DNA from: Thermoanaerobaculia bacterium
GTDB lineage: Bacteria; Acidobacteriota; Thermoanaerobaculia; Multivoradales; UBA5704
DNA: 64,000 bases
Direction of reading: 5' to 3'
Assembly (NCBI GenBank): GCA_044226625.1
Contig: JBGAGQ010000004.1
Span: 32,001-96,000, forward strand
The position numbers and the translations under genes are program-made. Below the pieces are notes generated by a model that was not told where the DNA came from, searched no databases, and saw only the letters and a list, made by a program, of their open reading frames with translations. Below, piece after piece: positions 1 through 64,000 of this stretch. How positions within the stretch are numbered: position 1 is the first letter of the stretch; each line of letters begins with the position of its first letter.

Positions 1-396
1 CGGCTCAACCCGGCCGGGCATTCCTTCTACGCGACGATCGCGACCCTCCGGGTCTCGGCCCATTTCTACATCCGGCGACGAGGAGAGCTCATCCAATTCG
101 TCCCCTGCGCCCGGCGCGCCTGGCACGCGGGGGTCTCCGTCTGGCATGGCCTGCCCGCCTGCAACGACTTCTCCGTCGGCATCGAGCTCGAGGGGTGCGA
201 CGAACGCCCGTTCACCGAGAAGCAGTACCTGCGCCTCGCGCGGCTCACCCGCATCCTCCAGGCGACGTATCCGATCGAGGACGTGGTAGGCCACTCCGAC
301 ATCGCTCCGGGACGAAAGACCGACCCGGGGCCGTGCTTCGGTTGGGGGCGCTTGCGGGCGCTCCTTTCTAGGGCAGCAACTTCCCCGGGTTCATGA
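1..396 (+). CDS. ampD: 1,6-anhydro-N-acetylmuramyl-L-alanine amidase AmpD (5'-truncated by window edge)
   Basis: My frame-1 translation (not in ORF track): ...VSAHFYIRRRGELIQFVPCARRAWHAGVS...NDFSVGIELEG...VGHSDIAPGRKTDPGPCF; typical Amidase_2/AmpD motifs; stop TGA 394-396. Confidence 0.9.
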   Translation, partial: RLNPAGHSFYATIATLRVSAHFYIRRRGELIQFVPCARRAWHAGVSVWHGLPACNDFSVGIELEGCDERPFTEKQYLRLARLTRILQATYPIEDVVGHSDIAPGRKTDPGPCFGWGRLRALLSRAATSPGS

Positions 397-1756
397 TCCC
401 GTTCGGATCGAACGCCTTCTTGATCTCCCGCATCGCCGCGATCTCCGCCGCGCTCCGGCTGTGGTGGAGCACTTTCCGCTTGAGCAGGCCGACGCCGTGC
501 TCCGCCGAGACGCTGCCGCCGAAGCGGTCGACGAGCGCGGACATCCGCTCGGTCATCCGATCGCAATGGGCGAGGAACTCCTCCCGGGAGACGCCGTCGG
601 GCGCGAGCACGTTCAGGTGGAGGTTGCCGTCGCCCATGTGGCCGTACCAAAGAACCTCCCAGCCAGGATAGCTCGCCCGGACGAGATCGTCCGCGGCGGC
701 GAGGAACTCGGGCAGCGCCGAGATCACCACGGACAGGTCGTTCTTGTAGGGCAGGCGGGGAGCGATCGACTCGGAGATCGACTCGCGCAGCTGCCAAAGC
801 CTCCGGCATTCCCCCTCGTCGGTCGCCACGACGACGTCGCCCACCTCGCCCGATGTGAGCTTCTCTTCGAGCACGGCGAGGACGGCCGGCTCGGCCGCCG
901 CGTCGACTTCGACCAAGGCATAGAAGGGATACCTTGCGGCGAGCGGCGCTTTGAGCTTTCGGGCGGCGAGCACCGCCGAGAGCGCGGTTTCGGAAAGGAA
1001 CTCGTACGCGGACGGTGGCGCGGCCCGCCGCAACGAACCGAACAGGTCGGAGAGCGGGCCGAACCCTTCAACTCCCGCAAGGAGCACGACGCGCGGACCG
1101 GGAGGCGGTACGAGCCTCAGAGTCGCTTCGACCACGATCCCGAGCGTTCCCTCGCTTCCAACGAAGAGGTGGCGTAGGTCGTAGCCCGTGGCGTTCTTGA
1201 CCAGCCCACGGTTCAGGTCGAGCAGTTCCCCCGCTCCCGTGACGACGCGGAGCCCCATCACCTGCTCGCGCATCGAGCCATAGCGCACGACCCGGACGCC
1301 GCCGGCGTTGGTCGCCACGGTGCCGCCGATCTGGGCGGAGCCCGCGGCGGCAAAGTCGATCGGGAAGAACAGCCCGCGCTCCCGGGCTTCCGCTTGGACG
1401 GCGGCGGTGACGACGCCCGCCTCGACCCGAAGCGTGCGATCGACCGGCGAGAACTCGAGAACTCGATTGAGATCCCGGAGGGAGACCACCAGCTCCCGTC
1501 GCGCCGCGACCGCGCCGCCGGAGAGGCCGGTGCGCCCTCCGGACGGAACGATCGGCAGCTGCCGCTCGTTGGCGAACCGGACCACCCGGACTATTTCCTC
1601 GACCGAGCGTGGAAACACCACCGCCAGAGGATCGGGAGGAAAGACCCGCGTCCAATCGGTACCGTAGACGGCGCGCGATTCCGGATCGTCGAGCACCCGT
1701 TCGGGTCCGAGGAGCGCGCGGAGGGCGGAGATCGTCTGGGATTCTCTGCCGGACAC
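368..1756 (-). CDS. FAD-binding oxidoreductase (D-2-hydroxyacid dehydrogenase / GlcD-like)
   Basis: PSGGRTGLSGG, GGTVATNAGG, GSEGTLGIV, GHMGDGNLH, SAEHGVG, DPNGIMNPGK motifs of FAD_binding_4 + FAD-oxidase_C. Confidence 0.9.
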   Translation of the reverse strand: MSGRESQTISALRALLGPERVLDDPESRAVYGTDWTRVFPPDPLAVVFPRSVEEIVRVVRFANERQLPIVPSGGRTGLSGGAVAARRELVVSLRDLNRVLEFSPVDRTLRVEAGVVTAAVQAEARERGLFFPIDFAAAGSAQIGGTVATNAGGVRVVRYGSMREQVMGLRVVTGAGELLDLNRGLVKNATGYDLRHLFVGSEGTLGIVVEATLRLVPPPGPRVVLLAGVEGFGPLSDLFGSLRRAAPPSAYEFLSETALSAVLAARKLKAPLAARYPFYALVEVDAAAEPAVLAVLEEKLTSGEVGDVVVATDEGECRRLWQLRESISESIAPRLPYKNDLSVVISALPEFLAAADDLVRASYPGWEVLWYGHMGDGNLHLNVLAPDGVSREEFLAHCDRMTERMSALVDRFGGSVSAEHGVGLLKRKVLHHSRSAAEIAAMREIKKAFDPNGIMNPGKLLP

Positions 1757-1762
1757 CGCGCG

Positions 1763-1771
1763 ATCGTAACA
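1763..1771 (-). promoter_or_regulatory. Extended -10 (TGnTACGAT) 6 nt upstream of GTG start; probable leaderless promoter
   Basis: Minus strand TGTTACGAT-cgcgcg-GTG; no Shine-Dalgarno. Confidence 0.55.
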
Positions 1772-1783
1772 GCGCCTCCGCCG

Positions 1784-3082
1784 CTAAGAGAGGTACTTCC
1801 TCCCGCGTGCCGCGGCGAGCAATTCCGACCGGAAATCGGGGTGGGCGATCGCGATCAGCGCCTCGGTCCGCTCGCGGATGTTCTTGCCCCAGAGGTCGGC
1901 TACCCCATACTCGGTCACCGCGAAATGGACGTCGCCGCGGCTCGTGACGACGCCGGTCCCTTCCTCGAACAGCGGCTGGATGCGCGAGACCGTTCCGCCC
2001 TTGGCGGTCGCGGGGAGCGCGATGATCGGGCGACCGCCGTGGCTGCGAGCCGCCCCGCGGATGAAGTCGACCTGGCCGCCGATGCCGGAGAAGAACTTGC
2101 CGCGGACCGTGTCGGCCGCGACCTGGCCGGTGAGGTCGATCGCAAGCGCCGAGTTAATCGCCACCATCCGATCGTTGCGCGCGATCTGCACGGGATCGTT
2201 GGTAAAACCGCTCGGCCGCATCTCGACCGCCGGATGGCCGTCCACCCAGTCGTAGAGCGCCCTCGATCCCATGACGAACGAGGTGACGATCTTTCCCGGG
2301 AGGAGGGTCTTCCGCCGCCCCGTGATCACCCCCGCATCGGCCAAGCGCATCACGCCGTCCGAGAACATCTCGGTATGGACGCCGAGATCGATCCGCTCGT
2401 CGAGCGAGGCGAGAACCGCGTCGGGAATCCGGCCGATCCCCATCTGAAGCGTCGCGCCGTCCGGGATCAGGCTCGCCACGTTCCTCCCGATCTCTCGGCA
2501 GACGTCGTCGAGCGGCTCGCTCCTGAGCTCGGGAAGGGGATCCTCGACGGGTACGAGGCGCGCGATCCGGGCGACCGGTAGGAACGAGTCACCGAGCGTC
2601 CGCGGCATGTTCGGGTTGACCTCGGCGAGGATCAGCTCCGCCGTGTCGACCGCGGCGCGGACCACGTCGACCGAGACGCCAAGGCTCACGAAACCGTGGC
2701 GGTCGGGCAACGAGACCTGGATCAACGCAGCGTCGATCTTCACCCGGCCGGAACGGATCAACGTCGGGATGTCGGACAGGAAGACCGGCATGAAGTCGGC
2801 CCGACCGGCCTGCACCGCCTCGCGGACGTTCGCGCCGATAAAGAACGCCGTGTGGCGGAACCGGCCTTCGAGACCCGGAGCCACGTACGGAGCGTGCCCG
2901 AGGGTCATGAGATGGACGACTTCGTTGCCTTCGAGGTGATGGCCGTCGTCGACCATCGCCGCGACCAGGCGCCCCGGCTCGGCGGCTCCCGAGCCGATCA
3001 AGATCCGCTGGTGGGGAGAGAGGAGGGAGATCGCCTCGGCCGGCGAAGCGATCTTCTGAGAGTAGCGCTGTTGCCAATCCAC
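1784..3082 (-). CDS. Acetyl-CoA hydrolase/transferase family (4-hydroxybutyrate CoA-transferase-like)
   Basis: TLQMGIGRIPDAV, GVHTEMFSDG, SGIGGQVDFIRGA, VTEYGVADL motifs. Confidence 0.9.
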   Translation of the reverse strand: MDWQQRYSQKIASPAEAISLLSPHQRILIGSGAAEPGRLVAAMVDDGHHLEGNEVVHLMTLGHAPYVAPGLEGRFRHTAFFIGANVREAVQAGRADFMPVFLSDIPTLIRSGRVKIDAALIQVSLPDRHGFVSLGVSVDVVRAAVDTAELILAEVNPNMPRTLGDSFLPVARIARLVPVEDPLPELRSEPLDDVCREIGRNVASLIPDGATLQMGIGRIPDAVLASLDERIDLGVHTEMFSDGVMRLADAGVITGRRKTLLPGKIVTSFVMGSRALYDWVDGHPAVEMRPSGFTNDPVQIARNDRMVAINSALAIDLTGQVAADTVRGKFFSGIGGQVDFIRGAARSHGGRPIIALPATAKGGTVSRIQPLFEEGTGVVTSRGDVHFAVTEYGVADLWGKNIRERTEALIAIAHPDFRSELLAAARGRKYLS

Positions 3083-3091
3083 GGCCGGAGT

Positions 3092-4021
3092 TTATCCGAC
3101 CGTGGTGAGAACCCTAGGCCCGGAAGGCAGAGGAGAACCGGCCGCGGGCTCGATCGTGATGACGATCGCGCGCGTCCCGGCCGGCATCGACGCGGCGGAG
3201 AGCTCGACTTTTTCGCCCACGCGCGCCGTGAAGGTACCGCCCGAAACCGCCGTCGTCTCGCCCATGAACCAGAGCTGGTAGCCCTTCCCCACCTCGGCGG
3301 CCGGGAGCCCTGAGAGCGAGAGCACCCAATGGTTGTGATCGGCCGCGACGAACAGAATGCCGCTCGCGTTCGACGCGCTCGGCTGCCCAGTCGAAGCGAG
3401 CCGGTTTACCGAAACGCCCGGATCGGTCACCAGCGAGTACTTCTCCTCCATCTCGGTGAGCTTGCCGCTCGCCTGACGCAGGCTGGATACCTCCCGCTCG
3501 GCAGCCGCGAGCTTGACGTACAGCTCGGAGACCTTGTCGGACTGCTCGTCGAGGTTGCGTACCAGGAACAAGGACAGGCCGGCAAGCGAGAGCGCGAGGG
3601 TCGCCGCGAGCGCGAGCGGCCAGCGCGCGTGGCGCCGCATGGCGGCCCGCGTGGGAACCGGCGCGGGGGCCGCGAACGGCACGACCGTGGCCCGCCTCGG
3701 CGCAAGATCCGTCGCCGCCTCGACCGTCGGCGCCGGGCTCGGAACCACGCTCGCCACGACAGGGGCCGGAGTCGCGGCGGAAGCCTCAACCGAGGGCAGA
3801 TCGAGCTCCGCGGCGACCCGTTGCCAGACCCGGGCCGCAGGCGGTTCCGGGTCGAGGGCCGCGGGGAGGAGACCCAGAACCTCGACGTAGAGCCGGCGCA
3901 AGGCGTCGTCGCCGGAGCCCGCCTCGGGCGTGTCGCCGGAGGCCAAAGCATCGATCGCGAGGAGGATAGCCCGCTCCTCGGGATCGGCCGAATCGAGCAT
4001 CAGGTCGGTGTCGGTGTTCAC
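3092..4021 (-). CDS. Anti-sigma factor, RskA-like
   Basis: Single TM segment (WPLALAATLALSLAGLSLF) and C-terminal YQLW...ITIEPAAGSPLPSGP RskA motif; coupled to upstream ECF sigma. Confidence 0.85.
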   Translation of the reverse strand: MNTDTDLMLDSADPEERAILLAIDALASGDTPEAGSGDDALRRLYVEVLGLLPAALDPEPPAARVWQRVAAELDLPSVEASAATPAPVVASVVPSPAPTVEAATDLAPRRATVVPFAAPAPVPTRAAMRRHARWPLALAATLALSLAGLSLFLVRNLDEQSDKVSELYVKLAAAEREVSSLRQASGKLTEMEEKYSLVTDPGVSVNRLASTGQPSASNASGILFVAADHNHWVLSLSGLPAAEVGKGYQLWFMGETTAVSGGTFTARVGEKVELSAASMPAGTRAIVITIEPAAGSPLPSGPRVLTTVG

Positions 4022-4611
4022 AGAAGCTCTCGGATCTCTTGACGAAGATTTTTTCGCAGTTTTTTCATCGCGAGGAGGGTTCGGGTCTTCACCGTGCCCA
4101 GCGGAATACCGGTCCGCTCGGAGATCTCGCTCTGCGTCAGGCCGTCAAAAAAGGCCATTTCCAGGGCTTGTCGTTGCTCGGGGGGCAGGGCGAGAAGCTC
4201 GGACCGCACGCGTCCCTCTCTCTGTCGATCTAATACGGTTATCGCCCCCTCCGGGGATGTATACGCCTCACCCGATTCCTGATGTGCCGCGCTGTGGACC
4301 TTCTCGATCACTCGCCGATTGCGCAGCCGATCGATCGCGCGGCTGCGCATGATCAGCACCAGCCACGTCGCCACCGAAGATCGCTCCGGGTCGTACCGGA
4401 GATGCTCTTGCCAGACTCGAACGAACACCTCCTGTAGTACCTCCTCGGCGTCCTCGAGGTTGGCGAGGATCCGCTTGCCCAAGGCGAGGAGCACCGAAGC
4501 GTGGCGTCGATAGAGCTCTTCGAGCGCCTCCGGTTGACGCTCGCCGATTCGGCGCATCAATGCGGCGTCGGAAACCGGCGCAATAGCGGGTTCTGGGCTG
4601 GGAGCGGACAT
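4018..4611 (-). CDS. ECF sigma-70 factor (SigK-like)
   Basis: DAEEVLQEVFVRVW, region 4 TQSEISERTGIPLGTVKTR; start moved to ATG at 4611. Confidence 0.9.
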   Translation of the reverse strand: MSAPSPEPAIAPVSDAALMRRIGERQPEALEELYRRHASVLLALGKRILANLEDAEEVLQEVFVRVWQEHLRYDPERSSVATWLVLIMRSRAIDRLRNRRVIEKVHSAAHQESGEAYTSPEGAITVLDRQREGRVRSELLALPPEQRQALEMAFFDGLTQSEISERTGIPLGTVKTRTLLAMKKLRKNLRQEIRELL

Positions 4612-4856
4612 CGATTGCGGGGGTCGATCGGGTCTGGCTGGGTCCAGGCTGAGTCGATTTGCCTCGGTCGAGGCCAACAAGGGAAAACTCCTCTGAAGGA
4701 CCCTAGGATAGCATGCCACTCGACACTCCAGCGAAGGCGTCCCGAAGGCGAACGTTCGGCTTCCATGGCGTCGACGCTCCGGACGCGAGGCCGCTCCGCG
4801 GTCGCGCAAATGCCGGTCCTTTCCGGACTTCCATCGATAGAGAGCGAGCTCCACCC

Positions 4857-5255
4857 ATGATCGACGATTCCATTCGCCAACCGGCGATTCGCGTGCTGAT
4901 GATGCCCAAGGACACCAACGCCCTGGGGACCATTTTCGGCGGCATCATCCTGTCTTACATCGACCAGGCGGGAGCGGTCGAAGCGTATCGCTACGGCACC
5001 GGACGTCTGGTCACCGTGGCGATGCGTGAGGTGGTCTTCCACCAACCGGTCTTTGTCGGCGACCTGGTGTCGTTCTTCACCTACACCGAGCGATTGGGCC
5101 GGACGTCAATCACCGTTCGCGTAGTCGTCGAGGCGGAGCGCCAACGCGGCGAGCAGGCGCACGTGCGCGTCAAGGTCACCGAGGCCGAGGTCGTCTACGT
5201 CCATGTCGACGCCCAAGGGAAACCGGCGCCCATGGAACCCTCAAGCCCGGCATGA
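4857..5255 (+). CDS. Acyl-CoA thioesterase (hotdog fold, YciA-like)
   Basis: MMPKDTNALGTIFGGIILSYIDQAG, FHQPVFVGD; start at ATG 4857. Confidence 0.9.
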   Translation: MIDDSIRQPAIRVLMMPKDTNALGTIFGGIILSYIDQAGAVEAYRYGTGRLVTVAMREVVFHQPVFVGDLVSFFTYTERLGRTSITVRVVVEAERQRGEQAHVRVKVTEAEVVYVHVDAQGKPAPMEPSSPA

Positions 5256-6463
5256 GCACGAGCTACTCCGGCACCTCGGAGATCGAGCGCTTTCCCCGCT
5301 TGGTCCGCCAGTATGACGGGCTACGGCAGGTCGTCGAGGAGATCTCGAGCGAGCTCGAGCTGCGCCCGCTGCTCACGTCGATCGTCCGCCATGCATGCGA
5401 GCTGCTCGACGCATGGGACGGCTCGATCGGCCTCCACGACGAGCGACTCGGGGTCTTCCGGACCGAGGCTATCTATCGCATGCCGCTCGCCGAGCTGGGA
5501 CGCGAGATGGGCCCCGGAGTGGGGCTCGCCGGCCTCGTGCTCGAACGGCGCGCCGCCGTGGTGCTCGAACGCTACGATCAGGCTCCCCTTCCTCTTCTTC
5601 CGGAGCTCGCCGCCAACGCCGTCATCGGCATGCCGATCCTCTGGCGCGAGCGCCTGATCGGATTTTTCGGCATCGGAGCGCCGCCTCCGCGACGGTTCGA
5701 CGGCGAAGACGTCGAGATCCTCAGCTTGTTTGCCCGCCACGCCGCGGTGGCGATCGAGAACGCCCGGCTCTACGAGCAGGCGCAGCAGACCGCCGTTCTC
5801 GAAGAGCGCAACCGCCTCGCACGCGAGCTGCACGACTCCGTGACGCAGAAACTGTTCAGCCTGTCGCTCATCGCCCAGACCCTCACCTCCGCCTGGAAGC
5901 GCGACCCGGAGGAAGGAGAACGGCGGACCGCGCGGCTGGTCGAGCTTTCCGGCACGGCGCTCGCCGAGATGCGGAGCCTCCTCGACGAGCTACGGCCCCA
6001 GACCTCGCGCGCCGATGCGACACCGCCGACGACCGGCGGCCCGGGCCTCCCCGGGGGGCTCCTCCTCGAGCTGCGCAAGCTGCTCCGCGAGCACGGCAAG
6101 GACGGGCTCAAGGTCGGCTTTCTCTTGCGCGGCTACGAGGAGGAGGACGAGGCGCTGGAGCACGCGCTCTTCCGCGTGGCCCAAGAAGCCCTCGCTAACG
6201 TGGCCAAGCACGCGCGGGTCGAAGAAGCGACGCTCCTGCTCGGCAAGGAAGGATCTCGGATCGAGCTCCGCGTGGTCGACGCCGGTGTGGGCTTTCATCC
6301 GGCCCGACGGAGCAGGTCGAAAGACGCCGGCGCGCGCGGCGGCTTGGGGATCCTCGCGATGCGCGAGCGGATGGAACGCTGCGGCGGCGAGCTGCGCCTC
6401 GAGTCCCGTCCAGGCGGTGGAACCGTCGTCCGCGCAACCGTCTATCGGAGGGAGAAGTCATGA
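5252..6463 (+). CDS. Cytoplasmic GAF-domain sensor histidine kinase (HisKA_3)
   Basis: GAF then ERNRLARELHDSV (phospho-His), QEALANVAKHA, DAGVGF, GLGILAMRER; no TM segment. Confidence 0.9.
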   Translation: MSTSYSGTSEIERFPRLVRQYDGLRQVVEEISSELELRPLLTSIVRHACELLDAWDGSIGLHDERLGVFRTEAIYRMPLAELGREMGPGVGLAGLVLERRAAVVLERYDQAPLPLLPELAANAVIGMPILWRERLIGFFGIGAPPPRRFDGEDVEILSLFARHAAVAIENARLYEQAQQTAVLEERNRLARELHDSVTQKLFSLSLIAQTLTSAWKRDPEEGERRTARLVELSGTALAEMRSLLDELRPQTSRADATPPTTGGPGLPGGLLLELRKLLREHGKDGLKVGFLLRGYEEEDEALEHALFRVAQEALANVAKHARVEEATLLLGKEGSRIELRVVDAGVGFHPARRSRSKDAGARGGLGILAMRERMERCGGELRLESRPGGGTVVRATVYRREKS

Positions 6464-7110
6464 CCGCGACCATCCGGGTCCTCGTCGCCGACGATCACGA
6501 GATCGTGCGCGAAGGGCTCTCGACCCTATTTTCCGAAGAACCCGATTTCGCCGTCGTCGGCGAAGCGAGAGACGGCGAAGAGGCGGTGGCGAAGGCGCTC
6601 GAGCTCGCGCCCGACGTCGTCCTGATGGACCTCATGATGCCTCGCCTCGACGGCATCGAGGCGACCCGCCGCATCCTCGCGCAGGCTCCGGGGACCCACG
6701 TGCTCGTCCTCACCTCCTACGCCGACGAGCCGCACGTCCGCCGCGCGATCGCCGCGGGCGCGCAGGGCTTCCTGCTCAAGGACGTCCTCAAGGAAGAGCT
6801 CTTGCGCTCGATCCGGAATGTCGCCGACGGGCGGCCCGCGCTCCACGCCGAGGCTCAACGCCACCTGATGCGGCGCGTCGTCGGCGGAGGCCGCCCCGTG
6901 GCCGAAGAGCTTACCGAGCGTGAGCTGTCCGTCCTCCAACTGATCGGCCGCGGGCGATCGAACAAGGAGATCGCGAAGACCCTCCACCTCTCGGAAGGGA
7001 CGGTCAAAGGGCACGTCTCCGCCATCCTCTCGAAGATCGGGGTCGAGGACCGCACCCAGGCGGCGCTCTTCGCCGTGCGCGAAGGGTGGGTACCGCTCCG
7101 GGACGACTGA
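6460..7110 (+). CDS. NarL/LuxR-family response regulator
   Basis: VADDH, DVVLMD, LLK receiver; LTERELSVL...SNKEIA...TVKGHV HTH; ATGA overlap with kinase. Confidence 0.93.
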
Positions 7111-7196
7111 CGACTGCGAGCGTGGACCCGTCCCGCACCGAAAGCGATTCCGCGGCGCGTCCGATACAATCCGCGCCGAACGCGAGGAGACCCCCG

Positions 7197-8324
7197 ATGA
7201 GCCATTCCCAGAGCCGGCACCTCGCCGGCAAACGCATCTTTCCCGAGCCGCTCACCGGCACGGAGAGCCTGGTCGAGGTGATCGACCGGGCGTTCACCGC
7301 CTACAACGGCGCGCGGCTGCGCGAGGCCTGCGAGCTGCTGACGCGAAAGATGCTCCAGGCCGACGTCACGGTCGGCATGTCGCTCTCCGGCGCGCTCACT
7401 CCCGGTGGCTACGGCAAGTCTTGCCTGGTGCCGCTAATCGATGCGGGGGCGATCGACTGGATGATCTCGACCGGGGCGAACCTCTACCACGACACCCACC
7501 ACGCGATCGGACTCAAGCTCCACCGGGGCAACCCCGCCTGGAACGACGTCGCACTCCGCGAGGAGGGGGTCGTGCGCATCTACGACATCGTGTTCGACTA
7601 CTCGGTCCTGCTCGAGACCGACAAGTTCTATCGGATGGTGATGCGCCAACCGGAGTTCGACCGGCCGATGTCGACCCCGGAGTTCCATTACCGGATCGGG
7701 CGGTACGTCGCCGCGGTCGAAGAGAAGCTCGACCTCGTCGGCACGTCGCTGCTCGCGGCGGCCTACCGCCACGCGGTGCCGATCTTCACCTCGTCGCCCG
7801 GCGACAGCTCGATCGGCATGAACGTCGCCGAGCTGTCGCTCGAAGGGTCGAAGCTCAACTTCGACATCAACGCCGACGTCAACCAGTCGGCGTCGATCGT
7901 CTGGCAGGCCAAGGAATCGGGAGGCAAGTCGGCCTGCTGGATCCTGGGTGGAGGCAGCCCCAAGAACTTCCTTCTGCAAACCGAGCCGCAAATCCAAGAG
8001 GTCCTGGGCCTCACCGAGGCGGGTCACGACTACTTCCTTCAGGTCACCGACGCACGCCCCGATACTGGCGGCCTCTCGGGCGCCACGCCGGGAGAGGCAG
8101 TCTCGTGGGGGAAGGTCGATCCCGAAAAGCTCCCGGACGCGGTCGTGGTCTACAACGACTCGACGATCGTCCTGCCGCTGCTCACCGCTTACGTCTTGGG
8201 CCAGGGAGTCCGGCGCAAACCCAAGCGGCTGTACGAGAGATTGCCCGAGTTCATGGAGCGGCTGAAGACGCAGTTCGCCGAGAAGCGGGACGAGCGGATC
8301 GCCGAAGGACAGTTCGCAGGCTAG
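7197..8324 (+). CDS. Deoxyhypusine synthase-like protein (bacterial polyamine/homospermidine synthesis)
   Basis: [35 protein letters not shown] with active-site Lys; ATG 7197 after GAGGAG. Confidence 0.88.
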
Positions 8325-8384
8325 TCGGGAAAGGCCGCAAAAAGCAGGCGTGGAAAGGCCGGTCCCCAGCCCGGCCTTACATCG

Positions 8385-11317
8385 TCAGTGCGGGCGGCCC
8401 AGCTCTTCGATGCGGGCGACCACGTCGCGGTAGTTGCTGTTGATTCCGTACAGCTCGACGAAGGTCTTGTAGGCCGAATCGACGTCGCCGGTCGACAGGT
8501 AGGCGTTCCCGAGGTCGTAGAGAAGGCCGAGCGAGTCGTCTTCCGATACACCGGGGGCGTCTAGACCGCGGCGATACCACTTGACCGCGAGCTCGGGGAT
8601 CCCCTTTTCGAGGAAGCAGAGGCCGAGGTTCGAGCAGCACGACACCAGGTAGTTCCGGTCCTTGGCCGCGAGCTGGAACTCGCCGATCGCCTCGTCGATC
8701 AGGCCCATCTCGCGATAGGCGATGCCGAGGTTGAAGTGAGTGTCGTAGTCGGTCGACGAGAGGTTCTCCGAGACCCCCTTCTTGAATCCCTCGACGATCT
8801 CTTCGAGCGTCTGCTCGACCGGCCCGGCTAGAAGATCCCCGCCTCCGACCTCCCGCTCCAGCTCCTGCTCGAGCTCGCCCGCGAGATCGAAGAAATCGTC
8901 GTCCGGGAAGGGCGAGTGGCTGCGCGCGGCTGGCGGAGGGGGCGGCGGTGCGGCATCCGCCGAGCGGAGCGCCTCCGCCTCGTCCAGCCAGCTCATGCCG
9001 GTGTCGTCCAGGCTCGAGGCGTCCGGCGATGGGCTGATCGGCGGACCATCCGCGCGAAGACCCGGGACGACGAAATCGTCGTCGAGGTCGTCGAGCGAGG
9101 CGGCGATTCCGCGGGGATCGAACAGATCGTTGCCCTGGAGCGGCTCCTGCCAGACCGGCTCGGTAGGCGCCAGGGGTAAGGCGTACGCCGCGGGAGGAGC
9201 CGGCGGCGGCATCACGGACGGCGGAACGATCGCCGGCTTGGCCGCGGCGGGCGGAGCGGTGGAAGGGGGCGCGGGCCGTTTCGCCGGCTTGCCCTTGCCC
9301 GCGGTGCCGATCAGTGCCTCGAGCTCCCGGTCGATGACTCGCGACGGTCGCGGCTTCGCCGACGGCGACGGAGCGGCAGGAGCCGCCGTAGCGGGAGGAG
9401 CCGACGCGGCGGCCGCGGGCGGGATCGGAGCCGGCAGCTCCAGCGGCTCCATCGGCTCGATCGGGAACGGCGCGGGCGGCTCGACCTCCAGCTCTACCGA
9501 GAAGTCCGGCTCAAACTCGGGAGCGCGGGAGGAGGGCTCCGGCTGCGGCGGCGACAGGTCTTCGAACATGCCGCCGAAATCGGCCCGTGGCAGCGGTTCC
9601 GGAGCGCCCACGCGGGGCGGCGCCTTCGCCTGCGTCTCTTCGACCGAGATGCCGACGCTCGCGAGCTTGCGTCGCACCTGCTCCCAGACTTCGGACTTCT
9701 TCCGCCCGACCGCCTGGGCCATCTTCTGGCCGGCCTCCGCCGCGGGCCCCAGGCGTCCGCGGTCGAGATGCAGCTGGATCAGCAGGGCGTACGCTTCCAG
9801 ATGGCGCGGGTCCGCGCGCAACGCGTCGTGCAACCGCTCGATCGCCTTGTCTTCCAGGCCGTAGCGCGCGAGTACCTCCGCCTCGGTGAGGAGGTCCTCC
9901 TGTTTTTCCGGAGCCCGCGCATAGAGCCCCGCGGCGGTTCGCTCCAGCTCCTCAGCGTCCAGGCGGGCGCTCGGAGCGCCGGTTGCGGCGGCTGACGGAT
10001 CCGATTCGAGCATGTGGCGGAATGGATCGACCAGCTCGAACGAACCGGTTCGGCCCATTTCGCCGAGATCGATCTCCGAGATCTCCTCCCACGACGCCTC
10101 GTCGGTCGGCGCGGGGGCCGGCGCCTCGAACGCTTCGGCGGGGGTGGGCTCGCGAACAGAGGGGGCGGACGGCGGCGCGACCTCGATCGGCGGTAGCGGC
10201 GGCGAGGCCGGCTCCTGGGCGACCTCGGCATCCAGCGCCCACGCGGGGCGGCGCGGTGCCCCGGCCAGCATGTCGGGAGGCGGCTTGACCAGGCTGGCGG
10301 GCTCTTCCTCCTCCATCTCGAGGACGAACACGTCGTCGAGGTCGAGGTCGATCTCGTCGCTCTCCGGCTCGGCCTCCCGCGCGCTGGGGATCTCGACCTC
10401 TCGGGCCCTGGTGGCTCCGGCTTCCCGCGTCGCCTCCTGGATCGCTTGGTCCCGATCGGCGACGCCAGACCGACCAGCCGCGGGTTCCTCCGATTCCGGC
10501 TCGTCCTGATCGAGATCCAGATCGAGATCCACTGAAAACGGTTGCGTCGCGGGAGCCGGATCGGCAGGGGCCGGACGGACCGCGGTCCTCTCCATCGGCA
10601 CCGTCGCCGCCGGAGGCGCGGCGGCGGGCGCGCGATCGCGAGCGCGAGGAACCGAGAGGCGGCTGCCTGCCCCCCGGCCTGCCGCAGCTTGAGCACGGCG
10701 TCGGTGAGGAAGGGGATGTTCTGCGCGTCGATCGCGAGCGCCCGCTCGTAGACCTGCGCCGCTTCCGGCAGGTGGCCAGCGCTGATCATCAGCTCGGCGA
10801 TCGTGCGATATTCGCCCAGCGCCTTCTCATAAAGCTTTTGCTGCTGGTAGATCTCCGCCAGCTTGACGTGGTGAGAAGGATTGTCAGGCTCGAGGTCGAC
10901 CAGCCGGCCGTAGATCGCGCTCGCCGACGTCGCGTTGTCGTGCTTCTGGTAGTAGTCGGCGAGCACCTGGAACTGCGTGCGCGCCTCGTTGATCAGCCCC
11001 TGTTTGGCGTACAGCTCGGCGAGCGCCTCGTACACCTCGAGCAGGGTCGGATTGAGCTTGATGATCTTCTTGTAGATCGCGATCGCTTTGACGAAGAAAC
11101 CTTCCTCGGTGTAGCGCTCCGCGATTTGGGTGAAGAAATCGATCGCCTCGTCGACGCGCTGGATCCGCGCGTAGAGGTCGCCGATCCGGTTCAGCGTGTT
11201 GATGTCGTTCGGGTTGTCGGCGAGCAGCTTGCGATACTCGCGGATCGCCGGCTCGATTTTGCCGCGCGCAACGTACTTCTCTGCGGTCTGTACGATCTGG
11301 TCACGCGCGACAGCCAT
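8385..11317 (-). pseudogene. TPR protein (SgmX-like architecture) split by a frameshift at ~10625; may be an assembly artefact
   Basis: N-terminal TPRs in frame of ORF 9779..11317 until ...LALAIAR; Pro/acidic linker and C-terminal TPR (DYDTHFNLGIAYREMGLIDEAIGEFQ) in frame of ORF 8385..10601. Confidence 0.7.
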
Positions 11318-12066
11318 CAGCGCATCCCTTCCAAAGCGATCTGGGCCGGAAACGACGCGGGCGGCATCGAACCCGTATTTTCGGCATCCACGATCTCGGG
11401 CCTCACCTTACGAAACGTCAGCCGATGGACCGGGGACGGTCCAAGCCGCTCCAGCGCCGCCACGTGCTCGGGCACGCCATAGCCCTTGTGCGCCGCGAAA
11501 CCGTAGCCCGGATGGCACTCCTCGAGCGCGACCATCGCTCGGTCGCGTTCCACCTTGGCGAGGATCGAAGCGCAGGCGACGGCGTAGCAGAGGGAGTCGC
11601 CGCGCACCACGGGGAGACAGGGGTACGGGAGCCCCGAGAGGAACAGCGCGTCGGTAACCGCGCAATCCGGGGAGAGCGGCAAGCCAGCCAACGCCCCGCG
11701 CATCGCGAGGCGGCTCGCCTCCAGGATGTTGACGCGGTCGATGACCTCGGCCGGAATCGAGCAGACCGACCAGGCCCGCACCGTCCGGCGGATCTCGGCG
11801 GCCAGCCGCTCGCGCTCCATCGCGTCGAGCTCCTTGCTGTCGTCCACTCCGGGGATCAGGAACTCACCGTCGACGATCACCGCCGCGGCGACGACGGGAC
11901 CGGCGAGGCAACCGCGCCCCGCCTCATCGACGCCGGCCACTCGGCAGAATCCGGAGCGGGACAGGAGGCCCTCGAGCGAGCAGAGCAGCCGCAGGCGGTA
12001 AGCCTCGGCATACAGCTCGAGAAACGTCGGGCTCGTCCGAGCGGCCGACGACGAAGCTCTCGTCAC
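11317..12066 (-). CDS. rnhB: Ribonuclease HII
   Basis: AGVDEAGRGCLAGPVVAAA, DDSK, ASILAKVERD, HKGYG; GTG start at 12066 preceded by AAGGAG. Confidence 0.95.
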   Translation of the reverse strand: MTRASSSAARTSPTFLELYAEAYRLRLLCSLEGLLSRSGFCRVAGVDEAGRGCLAGPVVAAAVIVDGEFLIPGVDDSKELDAMERERLAAEIRRTVRAWSVCSIPAEVIDRVNILEASRLAMRGALAGLPLSPDCAVTDALFLSGLPYPCLPVVRGDSLCYAVACASILAKVERDRAMVALEECHPGYGFAAHKGYGVPEHVAALERLGPSPVHRLTFRKVRPEIVDAENTGSMPPASFPAQIALEGMR

Positions 12067-12142
12067 CGCGCTCCTTTCACCCCGCGGATTACGCCGCAAT
12101 AGTCACCCCGCGGATGGCCCCGACGCATCGGGGCTCGGGGGT

Positions 12143-12499
12143 TTAGCCGCGCTTGTCTTCTCGCCGCTCGTCGATGCGCGCCGCCTTACCGCGCAGATCG
12201 CGCAAGTAATAGAGCTTCGCCCGGCGGACCCGGCCGCGACGCACCACCTCGATCTTGTCGATCAAAGGGGCATGGAGCGGGAAGATGCGCTCGACGCCGA
12301 TGCTACCCGACATCTTGCGCACGGTGAACGTCTCGCGCGTCCCACCCGCGCGCCGACCGATGACCACCCCTTGGAAGATCTGGATGCGCTCCTTGTCTCC
12401 CTCTTTAACCCGGACGTGGACCTTCACCGTGTCGCCGGCGCGGAAATCCGGCATGCCCGCGCGGAGATAAGCGTTCTCGACCTGCTGTAGCTGATTCAT
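12143..12499 (-). CDS. rplS: 50S ribosomal protein L19
   Basis: [11 protein letters not shown]...GVERIFP...[10 protein letters not shown]. Confidence 0.98.
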
Positions 12500-12649
12500 G
12501 TCCTCACCTCGAAACCTGCTCCGATCCTGATTCGATGCCGCAACTCGGCCCTACCCGCAACCCGCCGTGCCGGCGAAGTCGCCGATTATCGTCAAAGACG
12601 CACCCCTCGCGCAAGCGGGTCGCGCGTCCTTCAAACCCCTTCCCGTGGA

Positions 12650-13387
12650 CTACTCCGTACCCGCGCCCTCTCGCAGCGACGCGAGCTCCCGCTCCTGCTC
12701 GGGCGTCAGACGCGCCCGGGCGATCAGATCGGGGCGCTTTTCCCAGGTGGCGCGGAGCGCCATTCGATCGCGCCACCGGTCGATCGCCGCGTGGTTGCCC
12801 GAGAGCAAGACCTCCGGCACGCCCTTCCCTTCGAAGACCGGCGGCCGGCTGTAGTGCGGAAAATCGAGCAGCCCCGCTCGAAAGCTGTCGTTCTCGACTG
12901 AGCCCGAAAGCTGGACCACCCCCGGCACCTGGCGCGAGACCGCCTCGATCAGCACCATGGCGGGCAGCTCGCCGCCCGAAAGCACGTAGTCGCCGATCGA
13001 GATCTCTTCGTCGACCACCGTCTCCCGCACCCGCTCATCGATCCCCTCGTAGCGCCCGCACAGGAGGATCAGGTCGCCACGGGCGGCAAGCTCCCGGACC
13101 TTCGCCTCGTCGAGCCGGCGCCCCTGGGGGGTGAGCAGGACGCGCCAGGGGCTCGCCCCTTCGGCGAGCGCGCGGACCCCCCGCACGCAAGGCGGAGCCG
13201 TCATCACCATCCCGCCGCCGCCGCCGTACGGCTCGTCGTCGACGCTGCGATGCCGCCCCTCGGCGTAGTCCCGCAGGTCGAAGACCCGCAGATCGAGCAG
13301 CCCCTTCTCTCGGGCTTTCCCGATTAAGCTGGTCGCGAGGAACGGCGCGAACAGCTCCGGGAAGATGGTCAGGACCTGGACGCGCAC
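12650..13387 (-). CDS. trmD: tRNA (guanine37-N1)-methyltransferase
   Basis: VDDEPYGGGGGMV, CGRYEGIDER, SIGDYVLSGGE. Confidence 0.98.
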   Translation of the reverse strand: MRVQVLTIFPELFAPFLATSLIGKAREKGLLDLRVFDLRDYAEGRHRSVDDEPYGGGGGMVMTAPPCVRGVRALAEGASPWRVLLTPQGRRLDEAKVRELAARGDLILLCGRYEGIDERVRETVVDEEISIGDYVLSGGELPAMVLIEAVSRQVPGVVQLSGSVENDSFRAGLLDFPHYSRPPVFEGKGVPEVLLSGNHAAIDRWRDRMALRATWEKRPDLIARARLTPEQERELASLREGAGTE

Positions 13388-13941
13388 GTCTCGACCAACC
13401 CCGCCGGCAGCTCAAGGTCGATCCGGCCTCGGTCGACGTCCACCTCGCGCAGAAAGCTCTGAACGAACGGGATGGGCAATCGCCGATCGCCGTCCTCGAC
13501 GATCAGCAGCAGCCCACCACCGTCCTCCACCACGTCCACCACCATGCCGAGGTCTTTCTCCCCCTCGGTGCAGCGGCAACCGATCAGCTCGAACTGGTAG
13601 TAAACCCCCGGCTCGGCTGGAGGTACGCGCTCGCGCTCGACCTCGAACGACGCCCCTCGAAGAGATTCGGCCGCATCGCGGTCGGCGATCCCCACGAACG
13701 TGAGCAGGGCACCGCCGCGAAAATCACGTCGGCTTGCGACTTTGACCCGCCGCGTCGGCTTGCCCGGGACGACCGCGAGCAGCTCGCTCCCTGGGTCGAA
13801 TCGACCGGAAACCTCCGATTCGATCCGTACCGACAGCTCCCCGCGGAGGCCGTGCGGGCGCACGACGCTCCCGACCGTGACGGTCGTGGGCAGGTCGTCG
13901 CGCGAAGTGCCGCGCGCGGCGGTCTCGGAGGTTTCAGCCAT
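13369..13941 (-). CDS. rimM: Ribosome maturation factor RimM
   Basis: VGSVVRPHGLRGE, YYQFELIG, IPFV PRC barrel; position in cluster. Confidence 0.95.
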   Translation of the reverse strand: MAETSETAARGTSRDDLPTTVTVGSVVRPHGLRGELSVRIESEVSGRFDPGSELLAVVPGKPTRRVKVASRRDFRGGALLTFVGIADRDAAESLRGASFEVERERVPPAEPGVYYQFELIGCRCTEGEKDLGMVVDVVEDGGGLLLIVEDGDRRLPIPFVQSFLREVDVDRGRIDLELPAGLVETCASRS

Positions 13942-14087
13942 TGGACATTTGCCGAGGACATCGTCAGGAAGTGGCGGGGCGTACCCCGCCCCCTGGCCTT
14001 CCTTCCGAAGATCCGACGTTCCGTTTTCGATCGCCCGTTCGAATTTCGCCCGGACGCTTTCAGGTGTGCCGCCCCGGGGGCCGGGAG

Positions 14088-14330
14088 TCAGTCCTCGATG
14101 ATCTCCAGACCGTACGGGATCGGCTCGCGCGCGTTTCGGGTATCGAGCAGTGTTCGTAGAGCTCGCACCGTTCGCCCTTGACGACCGATCACCTTGCCGA
14201 GGTCCTCCGGCGCCACCTCCACCTCGAGCAAAATCTCGTCACCGCTGGGAAACTCGGCGACTTTCACCTGGTCGGGATGGTCGACCAGGCGACGGATCAG
14301 CTCTTCGACTTCGGACCGGACTTGCCCCAC
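14088..14330 (-). CDS. khpA: KH-domain RNA-binding protein (KhpA/YlqC)
   Basis: LVDHPDQV, DLGKVIGRQGRT; between rpsP and rimM. Confidence 0.92.
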   Translation of the reverse strand: MGQVRSEVEELIRRLVDHPDQVKVAEFPSGDEILLEVEVAPEDLGKVIGRQGRTVRALRTLLDTRNAREPIPYGLEIIED

Positions 14331-14333
14331 GGG

Positions 14334-14567
14334 CTACGACGCCTTCGCGAAGAGCTTCTTGACGGTCGGCGAGAGCTGCGCTCCCTTGCTCACCCAGTAC
14401 TTGAACCGGTCGCCGTCGATCTGCATCTGCGCGGGCTGCTTCTTGGGGTCGTACCAACCGATCTCCTCGACCGCGACGGCCGACGGGGTACGGCGGGTGT
14501 CGGAGACGACGACCCGGTAAAACGGCGCGTTCGTCGCGCCCATCCGGCGGAGCCGAATTCTGACCAT
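14334..14567 (-). CDS. rpsP: 30S ribosomal protein S16
   Basis: MVRIRLRRMG...PFYRVVVSD...EEIGWYDP...WVSKGAQLSPTV. Confidence 0.98.
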   Translation of the reverse strand: MVRIRLRRMGATNAPFYRVVVSDTRRTPSAVAVEEIGWYDPKKQPAQMQIDGDRFKYWVSKGAQLSPTVKKLFAKAS

Positions 14568-14659
14568 TGCTCGATTGACCTCGAATCTCGTTGAACTGAA
14601 ACGCCCAGGGTCCTGGGGTACAGGCTTCGCCCTCGGGCTGGAACCGCACGAAGCCCGAG

Positions 14660-14688
14660 ACTTTAACAGAAATGAACGCCGCAGCCAA
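14660..14688 (-). promoter_or_regulatory. Sigma70-type promoter for rpsP operon
   Basis: TTGGCT-N17-TAAAGT with TG extension. Confidence 0.55.
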
Positions 14689-14766
14689 GGCGGGTCACCA
14701 AGCCTCGGCGCCGAGTCGGAGCAGCAAGGCATTCCGGAAAGGTCTTTCTCTCTTTCACCCCCATCG

Positions 14767-16104
14767 CTACCGCATCTTCCCCTTCATGCCCATCGCCCGG
14801 CGCAGGAACTTGCCCTGGACGCCCTTCATCATCTTTTTCATCATCTTGTGCTGCTTGAGAAGCCGGTTGACCTCCTGAACCGAGGTGCCGGATCCCTTGG
14901 CGATGCGGATCTTCCGACTGCCGTTGATCACGTCGGGCCGGCGGCGTTCCTGGGGGGTCATCGAGTTGATCATCGCCTCGATGCGGACCAGTCCGGACTC
15001 GTCGACCTTCGAGGCGTCGAGGTCGCGGAGCGGTCCCATCTTCGGCAGCATCTCGAGGACCGAGGCGAGCGGTCCCAGCTTCCTCATCTGGCGCAGTTGA
15101 TCCCGCAGATCTTCGAGCGAAAATTCCTGGGAGACCGCGCGCTCGGCGAGGCGCTTGGCCTCCTCGACGTCGAGCCCCTTCTCAGCTCTCTCGATCAGGG
15201 ACAGGACGTCGCCCATGCCGATCATGCGCGACGCCATCCGCTCGGGGTGGAACAGCTCGAGGTCGTCCACCTTTTCGCCCACGCCGACCATGCGGATGGG
15301 GACCTTGGCGACCGTGCGGATCGAGAGCGCCGCTCCGCCGCGCGAGTCACCGTCGAGCTTGGTCAGGATCGCCCCGGTGAGCGGCACCACGGCGGCGAAC
15401 TGCTCGGCGCTCTTCACCGCGTCCTGACCGGTCATCGAATCGGCGACGAACAGCGCCTCGTCCGGCTTGACCCGAGCCGCCAACTGGCCGATCTCGGCCA
15501 TCAGCGCCTGGTCGACGTGGAGTCGTCCCGCGGTGTCGACGATCACCACGTCGTGGCCGCGGTCGCGCGCCACCTTGAGCGCCCGATCGGCGAGCCGGAT
15601 CACGTCCTCTCCCGCCTCCGGGACGACGACGGGGACTCCCGCGATCTTGCCCACCTGCTGAAGCTGCTCGACCGCCGCAGCGCGCTGAAGGTCGCCCGCG
15701 ACTAGGATCGGATGACGCCCCTTGCTCACGAGGCGCTTGGAGAGCTTGCCCGCCGTGGTCGTCTTGCCGGAGCCCTGGAGGCCGCAAAGCAGAACGACCG
15801 ACGGCCGGCTGGTCAATCGCAGCTCCTGCCCCTCCTCCCCCAGCAGCTCGGCGAGCTCGTCGCGGACGATCTTTACTACCTGCTGCGAAGGCGACAGGCT
15901 CTCCATCACCTCGGCGCCGAGCGCCCGTTCGCGGATCCGCTCGACGAACGGCTTGACCACGCGGATGTGGACGTCCGCCTCGAGCAGCGCGAGCCGAATC
16001 TGGCGAAGCGCGCCCGAGAGCACCTCCTCCGAGATCCGCCCCTCGCCCTTCAGGTTGCGGAAGACCTCTTGCAGCTTGTTTTGCAGCCCGTCGAACATCG
16101 CCAT
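14767..16104 (-). CDS. ffh: Signal recognition particle protein
   Basis: GLQGSGKTTT, DTAGRLH, TKLDGDSRGGAALS, M domain. Confidence 0.98.
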   Translation of the reverse strand: MAMFDGLQNKLQEVFRNLKGEGRISEEVLSGALRQIRLALLEADVHIRVVKPFVERIRERALGAEVMESLSPSQQVVKIVRDELAELLGEEGQELRLTSRPSVVLLCGLQGSGKTTTAGKLSKRLVSKGRHPILVAGDLQRAAAVEQLQQVGKIAGVPVVVPEAGEDVIRLADRALKVARDRGHDVVIVDTAGRLHVDQALMAEIGQLAARVKPDEALFVADSMTGQDAVKSAEQFAAVVPLTGAILTKLDGDSRGGAALSIRTVAKVPIRMVGVGEKVDDLELFHPERMASRMIGMGDVLSLIERAEKGLDVEEAKRLAERAVSQEFSLEDLRDQLRQMRKLGPLASVLEMLPKMGPLRDLDASKVDESGLVRIEAMINSMTPQERRRPDVINGSRKIRIAKGSGTSVQEVNRLLKQHKMMKKMMKGVQGKFLRRAMGMKGKMR

Positions 16105-16319
16105 CGGGAAGCTCTCCAGAAAACCGTGCGGCGCACGGGGCGCCGAATGGTCGCAGGCCGAAAGCGCGCCGTCAACCAGGCGAGGGCCCTCCCGCGGGTA
16201 CCGGTGGCCTAGCCGCGGATTGCCAACGTCCTGGAAAAAGAGACGCGCGGGGCCTCCGAACGGTCACCGCGCGGCAGAGAATAAGGCGCCGCCGAGCGAC
16301 GGCAGGGCTCTCGTCAGGC

Positions 16320-19300
16320 TTACGGCCCCGGCGTCGCCGTAATCGCGCTCGGATCGGTGCTCAGCTTGCGCCAGTCGGTGACCGGGGTCCCTCCGAAACC
16401 GAGGCCGATCTTCTCTCCCGTCCGCTGGAACTTGTTCGGTACGTTCTGAGCCGGCGGGTAGTAGCCGATCTCCTGGCTGAACCCGATCACCTTCGCCTTG
16501 AAGAACTGGGCGACCGCTTTGAGGAAAGTAGCGTTCTGCCCGGAGTGGCAGGCGTAGAGGACGATCTCGGCGTCCGAGGTGAACTTCTTCTGGACGTCCG
16601 CGATCGTGAAAGTGGTCTTCTTACCGATCGGTTTCGGCGCGATGAACGTAGTGCCCGGTTGGTTGAGGCTCGTCATGCTCGCGGTGTCCATCGCGATCAG
16701 ACTGTTGTTCGGTGTGTTGATGTTCAGCAGGACGTCGGGCTTGGCGAGCGACATTTGCTTGATGCTGCCGCCGAAGGCAATCAGCCCTGAGTTCGCGTGG
16801 GTGAACAGGTTCACCCGTTTGACGGTGCCGTCACCCTCCTGGAGAATCGCGCCGAGCATCTCGGCGAACGTCGAGGCGACCGCGACGGTGCCGCCGGGCA
16901 CCGCGACGAAATCGTTCGTGCTCGGGCTCCACCGGCCCGCCGCGAGCTCGGCGATCTCCACCGCGTCGGTGATCGCCGGATCCCAGGAGAAATCTCCGGC
17001 GAGGTTCAACTCCTTGGTCTGGACGGTCTTCCCCGTTCCGGAGGCGCCGTCGAGCAGGTCCGCCGGAATATCCGTGGCAAAGCCGTCGATCACACTTCGG
17101 ATCAACGACGAGCGCGGCTCGCCGTCGCCCCAGGTTGCGGCGAGCGCTGCCGGATTTTGGGTGTAGCTCGCGGGAACGAAGCCGGCCGAAGCCATTCCGC
17201 CTCCGCTGCTGCTCCCGCCGCCCGATAACGGCGCCACGGCGCCGCCACCGGAACTGGAGGATCCCGCGGGCGCCTGTCCCTGGGTCTTGTCGAAGTAGTT
17301 GATCTTCGCGCCATCCTGCGAGTGGTTGCCGCCGCCGCTGATTCCCCCACCACCGCCTCCCGCGAGCCCGCCCGTGTACGCCGAGGCCGCAGTCTTCGCT
17401 AGGCTCGTGATCATCTCGGCGGCGATCCTCTGCCGCTCGGTATTCGCCTGGAGCAGGCTGTTCATGTTCGTACCGGCCTGCTGCCCGGCCGTCGCCGCCC
17501 CGGCCGAGGTCGCCTGCAGAGCGGCCTGGGCGAGCGCCAGCGTTCCTTGCAGGCCGCTCATATCGCGGAACATGCCGCCGTTCTGGATCGCCGCGAGCAC
17601 GGCCGCGGTGCCGGTCGGATCGGGCAGGCTCGCCGGGGTCGTTATGTTGATGATCGGGTTGCTTAGCTGGCCAGGTTTCACGTCCTCGTTCGTCGCCCGG
17701 CTGCCGGTCTGGATCACGGAGATCTCGGTCGGCTGGAGCGGGATCGGCGAGTCCTGCCAGTTCCAGAAACGAGTGATGTCGAGCTTTTCGGCGCAGTTCG
17801 AGCGGCCGAGCACCGCCTCGGCGAACGTGCCGCCCGAGGCGAGAGGCACGATGTCCTCCTTCGCGCTGCCGAGCCGAATGCCGTGGTCGCGCAGCCAGGT
17901 CGCCCAGCCCTCGTCGCTCGAGGCGTCAGTGTTCATCTTGAACGCGAGGTAGTTGCCCACGTAGCGGATCGGCTTCGGCTCGACCACTTGAGCGACCGGT
18001 ACCATCCTTCCGTTTATCTGGATGCCGTAGCCGGAGAGCAGGAGAGCGATCTGAGCGCCGTCGAGCGAGCGGAACACCGCGCGGCTGTAGTGCATCCGGT
18101 TGGAGTTCAAGTGTTGCTTCACGTTCGCGTTCACACCGCCCGGACGGATCTGCACCACCCGAGTCTCGCCGCCCGCTCCCTTCTTCACCGTGACTGCGGG
18201 CAGCTCGAGCGGGAAGCGCACGCCGTTGCGATTCAACGTGAGCGTCACCGTCGCCGAGACGTCGCGCTCGGAGCTGCTGCCGCTCAAACCGATCCGGCTG
18301 ACTTCCGAGAGGGCGAGGGGATGCTCCGCGCCCACCGCGCCGACCGCCGTACCCGTGAGGTTGCGGAACACGATCTTCATCGGCGTACCGCCCGCCGAGA
18401 CGACGCCCCCCTCGATCGCGACGTCGGTCGGCAGGTAGATCGAGCTCGTGTCGGGGCGCAGAACCGAGCGGTTGAGCAGGCCCGAGATCCGCGCCGATTG
18501 ATCGGCCGACCAGAGGCGGTCGTTGACCTGCTGGAACAGCGGCAGCACGTCGGAGGCACGGTACCTCACATTGCCGCCGCCGTCGGTGCGCAGCACCAAC
18601 GGCACAGGAGCCTCCACCGCCGCCGCGGGCTCGGCCGGCTCCACCGCAACGGCCAGCGCGGTGCGGCGGGGCATCGTGTAGCTGACGCCCGTCCGCGTCG
18701 TGAGCGCCTCACGCAAGAACGCACCCAGGGGGCTGCCGATGCCGGTGAAATGGGCCTCCGGCTCGGGCGCTACCTCGATGACGTCGAGGTTCAAGAGCGC
18801 TTCACGGATCGGGTAGGTGAGCGCGGCGCGCGCGAGCACGCCCTGGAACCGGCGGACCATCGCGTCGTCGTTCCAGTCGACCAGTTGCACCGGGATGAAC
18901 ACCACTTTGTCCGCTTTGACGATCGCGACCTCAACGCGGTAGACCTGCACCACCTCGTAGTAGTGGATGGTGAGGGCGTGCATGTGGTTGTAGTTCGCGA
19001 GCACCCGCGTGCTCACCCCCTCGTGCTCTCTTTGCGAAACCTCTTTGACCACCGAGGCACGCCGGCTCCGACTGCTGTGGGCGTGCTGGTGGGTCCGGTC
19101 GTTGACGCTCTGCATCATCGTGCTGCCGATTTCGCGGTGGCCGAACGAGGTGGAATAGCTGTCGGCGTGAGTGTCGGTGGTCGCCTCGCTGCTGGTGTGT
19201 CCCATCGAGCCGCTCGGCCCGCCGAACAGACCGCCGAGCGGCGCCGAGATCTCGCCCGCGGCCGAGGTCCCCTGCTCCGTCGAGCGGCTGTTGCTGTTGG

Positions 19301-28205: not shown

Positions 28206-29350
28206 GGCGTCGGCTCTTTCGCCGTGCTCTCGGCGTCCTTCGGGCTGTCCGGGTTCTCCCGACTCGGCTCAGGCGTGGCGACGGCGGCCAGCGCATCCCC
28301 TTCCGCGAGCAAGGCGGCACCCGCGACCACGACCCGGTCGCCTGGCGAAAGGCCGCGCAGGATCTCCACCCGTCCGCCGCCGCGTGCGCCCGTTTCGACC
28401 GCCTGGCGGTGGGCGATGAGGCGCCCACGGGCCCTTTCGGCGACGAACAACGCACCCCCACCTTCCGCCAGCACCAGGGCCTCTTCGGGGACCGTGAGCG
28501 CTTGGTCGTGCCGGTCGAGCAAGACGCGGATCTCCACCCCTTCTCCCGGCGCCGGCAGACCCGTCGGGTTTTCCACTCCGATTACCAGGGCGACGGTTCC
28601 GCCGGCGTCGACCATCGGCGCCACCTCGAGCACGCGGCCCGAGCCGGTTTCCTCCTTTCCCGATCCGCTCAAAAAGCGCACGGCGAGCCCCGGATGCAAG
28701 CGGTCGCGATCGGCCGCCGCCGCGCGCCCCTCGACGCGTAACGCGCCGTCGGCGGCGACGCGCCCGAGGACGCTTCCCGCGGCGACCTCCGATCCCGGCA
28801 CGATGGGTTCCGAAATCACGAGGCGACCGGACAGCGGAGCCGTGAGCGACAGGCGACCGAGCCGGTTTTCCGCAGCGGCGAGGCGACCTCGGGCGAGATC
28901 GAGCTCAGCTTTGTAGGCGGCGAGCGTCACCGCCGGCTCGACCCCAGCATCGAAGGCCCGCTGGTGGCGCGCCACTTCCGACTCGGCGCCCCGAACCTTG
29001 AGGCGTGCCTCGGCGAGATCCGCCTCGACATCGCCGAGCGAAATGCGGGCGAGCACCTCCCCCTTCCTCACCTCAGCCCCGGTTGCCAGCCCGCCGGCGA
29101 ATCGCCCTGGATACGACAGCCGGCCGGCCAGGGGCACCGTCACCTCGGCCATCCCCCCCGGCCTCACCACACCGAGCAGCGAAAGTTCCGGCTCGAAGGT
29201 CGTGCGTCGGGCGACCTCCAACCTCACCGGAGCCGGCGGCGCCTCCTCGGAAGGTGGCGCGGGAGCCCGGCCGCAGGCGGCGAGGAGGATCAGCGCACAG
29301 AATCCGAGGGCACCAACGCGGGGGCGGGTTTTCATCGCAATCTCCGTCAT
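28202..29350 (-). CDS. RND periplasmic adaptor (MFP), lipoprotein
   Basis: Lipobox LLAAC, VRKGEVLARI, LTAPLSG, VPEEAL, VEILRGLSPGDRVV; ATGA overlap with upstream gene. Confidence 0.88.
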   Translation of the reverse strand: MTEIAMKTRPRVGALGFCALILLAACGRAPAPPSEEAPPAPVRLEVARRTTFEPELSLLGVVRPGGMAEVTVPLAGRLSYPGRFAGGLATGAEVRKGEVLARISLGDVEADLAEARLKVRGAESEVARHQRAFDAGVEPAVTLAAYKAELDLARGRLAAAENRLGRLSLTAPLSGRLVISEPIVPGSEVAAGSVLGRVAADGALRVEGRAAAADRDRLHPGLAVRFLSGSGKEETGSGRVLEVAPMVDAGGTVALVIGVENPTGLPAPGEGVEIRVLLDRHDQALTVPEEALVLAEGGGALFVAERARGRLIAHRQAVETGARGGGRVEILRGLSPGDRVVVAGAALLAEGDALAAVATPEPSRENPDSPKDAESTAKEPTP

Positions 29351-30042
29351 GACACGAGGGTCTCCGGCCGGCGCAAGCGACGGCGGGCGTAGAGGAAGAA
29401 GATCGAAGCGGCACCGAGGAGCACGATCGAATCGCCGAGAAAGGCGAGCGATTCCTCCCCGCCGGCGACCCAACCGTTCCAGACCGCGAAATGCCGGTCG
29501 GGGATCGGGTTCGAGAAGAACCAACGCGAGAAGGCGAGCACCGTCCCCATCGACGCGAGCCAGACCGCCCCGCCGCTCTTCGTGCGCACCGCCCAGAACA
29601 GCGCCACCGCGGCGAGGAACAACGAGACGATCGCGACCTTGACGAGCGCCGGCAGGAGCGGGAAACCGGTTCCCCCTTCGAACAGCCAGTCGAGCCCCAG
29701 AAGCAGCCATCCCTGGGCGCAGAGCACACTGGCCACCGCCGCCGCCCGACGAAGGAAGTACGCCTCAGCCGCCGGGGTGGTGAGCGCGAGATCGAGGCAG
29801 CCGGCCCGCCGCTCGACCTCGACGATGCCGGACAGCGCCGGCAGACCGAGCAGCAGGAACGGCGGCAGGACGACCCCCGACCAGACCGCCGCCGGCTCGT
29901 CCCCGTCGCCAAGCAACATCGACAGGAGCGCGGCCAGGATCACCAAACCATCGACCACCGCAAAGAGGACGAGACGGCGGCCGAGCAGCAGCTCGAGCGA
30001 CGACCGAAAACTCGCGAATCGGCTTCTCAATTGGCGCCGCAT
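29347..30042 (-). CDS. ABC-2-type permease-like membrane protein
   Basis: ~6 TM segments, EVERRAGCLDLALTTP ABC-2 motif. Confidence 0.7.
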   Translation of the reverse strand: MRRQLRSRFASFRSSLELLLGRRLVLFAVVDGLVILAALLSMLLGDGDEPAAVWSGVVLPPFLLLGLPALSGIVEVERRAGCLDLALTTPAAEAYFLRRAAAVASVLCAQGWLLLGLDWLFEGGTGFPLLPALVKVAIVSLFLAAVALFWAVRTKSGGAVWLASMGTVLAFSRWFFSNPIPDRHFAVWNGWVAGGEESLAFLGDSIVLLGAASIFFLYARRRLRRPETLVS

Positions 30043-32901
30043 CTAACGCACTCCGTTGAAATAGACCCGGTCGCGCGGCACGCCCTTCCGGACCAGGCGA
30101 TGGCATTCCTGATCGGGATCGAGGAAGACCCCTTGCGGCCTGTGGCTGGAGGTGAACGCGAACGACGCGCGGGTGCCCGTCTCGGTCCGCACCTCGGTTT
30201 CCGCCGGCCCGAGATCGGTCGTGAGCACGAGGCGACAGATCGACTCGCCGTCACCCAGATTGTGGACCTGCCCGGTAACGCGCCAACCGCCCCCAGCCGG
30301 CTGGAGGACCACCTCTTCGAGCACCAGCTCGGGAAGACGGCCGGCGACGAAGAAATCGCGGATCATCGGCCGGACGTCGCGCTCGCTCCGGCGCTCCAGA
30401 ATCGCCGCCAGCTCGGCGAATCTCGCCGGGGTTTCGGCGTGGGCGGGTCCCGGCGCGAGCAGCTCCTCGATCGAGGCGCGAAGCGCCTCGGCTCCAGCTC
30501 GCCGGCCGAGCGCCGAAACCAGGGCTGGGAAGCGGTCCTGCCAATACGAGTAGTTCTTCGGATCGAGGGCTGCGTCGTGGACCGCGTCCATCCGCCCGAG
30601 GGGTAGAGGCCCCACGACGGCGCCGGAAGGCGATCCCAACCCGAGACGCTCGAGCACCAGGGTCCGTAGGAGCTGGCGGAAAAACAGCGACTCCTCCGGT
30701 GCGAACCGTCGCCGCCGCAGCAGGCGCGAAGTGACGATCTCCGCCGCCAAACGCTCCGGCGGCAGAGGCTCCGTTCCGATCAGGTCCACCTCTCGGACGA
30801 AGGCAAGGTTGCCCGCGACCCCGATCCACGAATCGTAAGGATCGCGCCAGCGATTGGTGAGCAGGCTCTGATGGTTCCTTTCATGGACCCCCTCGTCGGG
30901 CCATTCGAGGAGGATCAAGCCACCTCGACCCGTGGCTTCGCGCGAGCCGCCCCCGGGCCACGCCTCTTCCATTCGCTGCGCGCTGCCGGCGAGCGAGCCG
31001 AGATGGAGCTCCCCCGGCGCCCGATGGGCCGGGAACACGGCGACCGCGATTCCGCTCCCGGCCGGTCGCGAACCCGCTGCATCCGACAACAGGCGCTGCC
31101 GCCCACCACGAACCGTAAGCTCGGCGAGTGGGAGCGTGCAGGCGCTTTCGAGCCGCCCGTCGCGACCGCCTTGCTCGGAGCTGCGCCCTTCCGGATCGGC
31201 GAGGCCGCCACAGCTGTCCGCGACGAGCAGGCCGCGCGGCACCCCGAGCGATACCGACAGCCGCGTGGCGGGGAAGAAGACCTCCGGCGGAGGGTTTCCG
31301 TCGGCGTCCGGCGCGAAGCTCGAATAGCGCGGAACGGGAGTGAGAGCCTCGGCCGGAAGATCGATCCTCACGCCGGAGACCGCGGGAACCTCGTAGCTCC
31401 AGGAGAGATCGTAGCGATCGTGCCCGAGGCGGACTTTCCGGTTCCGGTCGAAAGCGTGCGCGAACGAGGCGAGATCTCCCCCCTGCCAGGGAGGAAGGTT
31501 GAACTTTGGCGCCCCGGGGCGCCCCTGGATCTCGAACCGCAGCTCGCGGGAACCCCCGGGCGGAATCGGCGGATCGACCTCCGCTTCGAGCCGGTCCCAG
31601 GACCGCCGCAGCCGCACCGTCCCCCGGTCCGCCGAAGCCGCCCGCACGGCGACCTCGGGGTTCAGCGAAAGCGCGAGACGCCGCTCGGGCTTTCGGCCGT
31701 CGTTCCTGAGCACGCCGCGGACGGACACCTCCATCCACCCCTGCCGGCCGAACGCCCCCTCGATCCGCCAGCTCTCCGGCGCGAGCGTCACCGCGGTGGG
31801 CGCCGGCCAGGCGGAGGTCTCGGTCCGATAGCGCCGCGCACCGAGCGCGTCGTAGCCGAGCCAGCGCTCCGTTTCGAGCGCGACGGCCCCGGCCGCGAGG
31901 GCAAGGGCCAAACCGAGCAGGGTGAGGTCCGCCGGTCCTGGCGCCGGGTCGGGCGTATACCGCTCGCGCAGCCGGCCGAACGAGACGAGGAAATTGCGCA
32001 GCGGATGGTCCATCTTGACCGCGCGCGGCGGCACGTCCGGCCGGGTTCGGCGCAGGTAGAGCGTCGCCACCCCAAGCGAGGTCGCGGCGGCCGCCCAGAG
32101 CAGGAGCCCCTGCGCGAGGCTTTGCTCGAACGCGGTCGACGCGTCGAACCCCGCCTCGCTCTCAGGAAGTGGGAAGAGCCAGTTCCACCGGTCGTCCCCC
32201 TCCTGGAACGACTTGACCATCAGGAGCGTCGTCCAGCGCGCGGACACGACGTCCAGGAGCCCGAGCGGCGCGGCGAAGCGCATTCCGAACCGGTTCAAGA
32301 TCTCGTTGCCCGCCGCCGGAACGGCGCCGAAGGTCACCAGAAGCAGGAGGAAGACCTCCGCCGCCGAGCCACCGATCGTTCCCACGCCGAGCGCGAGAGC
32401 CGCGCTCGATGCGGCGAGCGGCGCCACGTGGAGCGCCCACGGCCCGACGAACCGCACCGGGGAAAAGAGTGTCCAGCGCTCCGCCCAGCCGGCGCCTCCG
32501 CCGTCGAACAGGGCGATGCCGGCGGCCACGACGAGCGGCAGCGCGGTGAGCGGCAGCACGATCGCAAGCAGCGACACATAGCGCCGGAGCAGGTATCCAG
32601 CGTTGCTCAAGCCTGAGAGCGTCGCCGTGGTCCATGCTCCGGTGGCGCGTTCCCGGCCGATGCCGTCCATCGCCAAGAGGAAGGCGAGGAGCGCTGAGCA
32701 AAGCGGCAGCACGCCGAGCGTCGCGCTCGCGTAGGTGGCGCTCCCTATGACGTAGTCGAGATGCGGGCGGCGCAGGTGGATCGCTACCGCCGGGACCGAG
32801 CCGAGCAGCAGGAATCCGACGGCGAAAGCGCGCACGCGGAGCGAGCGCCGCGCGATACGCAGCTCGTGACCTAAGAACGCTTGGAGCGTCGCCCCTTTCA
32901 C
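30043..32901 (-). CDS. ABC-2 permease fused to M1-aminopeptidase-like ectodomain lacking HEXXH
   Basis: N-terminal TMs with GRERATGAW motif; large soluble region ending in M1-like PMIRDFFVAGRLPEL...VFLDPD; LAAEIVTSR in place of HEXXH. Confidence 0.7.
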   Translation of the reverse strand: MKGATLQAFLGHELRIARRSLRVRAFAVGFLLLGSVPAVAIHLRRPHLDYVIGSATYASATLGVLPLCSALLAFLLAMDGIGRERATGAWTTATLSGLSNAGYLLRRYVSLLAIVLPLTALPLVVAAGIALFDGGGAGWAERWTLFSPVRFVGPWALHVAPLAASSAALALGVGTIGGSAAEVFLLLLVTFGAVPAAGNEILNRFGMRFAAPLGLLDVVSARWTTLLMVKSFQEGDDRWNWLFPLPESEAGFDASTAFEQSLAQGLLLWAAAATSLGVATLYLRRTRPDVPPRAVKMDHPLRNFLVSFGRLRERYTPDPAPGPADLTLLGLALALAAGAVALETERWLGYDALGARRYRTETSAWPAPTAVTLAPESWRIEGAFGRQGWMEVSVRGVLRNDGRKPERRLALSLNPEVAVRAASADRGTVRLRRSWDRLEAEVDPPIPPGGSRELRFEIQGRPGAPKFNLPPWQGGDLASFAHAFDRNRKVRLGHDRYDLSWSYEVPAVSGVRIDLPAEALTPVPRYSSFAPDADGNPPPEVFFPATRLSVSLGVPRGLLVADSCGGLADPEGRSSEQGGRDGRLESACTLPLAELTVRGGRQRLLSDAAGSRPAGSGIAVAVFPAHRAPGELHLGSLAGSAQRMEEAWPGGGSREATGRGGLILLEWPDEGVHERNHQSLLTNRWRDPYDSWIGVAGNLAFVREVDLIGTEPLPPERLAAEIVTSRLLRRRRFAPEESLFFRQLLRTLVLERLGLGSPSGAVVGPLPLGRMDAVHDAALDPKNYSYWQDRFPALVSALGRRAGAEALRASIEELLAPGPAHAETPARFAELAAILERRSERDVRPMIRDFFVAGRLPELVLEEVVLQPAGGGWRVTGQVHNLGDGESICRLVLTTDLGPAETEVRTETGTRASFAFTSSHRPQGVFLDPDQECHRLVRKGVPRDRVYFNGVR

Positions 32902-33809
32902 TCCGACATCCCATTCATCTCGTCCGAGGCTCCGCTGTCCGCCAGACCGCGAAGCGCGAGAAACGCGCCGTACGCCTCTTCAAGGCCGGCCGGCCGCGGC
33001 GCGGCGCCTTCGATCGGCGTCTCGGAGTAGACCACCCGCTCGATCGCGCCGAGCCGATCGGCGCGATGCGTGACCTCCACCGCCTCCGGCGGAAGCGGTA
33101 TCCCCACGGGGAGACGGAAAAGGCGGCCGTTCGCCCCCTCGAGTAAGCGGGTTGGCGTGCCGTCGAAAAGCAGGCGACCTCTACCGATCACCACCAAGCG
33201 CGGGCATGTGGCCTCGACGTCCTCGACGATGTGGGTCGACAAGAGCACGGCGGTCTTCTCGGCCACCTCGGCGATCAGGGTGCGGAAGCGAATCCGCTCC
33301 TCCGGATCGAGCCCGGCGGTCGGCTCGTCGACCACCAGCAAGCGCGGAGAGTGAATGATCGCCTGCGCCACGCCGAGACGACGCTGCATGCCGCCCGAGT
33401 ACTCGATCGCTCGCCGGTCTGCGGCCTCGGCGAGCCCCACCGCGGCCAGCAGATCGCGCACCCTGCGTTCGAGGGCGCGCCGGTCGAGCGGCACGCCGCG
33501 TAGGCGGGCGAGGTGATGCAGATACTCACGCCCGGAGAGACCGGCGAGCGGTCGGTAGTCTTGCGGCAGATACCCGATCGAGGCGCGGATCGCCGGCCTC
33601 GAGCGCGCCCGCGCGGCGTCCAGACCGTCGTAGACGCGCCGTCCGGCTGTCGGCTCGAGGGCAAGCACCAGCATCGACAGGAACGTCGTCTTGCCGGCGC
33701 CGTTCGGGCCCAGCAGGCCGACCATCCCGCGATCCAGACGCAGGTCGACGCCGCGTAGCGCCTGCGTGCCGTCCGCATACGTCTTTTGAAGCCCCACCAG
33801 CTTGATCAC
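32898..33809 (-). CDS. ABC transporter ATP-binding protein
   Basis: GPNGAGKTT, YSGGMQRR, VVDEPTAGLD, LSTH. Confidence 0.95.
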   Translation of the reverse strand: MIKLVGLQKTYADGTQALRGVDLRLDRGMVGLLGPNGAGKTTFLSMLVLALEPTAGRRVYDGLDAARARSRPAIRASIGYLPQDYRPLAGLSGREYLHHLARLRGVPLDRRALERRVRDLLAAVGLAEAADRRAIEYSGGMQRRLGVAQAIIHSPRLLVVDEPTAGLDPEERIRFRTLIAEVAEKTAVLLSTHIVEDVEATCPRLVVIGRGRLLFDGTPTRLLEGANGRLFRLPVGIPLPPEAVEVTHRADRLGAIERVVYSETPIEGAAPRPAGLEEAYGAFLALRGLADSGASDEMNGMSE

Positions 33810-33935
33810 CGATGCGTCGCCTCCGGCTCGACTGCGTGCATCAGTGTACTACGGTCCTGATACGCCTGATGTTTGGAAATTCCACAACCGAGATCGGCGA
33901 AGACCGCCGGCCCGGTCAGAACACACTAGAAACCG

Positions 33936-34796
33936 CTAGGGGTGATCGAGGTGGGAGAGAGCGCTCGCCGTCGGCAGGGCGACGCTCGAGCCTTCCTGTG
34001 CGAACTGCGGCTCGTCTGCGGCGCAATGACTGGGACGGAGCACGGCGAAGGGATTGATCGGCTGGCCAAGCCAGGAGGACCTCTCTTCGGGCAGCCGATA
34101 GATCGCGAAATGCAGGTGGGGAGACCCCTTCGGCGCGTTGCCCGAGGTGCCGACATAGCCGATCACCTGACCCCGCTCGACGGCCTGGCCGGCGGCGAGC
34201 CCCGGAGCGTAGCGCTCGAGGTGGGCGTAGTAGTACGCGTACTGGCCCGTCGGGTCGAGCTGATAGAGGGTGATGCCGCCGAGGCGGTTGTAGGTGAGCT
34301 TGACGATCGTGCCGTCTTCGATCGCCAGGATCGGTGTGTTGCGCGGCGCCATGATGTCGATCGCATGGTGCGTCCGGCCGCCGCTCCGCCGCTGGACGAA
34401 AGAATCGCGCAGCTGACTGCGGACGATCCCCAGCACGGGGATCAACAGCGACTTTCGCGCGAGATCGGGATCGTTCGGCAGGTCGGGAAAGCAGAGGGAG
34501 GCGGGGGCGGCGGGAGGTTCAGCAAGGGGCGCGACTTCCGGAGCGGGGATCGCTTCCGGAGCGATTTGCGACTCCTCGGGCGGCGCTTCAGAGAGGTTCG
34601 TTCCCACGGGGGCGTCGCCGCTTGGCGGCAGCAGCACCACCGAGCCCGTGGCCTCGAGATCACCGGGAGCGGCCGAGGTCTCCTGGGAGAGCGCTGGGAC
34701 CGTCGAGTAGAGCGTCGCGCAAAGCACGGTCGCGCATACGGCGAAAATGGGCCGCAAGATGCCTAGTGGCGAGGTGAATTTCGTCCTTTCGGGCAT
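33936..34796 (-). CDS. Secreted M23-family metallopeptidase
   Basis: Signal peptide; HHAIDI (HxxxD), YYAHL, PHLHF (HxH). Confidence 0.9.
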   Translation of the reverse strand: MPERTKFTSPLGILRPIFAVCATVLCATLYSTVPALSQETSAAPGDLEATGSVVLLPPSGDAPVGTNLSEAPPEESQIAPEAIPAPEVAPLAEPPAAPASLCFPDLPNDPDLARKSLLIPVLGIVRSQLRDSFVQRRSGGRTHHAIDIMAPRNTPILAIEDGTIVKLTYNRLGGITLYQLDPTGQYAYYYAHLERYAPGLAAGQAVERGQVIGYVGTSGNAPKGSPHLHFAIYRLPEERSSWLGQPINPFAVLRPSHCAADEPQFAQEGSSVALPTASALSHLDHP

Positions 34797-34995
34797 TTCG
34801 AGGGCTCGCCCTACCGTTTTCCGGCGAGGCGCGGATCATACCCGACGTCGCGATTCGGTCAACCCGACCGATTGGGCAGGGTCCGAAACGCCGAGGGTCG
34901 ATGCGCGGTGCCGGCGCGGATGAAGCGTGGCCCCAAGCGTGGCCTGCGCATGGAAGAATGACGAGAATCGCACGACCTCCCACGAGGCCTCTCCG

Positions 34996-36204
34996 ATGAC
35001 CGAACCCCTCACCCAGCAGCGCATCTCACGCAACTTCTTCGTCTTCATCCTGATCGCGACGACCGCGTTCTTCTTCTACATGGTTCGGGATTTCCTGATC
35101 CCGGTCCTACTCGCGGCGGTCGTATGTACCCTGCTCGCGCCGACCTACGACGCCCTGGTGCGCAAGACGAAAGGGCGCCGAGCCCTCTCGGCCTTCCTCT
35201 GCTGCCTGCTGGTGGCGATCGGCCTGGTGGCGCCGTTTTACTGGGTCGGAAATCTGGTCGCTCATGAGGCGCTCGACTTCTACAACTCCTCGGAGGGGCA
35301 GGTCCGCAACTTCTTCGAGCAAGGGGACGCCGGCCCTCTCGGCGCACTCAAGCGCTCGGCCTGGGTTCGCGACCTCCACCTCGACCAGTTCGACTGGCGC
35401 ACCGGCGCGCAGGACGTGGCGAAGACCGCCGGGACCTTTCTAGCGAACGTGATCAAGGTGACGTCCTCTGGGACGATCCAAGTGTTCGTCCTGCTCTTTC
35501 TCACCCTGTTCACGATGTTCTACTTCTTCCGGGACAGCCAGAAGCTGGTCCCCCGGCTGAAATACCTGGTCCCCCTTCCCGAGGATCATCTCGAAGCGAT
35601 CATCGCCCGCTTCTCCTCCGTCGCGCGGGCGACCATGAAGGGCACGCTGGTGATCGCCCTCGTCCAGGGGAGCCTCGCCGGCCTCACCCTCTGGGCGTTC
35701 GGCATCGACGGGGCGATCCTCTGGGGGGTGGTGACGACCATCCTGTCGATCCTCCCCGTCGTCGGCGCCTGGCTGGTTCTCTATCCCGCCGCGGTCTTCC
35801 AGCTCCTCACAGGCCATGTCTGGCAGGGGATCGCGATCATCATTCTCACGACGGTGGTGATCGGCAACATCGACAACTTCATCCGCCCCCGTTTAGTCGG
35901 CCAGGAGGCGGGGATGCATGACCTCATGGTCTTCTTTTCGACCCTGGGCGGCATCGCGGTGTTCGGCGCGATGGGGTTCATCGTCGGCCCGGTGGTGGCC
36001 GCCCTGTTTCTCGCGGTGCTGGAGATCTATGCCGTCGAGTTCAAGGACGTGCTCGACGGGCTGAACGTCTCGCGCGGAGAGCCCACGGCCGATCAACCGT
36101 CGGGCCAACTCTCGCCCCAACTGACGAATCCAATCGCGGATCAACCGTCGGACGAAGCGCCGGTTCAGGCGTCGACCGCTGGGGCGAAGCGCTCCGAGGG
36201 ATAG
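34996..36204 (+). CDS. AI-2E family transporter
   Basis: Multiple TMs, [27 protein letters not shown]. Confidence 0.9.
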
Positions 36205-37808
36205 ATCACCACCCGGCGGAACGGCTCGTCCCCCTGGCTCCGGGAGGCGAGGCCGGAGTGGGCGATCACCTCGTGCTGCAGGCGGCGCTGGTGGCTCGCG
36301 CGCGGCGGCAGCTCGACCGCGCGCCCGGTCTCTAGAACCTCGTCGATGCCGGTCTCTACCTCCTGCAGAACCTCGTCCTCGGTCCCCTCCTCCTCTTCGT
36401 CGAGGCCGAAGACGTCGCGCAGGAAGATCTCGATCTGCGCTTGGGTATTGGTGCGCACGACCCCGATGGGCAAACCACGTTCGGCCGCTTCCCGGAGCTT
36501 TTTCGGCTGGCGCCGCTCCTGCCCCTTGAGCGCCACCACCAGATCCGCGTCGTCGAGATCGTCGACCAGCACCACCGGCACCCGCAGCTTCCGCAGCGCG
36601 CGCTCGATCTTGCTGCGCGAGACGGCGTAGGAGAATAGCTTCCGCGTGCGGCTCTTCACCGGCCGCCCGGGCCAGGCGGCCCCGGACCTTGCTGGCGACA
36701 CCGAGCGCGCACCGGAATCCGCGGCAACGCGTGCGGCGGGTAGGACGAACGCGGGCGCTCCCGAAGAGCTACCGGCCGCCGCGCCGCTCAGACCGACAGT
36801 CCCCGCCGACGCCGTTTCGACGTCGTAGCCGTCCGCCGTCCGAACCCGGACCTCTGGGCGGGCGGGGATATGGCGCAGCAGGCGATCGACGACCTCGGCC
36901 ACGTCGCGATGGACCGCGAGGCGGTCCTTGTCCTGGATCTCGATCAACACGTCGAACGTGGGAGGCGCCTTCCTCTCGAGCACCGTCTTCTGGGTGCCGC
37001 GGCGGCGCGCCTCCTCGTCCGACAGGGTGACCGCCTGGATGCCACCGACCAGGTCGGCGAGAGTCGGATTCTGCAGCAGGTTTTCGAGAGCGTTGCCGTG
37101 GGCGGTCGCGACCAGCTGAACCCCGCGTTCCGCGATCGTTCGCGCCGCGGCCGCCTCGGCTGACGTGCCGATCTCGTCGATCACGATGACCTGCGGCATG
37201 TGGTTCTCGACCGCCTCGATCATCACCGCGTGCTGCTCGGCGGGCGTCGGCACCTGCATCCGCCGCGCGCGGCCGATGCCGGGGTGCGGAATGTCGCCGT
37301 CGCCGGCGATCTCGTTCGAGGTGTCGACCACGACCACCCGCCGTCCCAGGTGGTCGGCGAGCACGCGCGCCGCCTCGCGCAGGAGGGTGGTCTTCCCCAC
37401 CCCGGGACGGCCGAGGAGTAGGACGGAGCGATCCGACTCGATAACGTCTCGCACGACGTCGATCGTGCCGTAGACCGCGCGGCCGACGCGGCAGGTGAGA
37501 CCCACGACACCGCCACTCCGGTTGCGCAGGGCCGAGATCCGATGGAGCGTGCGCTCGATCCCCGCCCGGTTGTCGGCACCGAACTTCCCCAGCCGCTCGA
37601 CCACGTGCGCGAGATCGGCGCGCGAGACCGGCTCGGAGCCGAGATCCTCGCCGCCACTGGGGAAACGGGCCTCCGGCAGCCGACCGAGGTCGAGCACCAC
37701 CTCGAGGAGCCGATCGAGGTCCGGCCGCGTCTCGAGCACCGCGCGCACCGAGAACGGCAGGATGCCCAGCAGGAGGTCGAGGTCGTCGGTCGCGGTCACT
37801 TCTGCCAA
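36165..37808 (-). CDS. Ycf45/SpoIIIAA-like AAA ATPase with C-terminal R3H domain
   Basis: [45 protein letters not shown]; TTG start at 37808 after AGGAAA. Confidence 0.88.
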
Positions 37809-37969
37809 ATGCGTTTTCCTTTCTCCGCCTACTGTAACTTCGGCGCCCGTTCGAACGTAAGGCTCAGAAAGCTCCGTTAGAGAGCTCAGCCGCCGACCCA
37901 GCCATCGGAACGAGCGCCCGGCGGCTCTTTGCGATTCCACTCGCGACTCAACGAACGAGGGCCCCTCTC

Positions 37970-38824
37970 ATGCCAACACGAAATCTACGCCACCTGTTCC
38001 TTTGCGCCGCGCTGCCCTTGATCGCGACGGTGCCCGCCGCCGCTGAAACGGTCCACAAAGTCGTCTCCGGCGTCTACCGGCTCGCGCCGGGCGGCACGCT
38101 GGACCTTTCGAACGTCAACGGCTCGATCACGATCGAGGCCTGGGATCGTTCGGAGATCGAAGTACGCGCCGACAAGATCGCCAAGTCCCCGAACGAGGAC
38201 GAGGCGAACAAGGCGCTCCAACGGCTCAAGGTTTTCGTCGACTCCAAGCCGAGCCGTCTGCGGGTCGAGGCGAAGTTCCCCCACCAGCACAACGGCGTGC
38301 TCGGCTGGCTTTCCGGCCGAAACGTCGAGACGAAGGTCGAGTTCAAGGTCCACATCCCGCGCGAGGTCAATCTGGAGATCGAAAACGTGAACGGCGCGAT
38401 CTCGCTGACCGGCGGCAAAGGGGAGATCTCGCTCGTGACGGTAAATGGCGGCGTGACGGCCAGCGATGCCCAAGGAAACGTGAAGCTCGAGTCGACGAAC
38501 GGCGGAATCGAGGCGGTCCGAACCCGGGGCGTGCTCTCCGCCGCGACGATCAACGGCAGGGTCGAGGCGCAGCTGATCGAGCTCGGCGCGGGCAAGATCT
38601 CGCTCGAGTCGACCAACGGCGGGATCTCCTTGGAGCTCCCCGCCTCCGCGCGAGCGAACCTTTCCGCCTCGACCACGAACGGACACGTCTCCTGCGACTT
38701 CGAGGTCGACGGTACGAAGAAGAGGAGCCGCATCGAGGGGACGTTGAACGGCGGCGGGCCCGAGATCGAGCTCGACACGGTCAACGGCTCGATCTCGATC
38801 AGCGAGCTCTCCGCCGGGAGCTAG
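37970..38824 (+). CDS. DUF4097 family beta-strand repeat (adhesin-like) protein
   Basis: Signal peptide; repeated (S/T/N)xNGxI motifs. Confidence 0.85.
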   Translation: MPTRNLRHLFLCAALPLIATVPAAAETVHKVVSGVYRLAPGGTLDLSNVNGSITIEAWDRSEIEVRADKIAKSPNEDEANKALQRLKVFVDSKPSRLRVEAKFPHQHNGVLGWLSGRNVETKVEFKVHIPREVNLEIENVNGAISLTGGKGEISLVTVNGGVTASDAQGNVKLESTNGGIEAVRTRGVLSAATINGRVEAQLIELGAGKISLESTNGGISLELPASARANLSASTTNGHVSCDFEVDGTKKRSRIEGTLNGGGPEIELDTVNGSISISELSAGS

Positions 38825-38883
38825 GCCCGGAAAAGGCGGGTGGAGAGAACCGACTTGGGTTGTCAGGGACTCAACCGGTCGGC

Positions 38884-38912
38884 TTGACAGGCCTCGGCGC
38901 CCTAGCTAGCGT
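38884..38912 (+). promoter_or_regulatory. Sigma70 promoter, near-leaderless
   Basis: TTGACA-N17-TAGCGT, 9 nt before ATG 38922. Confidence 0.55.
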
Positions 38913-38921
38913 CGAGGCCCC

Positions 38922-39797
38922 ATGAAGAAGAACTTTCTCATCCTCCCCGCTCTCGCTCTGCTCCCGCTGGCCGTCGTCGCCGGTTGCGGGCGCTCCGAAC
39001 CTCCGGTCGCCCGCCTGCGGGTCGAGCCGGCGACGCTACGCCTCCCGTACCCCGAGCTCGCGTCGGTCAAATTCACCTGGGAACCGATCAGCGCGATCGC
39101 CGCCACGCCCACCGTCTTCGTGCATATCGTCGACGAGAAAGGGGAGATCGAGCGGACGTTCGACCACCCTTACCCCGCCGCGTTCAAGCCCGGCACGCCG
39201 CAGACCTACCCGGTCCACCTCTATCAGACAGCCCTCGCCACCCCCTTGCCGGAAGGCAAGCACCGGCTCGTCGTCGGGCTTTACGCCCCGGGCAGCGACC
39301 GTTGGGCGCTCGAGACGACCGGCAAGGAGCTCAAGAAGAAGGAGTACATCGTCGCCGAGCTCGACGTTCCCAAGGTCGACAAGCTCGCTCCGAAGCTCCA
39401 GTTCACCCGCACCTGGCTCCCCGCCGAGGACGGCGGCGACCGCCAGACCCTGGTGCGGCGCTGGCTGACCGGCAACGGCGCGATCCGTGTGGCGCCGGTG
39501 AACAAGCCCGGAACGCTCTGGCTCTCGGCCCGCATCCCGGCTGGCGACAACCCGGGAGAAAAGCTGGTCCTGAACGGCACTAAACCTCCCTCGGCTCAGA
39601 TCGCGAGCAGCTGCGGCGGTGCCGAGACCAACATCTCGGGCCCCGGCGTCCATCTCGTGCCGATCACGATCGACGCGGTGCCCCCCGGCGGCCAGTGCGT
39701 GATCCGTTTCCGCACCGATTTCCGCCTCGAGGTCACCGGCTCGCCCCACATGCGCTCGGTCGCCCTGGAGAACGCCGCCTGGTCGCCCAAAGGTTGA
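38922..39797 (+). CDS. Hypothetical lipoprotein, probably beta-sandwich domains
   Basis: MKK + hydrophobic stretch + VAGC lipobox; strong codon bias. Confidence 0.75.
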   Translation: MKKNFLILPALALLPLAVVAGCGRSEPPVARLRVEPATLRLPYPELASVKFTWEPISAIAATPTVFVHIVDEKGEIERTFDHPYPAAFKPGTPQTYPVHLYQTALATPLPEGKHRLVVGLYAPGSDRWALETTGKELKKKEYIVAELDVPKVDKLAPKLQFTRTWLPAEDGGDRQTLVRRWLTGNGAIRVAPVNKPGTLWLSARIPAGDNPGEKLVLNGTKPPSAQIASSCGGAETNISGPGVHLVPITIDAVPPGGQCVIRFRTDFRLEVTGSPHMRSVALENAAWSPKG

Positions 39798-39846
39798 CCG
39801 GGCGAGCACGACCGGGAACGATCGGGAAGGGACCGCTCCCTCTGCG

Positions 39847-40551
39847 ATGAAACACGGATCCGACGCGATCTTGAGGACCGAGCAGGCGGAATACCTGGAC
39901 CGTCTGCTGCCGCCGAGCGACCCGCTCCGGCGCGAAATGGAACGGGTCGCGGCCGAGCGCCGCCTGCCGATCTCGGACCCCGAGGTCGGCCGTCTGCTCT
40001 CGATCCTCACGCGCTCGATCGGCGCCCGACGCATCCTCGAGGTCGGTACCTCGATCGGTTACGGCACGCTTTGCCTCGCTCGCGCCGCACCAGAGGCTCA
40101 GGTGATCACGATCGACTCCGATTCGGAAATTCTCGCCGAGGCGCGCGGCTATCTCGAACGAGGCGGCGTCCTCGACCGGGTCGGCCTGATCTGCGGCGAG
40201 GCGCTCGCCGTGCTCGGCGGCCGGGCCGAGCATGGCGAGATCGAAGGGCCGTTCGACCTCGTCTACCTCGACGCGGTGAAGACCGAATACCGGCGCTATT
40301 TGGACCTGCTGCTTCCCAAGGTCCGGGTCGGCGGCCTCGTGGTGGTCGATAACCTGCTCTGGGGCGGCCAGGTCGCCATGATGAACGGGCCCCCTTCGGA
40401 CGACGACGAGAAGACCGACGCGATCCGGGCGTTCAACGGGTACTTCATGATCCATCCGCAGCTCGAGGCGGTGGTCCTGCCGCTCGGTGACGGCGTCGGC
40501 CTCGCGACGAAGACGAAGCCCCTGATCTTGGAGATGGGCGGCCCGTTCTAG
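39847..40551 (+). CDS. Class I SAM-dependent O-methyltransferase (COMT/YrrM-like)
   Basis: ILEVGTSIGYG, FDLVYLDA, GGLVVVDNLLWGG. Confidence 0.9.
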   Translation: MKHGSDAILRTEQAEYLDRLLPPSDPLRREMERVAAERRLPISDPEVGRLLSILTRSIGARRILEVGTSIGYGTLCLARAAPEAQVITIDSDSEILAEARGYLERGGVLDRVGLICGEALAVLGGRAEHGEIEGPFDLVYLDAVKTEYRRYLDLLLPKVRVGGLVVVDNLLWGGQVAMMNGPPSDDDEKTDAIRAFNGYFMIHPQLEAVVLPLGDGVGLATKTKPLILEMGGPF

Positions 40552-40643
40552 CCCCGCGAGGCGAGCGCCCGCGCAGGAAGTTCATCCCGAAACCCTCGAC
40601 GTCCCGGGATCCTGCTTCGTATACGATCTCGAACGAAACCGCG

Positions 40644-41981
40644 ATGACGACCGAGAACTCCCGCTCCAGGGCTTCCCTCAAGGCTTCGGCCTGGCTCCTC
40701 CTCCTGCTCGCCGCCTCCATGCCGACGACGGCGGCCGAGTCTCCACGGCACGTTTCGGCCCGATCGCTGCTCGCGATCTCCACCCAAGCGATCGTCGCGG
40801 TGCAGCATGCCGCCGCGGCCGACGCGCGCCTCACCGGTACCCCGTCCGCCAGCCCCGCGCGCGTCGCTCCGTTCTGGGCCTCGCTCCAGGGAGCCACACA
40901 GGCGCTCGCAGAGCTCCGGGCGGGGCTGGGCGATCCGGGCGTCCCGCCCGCCGGTGATCTTTTCTCCCGCGTGGCCCGCGCGGGAGGGCGGCTCGCCGAG
41001 CTCTCCGCGGCCTGGAATCGACTGGGCGTACCGAATGCCGGCGTCCAAGCGGGGCTCTCGACGCTTTCGACCTCCTGGACGTTGTTCCGCGGGACCTACG
41101 GTCCGGAAGGGGTTCGCCACCGCCAGGACCGCCCGCTCACAGCCGAGGAGGCTCATCGGCTGGAGGTGGTCCAGCGCGCCCAGGAGCGGCTCGCGGCCCA
41201 GATCCTGCGCTTGGAAGAGCGCGCTCGCCGATCGCGCGAGACCGAAGAGGCGCGCCGTCTCGCGAGGTTCCGCGCGCGGGTCGAAGCGCCCGCGCTCGCG
41301 GCGAGCGATCTCGACGCCTACCTCGCAGCGCTCGCCACGTTGCCGGAGATCGAAGGCGAATGGTCGGCGCTCAAGGCCGCGGCACCCAAGGAGCGGCGCA
41401 TCGCTTACGCCCGGCTGGATCCCATCGTCGAAGAGATCCAAACCGAGGCGGAAATCGGCTCCGTGCAGGTGCTCGACCTCGATCGCGGCAAGGCCTGGAA
41501 GTTCCTCGATCAGACGACCGCGGTTCCCGAGAGCCTCGCCTCCGCGGTCCTCGCCCTGGAAGATCCGACCGCTGACGAGGCCACGGAAGGTGACGAGGAG
41601 GGCGAGTTCGCCGAAGCCATCACGTCGGAAGCCGAGAGCTGGTGTGCCGAGGACGACGAGGAGTGCCTGGCGGCGGAAGAATCCGCAGCAGCCCACGAGG
41701 CCGCGCAAACCCCGATTGCCGAAGGAGCCGAGCAGGCCAGCCCGCTGAAACCGGAGAGCCGCGAAGTGGAGCGCGCCCAGGCCGGAATCGCCGCCGCCTC
41801 GACGCCGGCACCGACCCAGGCTCCCGCGGCGAAGGCGCCGCAATTCCCCGGGCTTTGCGGCGATTCCTCCGCCGATGGCTGCACCGCGGCGCCCGATCCC
41901 GCGGCGCTGTCGGAGACCGCACCGAGCAGCAGCTCTTCTTCTGCGCCCCCAAGGGGAACCTTCGACCCCGCGAAGGGCTGA
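40644..41981 (+). CDS. Hypothetical secreted protein, helical with acidic low-complexity tail
   Basis: Signal peptide (WLLLLLAASMPTTAA); fills the gap between + strand genes. Confidence 0.6.
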   Translation: MTTENSRSRASLKASAWLLLLLAASMPTTAAESPRHVSARSLLAISTQAIVAVQHAAAADARLTGTPSASPARVAPFWASLQGATQALAELRAGLGDPGVPPAGDLFSRVARAGGRLAELSAAWNRLGVPNAGVQAGLSTLSTSWTLFRGTYGPEGVRHRQDRPLTAEEAHRLEVVQRAQERLAAQILRLEERARRSRETEEARRLARFRARVEAPALAASDLDAYLAALATLPEIEGEWSALKAAAPKERRIAYARLDPIVEEIQTEAEIGSVQVLDLDRGKAWKFLDQTTAVPESLASAVLALEDPTADEATEGDEEGEFAEAITSEAESWCAEDDEECLAAEESAAAHEAAQTPIAEGAEQASPLKPESREVERAQAGIAAASTPAPTQAPAAKAPQFPGLCGDSSADGCTAAPDPAALSETAPSSSSSSAPPRGTFDPAKG

Positions 41982-42006
41982 CCGCCCCCGCGAGCGAGCC
42001 TTCTCT

Positions 42007-43605
42007 TTGATCTTCTCCAGGCGCCTCTCCAGGAAATCTCCACGATCAGCACGCTGGGCCCAAGCTCGCCGAACCCTTCGGTACGGCGCCCTTTGGGCAA
42101 CCCTCTTCGGAGTGGGGGCGGTGCAGGTCGCCGGGCAGGAGGCGGCTGCGCCGGTCTCCGCGACCGTAGCGGCTGAATCGGTCGGAGCGGTCGGAGCGCC
42201 CGCGTCATTCGACGATTGGATCGTCTACCACGTGACGGTCGAGATGTTCGCCGACAGCAACCGGGCGAACGACGGCGAGATCTCGGGTTGGAAACATCCC
42301 AACTACGCCGGTGGCGACCTCCAGGGCATCCTCGACCACCTCGACCATCTGGAGAAGCTGGGGGTCAACGCGATCTGGCTGTCGCCGGTGTTCGCCGCTC
42401 GCAGCTCGCACGGCTACGACGTCACGAACTACTACCGGATCGGCGACGCGGTGGGCAATCCGGGCAAGCCCGAGGAGTCGCTCGCCCTGTTCCAGAAGCT
42501 GCGGAGCGAGCTGGCCCGGCGCGGCATTCGAACGATCCTCGACATCCCGCTGAACCACGCCGCCGGCACCTACGAGAAACCCGCGGGCGACCCCGACGGC
42601 CTGCGGCCGCGGACCACCGCCGCGCGCCAGGACGCCGAGAAGCTCTGGGACAGCTGGGGCGGCGGCTACCGCTATTGGGACTTCGGGAACGAGCCGACGC
42701 GGCGGTTCCTGAAGAACGTGGCGCTTCACTGGCTGCGCGACGAGGGGGTCGACGGCCTGCGGCTCGACTACGTCCGCGGCGTGCCGCACGACTTCTGGGC
42801 GGAGCTGTACGCGGAGGTCAAGGCGGCCAAACCCGGCGCCCTGCTGCTCGGCGAGTGCTGGCAGGACGAAGGGGGACCGGAAGCCAACGCCCGTGAGATG
42901 GCGACCTACGCCGCGCCGGTCGACGGCAAGCCGCAGTTCGACGCCTTGCTCGACTTTCCGATGCAAGCCGCTCTCACCGCAGCGTTCGCCCGCGGGGGCT
43001 CCGGCAAGGACCTCGAAGCCAGTCTGCAAAGCACCGAGAAGACCGTCGGTCCGGGTGTGGCGCTCGCCCGCTTCCTCGACAACCACGACCTCGCCCGGTT
43101 CATGGCCTGGGCGGATCGGACCGAGCGTCTGACCGCGGCGCTCGGTTTCATGGCGAGCCTGTCCGGACCGGTGGTGATCTACTACGGCACAGAAACCGGG
43201 CTGGCCCACGGCGCCCCGAAACCCGGATTCACCGACGCCGGCCGCATCCCGATGCCGTGGGCCAAGCTCGACGCCGCCCTGGTCGAAAAGACCGCGCGAA
43301 TCTTCACCGCCCGACGCGCCCATCCGGCGCTGATCCACGGCGAACGGCTGCCGCTCCTCGCCGACAAGACAGGCATTGCCTTCGCGAAGCGGACGGCCGA
43401 CGAGACGATCGTCGTCGCCTCGAACCTAGGCACCGCGCCTCGTGAGATCACTTTCGACGCGAAGGGTCTCGCCCCCACCGACTCGACCTTCGAGCCGCTC
43501 TTCGGCGAAGCGAAGCCGAGCTTCGCCACGGCCGAGGGAAACACTCTCCGCTGGACGCTACCGCCCCTGTCGACCACGGCGGTCGTCGTCCGGCCGGCGC
43601 CCTGA
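42007..43605 (+). CDS. GH13 alpha-amylase family glycosidase (exported)
   Basis: GGDLQGI, SHGYD, LDIPLNH, GLRLDY, GECW, FLDNHD catalytic regions; start uncertain (TTG 42007). Confidence 0.88.
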   Translation: MIFSRRLSRKSPRSARWAQARRTLRYGALWATLFGVGAVQVAGQEAAAPVSATVAAESVGAVGAPASFDDWIVYHVTVEMFADSNRANDGEISGWKHPNYAGGDLQGILDHLDHLEKLGVNAIWLSPVFAARSSHGYDVTNYYRIGDAVGNPGKPEESLALFQKLRSELARRGIRTILDIPLNHAAGTYEKPAGDPDGLRPRTTAARQDAEKLWDSWGGGYRYWDFGNEPTRRFLKNVALHWLRDEGVDGLRLDYVRGVPHDFWAELYAEVKAAKPGALLLGECWQDEGGPEANAREMATYAAPVDGKPQFDALLDFPMQAALTAAFARGGSGKDLEASLQSTEKTVGPGVALARFLDNHDLARFMAWADRTERLTAALGFMASLSGPVVIYYGTETGLAHGAPKPGFTDAGRIPMPWAKLDAALVEKTARIFTARRAHPALIHGERLPLLADKTGIAFAKRTADETIVVASNLGTAPREITFDAKGLAPTDSTFEPLFGEAKPSFATAEGNTLRWTLPPLSTTAVVVRPAP

Positions 43606-43639
43606 GCCTTCCTTCCGCGCCGGCCCATCGCCGCCAACC

Positions 43640-44539
43640 TCAGACGGCGAGCATCTCCTGGATCCACATCTGCGCGAGCGACGGCGGCGAACCGACGGTC
43701 GCGCGCAGGAGCGTCTTGATCTTCGATTCAAGCGCCGAGGCGATGGCCGCGACGGGCGGGTAGGGCAAGGTGAGGAACGCGAGCCCCGCGCCGGGAAGCG
43801 AGTCCTCGGGACCGTCGACCAGTAACGGCACCAGGTGCGCCGCCCGGCCCGCGAGATCCCAGAACCAGGGACGCGGGGAGAGTCTCTCCCCCGCATCCTC
43901 GACGACGATCAGGGGCCGATGCTCCCGTTCGAGCACACCTCGGACCTCCGTCCGATCCGGAACGTCCAAACCCGAGATCAGCAGGAACGCGGGCTCGCCC
44001 GCGGGAAGCCCCGAGAACGCCCGAGCCAGGGCTTCCGCTTCGAGGGCGACCTCCACAAGCCTCGCTCCGGTATGAAGCCCGAGCGGCTCTTCGAAAGCGC
44101 TCGGCTCGGCTGCCGCGACGAAGGCCGCGCGCCCGGGCACCAGAAACATCTCCGCGAGGCACGAAAGCGCGAGCGTCCGACCCGAGGTCACGATCGGCAG
44201 CGAGGAGAGGATCTCCTCAGGAATGACCAGCCGCTGGCGCGCCCGCCACGCCGCCCGAACCTCAGCGATCCCCTCGACCGGCGAATACAGGAACGAGCGG
44301 TCCCGCGCCTCGTCCGGCAGACCGGAGAGCGCCGCCGCCATCGGTTCGAGCGGCAGCGGGTGGCCATGGCCGTCCGTAATCTGGCCGATCGTTCCGTTGT
44401 ACACGGTCCCACGGGCGTCCGCGGTCTGCTGGGGCAGGAAGTTCGCGGGCTGATAGAGCCGCCGGCCGAGCGGAGAGAGCGCGGCCCAAACGGCGGGCGC
44501 CTCGGCCTGGAGTACGAGATCGGCGGGAGCGGCGCTCAA
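43640..44539 (-). CDS. Truncated, degenerate class I/II aminotransferase-like protein
   Basis: YNGTIGQITDG, FLYSPVEGIAEVR, PIVTSG; only 299 aa; no Lys in expected PLP loop. Confidence 0.65.
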   Translation of the reverse strand: MSAAPADLVLQAEAPAVWAALSPLGRRLYQPANFLPQQTADARGTVYNGTIGQITDGHGHPLPLEPMAAALSGLPDEARDRSFLYSPVEGIAEVRAAWRARQRLVIPEEILSSLPIVTSGRTLALSCLAEMFLVPGRAAFVAAAEPSAFEEPLGLHTGARLVEVALEAEALARAFSGLPAGEPAFLLISGLDVPDRTEVRGVLEREHRPLIVVEDAGERLSPRPWFWDLAGRAAHLVPLLVDGPEDSLPGAGLAFLTLPYPPVAAIASALESKIKTLLRATVGSPPSLAQMWIQEMLAV

Positions 44540-46242
44540 AATTCCTCCTCCGCTCCTTTCTGTCGATCTTCAAAGGCGAAATACTGAAGGACGTCTTCCT
44601 CGGTCAAACCCGAAGATCCCAGGAAGCTCGAGCCGGCGCCTTCCTGCGCGGCCGGCGACGGAAACGGTTGCGTCGGATCGGCCGGCGCAGCCGGAGCCGC
44701 CTCTGAGACGGGTGCGACGTGGGCACGACCTCCCGGATCCCCTAGACGCGAGAGCCTGAGTTCCCGGCCGATGCGCGGCTTGACTCTCGCTTCTCCCCCG
44801 ACGAGGCCCTCTACACCGCCGCTCAGGCTCACCTCACTCGCTTCCGCTCGCGACTCGCCGCTTGGATGGAGTTTCAGGCTTACCGGCCGCTCGGCGTCGG
44901 TCGTGACGATCAGTAAGCCCTCCGGGGTCTCGAAATGGATCCTCCTTTCTCCAGCGTCTCCTGACCGGATCGGCCGGATCGCTCCCCGAATCTCGCCCTC
45001 GGCCGATTTCGAGTTGAGGCTTTGGCGGGGCGGCCGGCGAAGTAGCTTCGGCTCCTCCGCGCTCGACGCTTCCGCCGGTAAGCGAAGACGAGCCGTGTTG
45101 GGGAACCGGAAGATCGTCTGGTTCGGCCGGTGTTCCTGCTCGGCCACAGTCACCCCGCCGGGAAATGCGAGCGCATCTTCCCGTCGCACGAGCGGCTTTC
45201 CCAATCTCCCCCGGACCTCCTCCTTGGTCACCTGCGCTCGCCCGAACCCGGCCGCGCCGAATCCCGTTTGTCCCTGCTCCTTGGCATTGGGTCCGATCGG
45301 TCGATAGGTCCGGCGAAAGTTGGGATCGAGAACCGTCTTCGTCGCGCCGCTCCCGATCGCCTCTCGAACGGCAAACCCCTGGCAGGAGTCGCACTGCCGA
45401 AAGCTGTCACCGATCACGGACGATTCGACGAGCCCGGCGGGATCCGCATGCCATTTGGCGCCGATCGTCGAGGGCACGTCCTCGGGAAAAACGTGCCCGA
45501 TCCGCCAAGCTCGGTCGGTTTGGGGTCGATTGGCAGCCGGCTCGAGGCCCGCCTCTCGAAGGATCGAGCTCTGCTCCGCGGTCGCCCCGCCGTATCCGCT
45601 GAGGAAAGCCCGTCGCTCTGCGGTGGCGACGAGCGCGCGCTTTCCGATGTTCGGAATCCGGCTCCGGACGTCGAGCGCCGCGTACGCCTCTTCGGCCGAA
45701 AGGGGCACCAAGGAGCCGGGACCGCCCTCTGTCGAGGACGAAGACGACGAGGCCGGGGAAGGCGAGTCGCTTCCTGGCTCGGGGCTCTTTCGCTTCGGCG
45801 AAACCCCTAGAGAGCTGGGAGTTCGCGCCACATCAGGCGGCAGCAGAGCAGGCGGCCCCACCGGATAGGGCGGCCAAGGCACCGGCGGCAACGTGGACGG
45901 TTGGCTGGAAGACGAAGGGGGGATGCGCGGCGGTGGAGACGAGAGGCCATGGCTCACCGACTGTGAGGCGGGTGATGGAGAAAGGGCGATGGAAACGCCG
46001 GGTGCGCCCGATGGAGCTGAGAGCCTCGGCTTTTTGTTTTTGGCCGGAGTCGCGTCCTCCTCCTCGCCGGGGCCGGCCCGCTGGATCGGCACCGAGGGGA
46101 GCCGCTCGAGCCGATGTCCGAACCCGTTCGTCTCTCGGGCCGCGAGACTCGCCGATCGTCGGTCCGAGCCGGCCAGGCGCGGGCGCGACAGGGGCTCGAC
46201 AGCGGCTGGTATCGCCAGCGGCCGACGCGTGGAGCGAAACAT
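44536..46242 (-). CDS. Orphan effector-like protein with deaminase-like motif
   Basis: N-terminal GHRLERLP...IQR, Pro/Ser-rich disordered region, WHAD...QCDSC. Confidence 0.55.
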   Translation of the reverse strand: MFRSTRRPLAIPAAVEPLSRPRLAGSDRRSASLAARETNGFGHRLERLPSVPIQRAGPGEEEDATPAKNKKPRLSAPSGAPGVSIALSPSPASQSVSHGLSSPPPRIPPSSSSQPSTLPPVPWPPYPVGPPALLPPDVARTPSSLGVSPKRKSPEPGSDSPSPASSSSSSTEGGPGSLVPLSAEEAYAALDVRSRIPNIGKRALVATAERRAFLSGYGGATAEQSSILREAGLEPAANRPQTDRAWRIGHVFPEDVPSTIGAKWHADPAGLVESSVIGDSFRQCDSCQGFAVREAIGSGATKTVLDPNFRRTYRPIGPNAKEQGQTGFGAAGFGRAQVTKEEVRGRLGKPLVRREDALAFPGGVTVAEQEHRPNQTIFRFPNTARLRLPAEASSAEEPKLLRRPPRQSLNSKSAEGEIRGAIRPIRSGDAGERRIHFETPEGLLIVTTDAERPVSLKLHPSGESRAEASEVSLSGGVEGLVGGEARVKPRIGRELRLSRLGDPGGRAHVAPVSEAAPAAPADPTQPFPSPAAQEGAGSSFLGSSGLTEEDVLQYFAFEDRQKGAEEEF

Positions 46243-46324
46243 GGCGTCCGAATCCTAGCCCGAAACGCGCTCTCGCCCGGCGCCTGGACCGGGTCGCCGC
46301 GCCGCATGGCGCTCGAGAAACGGT

Positions 46325-47872
46325 CTAACCCTCCGGCTCGATCTCGTCCTGCGCCGCCGGCTTCGGCGGCGACGTCGCGGGGGGCGGAGCAGGCAGCACG
46401 GCGGGCCCGAGGCCGGGGGGCCTGCTCCCCGAAGCCGCGGCGAGGAGAGTGGACGCGGGAGGAGGAGGCGGGCCGCCGCGGCCAGTGTAGGCCGCCACCG
46501 AGCTCGACGGCGCCGCGGCGAGGAGCGCGTGCGCGAGAGAGGGGGGCGGCGGAGCGGTGAGGGGCGCCGCCATGCCCGAGACGGTCGAACTGCTCGCCGA
46601 GGCACTTGCCGCGAGGGACACCGCGGCGGCAGTCCCCGAGGCGGCTGCGGCCGCGGCCGCCGCGGGAGGCCTCGGGAGCCGACGAAGGACCCGCGGATGC
46701 GGCGACTGGTCCTTCGCCAGTTTTCTGGTGCGCGGCAGCGCAACGACTTCAGGAGCCTCTCCCCTATCCCGGGCCTCCTGCAACCGCTTGCGTTCGGCGA
46801 CGGTCACCCTGCTCGCCTCGTAGAGGTCGAGGATGTCTTCCTTGCTCACCCCCCCGCGGATCAGAACCTCTTTCGAACGCTTGGCGAAATTCGCCGCGGT
46901 ATCGCCGAGCCCATGAGAGCCCCGCTGCACTTCATCGTTCAAATCCACGACGGCGCCGCTCTCGCGGAGATGCTTCGGGATGCGCACCTTGGCCACCCGA
47001 CGCCCGCCGCGCCCGCTCTCGCTCGCCCAGGCGGCCGTCCTCGACCGGCTGCGGCTGGTGGAAACGAAACCCGATTTGACCTTCGCGCTGGTGCCCGCTC
47101 CGACGTGCTGACTCACGGTGACGTTCGGATCGTGACCGGCCGGAGGCAACAGACCCGTCTCGTACGGGTTTTCCTCCGGGCGCAAGGCTCGAAATACGAC
47201 GTCGGGATCGTCCCGATCGGAGCGGTCCGAATCGCTGTCCGACAGGTGGTGACGACCGGGACGGGGAGCTTTTCGCTTGTTCGGACGGCGGACGGCCGCC
47301 GCGGCGAGCGGAGCTGCCGCGGCCGCGGCGGTGGGAGCCTCGTCGCCGCCCGGAGCGTCGTCATCGTCTTCCGCTGGGGCCGCGGCCGTCGCCGCTCCGG
47401 GGGCCGCGGTCGCCCCGACGTCCGCCCCAAAACCCATCCCCCCTCCTCCACCGCCACCATCCGACCTCGGCCGGTGGGCCGCCAGCGCGAGCCTCAAGGC
47501 ATCGGCCTGTTCGGCCGGAATCAGATCCGGGACGTCGTCGTCGTCTCCGCCCGCCGTGAGGTCCGCCGCGGCCGTCGGCGCGGGAGCCGGTGCGACAGCA
47601 GGCGGGGCAGCCGCGGCAGCCGCGGCGGGCTCGGCCTCGGGGCTTGCGGGGCGGGTCCGCATCCGTCTCCGCTTGCGGACCGGCTTCGGCATGCGCTGCA
47701 CCACATCGGCAGCCTCCGAGGTCGCCGGCAGGCGCTCGAGGGCATGCCCGAGCCGATTCGCCGTTTCGGGTTCGGCGGACCCCGCGGTCGGCGCCGCCGG
47801 ACGGGCCGGCTCTTCTCGCGCCGCGGGAATGGCTCCGTTCGGCGGAGCTGTTCTCAGCGATGACTGGAACAC
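46325..47872 (-). CDS. Orphan effector-like protein with ADP-ribosyltransferase (R-S-E)-like domain
   Basis: N-terminal GHALERLP...VQR; VVFRAL ... FVSTSRS ... SKEVL flanked by Ala/Pro-rich tracts. Confidence 0.62.
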   Translation of the reverse strand: MFQSSLRTAPPNGAIPAAREEPARPAAPTAGSAEPETANRLGHALERLPATSEAADVVQRMPKPVRKRRRMRTRPASPEAEPAAAAAAAPPAVAPAPAPTAAADLTAGGDDDDVPDLIPAEQADALRLALAAHRPRSDGGGGGGGMGFGADVGATAAPGAATAAAPAEDDDDAPGGDEAPTAAAAAAPLAAAAVRRPNKRKAPRPGRHHLSDSDSDRSDRDDPDVVFRALRPEENPYETGLLPPAGHDPNVTVSQHVGAGTSAKVKSGFVSTSRSRSRTAAWASESGRGGRRVAKVRIPKHLRESGAVVDLNDEVQRGSHGLGDTAANFAKRSKEVLIRGGVSKEDILDLYEASRVTVAERKRLQEARDRGEAPEVVALPRTRKLAKDQSPHPRVLRRLPRPPAAAAAAAASGTAAAVSLAASASASSSTVSGMAAPLTAPPPPSLAHALLAAAPSSSVAAYTGRGGPPPPPASTLLAAASGSRPPGLGPAVLPAPPPATSPPKPAAQDEIEPEG

Positions 47873-47925
47873 GACAAAGGAAGACTACACCTCTTCGAGG
47901 TGCCGTTTTTCCTCCCGCGTGGCAC

Positions 47926-47934
47926 TGTTAGAAT
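47926..47934 (+). promoter_or_regulatory. Extended -10 upstream of htpG
   Basis: TGTTAGAAT. Confidence 0.4.
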
Positions 47935-48092
47935 GCGAAAAAGCCCGGACCGCGGCGACTCCGCGGCTCCGGTCGGCCGTTTGAAACGATCTCGAGCCAA
48001 GCGGTACCTTCGTCCGCCGCACGAGCCGAGACCGTGACCTTCGAGCCGGCCTCAATCGAAACCCAATCCAGATGGAGGTAGAGGAGGACCGT

Positions 48093-50183
48093 ATGGCTGC
48101 CGCTGTCGAGACCCATCAGTTCCAGGCCGAGACCAAGAAGCTGCTCGACCTGATGATCCATTCGCTGTATTCGAACAAAGAGATCTTCCTGCGCGAGTTG
48201 ATCTCGAATGCCTCCGACGCGCTCGATCGGCTCCGCTTCGAAGCGCTCACCCGCCCCGAGCTCCTGGGCGAGGAGAAGCTCGAGATCCGCCTCGACACGA
48301 ACAAGGAGCCGCGCACCCTCACCATTTCCGACAACGGCATCGGCATGAACCGAGACGAGGTGATCGCCAACATCGGCACGATCGCCAAGTCCGGCACCCG
48401 CGAGATGGTCGAACGGATGGAGGGCGCGGAGTCCAAGCAGGCGATCGCCGAGATGATCGGCCAGTTCGGCGTCGGCTTCTACTCGTCGTTCATGGCCGCC
48501 GACAAAGTCGTCCTGGTCACCCGTCGCGCGGGCGAGGACAAGGCCTGGCGCTGGGAGTCGACCGGCGATGGCACCTACCAGATCGAAGAGGCCGAGCGGA
48601 GCGGACACGGCACCTCGATCACCCTCTATCTAAAGCCCGAGGACAAGGAGAACGGTCTCGACGACTTCGCCGAGCGTTGGGCGATCCAGCGGGTGGTCCG
48701 CCGCTACTCCGATTTCGTCACCTATCCGATCGTCCTCAAGGCCGAGAACGACGAGGACCTCGACAAGAAGGTGATGGGCGAGGACGTCCAGGTCCGGGTC
48801 GAGGACAAGGTCCTCAACTCGATGAAGCCGATCTGGACCCGGCCGCAGTCGGAGGTCACCGCCGACGAATACAAGGATTTCTTCCGCCACATCGCGCACG
48901 ACTGGAACGAGCCGCTCAAGGTGCTCTCGTTCAAGGCCGAGGGGCGGATCGAATACCAGGCCCTCCTGTTCATTCCGTCGGAGGCGCCGTACGACCTCTA
49001 CTACGTCGCCTCGAAGCCCGCCCTCCAGCTCTACGTCAAGCGCATCCAGATCATGGAGAAGTGCGAGGACCTGCTGCCGCAGTACCTCCGCTTCGTCCGC
49101 GGTGTGGTCGACTCGCCCGACCTGCAGCTCAACGTCTCGCGCGAAATGCTGCAGCAGGACCGCCACATCGCGCAGATGAAAAAGTGGCTGACCAAGAAGC
49201 TGCTCGAGTCGTTCGAGGAGATGAAGAAGGGCGAGGAGGAAACGTACCTCAAGTTCTGGAAGCAGTTCGGCCGCTGCCTGAAGGAAGGGACCAGCTCGGA
49301 CTATGAGAACAAAGAGAAGCTGATCGAGCTGCTGGTCTTCGAGTCGTCCGCCGACAAGGAGAAGCTCACCTCGTTCGCCGACTACGTCTCCCGCATGCAG
49401 GAGGGGCAGACCGAGATCTTCTACCTGACCGGCGAGTCGCGTGAAGTGGTCGAGAACTCACCCCATCTCGAGGCGTTCAAGGCGAAGGGCATCGAGGTCC
49501 TGTACCTCACCGACACGGTCGACGAGTTGCTGGTCCAGTCGCTCCACGAGGTCCAGGGCAAGAAACTCAAGTCGGTCGAGAAGGGCACCGTCAAGCTGGG
49601 CAACGAGGACGAGCAGAAGAAGATCGAGGCGGAGCTCAAGGAGAAGGAGGAGCACCTTCGCCCGTTCCTCGACCATCTCCAGAAGCTGCTCGACACCCAC
49701 GTCAAGCAGGTCCGCCTGACCAACCGGCTGACCGCTTCGCCGGTTTGCCTGGTCGGCGCCGAGCACGACTACAGCCCGCAGCTCGAGCGGTTGCTCCAGA
49801 AGGGCAAGGGGGGCGGCCCGGCGCAGCGCCGGATCGTCGAGCTCAATCCGAGCCACCCCATCCTCACTCGCCTGCACGGCCTCTGGCACGCCGATCCAAA
49901 GGATCCGCGGATCGAGGATTACGCCCAGATGTTGCTCGGCTACGGCCTGCTCGCCGAGAGCGCCGAGATCCCCGACGTCGTCCGCTTCAACCGCGCGGTC
50001 GCCGACCTGATGACCCGCGGCGTCGCCGACGCGCCGCCCGCCCCCGAACCGGCGCCGAAGCCCGAGGCCGTGGCGGAAGAAGGGAAAGCGGAGCCGGTGG
50101 AGGTCAAGCCGTCCAACGTGGTGATCGAGGTGCCGAAGGCCGAAGCCGCCGCCGAGGCCCCGGTCGCCGACTCGAAGGAGTAG
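48093..50183 (+). CDS. htpG: Molecular chaperone HtpG (Hsp90)
   Basis: HSLYSNKEIFLRELISNASDA, IGQFGVGFYS, LNVSREMLQ. Confidence 0.98.
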   Translation: MAAAVETHQFQAETKKLLDLMIHSLYSNKEIFLRELISNASDALDRLRFEALTRPELLGEEKLEIRLDTNKEPRTLTISDNGIGMNRDEVIANIGTIAKSGTREMVERMEGAESKQAIAEMIGQFGVGFYSSFMAADKVVLVTRRAGEDKAWRWESTGDGTYQIEEAERSGHGTSITLYLKPEDKENGLDDFAERWAIQRVVRRYSDFVTYPIVLKAENDEDLDKKVMGEDVQVRVEDKVLNSMKPIWTRPQSEVTADEYKDFFRHIAHDWNEPLKVLSFKAEGRIEYQALLFIPSEAPYDLYYVASKPALQLYVKRIQIMEKCEDLLPQYLRFVRGVVDSPDLQLNVSREMLQQDRHIAQMKKWLTKKLLESFEEMKKGEEETYLKFWKQFGRCLKEGTSSDYENKEKLIELLVFESSADKEKLTSFADYVSRMQEGQTEIFYLTGESREVVENSPHLEAFKAKGIEVLYLTDTVDELLVQSLHEVQGKKLKSVEKGTVKLGNEDEQKKIEAELKEKEEHLRPFLDHLQKLLDTHVKQVRLTNRLTASPVCLVGAEHDYSPQLERLLQKGKGGGPAQRRIVELNPSHPILTRLHGLWHADPKDPRIEDYAQMLLGYGLLAESAEIPDVVRFNRAVADLMTRGVADAPPAPEPAPKPEAVAEEGKAEPVEVKPSNVVIEVPKAEAAAEAPVADSKE

Positions 50184-50212
50184 CGCCTGCGGCGCCAGTG
50201 CCGTACGAACAC

Positions 50213-50246
50213 AAAGGGCGGCCAAGAGACGGCCGCCCTTTTCGTT
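50213..50246. terminator. Intrinsic terminator between convergent htpG and uppS
   Basis: AAAGGGCGGCC-N7-GGCCGCCCTTT followed by T-rich tail. Confidence 0.8.
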
Positions 50247-50275
50247 CTCTGCGGTCTTTCCGACCCCAGCGGTTT

Positions 50276-51129
50276 CTACCCTCCCATTGCCAGGCGTCCG
50301 GTCCGGACCTCGGGACGCGCGGGCATTTCCAACACCTTGCCGTAGCGGCGTTCCCGGCGCTGGAACGTCTCGACCGCCGTCCCAAGGTCCTCCGCGCCGA
50401 AATCGGGCCACATCCGCTCGGTGAACACCAGCTCGGCGTAGGCGCACTCCCAGAGCAGGAAATCGGACAGCCTCTGCTCGCCGCCGGTGCGGATCAGGAG
50501 GTCCACGTCCGGCGCGGACGAGCCGTGGATCGCCCCTGCCATCAGGCGGGAGAACGTCTCGCGGTCGACCGCGCCCACGACCGGCAGGGCGCGGAGCCGG
50601 TCCGCGGCGAACAGGATCGCGTCGCGCGCCGAGTAGTCGACCGCGATCCGCAGCCGCAGACGCTCGCCCAAGGCGGTCTTCTCCTCGGCGGTGGAGATCG
50701 CGCGCAGCAGCTCCGGCGACAGCCGGTCGCGCCGGCGGTCTTCTCCTCGGCGGTGGAGATCGCGCGCAGCAGCTCCGGCGACAGCCGGTCGCGCCGGCCG
50801 ATCACTTCGATGCGCACACCGTTTTCCGCGGCTCGGGCCGCCTCGTTGGCGAGGTAGGCGTGGAACAATCGCATCAACGCCGAGACCTCGACCGGCGGAC
50901 GCTGCCAGTTGTCGGAGGAGAAGGCGTAGAGCGTGAGCGTGCCGACGCCCAAGCGCGGCGCCGCCTCGACCGTCCGGCGCACCGCTGTCGCTCCGGCCCG
51001 ATGTCCGGCCGTCCGTGAGCGTCCGCGGCGGGTCGCCCAACGGCCGTTACCGTCCATGATGATCGCCACGTGGAGCGGTCCGGGCTCGGTTTCGCTTCCC
51101 TCGATCGGCATTCCAGCAAAGCGCTTCAT
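50276..51129 (-). pseudogene. uppS: Undecaprenyl diphosphate synthase paralog, frameshifted by 62-bp duplication
   Basis: [24 protein letters not shown] in one frame; [23 protein letters not shown] in another; removing 62 bp gives a 263-aa ORF. Confidence 0.85.
50672..50798. repeat. Exact 62-bp tandem duplication with GGC microhomology
   Basis: 50672-50733 is identical to 50734-50795; GGC at 50672, 50734, 50796. Confidence 0.95.
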
Positions 51130-51158
51130 TCGGCAAAGTCTCCTGGCAAAAAAGGGGA

Positions 51159-51578
51159 TCAGGCGTGACGGGTCGCGTGGATCAACGCTTCCATGTGGTC
51201 GAGGTACCGCTCGAGCGCGCGCCGTCCCGGAACCGCGAGGCGGTACTCGGTCTTCGGAACTCGTCCCTCGAAGCGCTTCGCGCAGGCGATGTAGCCGGCG
51301 TCCTCGAGCTTCCGGGCGTGGACGCTCAAGTTCCCGTCGGTCGTCTGGAGCAGGTGCTTGAGATCGTTGAAGGTGAGCGAGTCGTGGACCGCGAGCGCCG
51401 AGAGAATGCCGAGGCGAATCCGCTCGTGGATCAGCCGGTCGAGGTCGAGGGCCGAGCCGGGCGTCGACGGAGGGGGCGCCTCGTTGTGCGACGAGCGCTT
51501 CTCCCTCTCGGCGCCCTCGTCCCCGCCGTCGTGGCCGCCGATCGACTCCGGCCCGCGAACCAGCGCCCGCCGGGCCAT
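51159..51578 (-). CDS. Winged-helix transcriptional regulator (HTH_34)
   Basis: [31 protein letters not shown]. Confidence 0.9.
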
Positions 51579-52190
51579 CTAGCCTCCGTGCCTCTTCGCG
51601 ATGATCGCTCCGAAGAGCAGGTGGAGACCGCCGAAGCCCGCGGCGAGCAGCAGGTCGCGCGAAGGGGCGGGACCGAACCAGAGCTCCGCCGCGCCAAGCG
51701 CCATGAACGAAAGCCCCATTACCGGCACCGTGCGCACCGCAAACGCCCCGCCCGTCGCCACCCCCGCGCCGTAGAGCAACAGCCATAGGCCGGGCAGGAT
51801 CTCGAGCCGTCCTTCGCGCACCAGGACGAAGGTGAGCAGCGCTCCGGCGACGAGCGTCGGGAAGAGCGCGAAGGCGAACCGCCGCCCCGGCTTGGTGATC
51901 AGCGACAACCCGGCGCGGCGCGCCTTCCAAGCGATCGCGCCGAACGTGACCAGGAACGCGAGCACCGATTCGCCGAGCCAGATCGAGAGCCAGGCCGCCG
52001 GCTCCCGTGACGCGAGCCACGCCGCGCCGAGCGCCGTCGCGCCGACCGCCATCTCGCCGAAGCCGGAGACTCCGGTGAAGCGCGCCGCTCCCTCCATCGT
52101 CTCGCGGATATAGCGAAGGTTGTCCATCGCCCGCACGTGGAGCGAAGCGGGCTCGGACGGCTCGGAAGGGACCGGACGGAGGGCGGGCAC
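51579..52190 (-). CDS. Conserved hypothetical membrane protein
   Basis: [14 protein letters not shown]-terminal helix, ~6 TMs, GFGGLH. Confidence 0.8.
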
Positions 52191-52196
52191 GGGCGG

Positions 52197-52245
52197 AATC
52201 TAATCCGCGGCGACGGAGCCGTCAAGTGCTTTGCAGCGCAAAGCA
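52197..52245 (-). promoter_or_regulatory. Leaderless sigma70 promoter with adjacent palindromic operator
   Basis: TTGACG-N17-TAGATT-N6-GTG; TGCTTTGC-N3-GCAAAGCA at 52227-52245 abutting the -35. Confidence 0.72.
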
Positions 52246-52377
52246 TGGTGCAGGCTTCGGGTAGCCAGGCCTCCGTCTCGACCCGCCGAGCGGCGGCTCG
52301 GCAGGTCTCAACGGGCTCTCCGCTTCGATGCCGAGCTGGTGCTCGGCGGTCCCGGGAGCGGCGTCCCAGGACGAGGG

Positions 52378-54009
52378 CTACGCGGCCTTTTTTTCTTCCT
52401 CTTCCGGCTTGGCCTCGGGCTCCGGCTTCTTGAGGCCCAAGTCCACCAGGATCTCGTCGGCGACCCGGGTGCCGCTCTCGCAGCCCCCTTCCATGTAGCC
52501 CTGGAAATCGACCGAGGTGTGCTCGCCGCAGAAATGGAGGTTCTGGACCCGCTCGCCCTCGGCGCCGCAGATCGTCGTCCACTGCCCCGGCAGATAGCAG
52601 GCGTAGCTCGCCTTCATCCAGGGGAACGTGGGCCAATGGAACCGCGTCTCGCCGGTCCGCCGTTCGGAGACGCCCGGGAAGACCTTCTCGAGCTCGGCCA
52701 CGAATTTCTCCGCCTGTTCGGCGGGAGTTCCCTCGCCGATCGCCACCCCCGCCTCGCCGCCGGTATAGCAGACCAGGATGCCCCCCTTGCCCGGCTGCAG
52801 GCGGGTCGATTCCCACGTGAGCTGGAACGGCAAGTCGGAGAGAACGCTGCCGTTCGAGGGCTCCGCGCTGGTCTGCCAGACCCGGTCGGAGAATCCGACC
52901 ATCAGCTTGGCGTTCGTCCCGTATCCGAGCTCGGCGATCGCCTTCTTCTTCACTTCCGGCAGCTCGACATCCATCTTCACCTCGCGCAACATCGTGAAGG
53001 GGAGCGTGCACACCACCCGATCGGCGGAAATCGTCTCCGAGGTCGCGTCGCGCCGCACCGAGCAGCGGTACGAGCCGTCCGAGGCGCGGGAGATCGATTC
53101 GAGCCGGCTGTTCGTCTCCACCCGCTCACCGAGCTTGCCGGCGAGCAGCTTCGGCACCTGGTCGTTGCCGCCGCGGATGTGGAACCGCTCGTCGCTGTCG
53201 CCGAAGATGCGGAACGGGTCGGGCGTCTCGTAGTCGATCAGGTAGAGCATGTTCCAGGCCGACTGCTCCGACACCTCGCGGCCGTATTCGGTCAAGTAGG
53301 CCACCTCGAGCAGCTTGCGGAACCAGCCGTCGCACTCCGCCTCGTCCAGCCATTTGGCGATCGACAGGTTGTCCACCCGCTCCGCGCCGTTCGGGTTCTT
53401 GTAGTCGAAGGAATCGCCGGTTACCTCTTCCCACGACGTCGCCATCTTCTCGGCGATCGGCTTGAACGCCTCGACCACCTCCTCGTCCTTCCTCCGCACG
53501 CCGTCGAAGAACCAGAGGTCGCGGGAGAGCTTCGGATCCTCGGAGTCGAAATCGTCGAGCGTGAGCCCCAGCTCGTCGCAAAGACCCCGAAGGTGCTCGT
53601 GCCCCGTGTCGACCAATTCCCCGCCGAGCTCGCAGACCTGCTTTTCCGGGAAGTAGTCGGTGAGCGAGAACATCCGCCCTCCCACCCGCTTCTGCCCTTC
53701 GATCACCCGCACGGGGATGTTCTGCTGATGCAGCCGGTAGGCGCAGGTAAGCCCGGCGATGCCGCCGCCGAGGATCAGCACCGGCCGGTCCCCCGATTTG
53801 CCGCGTCCGGTCAGCTGCGAGATCTTGCCGCACCCCGCCGCGAGGCCGACCGTCGCGGCGCCCGCCGTGGCGAGGAAGCTACGCCGTGAGATCTGCACGC
53901 TCTCGCGCCAACGCTCGACCACCTCGGCCGAGGAGGCGCCGGAAGCCTGGGCCGCGCGCGCGAGCCGAGCGGCACGGACGAGATAGCGGAACAGCGGGGT
54001 TCTCGACAT
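52378..54009 (-). CDS. Flavin monoamine oxidase family protein with Tat-like signal
   Basis: SRRSFL...LAAGC; ILGGGIAGL, RVGGR, ELGGE, FCGEHT, GYMEGG. Confidence 0.9.
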   Translation of the reverse strand: MSRTPLFRYLVRAARLARAAQASGASSAEVVERWRESVQISRRSFLATAGAATVGLAAGCGKISQLTGRGKSGDRPVLILGGGIAGLTCAYRLHQQNIPVRVIEGQKRVGGRMFSLTDYFPEKQVCELGGELVDTGHEHLRGLCDELGLTLDDFDSEDPKLSRDLWFFDGVRRKDEEVVEAFKPIAEKMATSWEEVTGDSFDYKNPNGAERVDNLSIAKWLDEAECDGWFRKLLEVAYLTEYGREVSEQSAWNMLYLIDYETPDPFRIFGDSDERFHIRGGNDQVPKLLAGKLGERVETNSRLESISRASDGSYRCSVRRDATSETISADRVVCTLPFTMLREVKMDVELPEVKKKAIAELGYGTNAKLMVGFSDRVWQTSAEPSNGSVLSDLPFQLTWESTRLQPGKGGILVCYTGGEAGVAIGEGTPAEQAEKFVAELEKVFPGVSERRTGETRFHWPTFPWMKASYACYLPGQWTTICGAEGERVQNLHFCGEHTSVDFQGYMEGGCESGTRVADEILVDLGLKKPEPEAKPEEEEKKAA

Positions 54010-54204
54010 GGGGAACAACCCTCCTCAGAGACATCCTCGGTTTGGCGGAAATCTATCAGATGGCTTTCGCCCGATTCCTCTCGTTCCGACGGTCCTCGGC
54101 CGGAGGTCTCGGCGACGGGCGACCGCGAATTTCCGGCCGCCGATTCGCGGCACCCTCTCGCCTGAGAGTGCGGCCGCTTTGCCCCGCTTCCGACACTTAC
54201 CTCC

Positions 54205-55659
54205 TTGAGCGAAGATCGCCGTTCGCTTCCCCGTGGAGGGCCGCCCTTGTACCACCCCGTCCTCGATCCACGAATCCGCGCCGCCCATGCCGGCCTGTCG
54301 CCCGCGTCGCTGCGGCTCGTCGAGTCGCTCGATCGCTTCCCGGACCTGTTGCGGGGCGTCGCGTCCCCCCGGGAACGGCCCGACCTGTTCGCCGCCTGGA
54401 CCTGGGAACAGCTCTACCCCATGCAGCCGTGGCCCGCGCTGGTCGGGGCTGAGCGGATCGCCGAGATCGAAACCGCCCTGGCGGGCATCACCGAGCTCGT
54501 CCAAGAAGTTCCGACGCGGATCTTCGACGGCGACGTCGAACGGATCGCACGGTTCTTCCAAGAGCGGCCCGAACGGATGGCGGTCGTGCTCGAGCCGGGG
54601 CTGCCGATGCCCGCCATGGTGTCGCGCAGCGACCTCATCATCTCCGAGCGCGGGATCCAGTTCCTCGAGGTGAACCTTTCGGCACGGCTCGGCGGCTGGT
54701 CGCTCCGGATCTGGCAGCCGTACTACCGGAACCAACCCGCCCTGGCGGAATTCTTCGCCTCCGAAGGGATCGATCCGCGCTACCGCGATCCCTCGTTCTG
54801 CCTGTTTACGACGCTGATCCGGAACGCCCTCGACTTCGAGCTGGCGACCAACGGGGAGGTCAACGTTGTCTTCCTCGTGGCGGCCTCCGAGATCGTCGAG
54901 ACGAGCCCCGACTGGGTCCAGCTGATGCGCTCGATTTTCAACGAAGCGCTCGCGGCGATCGATCCCGAGCTCCGCGGATCGATCCACATCGGCGCGTTCC
55001 CCGACAGCTTCGAGACGCGGCGCGAAAAGCTCTACCTCCGAAACGGCAAGCGGGTCCACGCGCTCTACGAATACGGATCCGCCGGCGTTCCGCTCGACGC
55101 TTTCGTCGCGGCGAAGAACGGCCGGCTGCATGTCTACAACGGGCCGCGTCAACGATTCGGCACCGACAAGCGGAGCCTCGCCCTGCTGTCCCAGCATGCC
55201 GCGAGCGGTCGGTTCGACGACCGCGAACGACGGCTGATCGAGAGCTATGTCCCGTGGGGGCGCGACCTCGTCGCCGGCCCGGTCGAGTATCGGGGAGAGC
55301 GCGAAGACCTCCACCGCCTGCTCCGGGTCGGCCGCGAGCGCTTCGTGATCAAGAAAGGGTGGAGCTACGAGGGCAAGGACGTCCTGGTAGGATCCGCCAC
55401 CCCGAAAGACGTTTGGGAGCACGGCCTCGAAGAGGCGTTCGCCGCGGGAGGCTGGATGGCCCAGGAGCGGGTCGAGTCGCTGCCCTATCTTTTCCAGCAC
55501 GGAGACCATGGCGCGGCGCCCCATTCGGTGATCTGGGGTACGTTCCTGATCGGCGGCGAGTTCGCCGGCGGCTTCCTCCGCATGTCGCCGCAAGGCAGCG
55601 GCGACGGGGTGATCAACTCGGCACGCGGCGCGACCGAGGGGTATCTCTTCGAGGTGTAG
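54205..55659 (+). CDS. Circularly permuted ATP-grasp / glutathionylspermidine-synthase-like ligase
   Basis: SRSDL..FLEVN, DKRSLALL, FVIK, GKDVLVG, WMAQE, GVINSARG. Confidence 0.7.
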   Translation: MSEDRRSLPRGGPPLYHPVLDPRIRAAHAGLSPASLRLVESLDRFPDLLRGVASPRERPDLFAAWTWEQLYPMQPWPALVGAERIAEIETALAGITELVQEVPTRIFDGDVERIARFFQERPERMAVVLEPGLPMPAMVSRSDLIISERGIQFLEVNLSARLGGWSLRIWQPYYRNQPALAEFFASEGIDPRYRDPSFCLFTTLIRNALDFELATNGEVNVVFLVAASEIVETSPDWVQLMRSIFNEALAAIDPELRGSIHIGAFPDSFETRREKLYLRNGKRVHALYEYGSAGVPLDAFVAAKNGRLHVYNGPRQRFGTDKRSLALLSQHAASGRFDDRERRLIESYVPWGRDLVAGPVEYRGEREDLHRLLRVGRERFVIKKGWSYEGKDVLVGSATPKDVWEHGLEEAFAAGGWMAQERVESLPYLFQHGDHGAAPHSVIWGTFLIGGEFAGGFLRMSPQGSGDGVINSARGATEGYLFEV

Positions 55660-55676
55660 GTCCCGCCGGCAAGAAC

Positions 55677-55704
55677 CGAAAGGCGGCCCGAAGGCCGCCT
55701 TTCG
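55677..55704. terminator. Hairpin (probably bidirectional terminator) between convergent genes
   Basis: CGAAAGGCGGCC-CGAA-GGCCGCCTTTCG perfect 12-bp stem. Confidence 0.8.
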
Positions 55705-55727
55705 AAACGGCTTCGAACTCTCCGTTC

Positions 55728-58700
55728 TTACGGCACGCAGGCCGAGACCACGACGTCGTCGAGGAACCAGCCGTCGTCGCTTCCGTCGCAATCGGCGACG
55801 GCGGAGAACGCGAGACCCAGGCTATGGCCGCCGCAGCCGCGGACGCCGCAGACGCTCGACAGGTCGACCGACGTCGAGACGAACTCCGAGGTGCCGGTCC
55901 AAACTGGCAGGTCCGCGCTTCCCGCCGGAGCGCACTGAGAAGAGATCGCTCCGTCGTACCCGCCGGTGAGAATCGCGCCGGCCGGCAGCGGCTCATAGGG
56001 CCCGCCATCGACCGAGACCGCGAGGAGGGCGCCGTCACGGCCGCTTTCGAAGGCCCGCCGATGCGAGAAGGTGAGGCGGGGAGCCTCGGAACCGTACGGG
56101 ATCGCGATCCCCAAGGCGCCACCCGGCTGCGCGAAGGAGAACTGATCGGGTCCGTAACCGTCCGTGCAGTCCGGACCGCCGAAGCGGAAGACGCCCGTGC
56201 CGGAGGCCGCCGCGCACGTCTTCACGCCGCGCCAGTCCTTCGCCCCGCCGCCCGGCAAGAGGGAACCGGCCGCCCAACCCGCGAGGCCGGTATCGCTCTC
56301 GAAATCGTTCGAATAGAGCACCGCCTTGTGGCAGGGCGGACAAGGCGGCGTCGTGGCGGAGACCGTCGCCGAGTTGGCCGAAACGCAGGTAGGTTCCTTT
56401 TCCGCCCGCACGAAGTAGTAGTGCGGCGTATTGCAGATCGTTCCACCGTTGACGAACGTGGTTCCGGTCGTCGTGCCGTAGTCGGTAAACGGTCCGCCGG
56501 GCGAAAAGGAGATGAACACCCGGTAACGGACCGCGCCGGCCGCGGGATTCCAAGACAGGTCGATCCGCGTCGGGGAGACCGGTGTGGCGACCAGGCCCGT
56601 CGGAACGTCGGGCGGGTTGCAGAGCGGCAGCTGCGGTACGTTCGGAACGACCATCTTGCAGGCCGACGGCTGGCTCGAGCACGCCACGTTACCCGAGGCG
56701 TGGGCGACCACCTGGTAGAAGTAAGTCTGGCCGTTGACGACCGTCGCATCCTGGGTGCCGGTGACCGAGTGGTTCACCGAGATCCGGGTGAACGCCGAGT
56801 CGCAACCGACGTCGTTGCGATAGACGTCGTAGACGCCCGGCGCAAATCCCGTGACGGTGAGCTTCACCTTCTCGTCGTCGGGCGACGTCGCGATGGTTGG
56901 GGTGGGCGGCGGTGTGCAAGCGGCGAACGTCACCGCGGTCCCCGGGTCGGTGATACAGGCCATTCCGTGGCGGTTGAACGCAATGAACAGCGCAGCGCCG
57001 TGCGGTGTGCCGTTCGCGAGGTTGCCGTCATCGTCGTCCGCCGCCCGCAGCGCTTTCCAGAGTGATCCGGCGTTGCAGCCGCTCGACGTCCAGGTCGTGC
57101 CGGAGGCGTTGCAGGTATAGCTCGATCCGGCCGTCGCGCGGCTCGTGAACCACAGGCGCTCCATCAGGTTCCAGGCCGCCGCCGAGCTGAGGCCCTGATT
57201 CGGCAGGTCGCGCTTGACGAAATCCCACACCGCCTCGGAGGGAACGATCGATTCGCAGTGCCCCTCCCGGCCGCAGGGCCCCCGATAGTTCGAGGACGTT
57301 GAGCAGTTGGGCTGGACGTAATTGCCGACCGTGTGCGGCGCGTTCGAGGCACGTCGAGCCCAATCGATGTCGCGCACGCCCGTGCATACGGTGCACGGAT
57401 CGCCGGATCCGGAGCAGAGCGTCGGCCGAAAGCCGTCGCCGATACACGAGTTGTGGAGCATCAGCGCGGCGAAGAGGTCGCCGTTCGACTCGCCGCTCCC
57501 TTTGTCTCCGGCCGGGCCGTTGCCATCGTTGTAGTCCAGGCCATGTCCGAGCTCGTGGATCGCAACCCCGGGCAACTCGCCGGAGTTGCCGCAGCCCCCA
57601 CCCGACTTGAAGAAGTTCAACGTCGAACCGTCCCAATAGGCGTTGCAGGTCTGGTTCAGGTTCACGTTCGTGCGCAGCTTTTGGAACAGCCAGTTGTTCG
57701 CCGGCAGCCAGGATCTCGCGACCTCTTTGGCCCGGTTCACCCAGAAGAAGGTCGTGCGCGAGGAGCGGGTGTTGCCGGCCCCGCCCACTCCCGGCGTCGA
57801 GCAGTCGGTTCCTGAAGACGAGCTACCGAGTTGCAGGTTGCCCGACGGTCCGCCCGTGTTCGCCGCGATCGCTCCGCACGAATCAACGATACGAACGAAC
57901 TGTCCGTTGAGCGTGGTCGTAAGCGGGGTACCGCCGAAGGTGAACCGCCCGTTTCCGTTGGTGAAGGAGAGGTTCGAGAGATCGGCCCACGGCAGCGCCT
58001 TCACCAGATCGGGCGAGGAGGGCGCGTTCAACACCACGCCGCCCGAGGCGAGCGCGTAACGGTTCTCGTCCTGCAGCTCGAGAAACTGGCCGTTCGTCGC
58101 GTCGACCCGAGCGCGGAACGTGCCTGGCTCGCCGGAGCGCCGGAAGACGACGTCCCAGACGAAGGCCAGCTCGTACCCCTTGCCGAAGGCAAACCCTTCG
58201 GCGAACCGATCGTCTCGCGCCGCGGTAGGGACGAGATGCAGCGAGCCCGGATCGAGGATGACGTCTCGCCCCTTCTCCAAGCCGCCGACGAAACCCGCCA
58301 CGCTCCGCCGCGCGTCGTCCGCGGTGACCTTGACCGAAGGAAGCGCCACCCCGCGCGGGGGCACGTTTTCGAGCCCGAGTTGAATCAGATTGCCATGGCT
58401 CACGCGGAAGAAGACGCGCGCCCCTTCGATTGGAATCCCCGCCCGCGCCACGCCGAAGTCGACGTACCAGAGCGAATCAGAAGCCGGTCCCGAACGCTGC
58501 TCGGAAAGCACCAGATCCCGTTCGTCGATCCCAAGGAGAAGCCCTTCTTTCGCCACGAATTCGCGAGCGATTTTCTCCATCCGTGCAAGGTCGACCGTGC
58601 CCATGGCGCTCGCTTCAAGCCGGTTGCCGTACCCTGGAATCCAGGGGATTCCCGCTCCCTCCGCCGATTCGATCCGTCCGCTCCGCGCATCGACGTAGGC

Positions 58701-58967
58701 CACCCATTCCCCGTGATCCAACTTGAACGCGCTCCACGCCGCACCGATCTCCGGCGCGAGACGCGAGCGCGACGATTCGAGCTCTTCGACCCGCGGGCTC
58801 ACCTCCAGCCGATCGCTCGAAACCGCGAGCGCCGACAAGCCGCCCCGGTTCGGATCGGGCGCGATTTGCGCTCCCGCGAGCACCGGCACGAACGCCCAAG
58901 CCAGGGCCACGGTGAGACCAGAGATCCCAACGAACACACGATCGCCACCTGGAAATCTTCCATTCAT
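55728..58967 (-). CDS. Secreted M4/M36-like zinc metallopeptidase with propeptide and FN3 domains
   Basis: Signal peptide, FTP/PepSY-like pro-region, CNAYWDG, HELGH, GESNGD; FN3 (PTGLVATPVSPTRIDLSW); jelly-roll tail GWFLDDV. Confidence 0.85.
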   Translation of the reverse strand: MNGRFPGGDRVFVGISGLTVALAWAFVPVLAGAQIAPDPNRGGLSALAVSSDRLEVSPRVEELESSRSRLAPEIGAAWSAFKLDHGEWVAYVDARSGRIESAEGAGIPWIPGYGNRLEASAMGTVDLARMEKIAREFVAKEGLLLGIDERDLVLSEQRSGPASDSLWYVDFGVARAGIPIEGARVFFRVSHGNLIQLGLENVPPRGVALPSVKVTADDARRSVAGFVGGLEKGRDVILDPGSLHLVPTAARDDRFAEGFAFGKGYELAFVWDVVFRRSGEPGTFRARVDATNGQFLELQDENRYALASGGVVLNAPSSPDLVKALPWADLSNLSFTNGNGRFTFGGTPLTTTLNGQFVRIVDSCGAIAANTGGPSGNLQLGSSSSGTDCSTPGVGGAGNTRSSRTTFFWVNRAKEVARSWLPANNWLFQKLRTNVNLNQTCNAYWDGSTLNFFKSGGGCGNSGELPGVAIHELGHGLDYNDGNGPAGDKGSGESNGDLFAALMLHNSCIGDGFRPTLCSGSGDPCTVCTGVRDIDWARRASNAPHTVGNYVQPNCSTSSNYRGPCGREGHCESIVPSEAVWDFVKRDLPNQGLSSAAAWNLMERLWFTSRATAGSSYTCNASGTTWTSSGCNAGSLWKALRAADDDDGNLANGTPHGAALFIAFNRHGMACITDPGTAVTFAACTPPPTPTIATSPDDEKVKLTVTGFAPGVYDVYRNDVGCDSAFTRISVNHSVTGTQDATVVNGQTYFYQVVAHASGNVACSSQPSACKMVVPNVPQLPLCNPPDVPTGLVATPVSPTRIDLSWNPAAGAVRYRVFISFSPGGPFTDYGTTTGTTFVNGGTICNTPHYYFVRAEKEPTCVSANSATVSATTPPCPPCHKAVLYSNDFESDTGLAGWAAGSLLPGGGAKDWRGVKTCAAASGTGVFRFGGPDCTDGYGPDQFSFAQPGGALGIAIPYGSEAPRLTFSHRRAFESGRDGALLAVSVDGGPYEPLPAGAILTGGYDGAISSQCAPAGSADLPVWTGTSEFVSTSVDLSSVCGVRGCGGHSLGLAFSAVADCDGSDDGWFLDDVVVSACVP

Positions 58968-59156
58968 GACAGAGCCTCCGAGCCCGCGAGAACGGCCGCC
59001 ATGGCCACGGCTCGCAGGAGCCGACGTCCCTTCGGGCTCACGTTCGGGAAGGCGGAGATCGCAGGAAAATGGGGCCAGCGCTCCAATGGGGGCAAATGAT
59101 TCCGAACCAGGAACGATTTTCTATCGAAGGCAGATTTTTCCGCTCGCCACGGGTGC

Positions 59157-59180
59157 CTGTAAATCGCTGTAAATCTCTGA
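59157..59180. repeat. 10-bp-period direct repeat CTGTAAATC in divergent intergenic region
   Basis: CTGTAAATCG CTGTAAATCT CTGA. Confidence 0.6.
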
Positions 59181-59272
59181 TTCCATGTGTCTCTATTGGC
59201 GCTGGCACACCCCCTGCACTTACCAAGGGGCGTGAGGCATATCTCACAATGACCTGGGAGATGAAAGGAAAG

Positions 59273-59626
59273 ATGGTCTTTATCAAAAGATCGCTGGCGG
59301 GTCGTACGATCCGCTGGACCTTCGAAGACGGCCCCACGGCCGGGAGGACTTATGAGCACGAGTTTCTCACCGATGGGACGTTGAACCGTCGCTTCGTCGG
59401 CGCCTTGGCTGGAGACGGTCCGTCGAGTGCGCTGGACGCGGAAAACTCCGGTATTCCCTATGCTTCCTTCGAGGTCGCGCCGGACGTTCATCTGGTGTCG
59501 TTTCTCTCGGAGTCCGGGTACACGCTCACCGTGACCCTGAATTTCGAGACGCTCCACTGTTCCGGTGTCGCCTCGAACGCCGAGGAGTGGTATCCATCGA
59601 CCGGTTCGGTCGAGGTGATGGCTTAA
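59273..59626 (+). CDS. Small MoaF-N-like beta-barrel protein
   Basis: LAGRTIRWTFEDGP...YEHEF, VAPDVHLVSF, GYTLTVTLNF; start could be 59249, 59261 or 59273. Confidence 0.65.
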   Translation: MVFIKRSLAGRTIRWTFEDGPTAGRTYEHEFLTDGTLNRRFVGALAGDGPSSALDAENSGIPYASFEVAPDVHLVSFLSESGYTLTVTLNFETLHCSGVASNAEEWYPSTGSVEVMA

Positions 59627-59643
59627 CGGTAAGGTTTTCTCTG

Positions 59644-59679
59644 CCTCCGAGGCTGATCCATCGAGCCTCGGAGGTTTTT
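59644..59679 (+). terminator. Rho-independent terminator
   Basis: CCTCCGAGGCT-N9-AGCCTCGGAGG-TTTTT. Confidence 0.85.
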
Positions 59680-59786
59680 CATACGTAGCATTCAAGCTCG
59701 ACCGGGGCTCGCCTTAAAGTAGGTGGCCCCGGTTCCGAATCTCCCGTGGCCCGCCGACCTGATTCTTTCCCGGGCGACGAGCCGAC

Positions 59787-60530
59787 TCAGAAGACGAGGA
59801 AGTAGAGCGCCGCGAGAAGCGCGACCACGACGATCCAGAACACGGGGCGCCCGATCATCCGTCCCACCGCCCGGCCGGCCGCGGCGGCACCGATCGCTCC
59901 GACGTCCAGCACGTCGGGCGCCTGATAAGGGGCGGCGGGCGCGGCTCCAGCGATGATTGCCTCCACTCCGGCGATCACCTCGGTCACCGCGTGGGCCGCC
60001 ACTGGATGCTCCTCCGCTAGCTCTTCCGCCTTCTCCTCCGAAATTGGCTCTTGCCCTTCGGAAGAGGGCGCGGCGGGCACTTCCAACTGTTGCCGCATCG
60101 CGTCGGAGAACTTCTGGAACATCTGGTCTGAGACATCCTGGATCATGCCGCGGCCGAATTGCGCGAGGATGCCGAAGACGTTGACGTCGGAGACCACGGT
60201 TACCTCCGTCTCTTCCGCCGAGCGGGCCACGACGCGGCTCTTCATCCGCATGTCGGCGCCCCCCTTACCCTTCGTCTCCTGGCCCGAGCCCGAAAGCTCG
60301 GCCTCGCCCGCCGCCTCGTCCAATCGCTCGAAGCGGAGCTTGCCCCGATAGCTCGCGGTGACGGGCCCGACCTTGACGGTCATCGTCCCCTTGTACTCCT
60401 GGTCGCTCACCTTCTCCGTGATCGCGGCCCCCGGCAGGCAGCTCGCGACCTTGTACGGATCGACCAAGAAGCTCCAGACCACGGGAGCCGCGGCGCGAAG
60501 CGTGAAGCTCTTCTGGATTTCCATGCCCAT
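59787..60530 (-). CDS. CoxG/SRPBCC family protein with C-terminal membrane anchor
   Basis: VASCLPGA, VKVGPV, LAQFGRGMIQDVS. Confidence 0.88.
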   Translation of the reverse strand: MGMEIQKSFTLRAAAPVVWSFLVDPYKVASCLPGAAITEKVSDQEYKGTMTVKVGPVTASYRGKLRFERLDEAAGEAELSGSGQETKGKGGADMRMKSRVVARSAEETEVTVVSDVNVFGILAQFGRGMIQDVSDQMFQKFSDAMRQQLEVPAAPSSEGQEPISEEKAEELAEEHPVAAHAVTEVIAGVEAIIAGAAPAAPYQAPDVLDVGAIGAAAAGRAVGRMIGRPVFWIVVVALLAALYFLVF

Positions 60531-60587
60531 GATCGGCCTCCCTCTCCCTCGAAACGAACCGGCGTCCCGCCTACAACCGTTTCACCG

Positions 60588-60616
60588 AAGATACCCCCGC
60601 CGACCGGGCGGTTCAA
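60588..60616 (-). promoter_or_regulatory. Sigma70-type promoter for the CoxG-like gene
   Basis: TTGAAC-N17-TATCTT. Confidence 0.5.
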
Positions 60617-60704
60617 TGGCCGGGTGGACCGAGGCAATCCCCTCCCCGTCTTGAGGCGGAGCTTCCGCCGCTCGCGAAGGCCACAGATCCCGTGCGGAGG
60701 CGCC

Positions 60705-61355
60705 TTACGCCGAGCGAGCAAACAAGGTGGATCCCGCCATTCTGGGAACGACGATGAATCCGGTCTGCGCCTCGCCGAGTACTTCGACCTCATTTCGCGC
60801 GAAACGGTGGGCCGTCAGTGCGCACAGCGCGGCGTCGATGAAGTCGATGCCCACCGATTCGCCGAAGTCCACCCCCGCCTGGCGTAGAAGCTCGGGGCGG
60901 ATCGTCTTCTTCTCCTTCGCGGAGACCACGTGTCCCGCGAGCGCGCAGCCGACGGCTTGAGGGAACGTCTCGAAACACCACCGGCCGTCACGTTCCGAAT
61001 CGATGCCGTAGAGAGGATGCGACCTTCGGAGGCACCGGAAGAGCTCCTCCCCGTTTCGCATCCAGCCATAGAAACCGTGATCCGATCGCTCGAAGGGCGG
61101 CGTGTAGAAACACTGGATCTTTGCCCGGATCAGGTCCCGCTCCGCTTTGCGCTTTTCCTCTCCGATTCGCCAGGAGCAGGGAGCATCGACCCCGATGCAA
61201 CGAGCGTCAAGACCGACGCACCATGCAGCGATCTCGGCGGCGTCCTTCGACTCCGTTCGATCCTGAACCTTTCCATCCGCGAGAGCAACGGCATGGAATC
61301 CTTTCTTCGTGCCGCCCACGTCGATCCCTACGACTACGACCGGCTTTTCGGGCAT
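60705..61355 (-). CDS. DUF429 family protein (RNase H-like fold, predicted nuclease)
   Basis: VGIDVG, IGVDAP, FETFP, DAALCALTA, GFIVVP. Confidence 0.8.
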   Translation of the reverse strand: MPEKPVVVVGIDVGGTKKGFHAVALADGKVQDRTESKDAAEIAAWCVGLDARCIGVDAPCSWRIGEEKRKAERDLIRAKIQCFYTPPFERSDHGFYGWMRNGEELFRCLRRSHPLYGIDSERDGRWCFETFPQAVGCALAGHVVSAKEKKTIRPELLRQAGVDFGESVGIDFIDAALCALTAHRFARNEVEVLGEAQTGFIVVPRMAGSTLFARSA

Positions 61356-61691
61356 GCACTTCTCCGTCAGCGCCCTGCGAGAGCCCAAATCGGGCGGCGC
61401 CTGCGAGAGCTCAGAATAGCGAGAGTTGCCGTAAGGCGCCTTTGGCGCTCATCTCCGTGGTATTGGTTCGGACAACCTCGGGTTACGAAACGGCGAGCGG
61501 GCCGCCCGAGCGCTTTCTGCCCGCCGAAAAGGACCTCGCGTACAAACAGGCGAGAACCGTCCTCGCAGGCTAAACTCCACGCAGAGGCCCGTCGCATGTT
61601 GGTTTCCCCGATCTCGATGGCCGTGCGCTCGTTCGCGCACCCGAATCGAATTTTAACGAAGAAGGATCGTGACCTCTCCAGGAGCCCGCCG

Positions 61692-62645
61692 ATGCCGAAG
61701 ATGCTGAAGCCGCTGGCCGTAGTCGCCGCGCTGTTCGCCCTCGGATCCTCGTCCGCCCGAGGCGGACTTCCGAGCGCCGACCTTTCGATCACCAAGACCG
61801 ACGGGGCGCTCACCTCGACGCCCGGCGGCACGGTGACCTACACGATCGTCGCGAGCAACGCCGGACCGGCCGGCGTCACGGGCGCCGGGTTCGGCGACCT
61901 GTTCACCGACCCGCTCCAGAACTGCACCTGGACCTGCGTCGGGCAGCTCGGCGGCGTCTGCTCGGTGCCCGCGGGAGGCGAGCCGAGCGCGAACCAGAAC
62001 GTGGATCTTCCGGTCGGCGGCCAGGTGGTCGTGACGGTGACCTGCGACATCGCCTCGAACGCGACCCTGTCGTTTTTCAACACCGCGACGATCACTCAGC
62101 CGGCGGGCATCGACGACCCGGTCGGGGTGAACAATTCCTCGACCGACGTCAACGGCCTCGACCCGATCGCCGACTTGACGATCACCAAGTCCGACGGCAC
62201 GTCGACCTTCACCCCCGGCGGCAACACGACCTACACGATCGTGGCGTCGAACGCCGGCCCCTCCGACGCGCCGGGCGCGACGGTGGTGGACAACTTTCCA
62301 GCCGGGCTCACCTGCAATTGGACCTGCGCCGGCAGCGGCGGCGGTACCTGCTCGCCGGCCGGTGCGGGCAATATCAACGACGGGGTGAACCTGCCGGCGG
62401 GCGCCAACGTCACCTATTCCGCGATCTGCTCGATCGCCCTGGGGACGCCCGAGCCGTTGGTCAACACGGCGAGCGTCGCCTCCCCGCAGACCATCCCCGA
62501 TCCGACCCCGGGGAACAACTCGGCCGCCGACTCGAACGTCCTCGCGACGGTCATTCCGACCCTCGGCGATTTCGGCCTCGCCGCGCTCGCGACCAGCCTC
62601 GGGCTGTTGGCGGCCCGGCGCCTTCGCCGCCGCCCGGCGCGATAG
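61692..62645 (+). CDS. DUF11-repeat surface protein with IPTL-CTERM sorting signal
   Basis: Signal peptide; two ADLxITKxDG...TYTIVASNAGP repeats; IPTLGDFGLAAL...RRLRRR. Confidence 0.88.
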   Translation: MPKMLKPLAVVAALFALGSSSARGGLPSADLSITKTDGALTSTPGGTVTYTIVASNAGPAGVTGAGFGDLFTDPLQNCTWTCVGQLGGVCSVPAGGEPSANQNVDLPVGGQVVVTVTCDIASNATLSFFNTATITQPAGIDDPVGVNNSSTDVNGLDPIADLTITKSDGTSTFTPGGNTTYTIVASNAGPSDAPGATVVDNFPAGLTCNWTCAGSGGGTCSPAGAGNINDGVNLPAGANVTYSAICSIALGTPEPLVNTASVASPQTIPDPTPGNNSAADSNVLATVIPTLGDFGLAALATSLGLLAARRLRRRPAR

Positions 62646-62908
62646 AGCGCGCGGCCTAGCCGCCGCCCGACGGAACACAACTTCGACCGGTGGAGCCCGC
62701 GGATCAGGGCTCCACCGGCCGAGCGCTGCAACCTTCCCGTCCCTCCTGCGTTCTTGAAGGTTGGTTCCTTTCGCCTAGCCCGCCGCCCTCGGCTGCGCCT
62801 CTCGAGGCGCCGAGGGGCGGCGGACCGATCCGAAGGGATCCGTGTGCCCCTTACGAAACTCTCCCCGCGCGCGCCGACGGGCGGCCGCCACCTTCGGAGG
62901 AATCGGCC

Positions 62909-64000
<1,092 letters not shown>

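Follow-up and report, generated by a model that had tools for sequence, protein, structure and literature searches.

Two adjacent genes, referred to here as A and B, in a window of 64,000 nucleotides from a Thermoanaerobaculia genome (GCA_044226625.1, contig JBGAGQ010000004.1, positions 32,001 to 96,000) encode proteins that share a short N-terminal leader. Sequence comparisons suggest, with a probability that we place at about 70%, that this leader serves the loading or processing of cargo of an extracellular contractile injection system (eCIS) and that A and B are orphan cargo (toxin) genes of the single eCIS of this genome. Since the same tag is borne by 14 further proteins, one of them encoded within the eCIS locus, its most likely role is to label the proteins that this machine carries. 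If it works like the loading sequences at the N-termini of PVC and AlgoCIS cargo, the leader would be recognized by the eCIS loading apparatus, namely the AAA+ ATPase, possibly together with the small DUF4157 protein; the toxin behind the leader would then enter the tube lumen and be injected, and the [ILV]QR motif would represent a module boundary and possibly a processing site.

Organization of genes A and B

46325..47872, minus strand: gene B, 515 amino acids, GTG start (read as M), beginning MFQSS; leader, Ala/Pro/Asp-rich linker, predicted ADP-ribosyltransferase-fold core and Ala/Pro-rich tail (ORF listing)
47693..47872, minus strand: leader of B, residues 1-60; disordered start, GH box at residues 38-49 (47726-47761), VVQR at residues 57-60 (47693-47704), the sub-feature coordinates being computed from the ORF start
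46673..47215, minus strand: core of B, about residues 220-400; predicted R-S-E type ADP-ribosyltransferase fold, weak DUF7587 match (AlphaFold2 model and Foldseek)
44536..46242, minus strand: gene A, 568 amino acids, ATG start, beginning MFRST; leader, Pro/Ser-rich linker, deaminase-like core and beta-rich C-terminal domain (ORF listing)
46078..46242, minus strand: leader of A, residues 1-55; disordered start, GH box at residues 36-49 (46096-46137), PIQR at residues 52-55 (46078-46089)
45283..45675, minus strand: core of A, about residues 190-320; candidate SsdA-like deaminase with the conserved block IGHVF...PST.GA.(W/Y/F)H(A/S)DP...IGDS.R.C.SCQG...DPNF.R
44713..45282, minus strand: C-terminal beta-rich domain of A, about residues 321-510; predicted strands, pLDDT 70-89
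43640..44539, minus strand: 299-amino-acid gene abutting A; conserved core gene, no Pfam match
48072..50183, plus strand: htpG, on the other side of A and B (tblastn on relatives' loci)

Genes A and B, which together span 3,532 nt, are an insertion of about 3.5 kb between htpG and the conserved 299-amino-acid gene: these two flanking genes are spaced by roughly 90-290 nt in the relatives (tblastn, 6 of 6 fetched loci), and none of the seven other genomes of the genus yielded the core of A or that of B. The original observation that no immunity-sized gene accompanies the pair holds insofar as the 299-amino-acid ORF abutting A is a core gene of the genus, present in all seven other genomes at 71-75% identity (8/8 counting this one), and not an immunity candidate. 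No DUF4157 gene adjoins A or B, and a Pfam search of the two proteins gave neither a PF13699 match at E<=1 nor an HExxH motif.

The leader and its family in this genome

The claim that two otherwise unrelated proteins share an N-terminus was borne out by BLASTP, in which A and B aligned over residues 1-51 only, with 43% identity and an E value of 0.013 for this single comparison, and no second segment aligned at E<1. The strings quoted for this likeness are exact, ETNGFGHRLERLPSVPIQR being residues 37-55 of A and ETANRLGHALERLPATSEAADVVQR residues 36-60 of B. In both proteins a disordered start of about 40 amino acids is followed by the GH box, R[LF]GHxLERL, a short spacer, and PIQR or VVQR; the GH-box consensus of the whole family is sLExAxR[LF]GHR[FL]E[ANR]L, its spacer is often Pro-rich, and similarity among the leader-bearing proteins stops at the [PV][IV]QR that comes next. 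The fraction of disorder-promoting residues in the first 40, a measure of composition and not the output of a predictor, is 0.70 for A and 0.78 for B. The noted lack of a Sec/Tat signal agrees with the hydropathy of the first 70 residues, in which the maximal 15-residue Kyte-Doolittle mean is 0.49 (A) and 0.34 (B), with no hydrophobic core; the same maximum is at most 1.17 in 15 of the 16 members, the exception being the C100 member, in which the leader is followed by a membrane-like segment rich in Gly and Ala. By these measures of composition, A and B both possess the non-hydrophobic, disordered N-terminal signal of about 50 residues that is expected of eCIS cargo.

The motif had been predicted to recur with variable toxin domains, and this is what profile searches of the 56,984 six-frame ORFs of the genome returned: 16 credible members, whose C-terminal domains differ, and one doubtful member. 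A second count over the genome set with alignment A2 independently gave 16 matches in this genome (G000). When A and B were excluded, a profile built from the 14 other members still picked both out of the same ORFs, B with E=1.6e-5 and A with E=0.0098; only the sequences used for training ranked above them, and the ORF ranked directly below had E=0.15. The GH lies at residues 42-48 in 13 of the 16 members with the starts that were chosen; where several start codons were possible the choice was ours and favours this position rule, while A, B and three more members have a single possible start each. All four codons are used for the invariant Gly of the GH box (5, 2, 4 and 5 times), and His is encoded by CAT in 11 cases and CAC in 5, so that the conservation of the leader acts at the level of the protein. 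The domains behind the leader include Peptidase_M91 (one member above the cut-off at E=2.4e-8, two weaker), HNH (E=3.1e-7), DUF4157 (E=1.3e-27) and the ADP-ribosyltransferase fold of B; the remaining members had no Pfam match.

Payloads of A and B

The two proteins had been described as having different enzymatic cores, and the analyses agree: B has a predicted ADP-ribosyltransferase fold and A is weakly deaminase-like. Judged by its AlphaFold2 model (pLDDT 72.4, from an alignment of 3 sequences), the payload of B has the fold of the cholera/pertussis-type ADP-ribosyltransferases. Foldseek returned 38 PDB matches at E<=0.001, with EcPltA (4z9d) at E=2.1e-6, and among the others were the Rhs toxin TreX and the S1 and A1 chains of pertussis and cholera toxin; the probability was 1.00 for PltA, pertussis S1 and cholera A1. 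The Pfam match to PF24494 (E=0.0029) was below the cut-off. The R-S-E motifs FRxLR, VS-x-[ST]RS (VS[TL][ST]RS) and [KQ]EVL are invariant or conserved in all three sequences of the B family, which consists of B and two metagenomic homologues, P0005 and P0006, with 46-53% identity over the core. Both homologues have the GH-box leader, and P0005 also keeps [IV]QR. The model of B thus shares with PltA, pertussis S1, cholera A1 and TreX the fold and the conserved Arg, Ser-x-Ser/Thr and Glu positions, but differs from these toxins in its low identity (15-24%), in lacking genes for B subunits and in its presumed mode of delivery.

The payload of A probably consists of an SsdA-like deaminase and, C-terminal to it, a beta-rich domain. 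The columns of its core block are invariant in 4 of 4 homologues, that is, A and the three metagenomic proteins P0002-P0004, of which P0002 (52% identity, 92% coverage) shares the leader, including both the GH box and [IV]QR. When the profile of the core was compared with the PDB, it weakly matched SsdA (E=0.1 and 0.26), with HAD, CxxCQG[FY] and DPxxxRxF of A aligned with HAE, CTDCQGY and DPKAIRIF. A weakly resembles the SsdA-type deaminase toxins in sequence, at H-A-x, C-x-x-C-Q-G and DP...R.F, and departs from them in that Asp replaces the usual catalytic Glu in all four homologues, H(A/S)D standing where SsdA has HAE, and in the weak statistics (E=0.1). Among the matches listed for A in the Atlas feature comparison (scores 0.76-0.80), the named clusters were deaminase-toxin families, which may serve as a lead only. 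The core was poorly modelled, its residues 56-102 having pLDDT values under 50, and gave no Foldseek match; the C-terminal domain likewise matched no PDB fold at E<=0.001.

These results also bear on whether the two genes are genuine. With a genomic G+C content of 68-72%, overlapping ORFs abundant in all frames and low-complexity linkers, the leader could in principle be a chance similarity or a product of spurious ORFs. This explanation is hardly credible and was rejected, because both A and B have homologues in which the core is conserved (46-57% identity), the profile made without them still recovers both, B models into a known toxin fold, and codon usage indicates that it is the protein sequence that is conserved.

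The eCIS locus and its link to the leader

The machine had been expected to be encoded elsewhere, and the only contractile injection locus of the genome is indeed found on another contig.

Contig C53, eCIS locus: two sheath genes, gp19 tube, AAA+ ATPase, DUF4157, CIS_tube, Phage_base_V / spike OB domain, Baseplate_J, Tail_P2_I

A search of the genome for a T6SS sheath (VipB) found none. One member of the leader family is a small DUF4157 ('eCIS_core') protein of 216 amino acids encoded in this locus, downstream of the 1035-amino-acid AAA+ ATPase with one 135-amino-acid ORF between them, and adjoining the CIS_tube and spike genes. The leader on this core protein inside the locus is an arrangement conserved in G003, G005 and G006; in the orthologues from G003 and G006 the GH box is directly upstream of DUF4157, and the IQR is kept in the former and missing in the latter. 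DUF4157 matches in the genome are confined to contigs C53 and C16. A and B are on contig C84, separate from C53 in this assembly of 133 contigs. It has been reported that 88% of known eCIS-associated toxins have their genes no more than about ten genes away from the operon (PMC11297309); in contrast, 15 of the 16 leader genes are off the eCIS contig, and on this assembly A and B lie outside that range, C84 having no tube, sheath or DUF4157 matches.

Among 61 related genomes, the leader is confined to 6 of the 8 genomes of this genus (16 copies in G000, 7 in G002, 5 in G003, 7 in G005, 8 in G006 and 1 in G001) and is absent from the other 55, of which 53 are outside the genus; eCIS tube genes occur in 36 and DUF4157 genes in 38 of the 61. 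Besides this genome, only G002, G003, G005 and G006 contain an orthologue of the eCIS ATPase at >=65% identity, a tally that is a lower bound because a stricter first look was used in the search. The orthologue is full-length in three of them and cut by the contig start in G005, with two in-frame stops in G002 and one in G003. The five genomes with 5-16 leader copies are those with such an orthologue, while G001, with its one leader match, has the ATPase only as a fragment of 145 residues at a contig edge, and G004 (98% complete) and G007 (89%), from the same genus, have neither an orthologous ATPase nor leader matches. The leader therefore travels with one eCIS lineage, although this co-distribution comes from kin within one genus, which are not independent, and amounts to no more than two or three separate events of gain or loss. 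Of 1.84 billion representatives, 28 match the leader at E<=0.001, and 18 of these are foreign proteins with varied C-termini, in which the motif starts at residues 2-91. In one match from outside this genome, P0033, the leader is combined with a canonical DUF4157 domain.

As all leader-positive genomes fall within one genus and 15 of 16 members are off the eCIS contig, the leader might instead be an N-terminal module of a genus-specific polymorphic family that is intracellular or exported by another route, its co-occurrence with the eCIS reflecting shared ancestry. We consider this improbable, since the DUF4157 core protein of the eCIS locus itself belongs to the leader family, an arrangement retained in three relatives, the two genomes of the genus without the orthologous ATPase also lack the leader, P0033 fuses the leader to DUF4157, and neither a Sec/Tat-like hydrophobic core nor a T6SS sheath gene was found.

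Relation of the leader to DUF4157

Motifs like GH and QR had been said to occur in DUF4157 proteins. This is substantiated by the DUF4157 protein of the eCIS locus, which bears the same leader, and by relatives across the order: of 34 DUF4157 domains, 22 are followed and 23 are preceded by [ILV]QR at a distance of up to 70 residues, where a background density of 0.0005 per residue would give about 3.5%. A and B do not bear the zincin signature of the domain, FGxDFSxVRVH...HExxHxxQQ; only their GH box faintly resembles its first segment. It may be asked whether the leader is read not by the ATPase but by the small DUF4157 protein in trans, as a docking or substrate tag, this protein being either an adaptor that tethers cargo to the spike/tube-initiator complex or a zincin peptidase freeing the toxin by cleavage at [ILV]QR. 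The position of its gene between the ATPase and the CIS_tube/spike genes, the [ILV]QR flanking DUF4157 domains and the likeness of the GH box to FGxDFSxVRVH, exactly the segments that hhalign aligns (P=0.0026), are consistent with such a role, but the hhalign probability is just 11.5% over 13 columns, and a protein that bears the leader itself fits poorly with a simple receptor. Furthermore, a preprint on AlgoCIS describes disordered N-terminal sequences as required for cargo loading and DUF4157 as dispensable for it (10.64898/2026.05.27.728243), and the toxicity of Cgo1 is reported to be independent of its metalloprotease motifs (PMC8894135). On balance we regard a DUF4157 tag as rather unlikely, and loading through the eCIS ATPase remains our preferred explanation.

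A bolder and equally doubtful proposal is that the GH box duplicates, as a free-standing element, the strand with which the DUF4157 zincin domain begins (FGHDFSxVRVH), and that [ILV]QR is the site at which this peptidase cleaves. The contractile injection machine would then have a 'leader-peptidase' system with the leader as its substrate half: the small DUF4157 protein, co-packaged with the cargo because it carries the leader, would remove this segment in trans from each of the 15 orphan toxins, either while they are in the tube or once they are inside the target cell, and the fused DUF4157 toxins of other lineages would excise themselves at two flanking [ILV]QR sites. If this were true, DUF4157, the most widespread eCIS marker, would gain a defined function and a recognition sequence.

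Comparison with known systems

The signal peptides of PVC are described as working with the Pvc15 ATPase and as rarely showing homology (PMC11495950). PVC Pnf/Pdp1 (Pvc15) and AlgoCIS Cgo1/Cgo2 (Alg15) resemble the proteins studied here in having about 50-60 disordered, non-hydrophobic N-terminal residues before unrelated toxin domains, an AAA+ ATPase in the locus, and leaders that are alike within a system and not between systems. In contrast to the rare homology of those signals, the putative loading leader described here has a sharply defined GH box and PIQR at a near-fixed distance from the N-terminus. The DUF4157/eCIS_core toxins (PF13699, 'PVC-metallopeptidase') are related through the same leader before DUF4157 in the eCIS-locus protein and P0033, through shared [ILV]QR boundaries and through their C-terminal toxin domains, whereas A and B have no DUF4157 domain, no HExxH and no DUF4157 gene alongside.

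MIX and FIX are marker domains of T6SS effectors. RIX is another (PMC10435454), and the concept is the same in that a shared N-terminal marker on dispersed polymorphic effectors makes the repertoire findable by sequence; the leader, however, would serve a different machine, is much shorter and largely disordered, and has no sequence relation to these domains. In Streptomyces lividans SLP, Sle2 is a small DUF4157-only adaptor with which effectors lacking DUF4157 associate through their N-terminal region (preprint 10.1101/2025.11.06.686954). The 216-amino-acid protein is likewise a small DUF4157 protein encoded in a CIS locus, but the N-terminus of the Streptomyces effector is a long tape-measure-like coiled coil of a cytoplasmic system, unlike the short GH-box leader.

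A leader common to two adjacent genes and its family in the genome

Two toxin-like genes, A and B, lie 82 nt apart on the minus strand:

46325-47872, minus strand: B, 515 aa, GTG start
44536-46242, minus strand: A, 568 aa, ATG start

When A and B were compared by BLASTP, the alignment was confined to residues 1-51 (43% identity, E=0.013). This common N-terminal leader opens with MF(R/Q)S, carries G42-H43 of both proteins within R/G-[LF]-G-H-x-L-E-R-L-P, and its similarity ends at PIQR in A (residue 55) and VVQR in B (residue 60). The leader strings quoted in the original prediction occur exactly in both translations and, in keeping with its statement that neither protein has a Sec/Tat signal, a hydrophobic signal-peptide core was not found in A or B. 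No Pfam or NCBIfam model was found to cover the leader.

The window is positions 32001-96000 of contig C84 in the genome under study (G000; 6.6 Mb, 133 contigs). Its 56,984 six-frame ORFs of at least 60 aa were searched with a profile made from the N-termini of A, B, a third copy in the genome, and P0002, a metagenomic homologue. The first round returned 7 further ORFs at E<0.001 plus 2 at E 0.011-0.049, and the second round added 4 ORFs (E 6.7e-5 to 0.0019). An independent genome search with a 16-row leader alignment gave 16 matches in G000, so that the expected recurrence of the motif in this genome with variable toxin domains was observed as 16 leader genes with differing payloads, spread over 11 contigs; six of the 16 form tandem pairs (A/B, two on contig C14, and two on contig C81). 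A profile made without A and B still scored A at E=0.0098 and B at E=1.6e-5, with the next ORF at E=0.15. The consensus is sLExAxR[LF]GHR[FL]E[ANR]L, followed by 2-30 residues, often Pro-rich, and then PIQR, and QR is the point where similarity ends in every member. With the most plausible start chosen for each gene, GH is located at residue 42-48 in 13 of the 16 members and at residues 24, 54, and 56 in the remaining three; five members, A and B among them, have a single possible start upstream of the motif. Since the invariant Gly is encoded by all four of its codons and the His by both of its codons among the 16 members, conservation acts on the protein and not on the DNA. An ORF on contig C20 was excluded as doubtful (E=0.023-0.2, without QR), and two regular-expression matches were set aside as chance, one a DnaE2-like polymerase on C109 without leader context and the other on C125, where the leader context was also absent.

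An eCIS locus on a separate contig

As the original prediction led one to expect, an injection machine is encoded elsewhere in the genome: contig C53, separate from the contig of A and B (C84), carries an extracellular contractile injection system (eCIS) locus. In G000 the gp19-type tube is encoded once and the sheath twice, and DUF4157 domains occur on two contigs; VipB of the T6SS was not found in this genome.

Gene order of the eCIS locus (contig C53, minus strand)
Sheath, 848 aa
Sheath, 532 aa
Tube (gp19)
T4_baseplate-like protein
ORF of 1654 aa (L002:8776-13740), without Pfam match
AAA+ ATPase, 1035 aa (WHD plus AAA)
ORF of 135 aa
DUF4157 protein, 216 aa
CIS_tube
ORF of 396 aa
Phage_base_V spike
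Baseplate_J
ORF of 1386 aa (L001:13089-17249), without Pfam match
Tail_P2_I
Laminin_G_3/DUF6519 fibre-like protein

The 216-aa DUF4157 protein is itself a member of the leader family, and its leader (..LETAERLGHDFARLPPVQR..) is located directly upstream of the DUF4157 domain (residues 75-148). Among the orthologues of this protein, the GH box is kept in G003 and G006, two other genomes of the genus, and IQR is also kept in G003. A second DUF4157 protein, on contig C16, has a GH box (SLGHRFEER) and lacks PIQR. Also on C16 (L015:8441-8645, plus strand), a DUF4157 domain is seemingly split over two frames or ORFs, with PF13699 positions 6-27 and 49-78 on separate matches; judging from its translation with stops, it may be a decayed gene upstream of the intact 605-aa one. 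As a separate observation, the 1654-aa ORF follows the tube-like genes and precedes the AAA+ ATPase, a place where one might expect a tape-measure protein or in-locus cargo.

Distribution of the leader

The leader profile was searched in 61 genomes covering G000 and its genus, family, and order.

Leader matches in the 61 genomes
G000: 16
G006: 8
G002: 7
G005: 7
G003: 5
G001: 1
G004 (98% complete): 0
G007 (89% complete): 0
53 genomes of 30 other genera: 0

Genes for eCIS are common in the same 61 genomes (DUF4157 in 38, the gp19 tube in 36), and therefore the absence of the leader outside the genus is not explained by missing eCIS. Orthologues of the G000 ATPase (65-74% identity) were found only in G002, G003, G005, and G006, these tallies being a floor due to a stricter filter; the copy in G005 begins at query residue 124, where its contig starts, and the other three are full-length. 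Other ATPase matches had at most 62% identity, most of them spanning only residues ~400-1035, and in this search the N-terminal region (residues 1-400) was specific to the lineage. This eCIS lineage is present in precisely the five genomes that have 5-16 leaders, a correspondence among close kin that represents few independent events. A gene combining the leader and DUF4157 is located just downstream of the ATPase in G003, G005, and G006, and in G002 and G005 another leader gene shares a contig with the tube gene, at a distance of 4-8 kb. In two relatives the reading frame of the ATPase is interrupted by stops (G002:C40:94188-97289, minus strand, TAG plus TAA; G003:C15:2646-5750, plus strand, one TGA), which could be due to sequencing error, decay, or recoding; G002 and G003 retain 7 and 5 leader proteins despite these stops.

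In 1.84 billion metagenomic representatives, a 38-position leader profile matched 28 proteins at E<=0.001. Eight are apparently from G000 itself, six by identical length (including P0001, which is A) and two by a sequence that is identical as printed but has a different start, and two (P0014 and P0028) were rejected as repeat junk. The 18 foreign proteins have the motif starting at residue 2-91 and varied C-termini; they include M91-like HELxH proteins, one HNH protein, Gly-zipper-like proteins, and P0033, in which the leader is joined to a canonical DUF4157 domain. A scan of genome contigs with a narrow leader pattern gave 2 loci, both of them in a single Thermoanaerobaculia bacterium MAG, the sole confirmed relative, which is no measure of spread.

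A QR boundary around DUF4157 domains

The original prediction gave it as established that GH-like and QR motifs occur in DUF4157 proteins, which agrees both with the leader on the C53 protein and with the [ILV]QR motifs flanking DUF4157 domains. In 34 canonical DUF4157 domains from 20 loci of 20 related genomes, defined by the regular expression VRVH...HExxHxxQQ with divergent domains left out of the count, [ILV]QR was present within 70 residues downstream in 22 and at 18-110 residues upstream in 23, the expectation being ~3.5% per 70 residues. Per residue, the motif has a density of 0.0099 in this downstream stretch, as against 0.0007 over the remaining C-terminal sequence and 0.0005 for long ORFs of G000. 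There is in addition a resemblance between the GH box and the first segment of DUF4157, MEPRFGHDFSxVRVH; hhalign pairs precisely these segments, with a weak score (P=0.0026, probability 11.5%).

Many of these DUF4157 proteins have a different, Cys-rich leader (LQRKCACG..CEECRKK..LQR), a type found in G001 and G004 of the same genus as well, and it follows that leaders vary by eCIS lineage and that the QR boundary is common. This element, more generally LQRKCACGxH..GGxCxxCxKK..LQR between two LQR motifs, forms the N-terminal module of DUF4157 proteins of other lineages (loci L039-L054 of G001, G004, G016, G021, G022, G028, G037, G051, and G057), and may serve there as the equivalent of the GH-box leader.

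The leader as a candidate loading signal

A report on AlgoCIS states that loading requires the disordered N-terminal domain of Cgo1/Cgo2 and that DUF4157 is dispensable (10.64898/2026.05.27.728243), and a report on PVC describes a signal peptide that acts with Pvc15, such signal peptides having "rare homology" (PMC11495950). In two further reports, DUF4157 is a core eCIS marker without an established role (PMC8213781, PMC11297309). By analogy with these systems, the most likely role of the GH-box leader is that of a loading signal for this eCIS lineage, to which we assign a probability of roughly 70%. A variant in which the small DUF4157 protein serves as an adaptor or peptidase for the leader is suggested by a preprint on Streptomyces SLP (10.1101/2025.11.06.686954) and by the QR flanks of DUF4157 domains, and we regard it as rather unlikely. 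An uncontrolled complex prediction with the A leader (75 aa, 12 rows) and the DUF4157 part of the C53 protein (157 aa, 20 rows) scored 0.00 against a mark of 0.32 and carries no weight either way. No RNA sequencing run containing the sequence was among those listed; one DNA run contained 0.97 of its words and may come from the source sample.

That eCIS loading signals are N-terminal and present on diverse toxins is known, and the general idea of a loading leader is not new here. Apparently new are the sharp definition of the motif together with its fixed position, its presence in a large number of putative cargo genes that lie scattered outside the operon and lack DUF4157, and the [ILV]QR boundary statistics. 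Neither the GH-box/PIQR leader nor the [ILV]QR boundary is described in the available portions of the literature on DUF4157 and contractile-injection loading, which is no proof of novelty. Cargo of eCIS is difficult to detect: published signals are little alike, and current predictors rely on DUF4157 and on how near a gene is to the operon. A short sequence-defined leader picks out a putative 16-gene cargo set, most of whose members have no Pfam match, and if the leader is truly the loading signal, orphan eCIS effectors in Acidobacteriota could be listed directly. The leader is also a compact module, bounded by the N-terminus and QR, that is open to dissection, and the [ILV]QR motifs that flank DUF4157 upstream and downstream in 20 related genomes offer a clue to the function of that domain.

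Payloads

The kinds of payload are ordinary (ADP-ribosyltransferase, deaminase-like, M91 peptidase, and HNH).

Pfam matches of leader family members in G000
C121 member: Peptidase_M91, E=2.4e-8
C12 and C37 members: Peptidase_M91, below cut-off
C3 member: HNH, E=3.1e-7
C53 member: eCIS_core/DUF4157, E=1.3e-27
Remaining members: no credible Pfam match

The cores of A and B, which were predicted to differ, indeed do: B has an ADP-ribosyltransferase fold match, and A is weakly deaminase-like. A query with the whole of B returned nothing, B itself included, probably due to low-complexity words, and two homologues were found when the query was limited to residues 205-400. A model of these residues, built from the alignment with the two homologues (pLDDT 72.4), matched 38 PDB chains at E<=0.001, the best being EcPltA (4z9d, E=2.1e-6) among R-S-E ADP-ribosyltransferase toxins; further matches were pertussis toxin S1, typhoid toxin PltA, cholera toxin A1, LT, and the Rhs toxin TreX. 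B and both homologues have FRxLR, VS-x-[ST]-RS, and [KQ]EVL in common. B also has a sub-threshold Pfam match to DUF7587, a family that is found on the homologue P0005 in precomputed annotation.

The four A homologues share an invariant block (IGHVF..PST.GA.xH(A/S)DP..IGDS.R.C.SCQG..RE.I.SG..K..DPNF.R), followed in A by a C-terminal beta-rich domain. In a profile search of PDB, HAD / CxxCQG / DPxxxRxF of A paired weakly (E=0.1-0.26) with HAE / CTDCQGY / DPKAIRIF of SsdA, and in each of the four homologues Asp occupies the position that is normally Glu. Deaminase-toxin families (Toxin-deaminase, SCP1201-like, MsddA-like, MafB19, and SsdA_C; scores 0.76-0.80) made up the named clusters in the list of Atlas feature matches, which were rated as a lead only. 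An AlphaFold2 model of A from the 4-row alignment had a pLDDT of 65, with the conserved block below 50, and gave nothing at E<=0.001 against PDB by Foldseek. A is therefore, somewhat more likely than not, an SsdA-like deaminase toxin.

The C100 member (L003:11362-12348, minus strand) continues after PIQR directly into a Gly/Ala-rich membrane-like stretch. P0018 is a close metagenomic homologue of it, P0019 and P0026 resemble it, and proteins of this type may constitute a pore-forming or membrane-active class of cargo. An earlier guess of an AHH/HNH nuclease for this member, from "TAHHKLPF", was dropped when Pfam gave nothing.

A and B as accessory DNA and other genes of the window

The cores of A and B were not found in the 7 other genomes of the genus. 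The 299-aa ORF abutting A is present in 8/8 genus genomes (71-75% identity) and is not an immunity gene, which leaves in place the statement that no immunity-sized gene accompanies the pair. In 6/6 loci of relatives, G005 not among these, this ORF and htpG are divergently oriented and roughly 90-290 nt apart; in G000, 3,532 nt containing A and B, with no mobility gene within the insert, lie between the two. Because the cores are absent elsewhere in the genus and the flanks adjoin in relatives, A and B are a species-specific accessory insertion, as expected for polymorphic effectors.

Other features of the window are as follows:

21034-29710, minus strand: RND efflux operon (HlyD-like adaptor, AcrB-like pump)
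21034-25134, within this operon: 1366-aa ORF with an AcrB N-terminal piece and an ABC ATPase domain
40644-41981, plus strand: 445-aa protein; signal-peptide-like start, C-terminus acidic and Ala-rich

The RND operon lies where the G+C content of the window is highest (72-74%, AT skew 0.2-0.3), and its 1366-aa ORF is probably several genes, or a frameshift, taken for one ORF. The 445-aa protein, with only a chance-level cutinase match in Pfam, is encoded upstream of an alpha-amylase-like gene.
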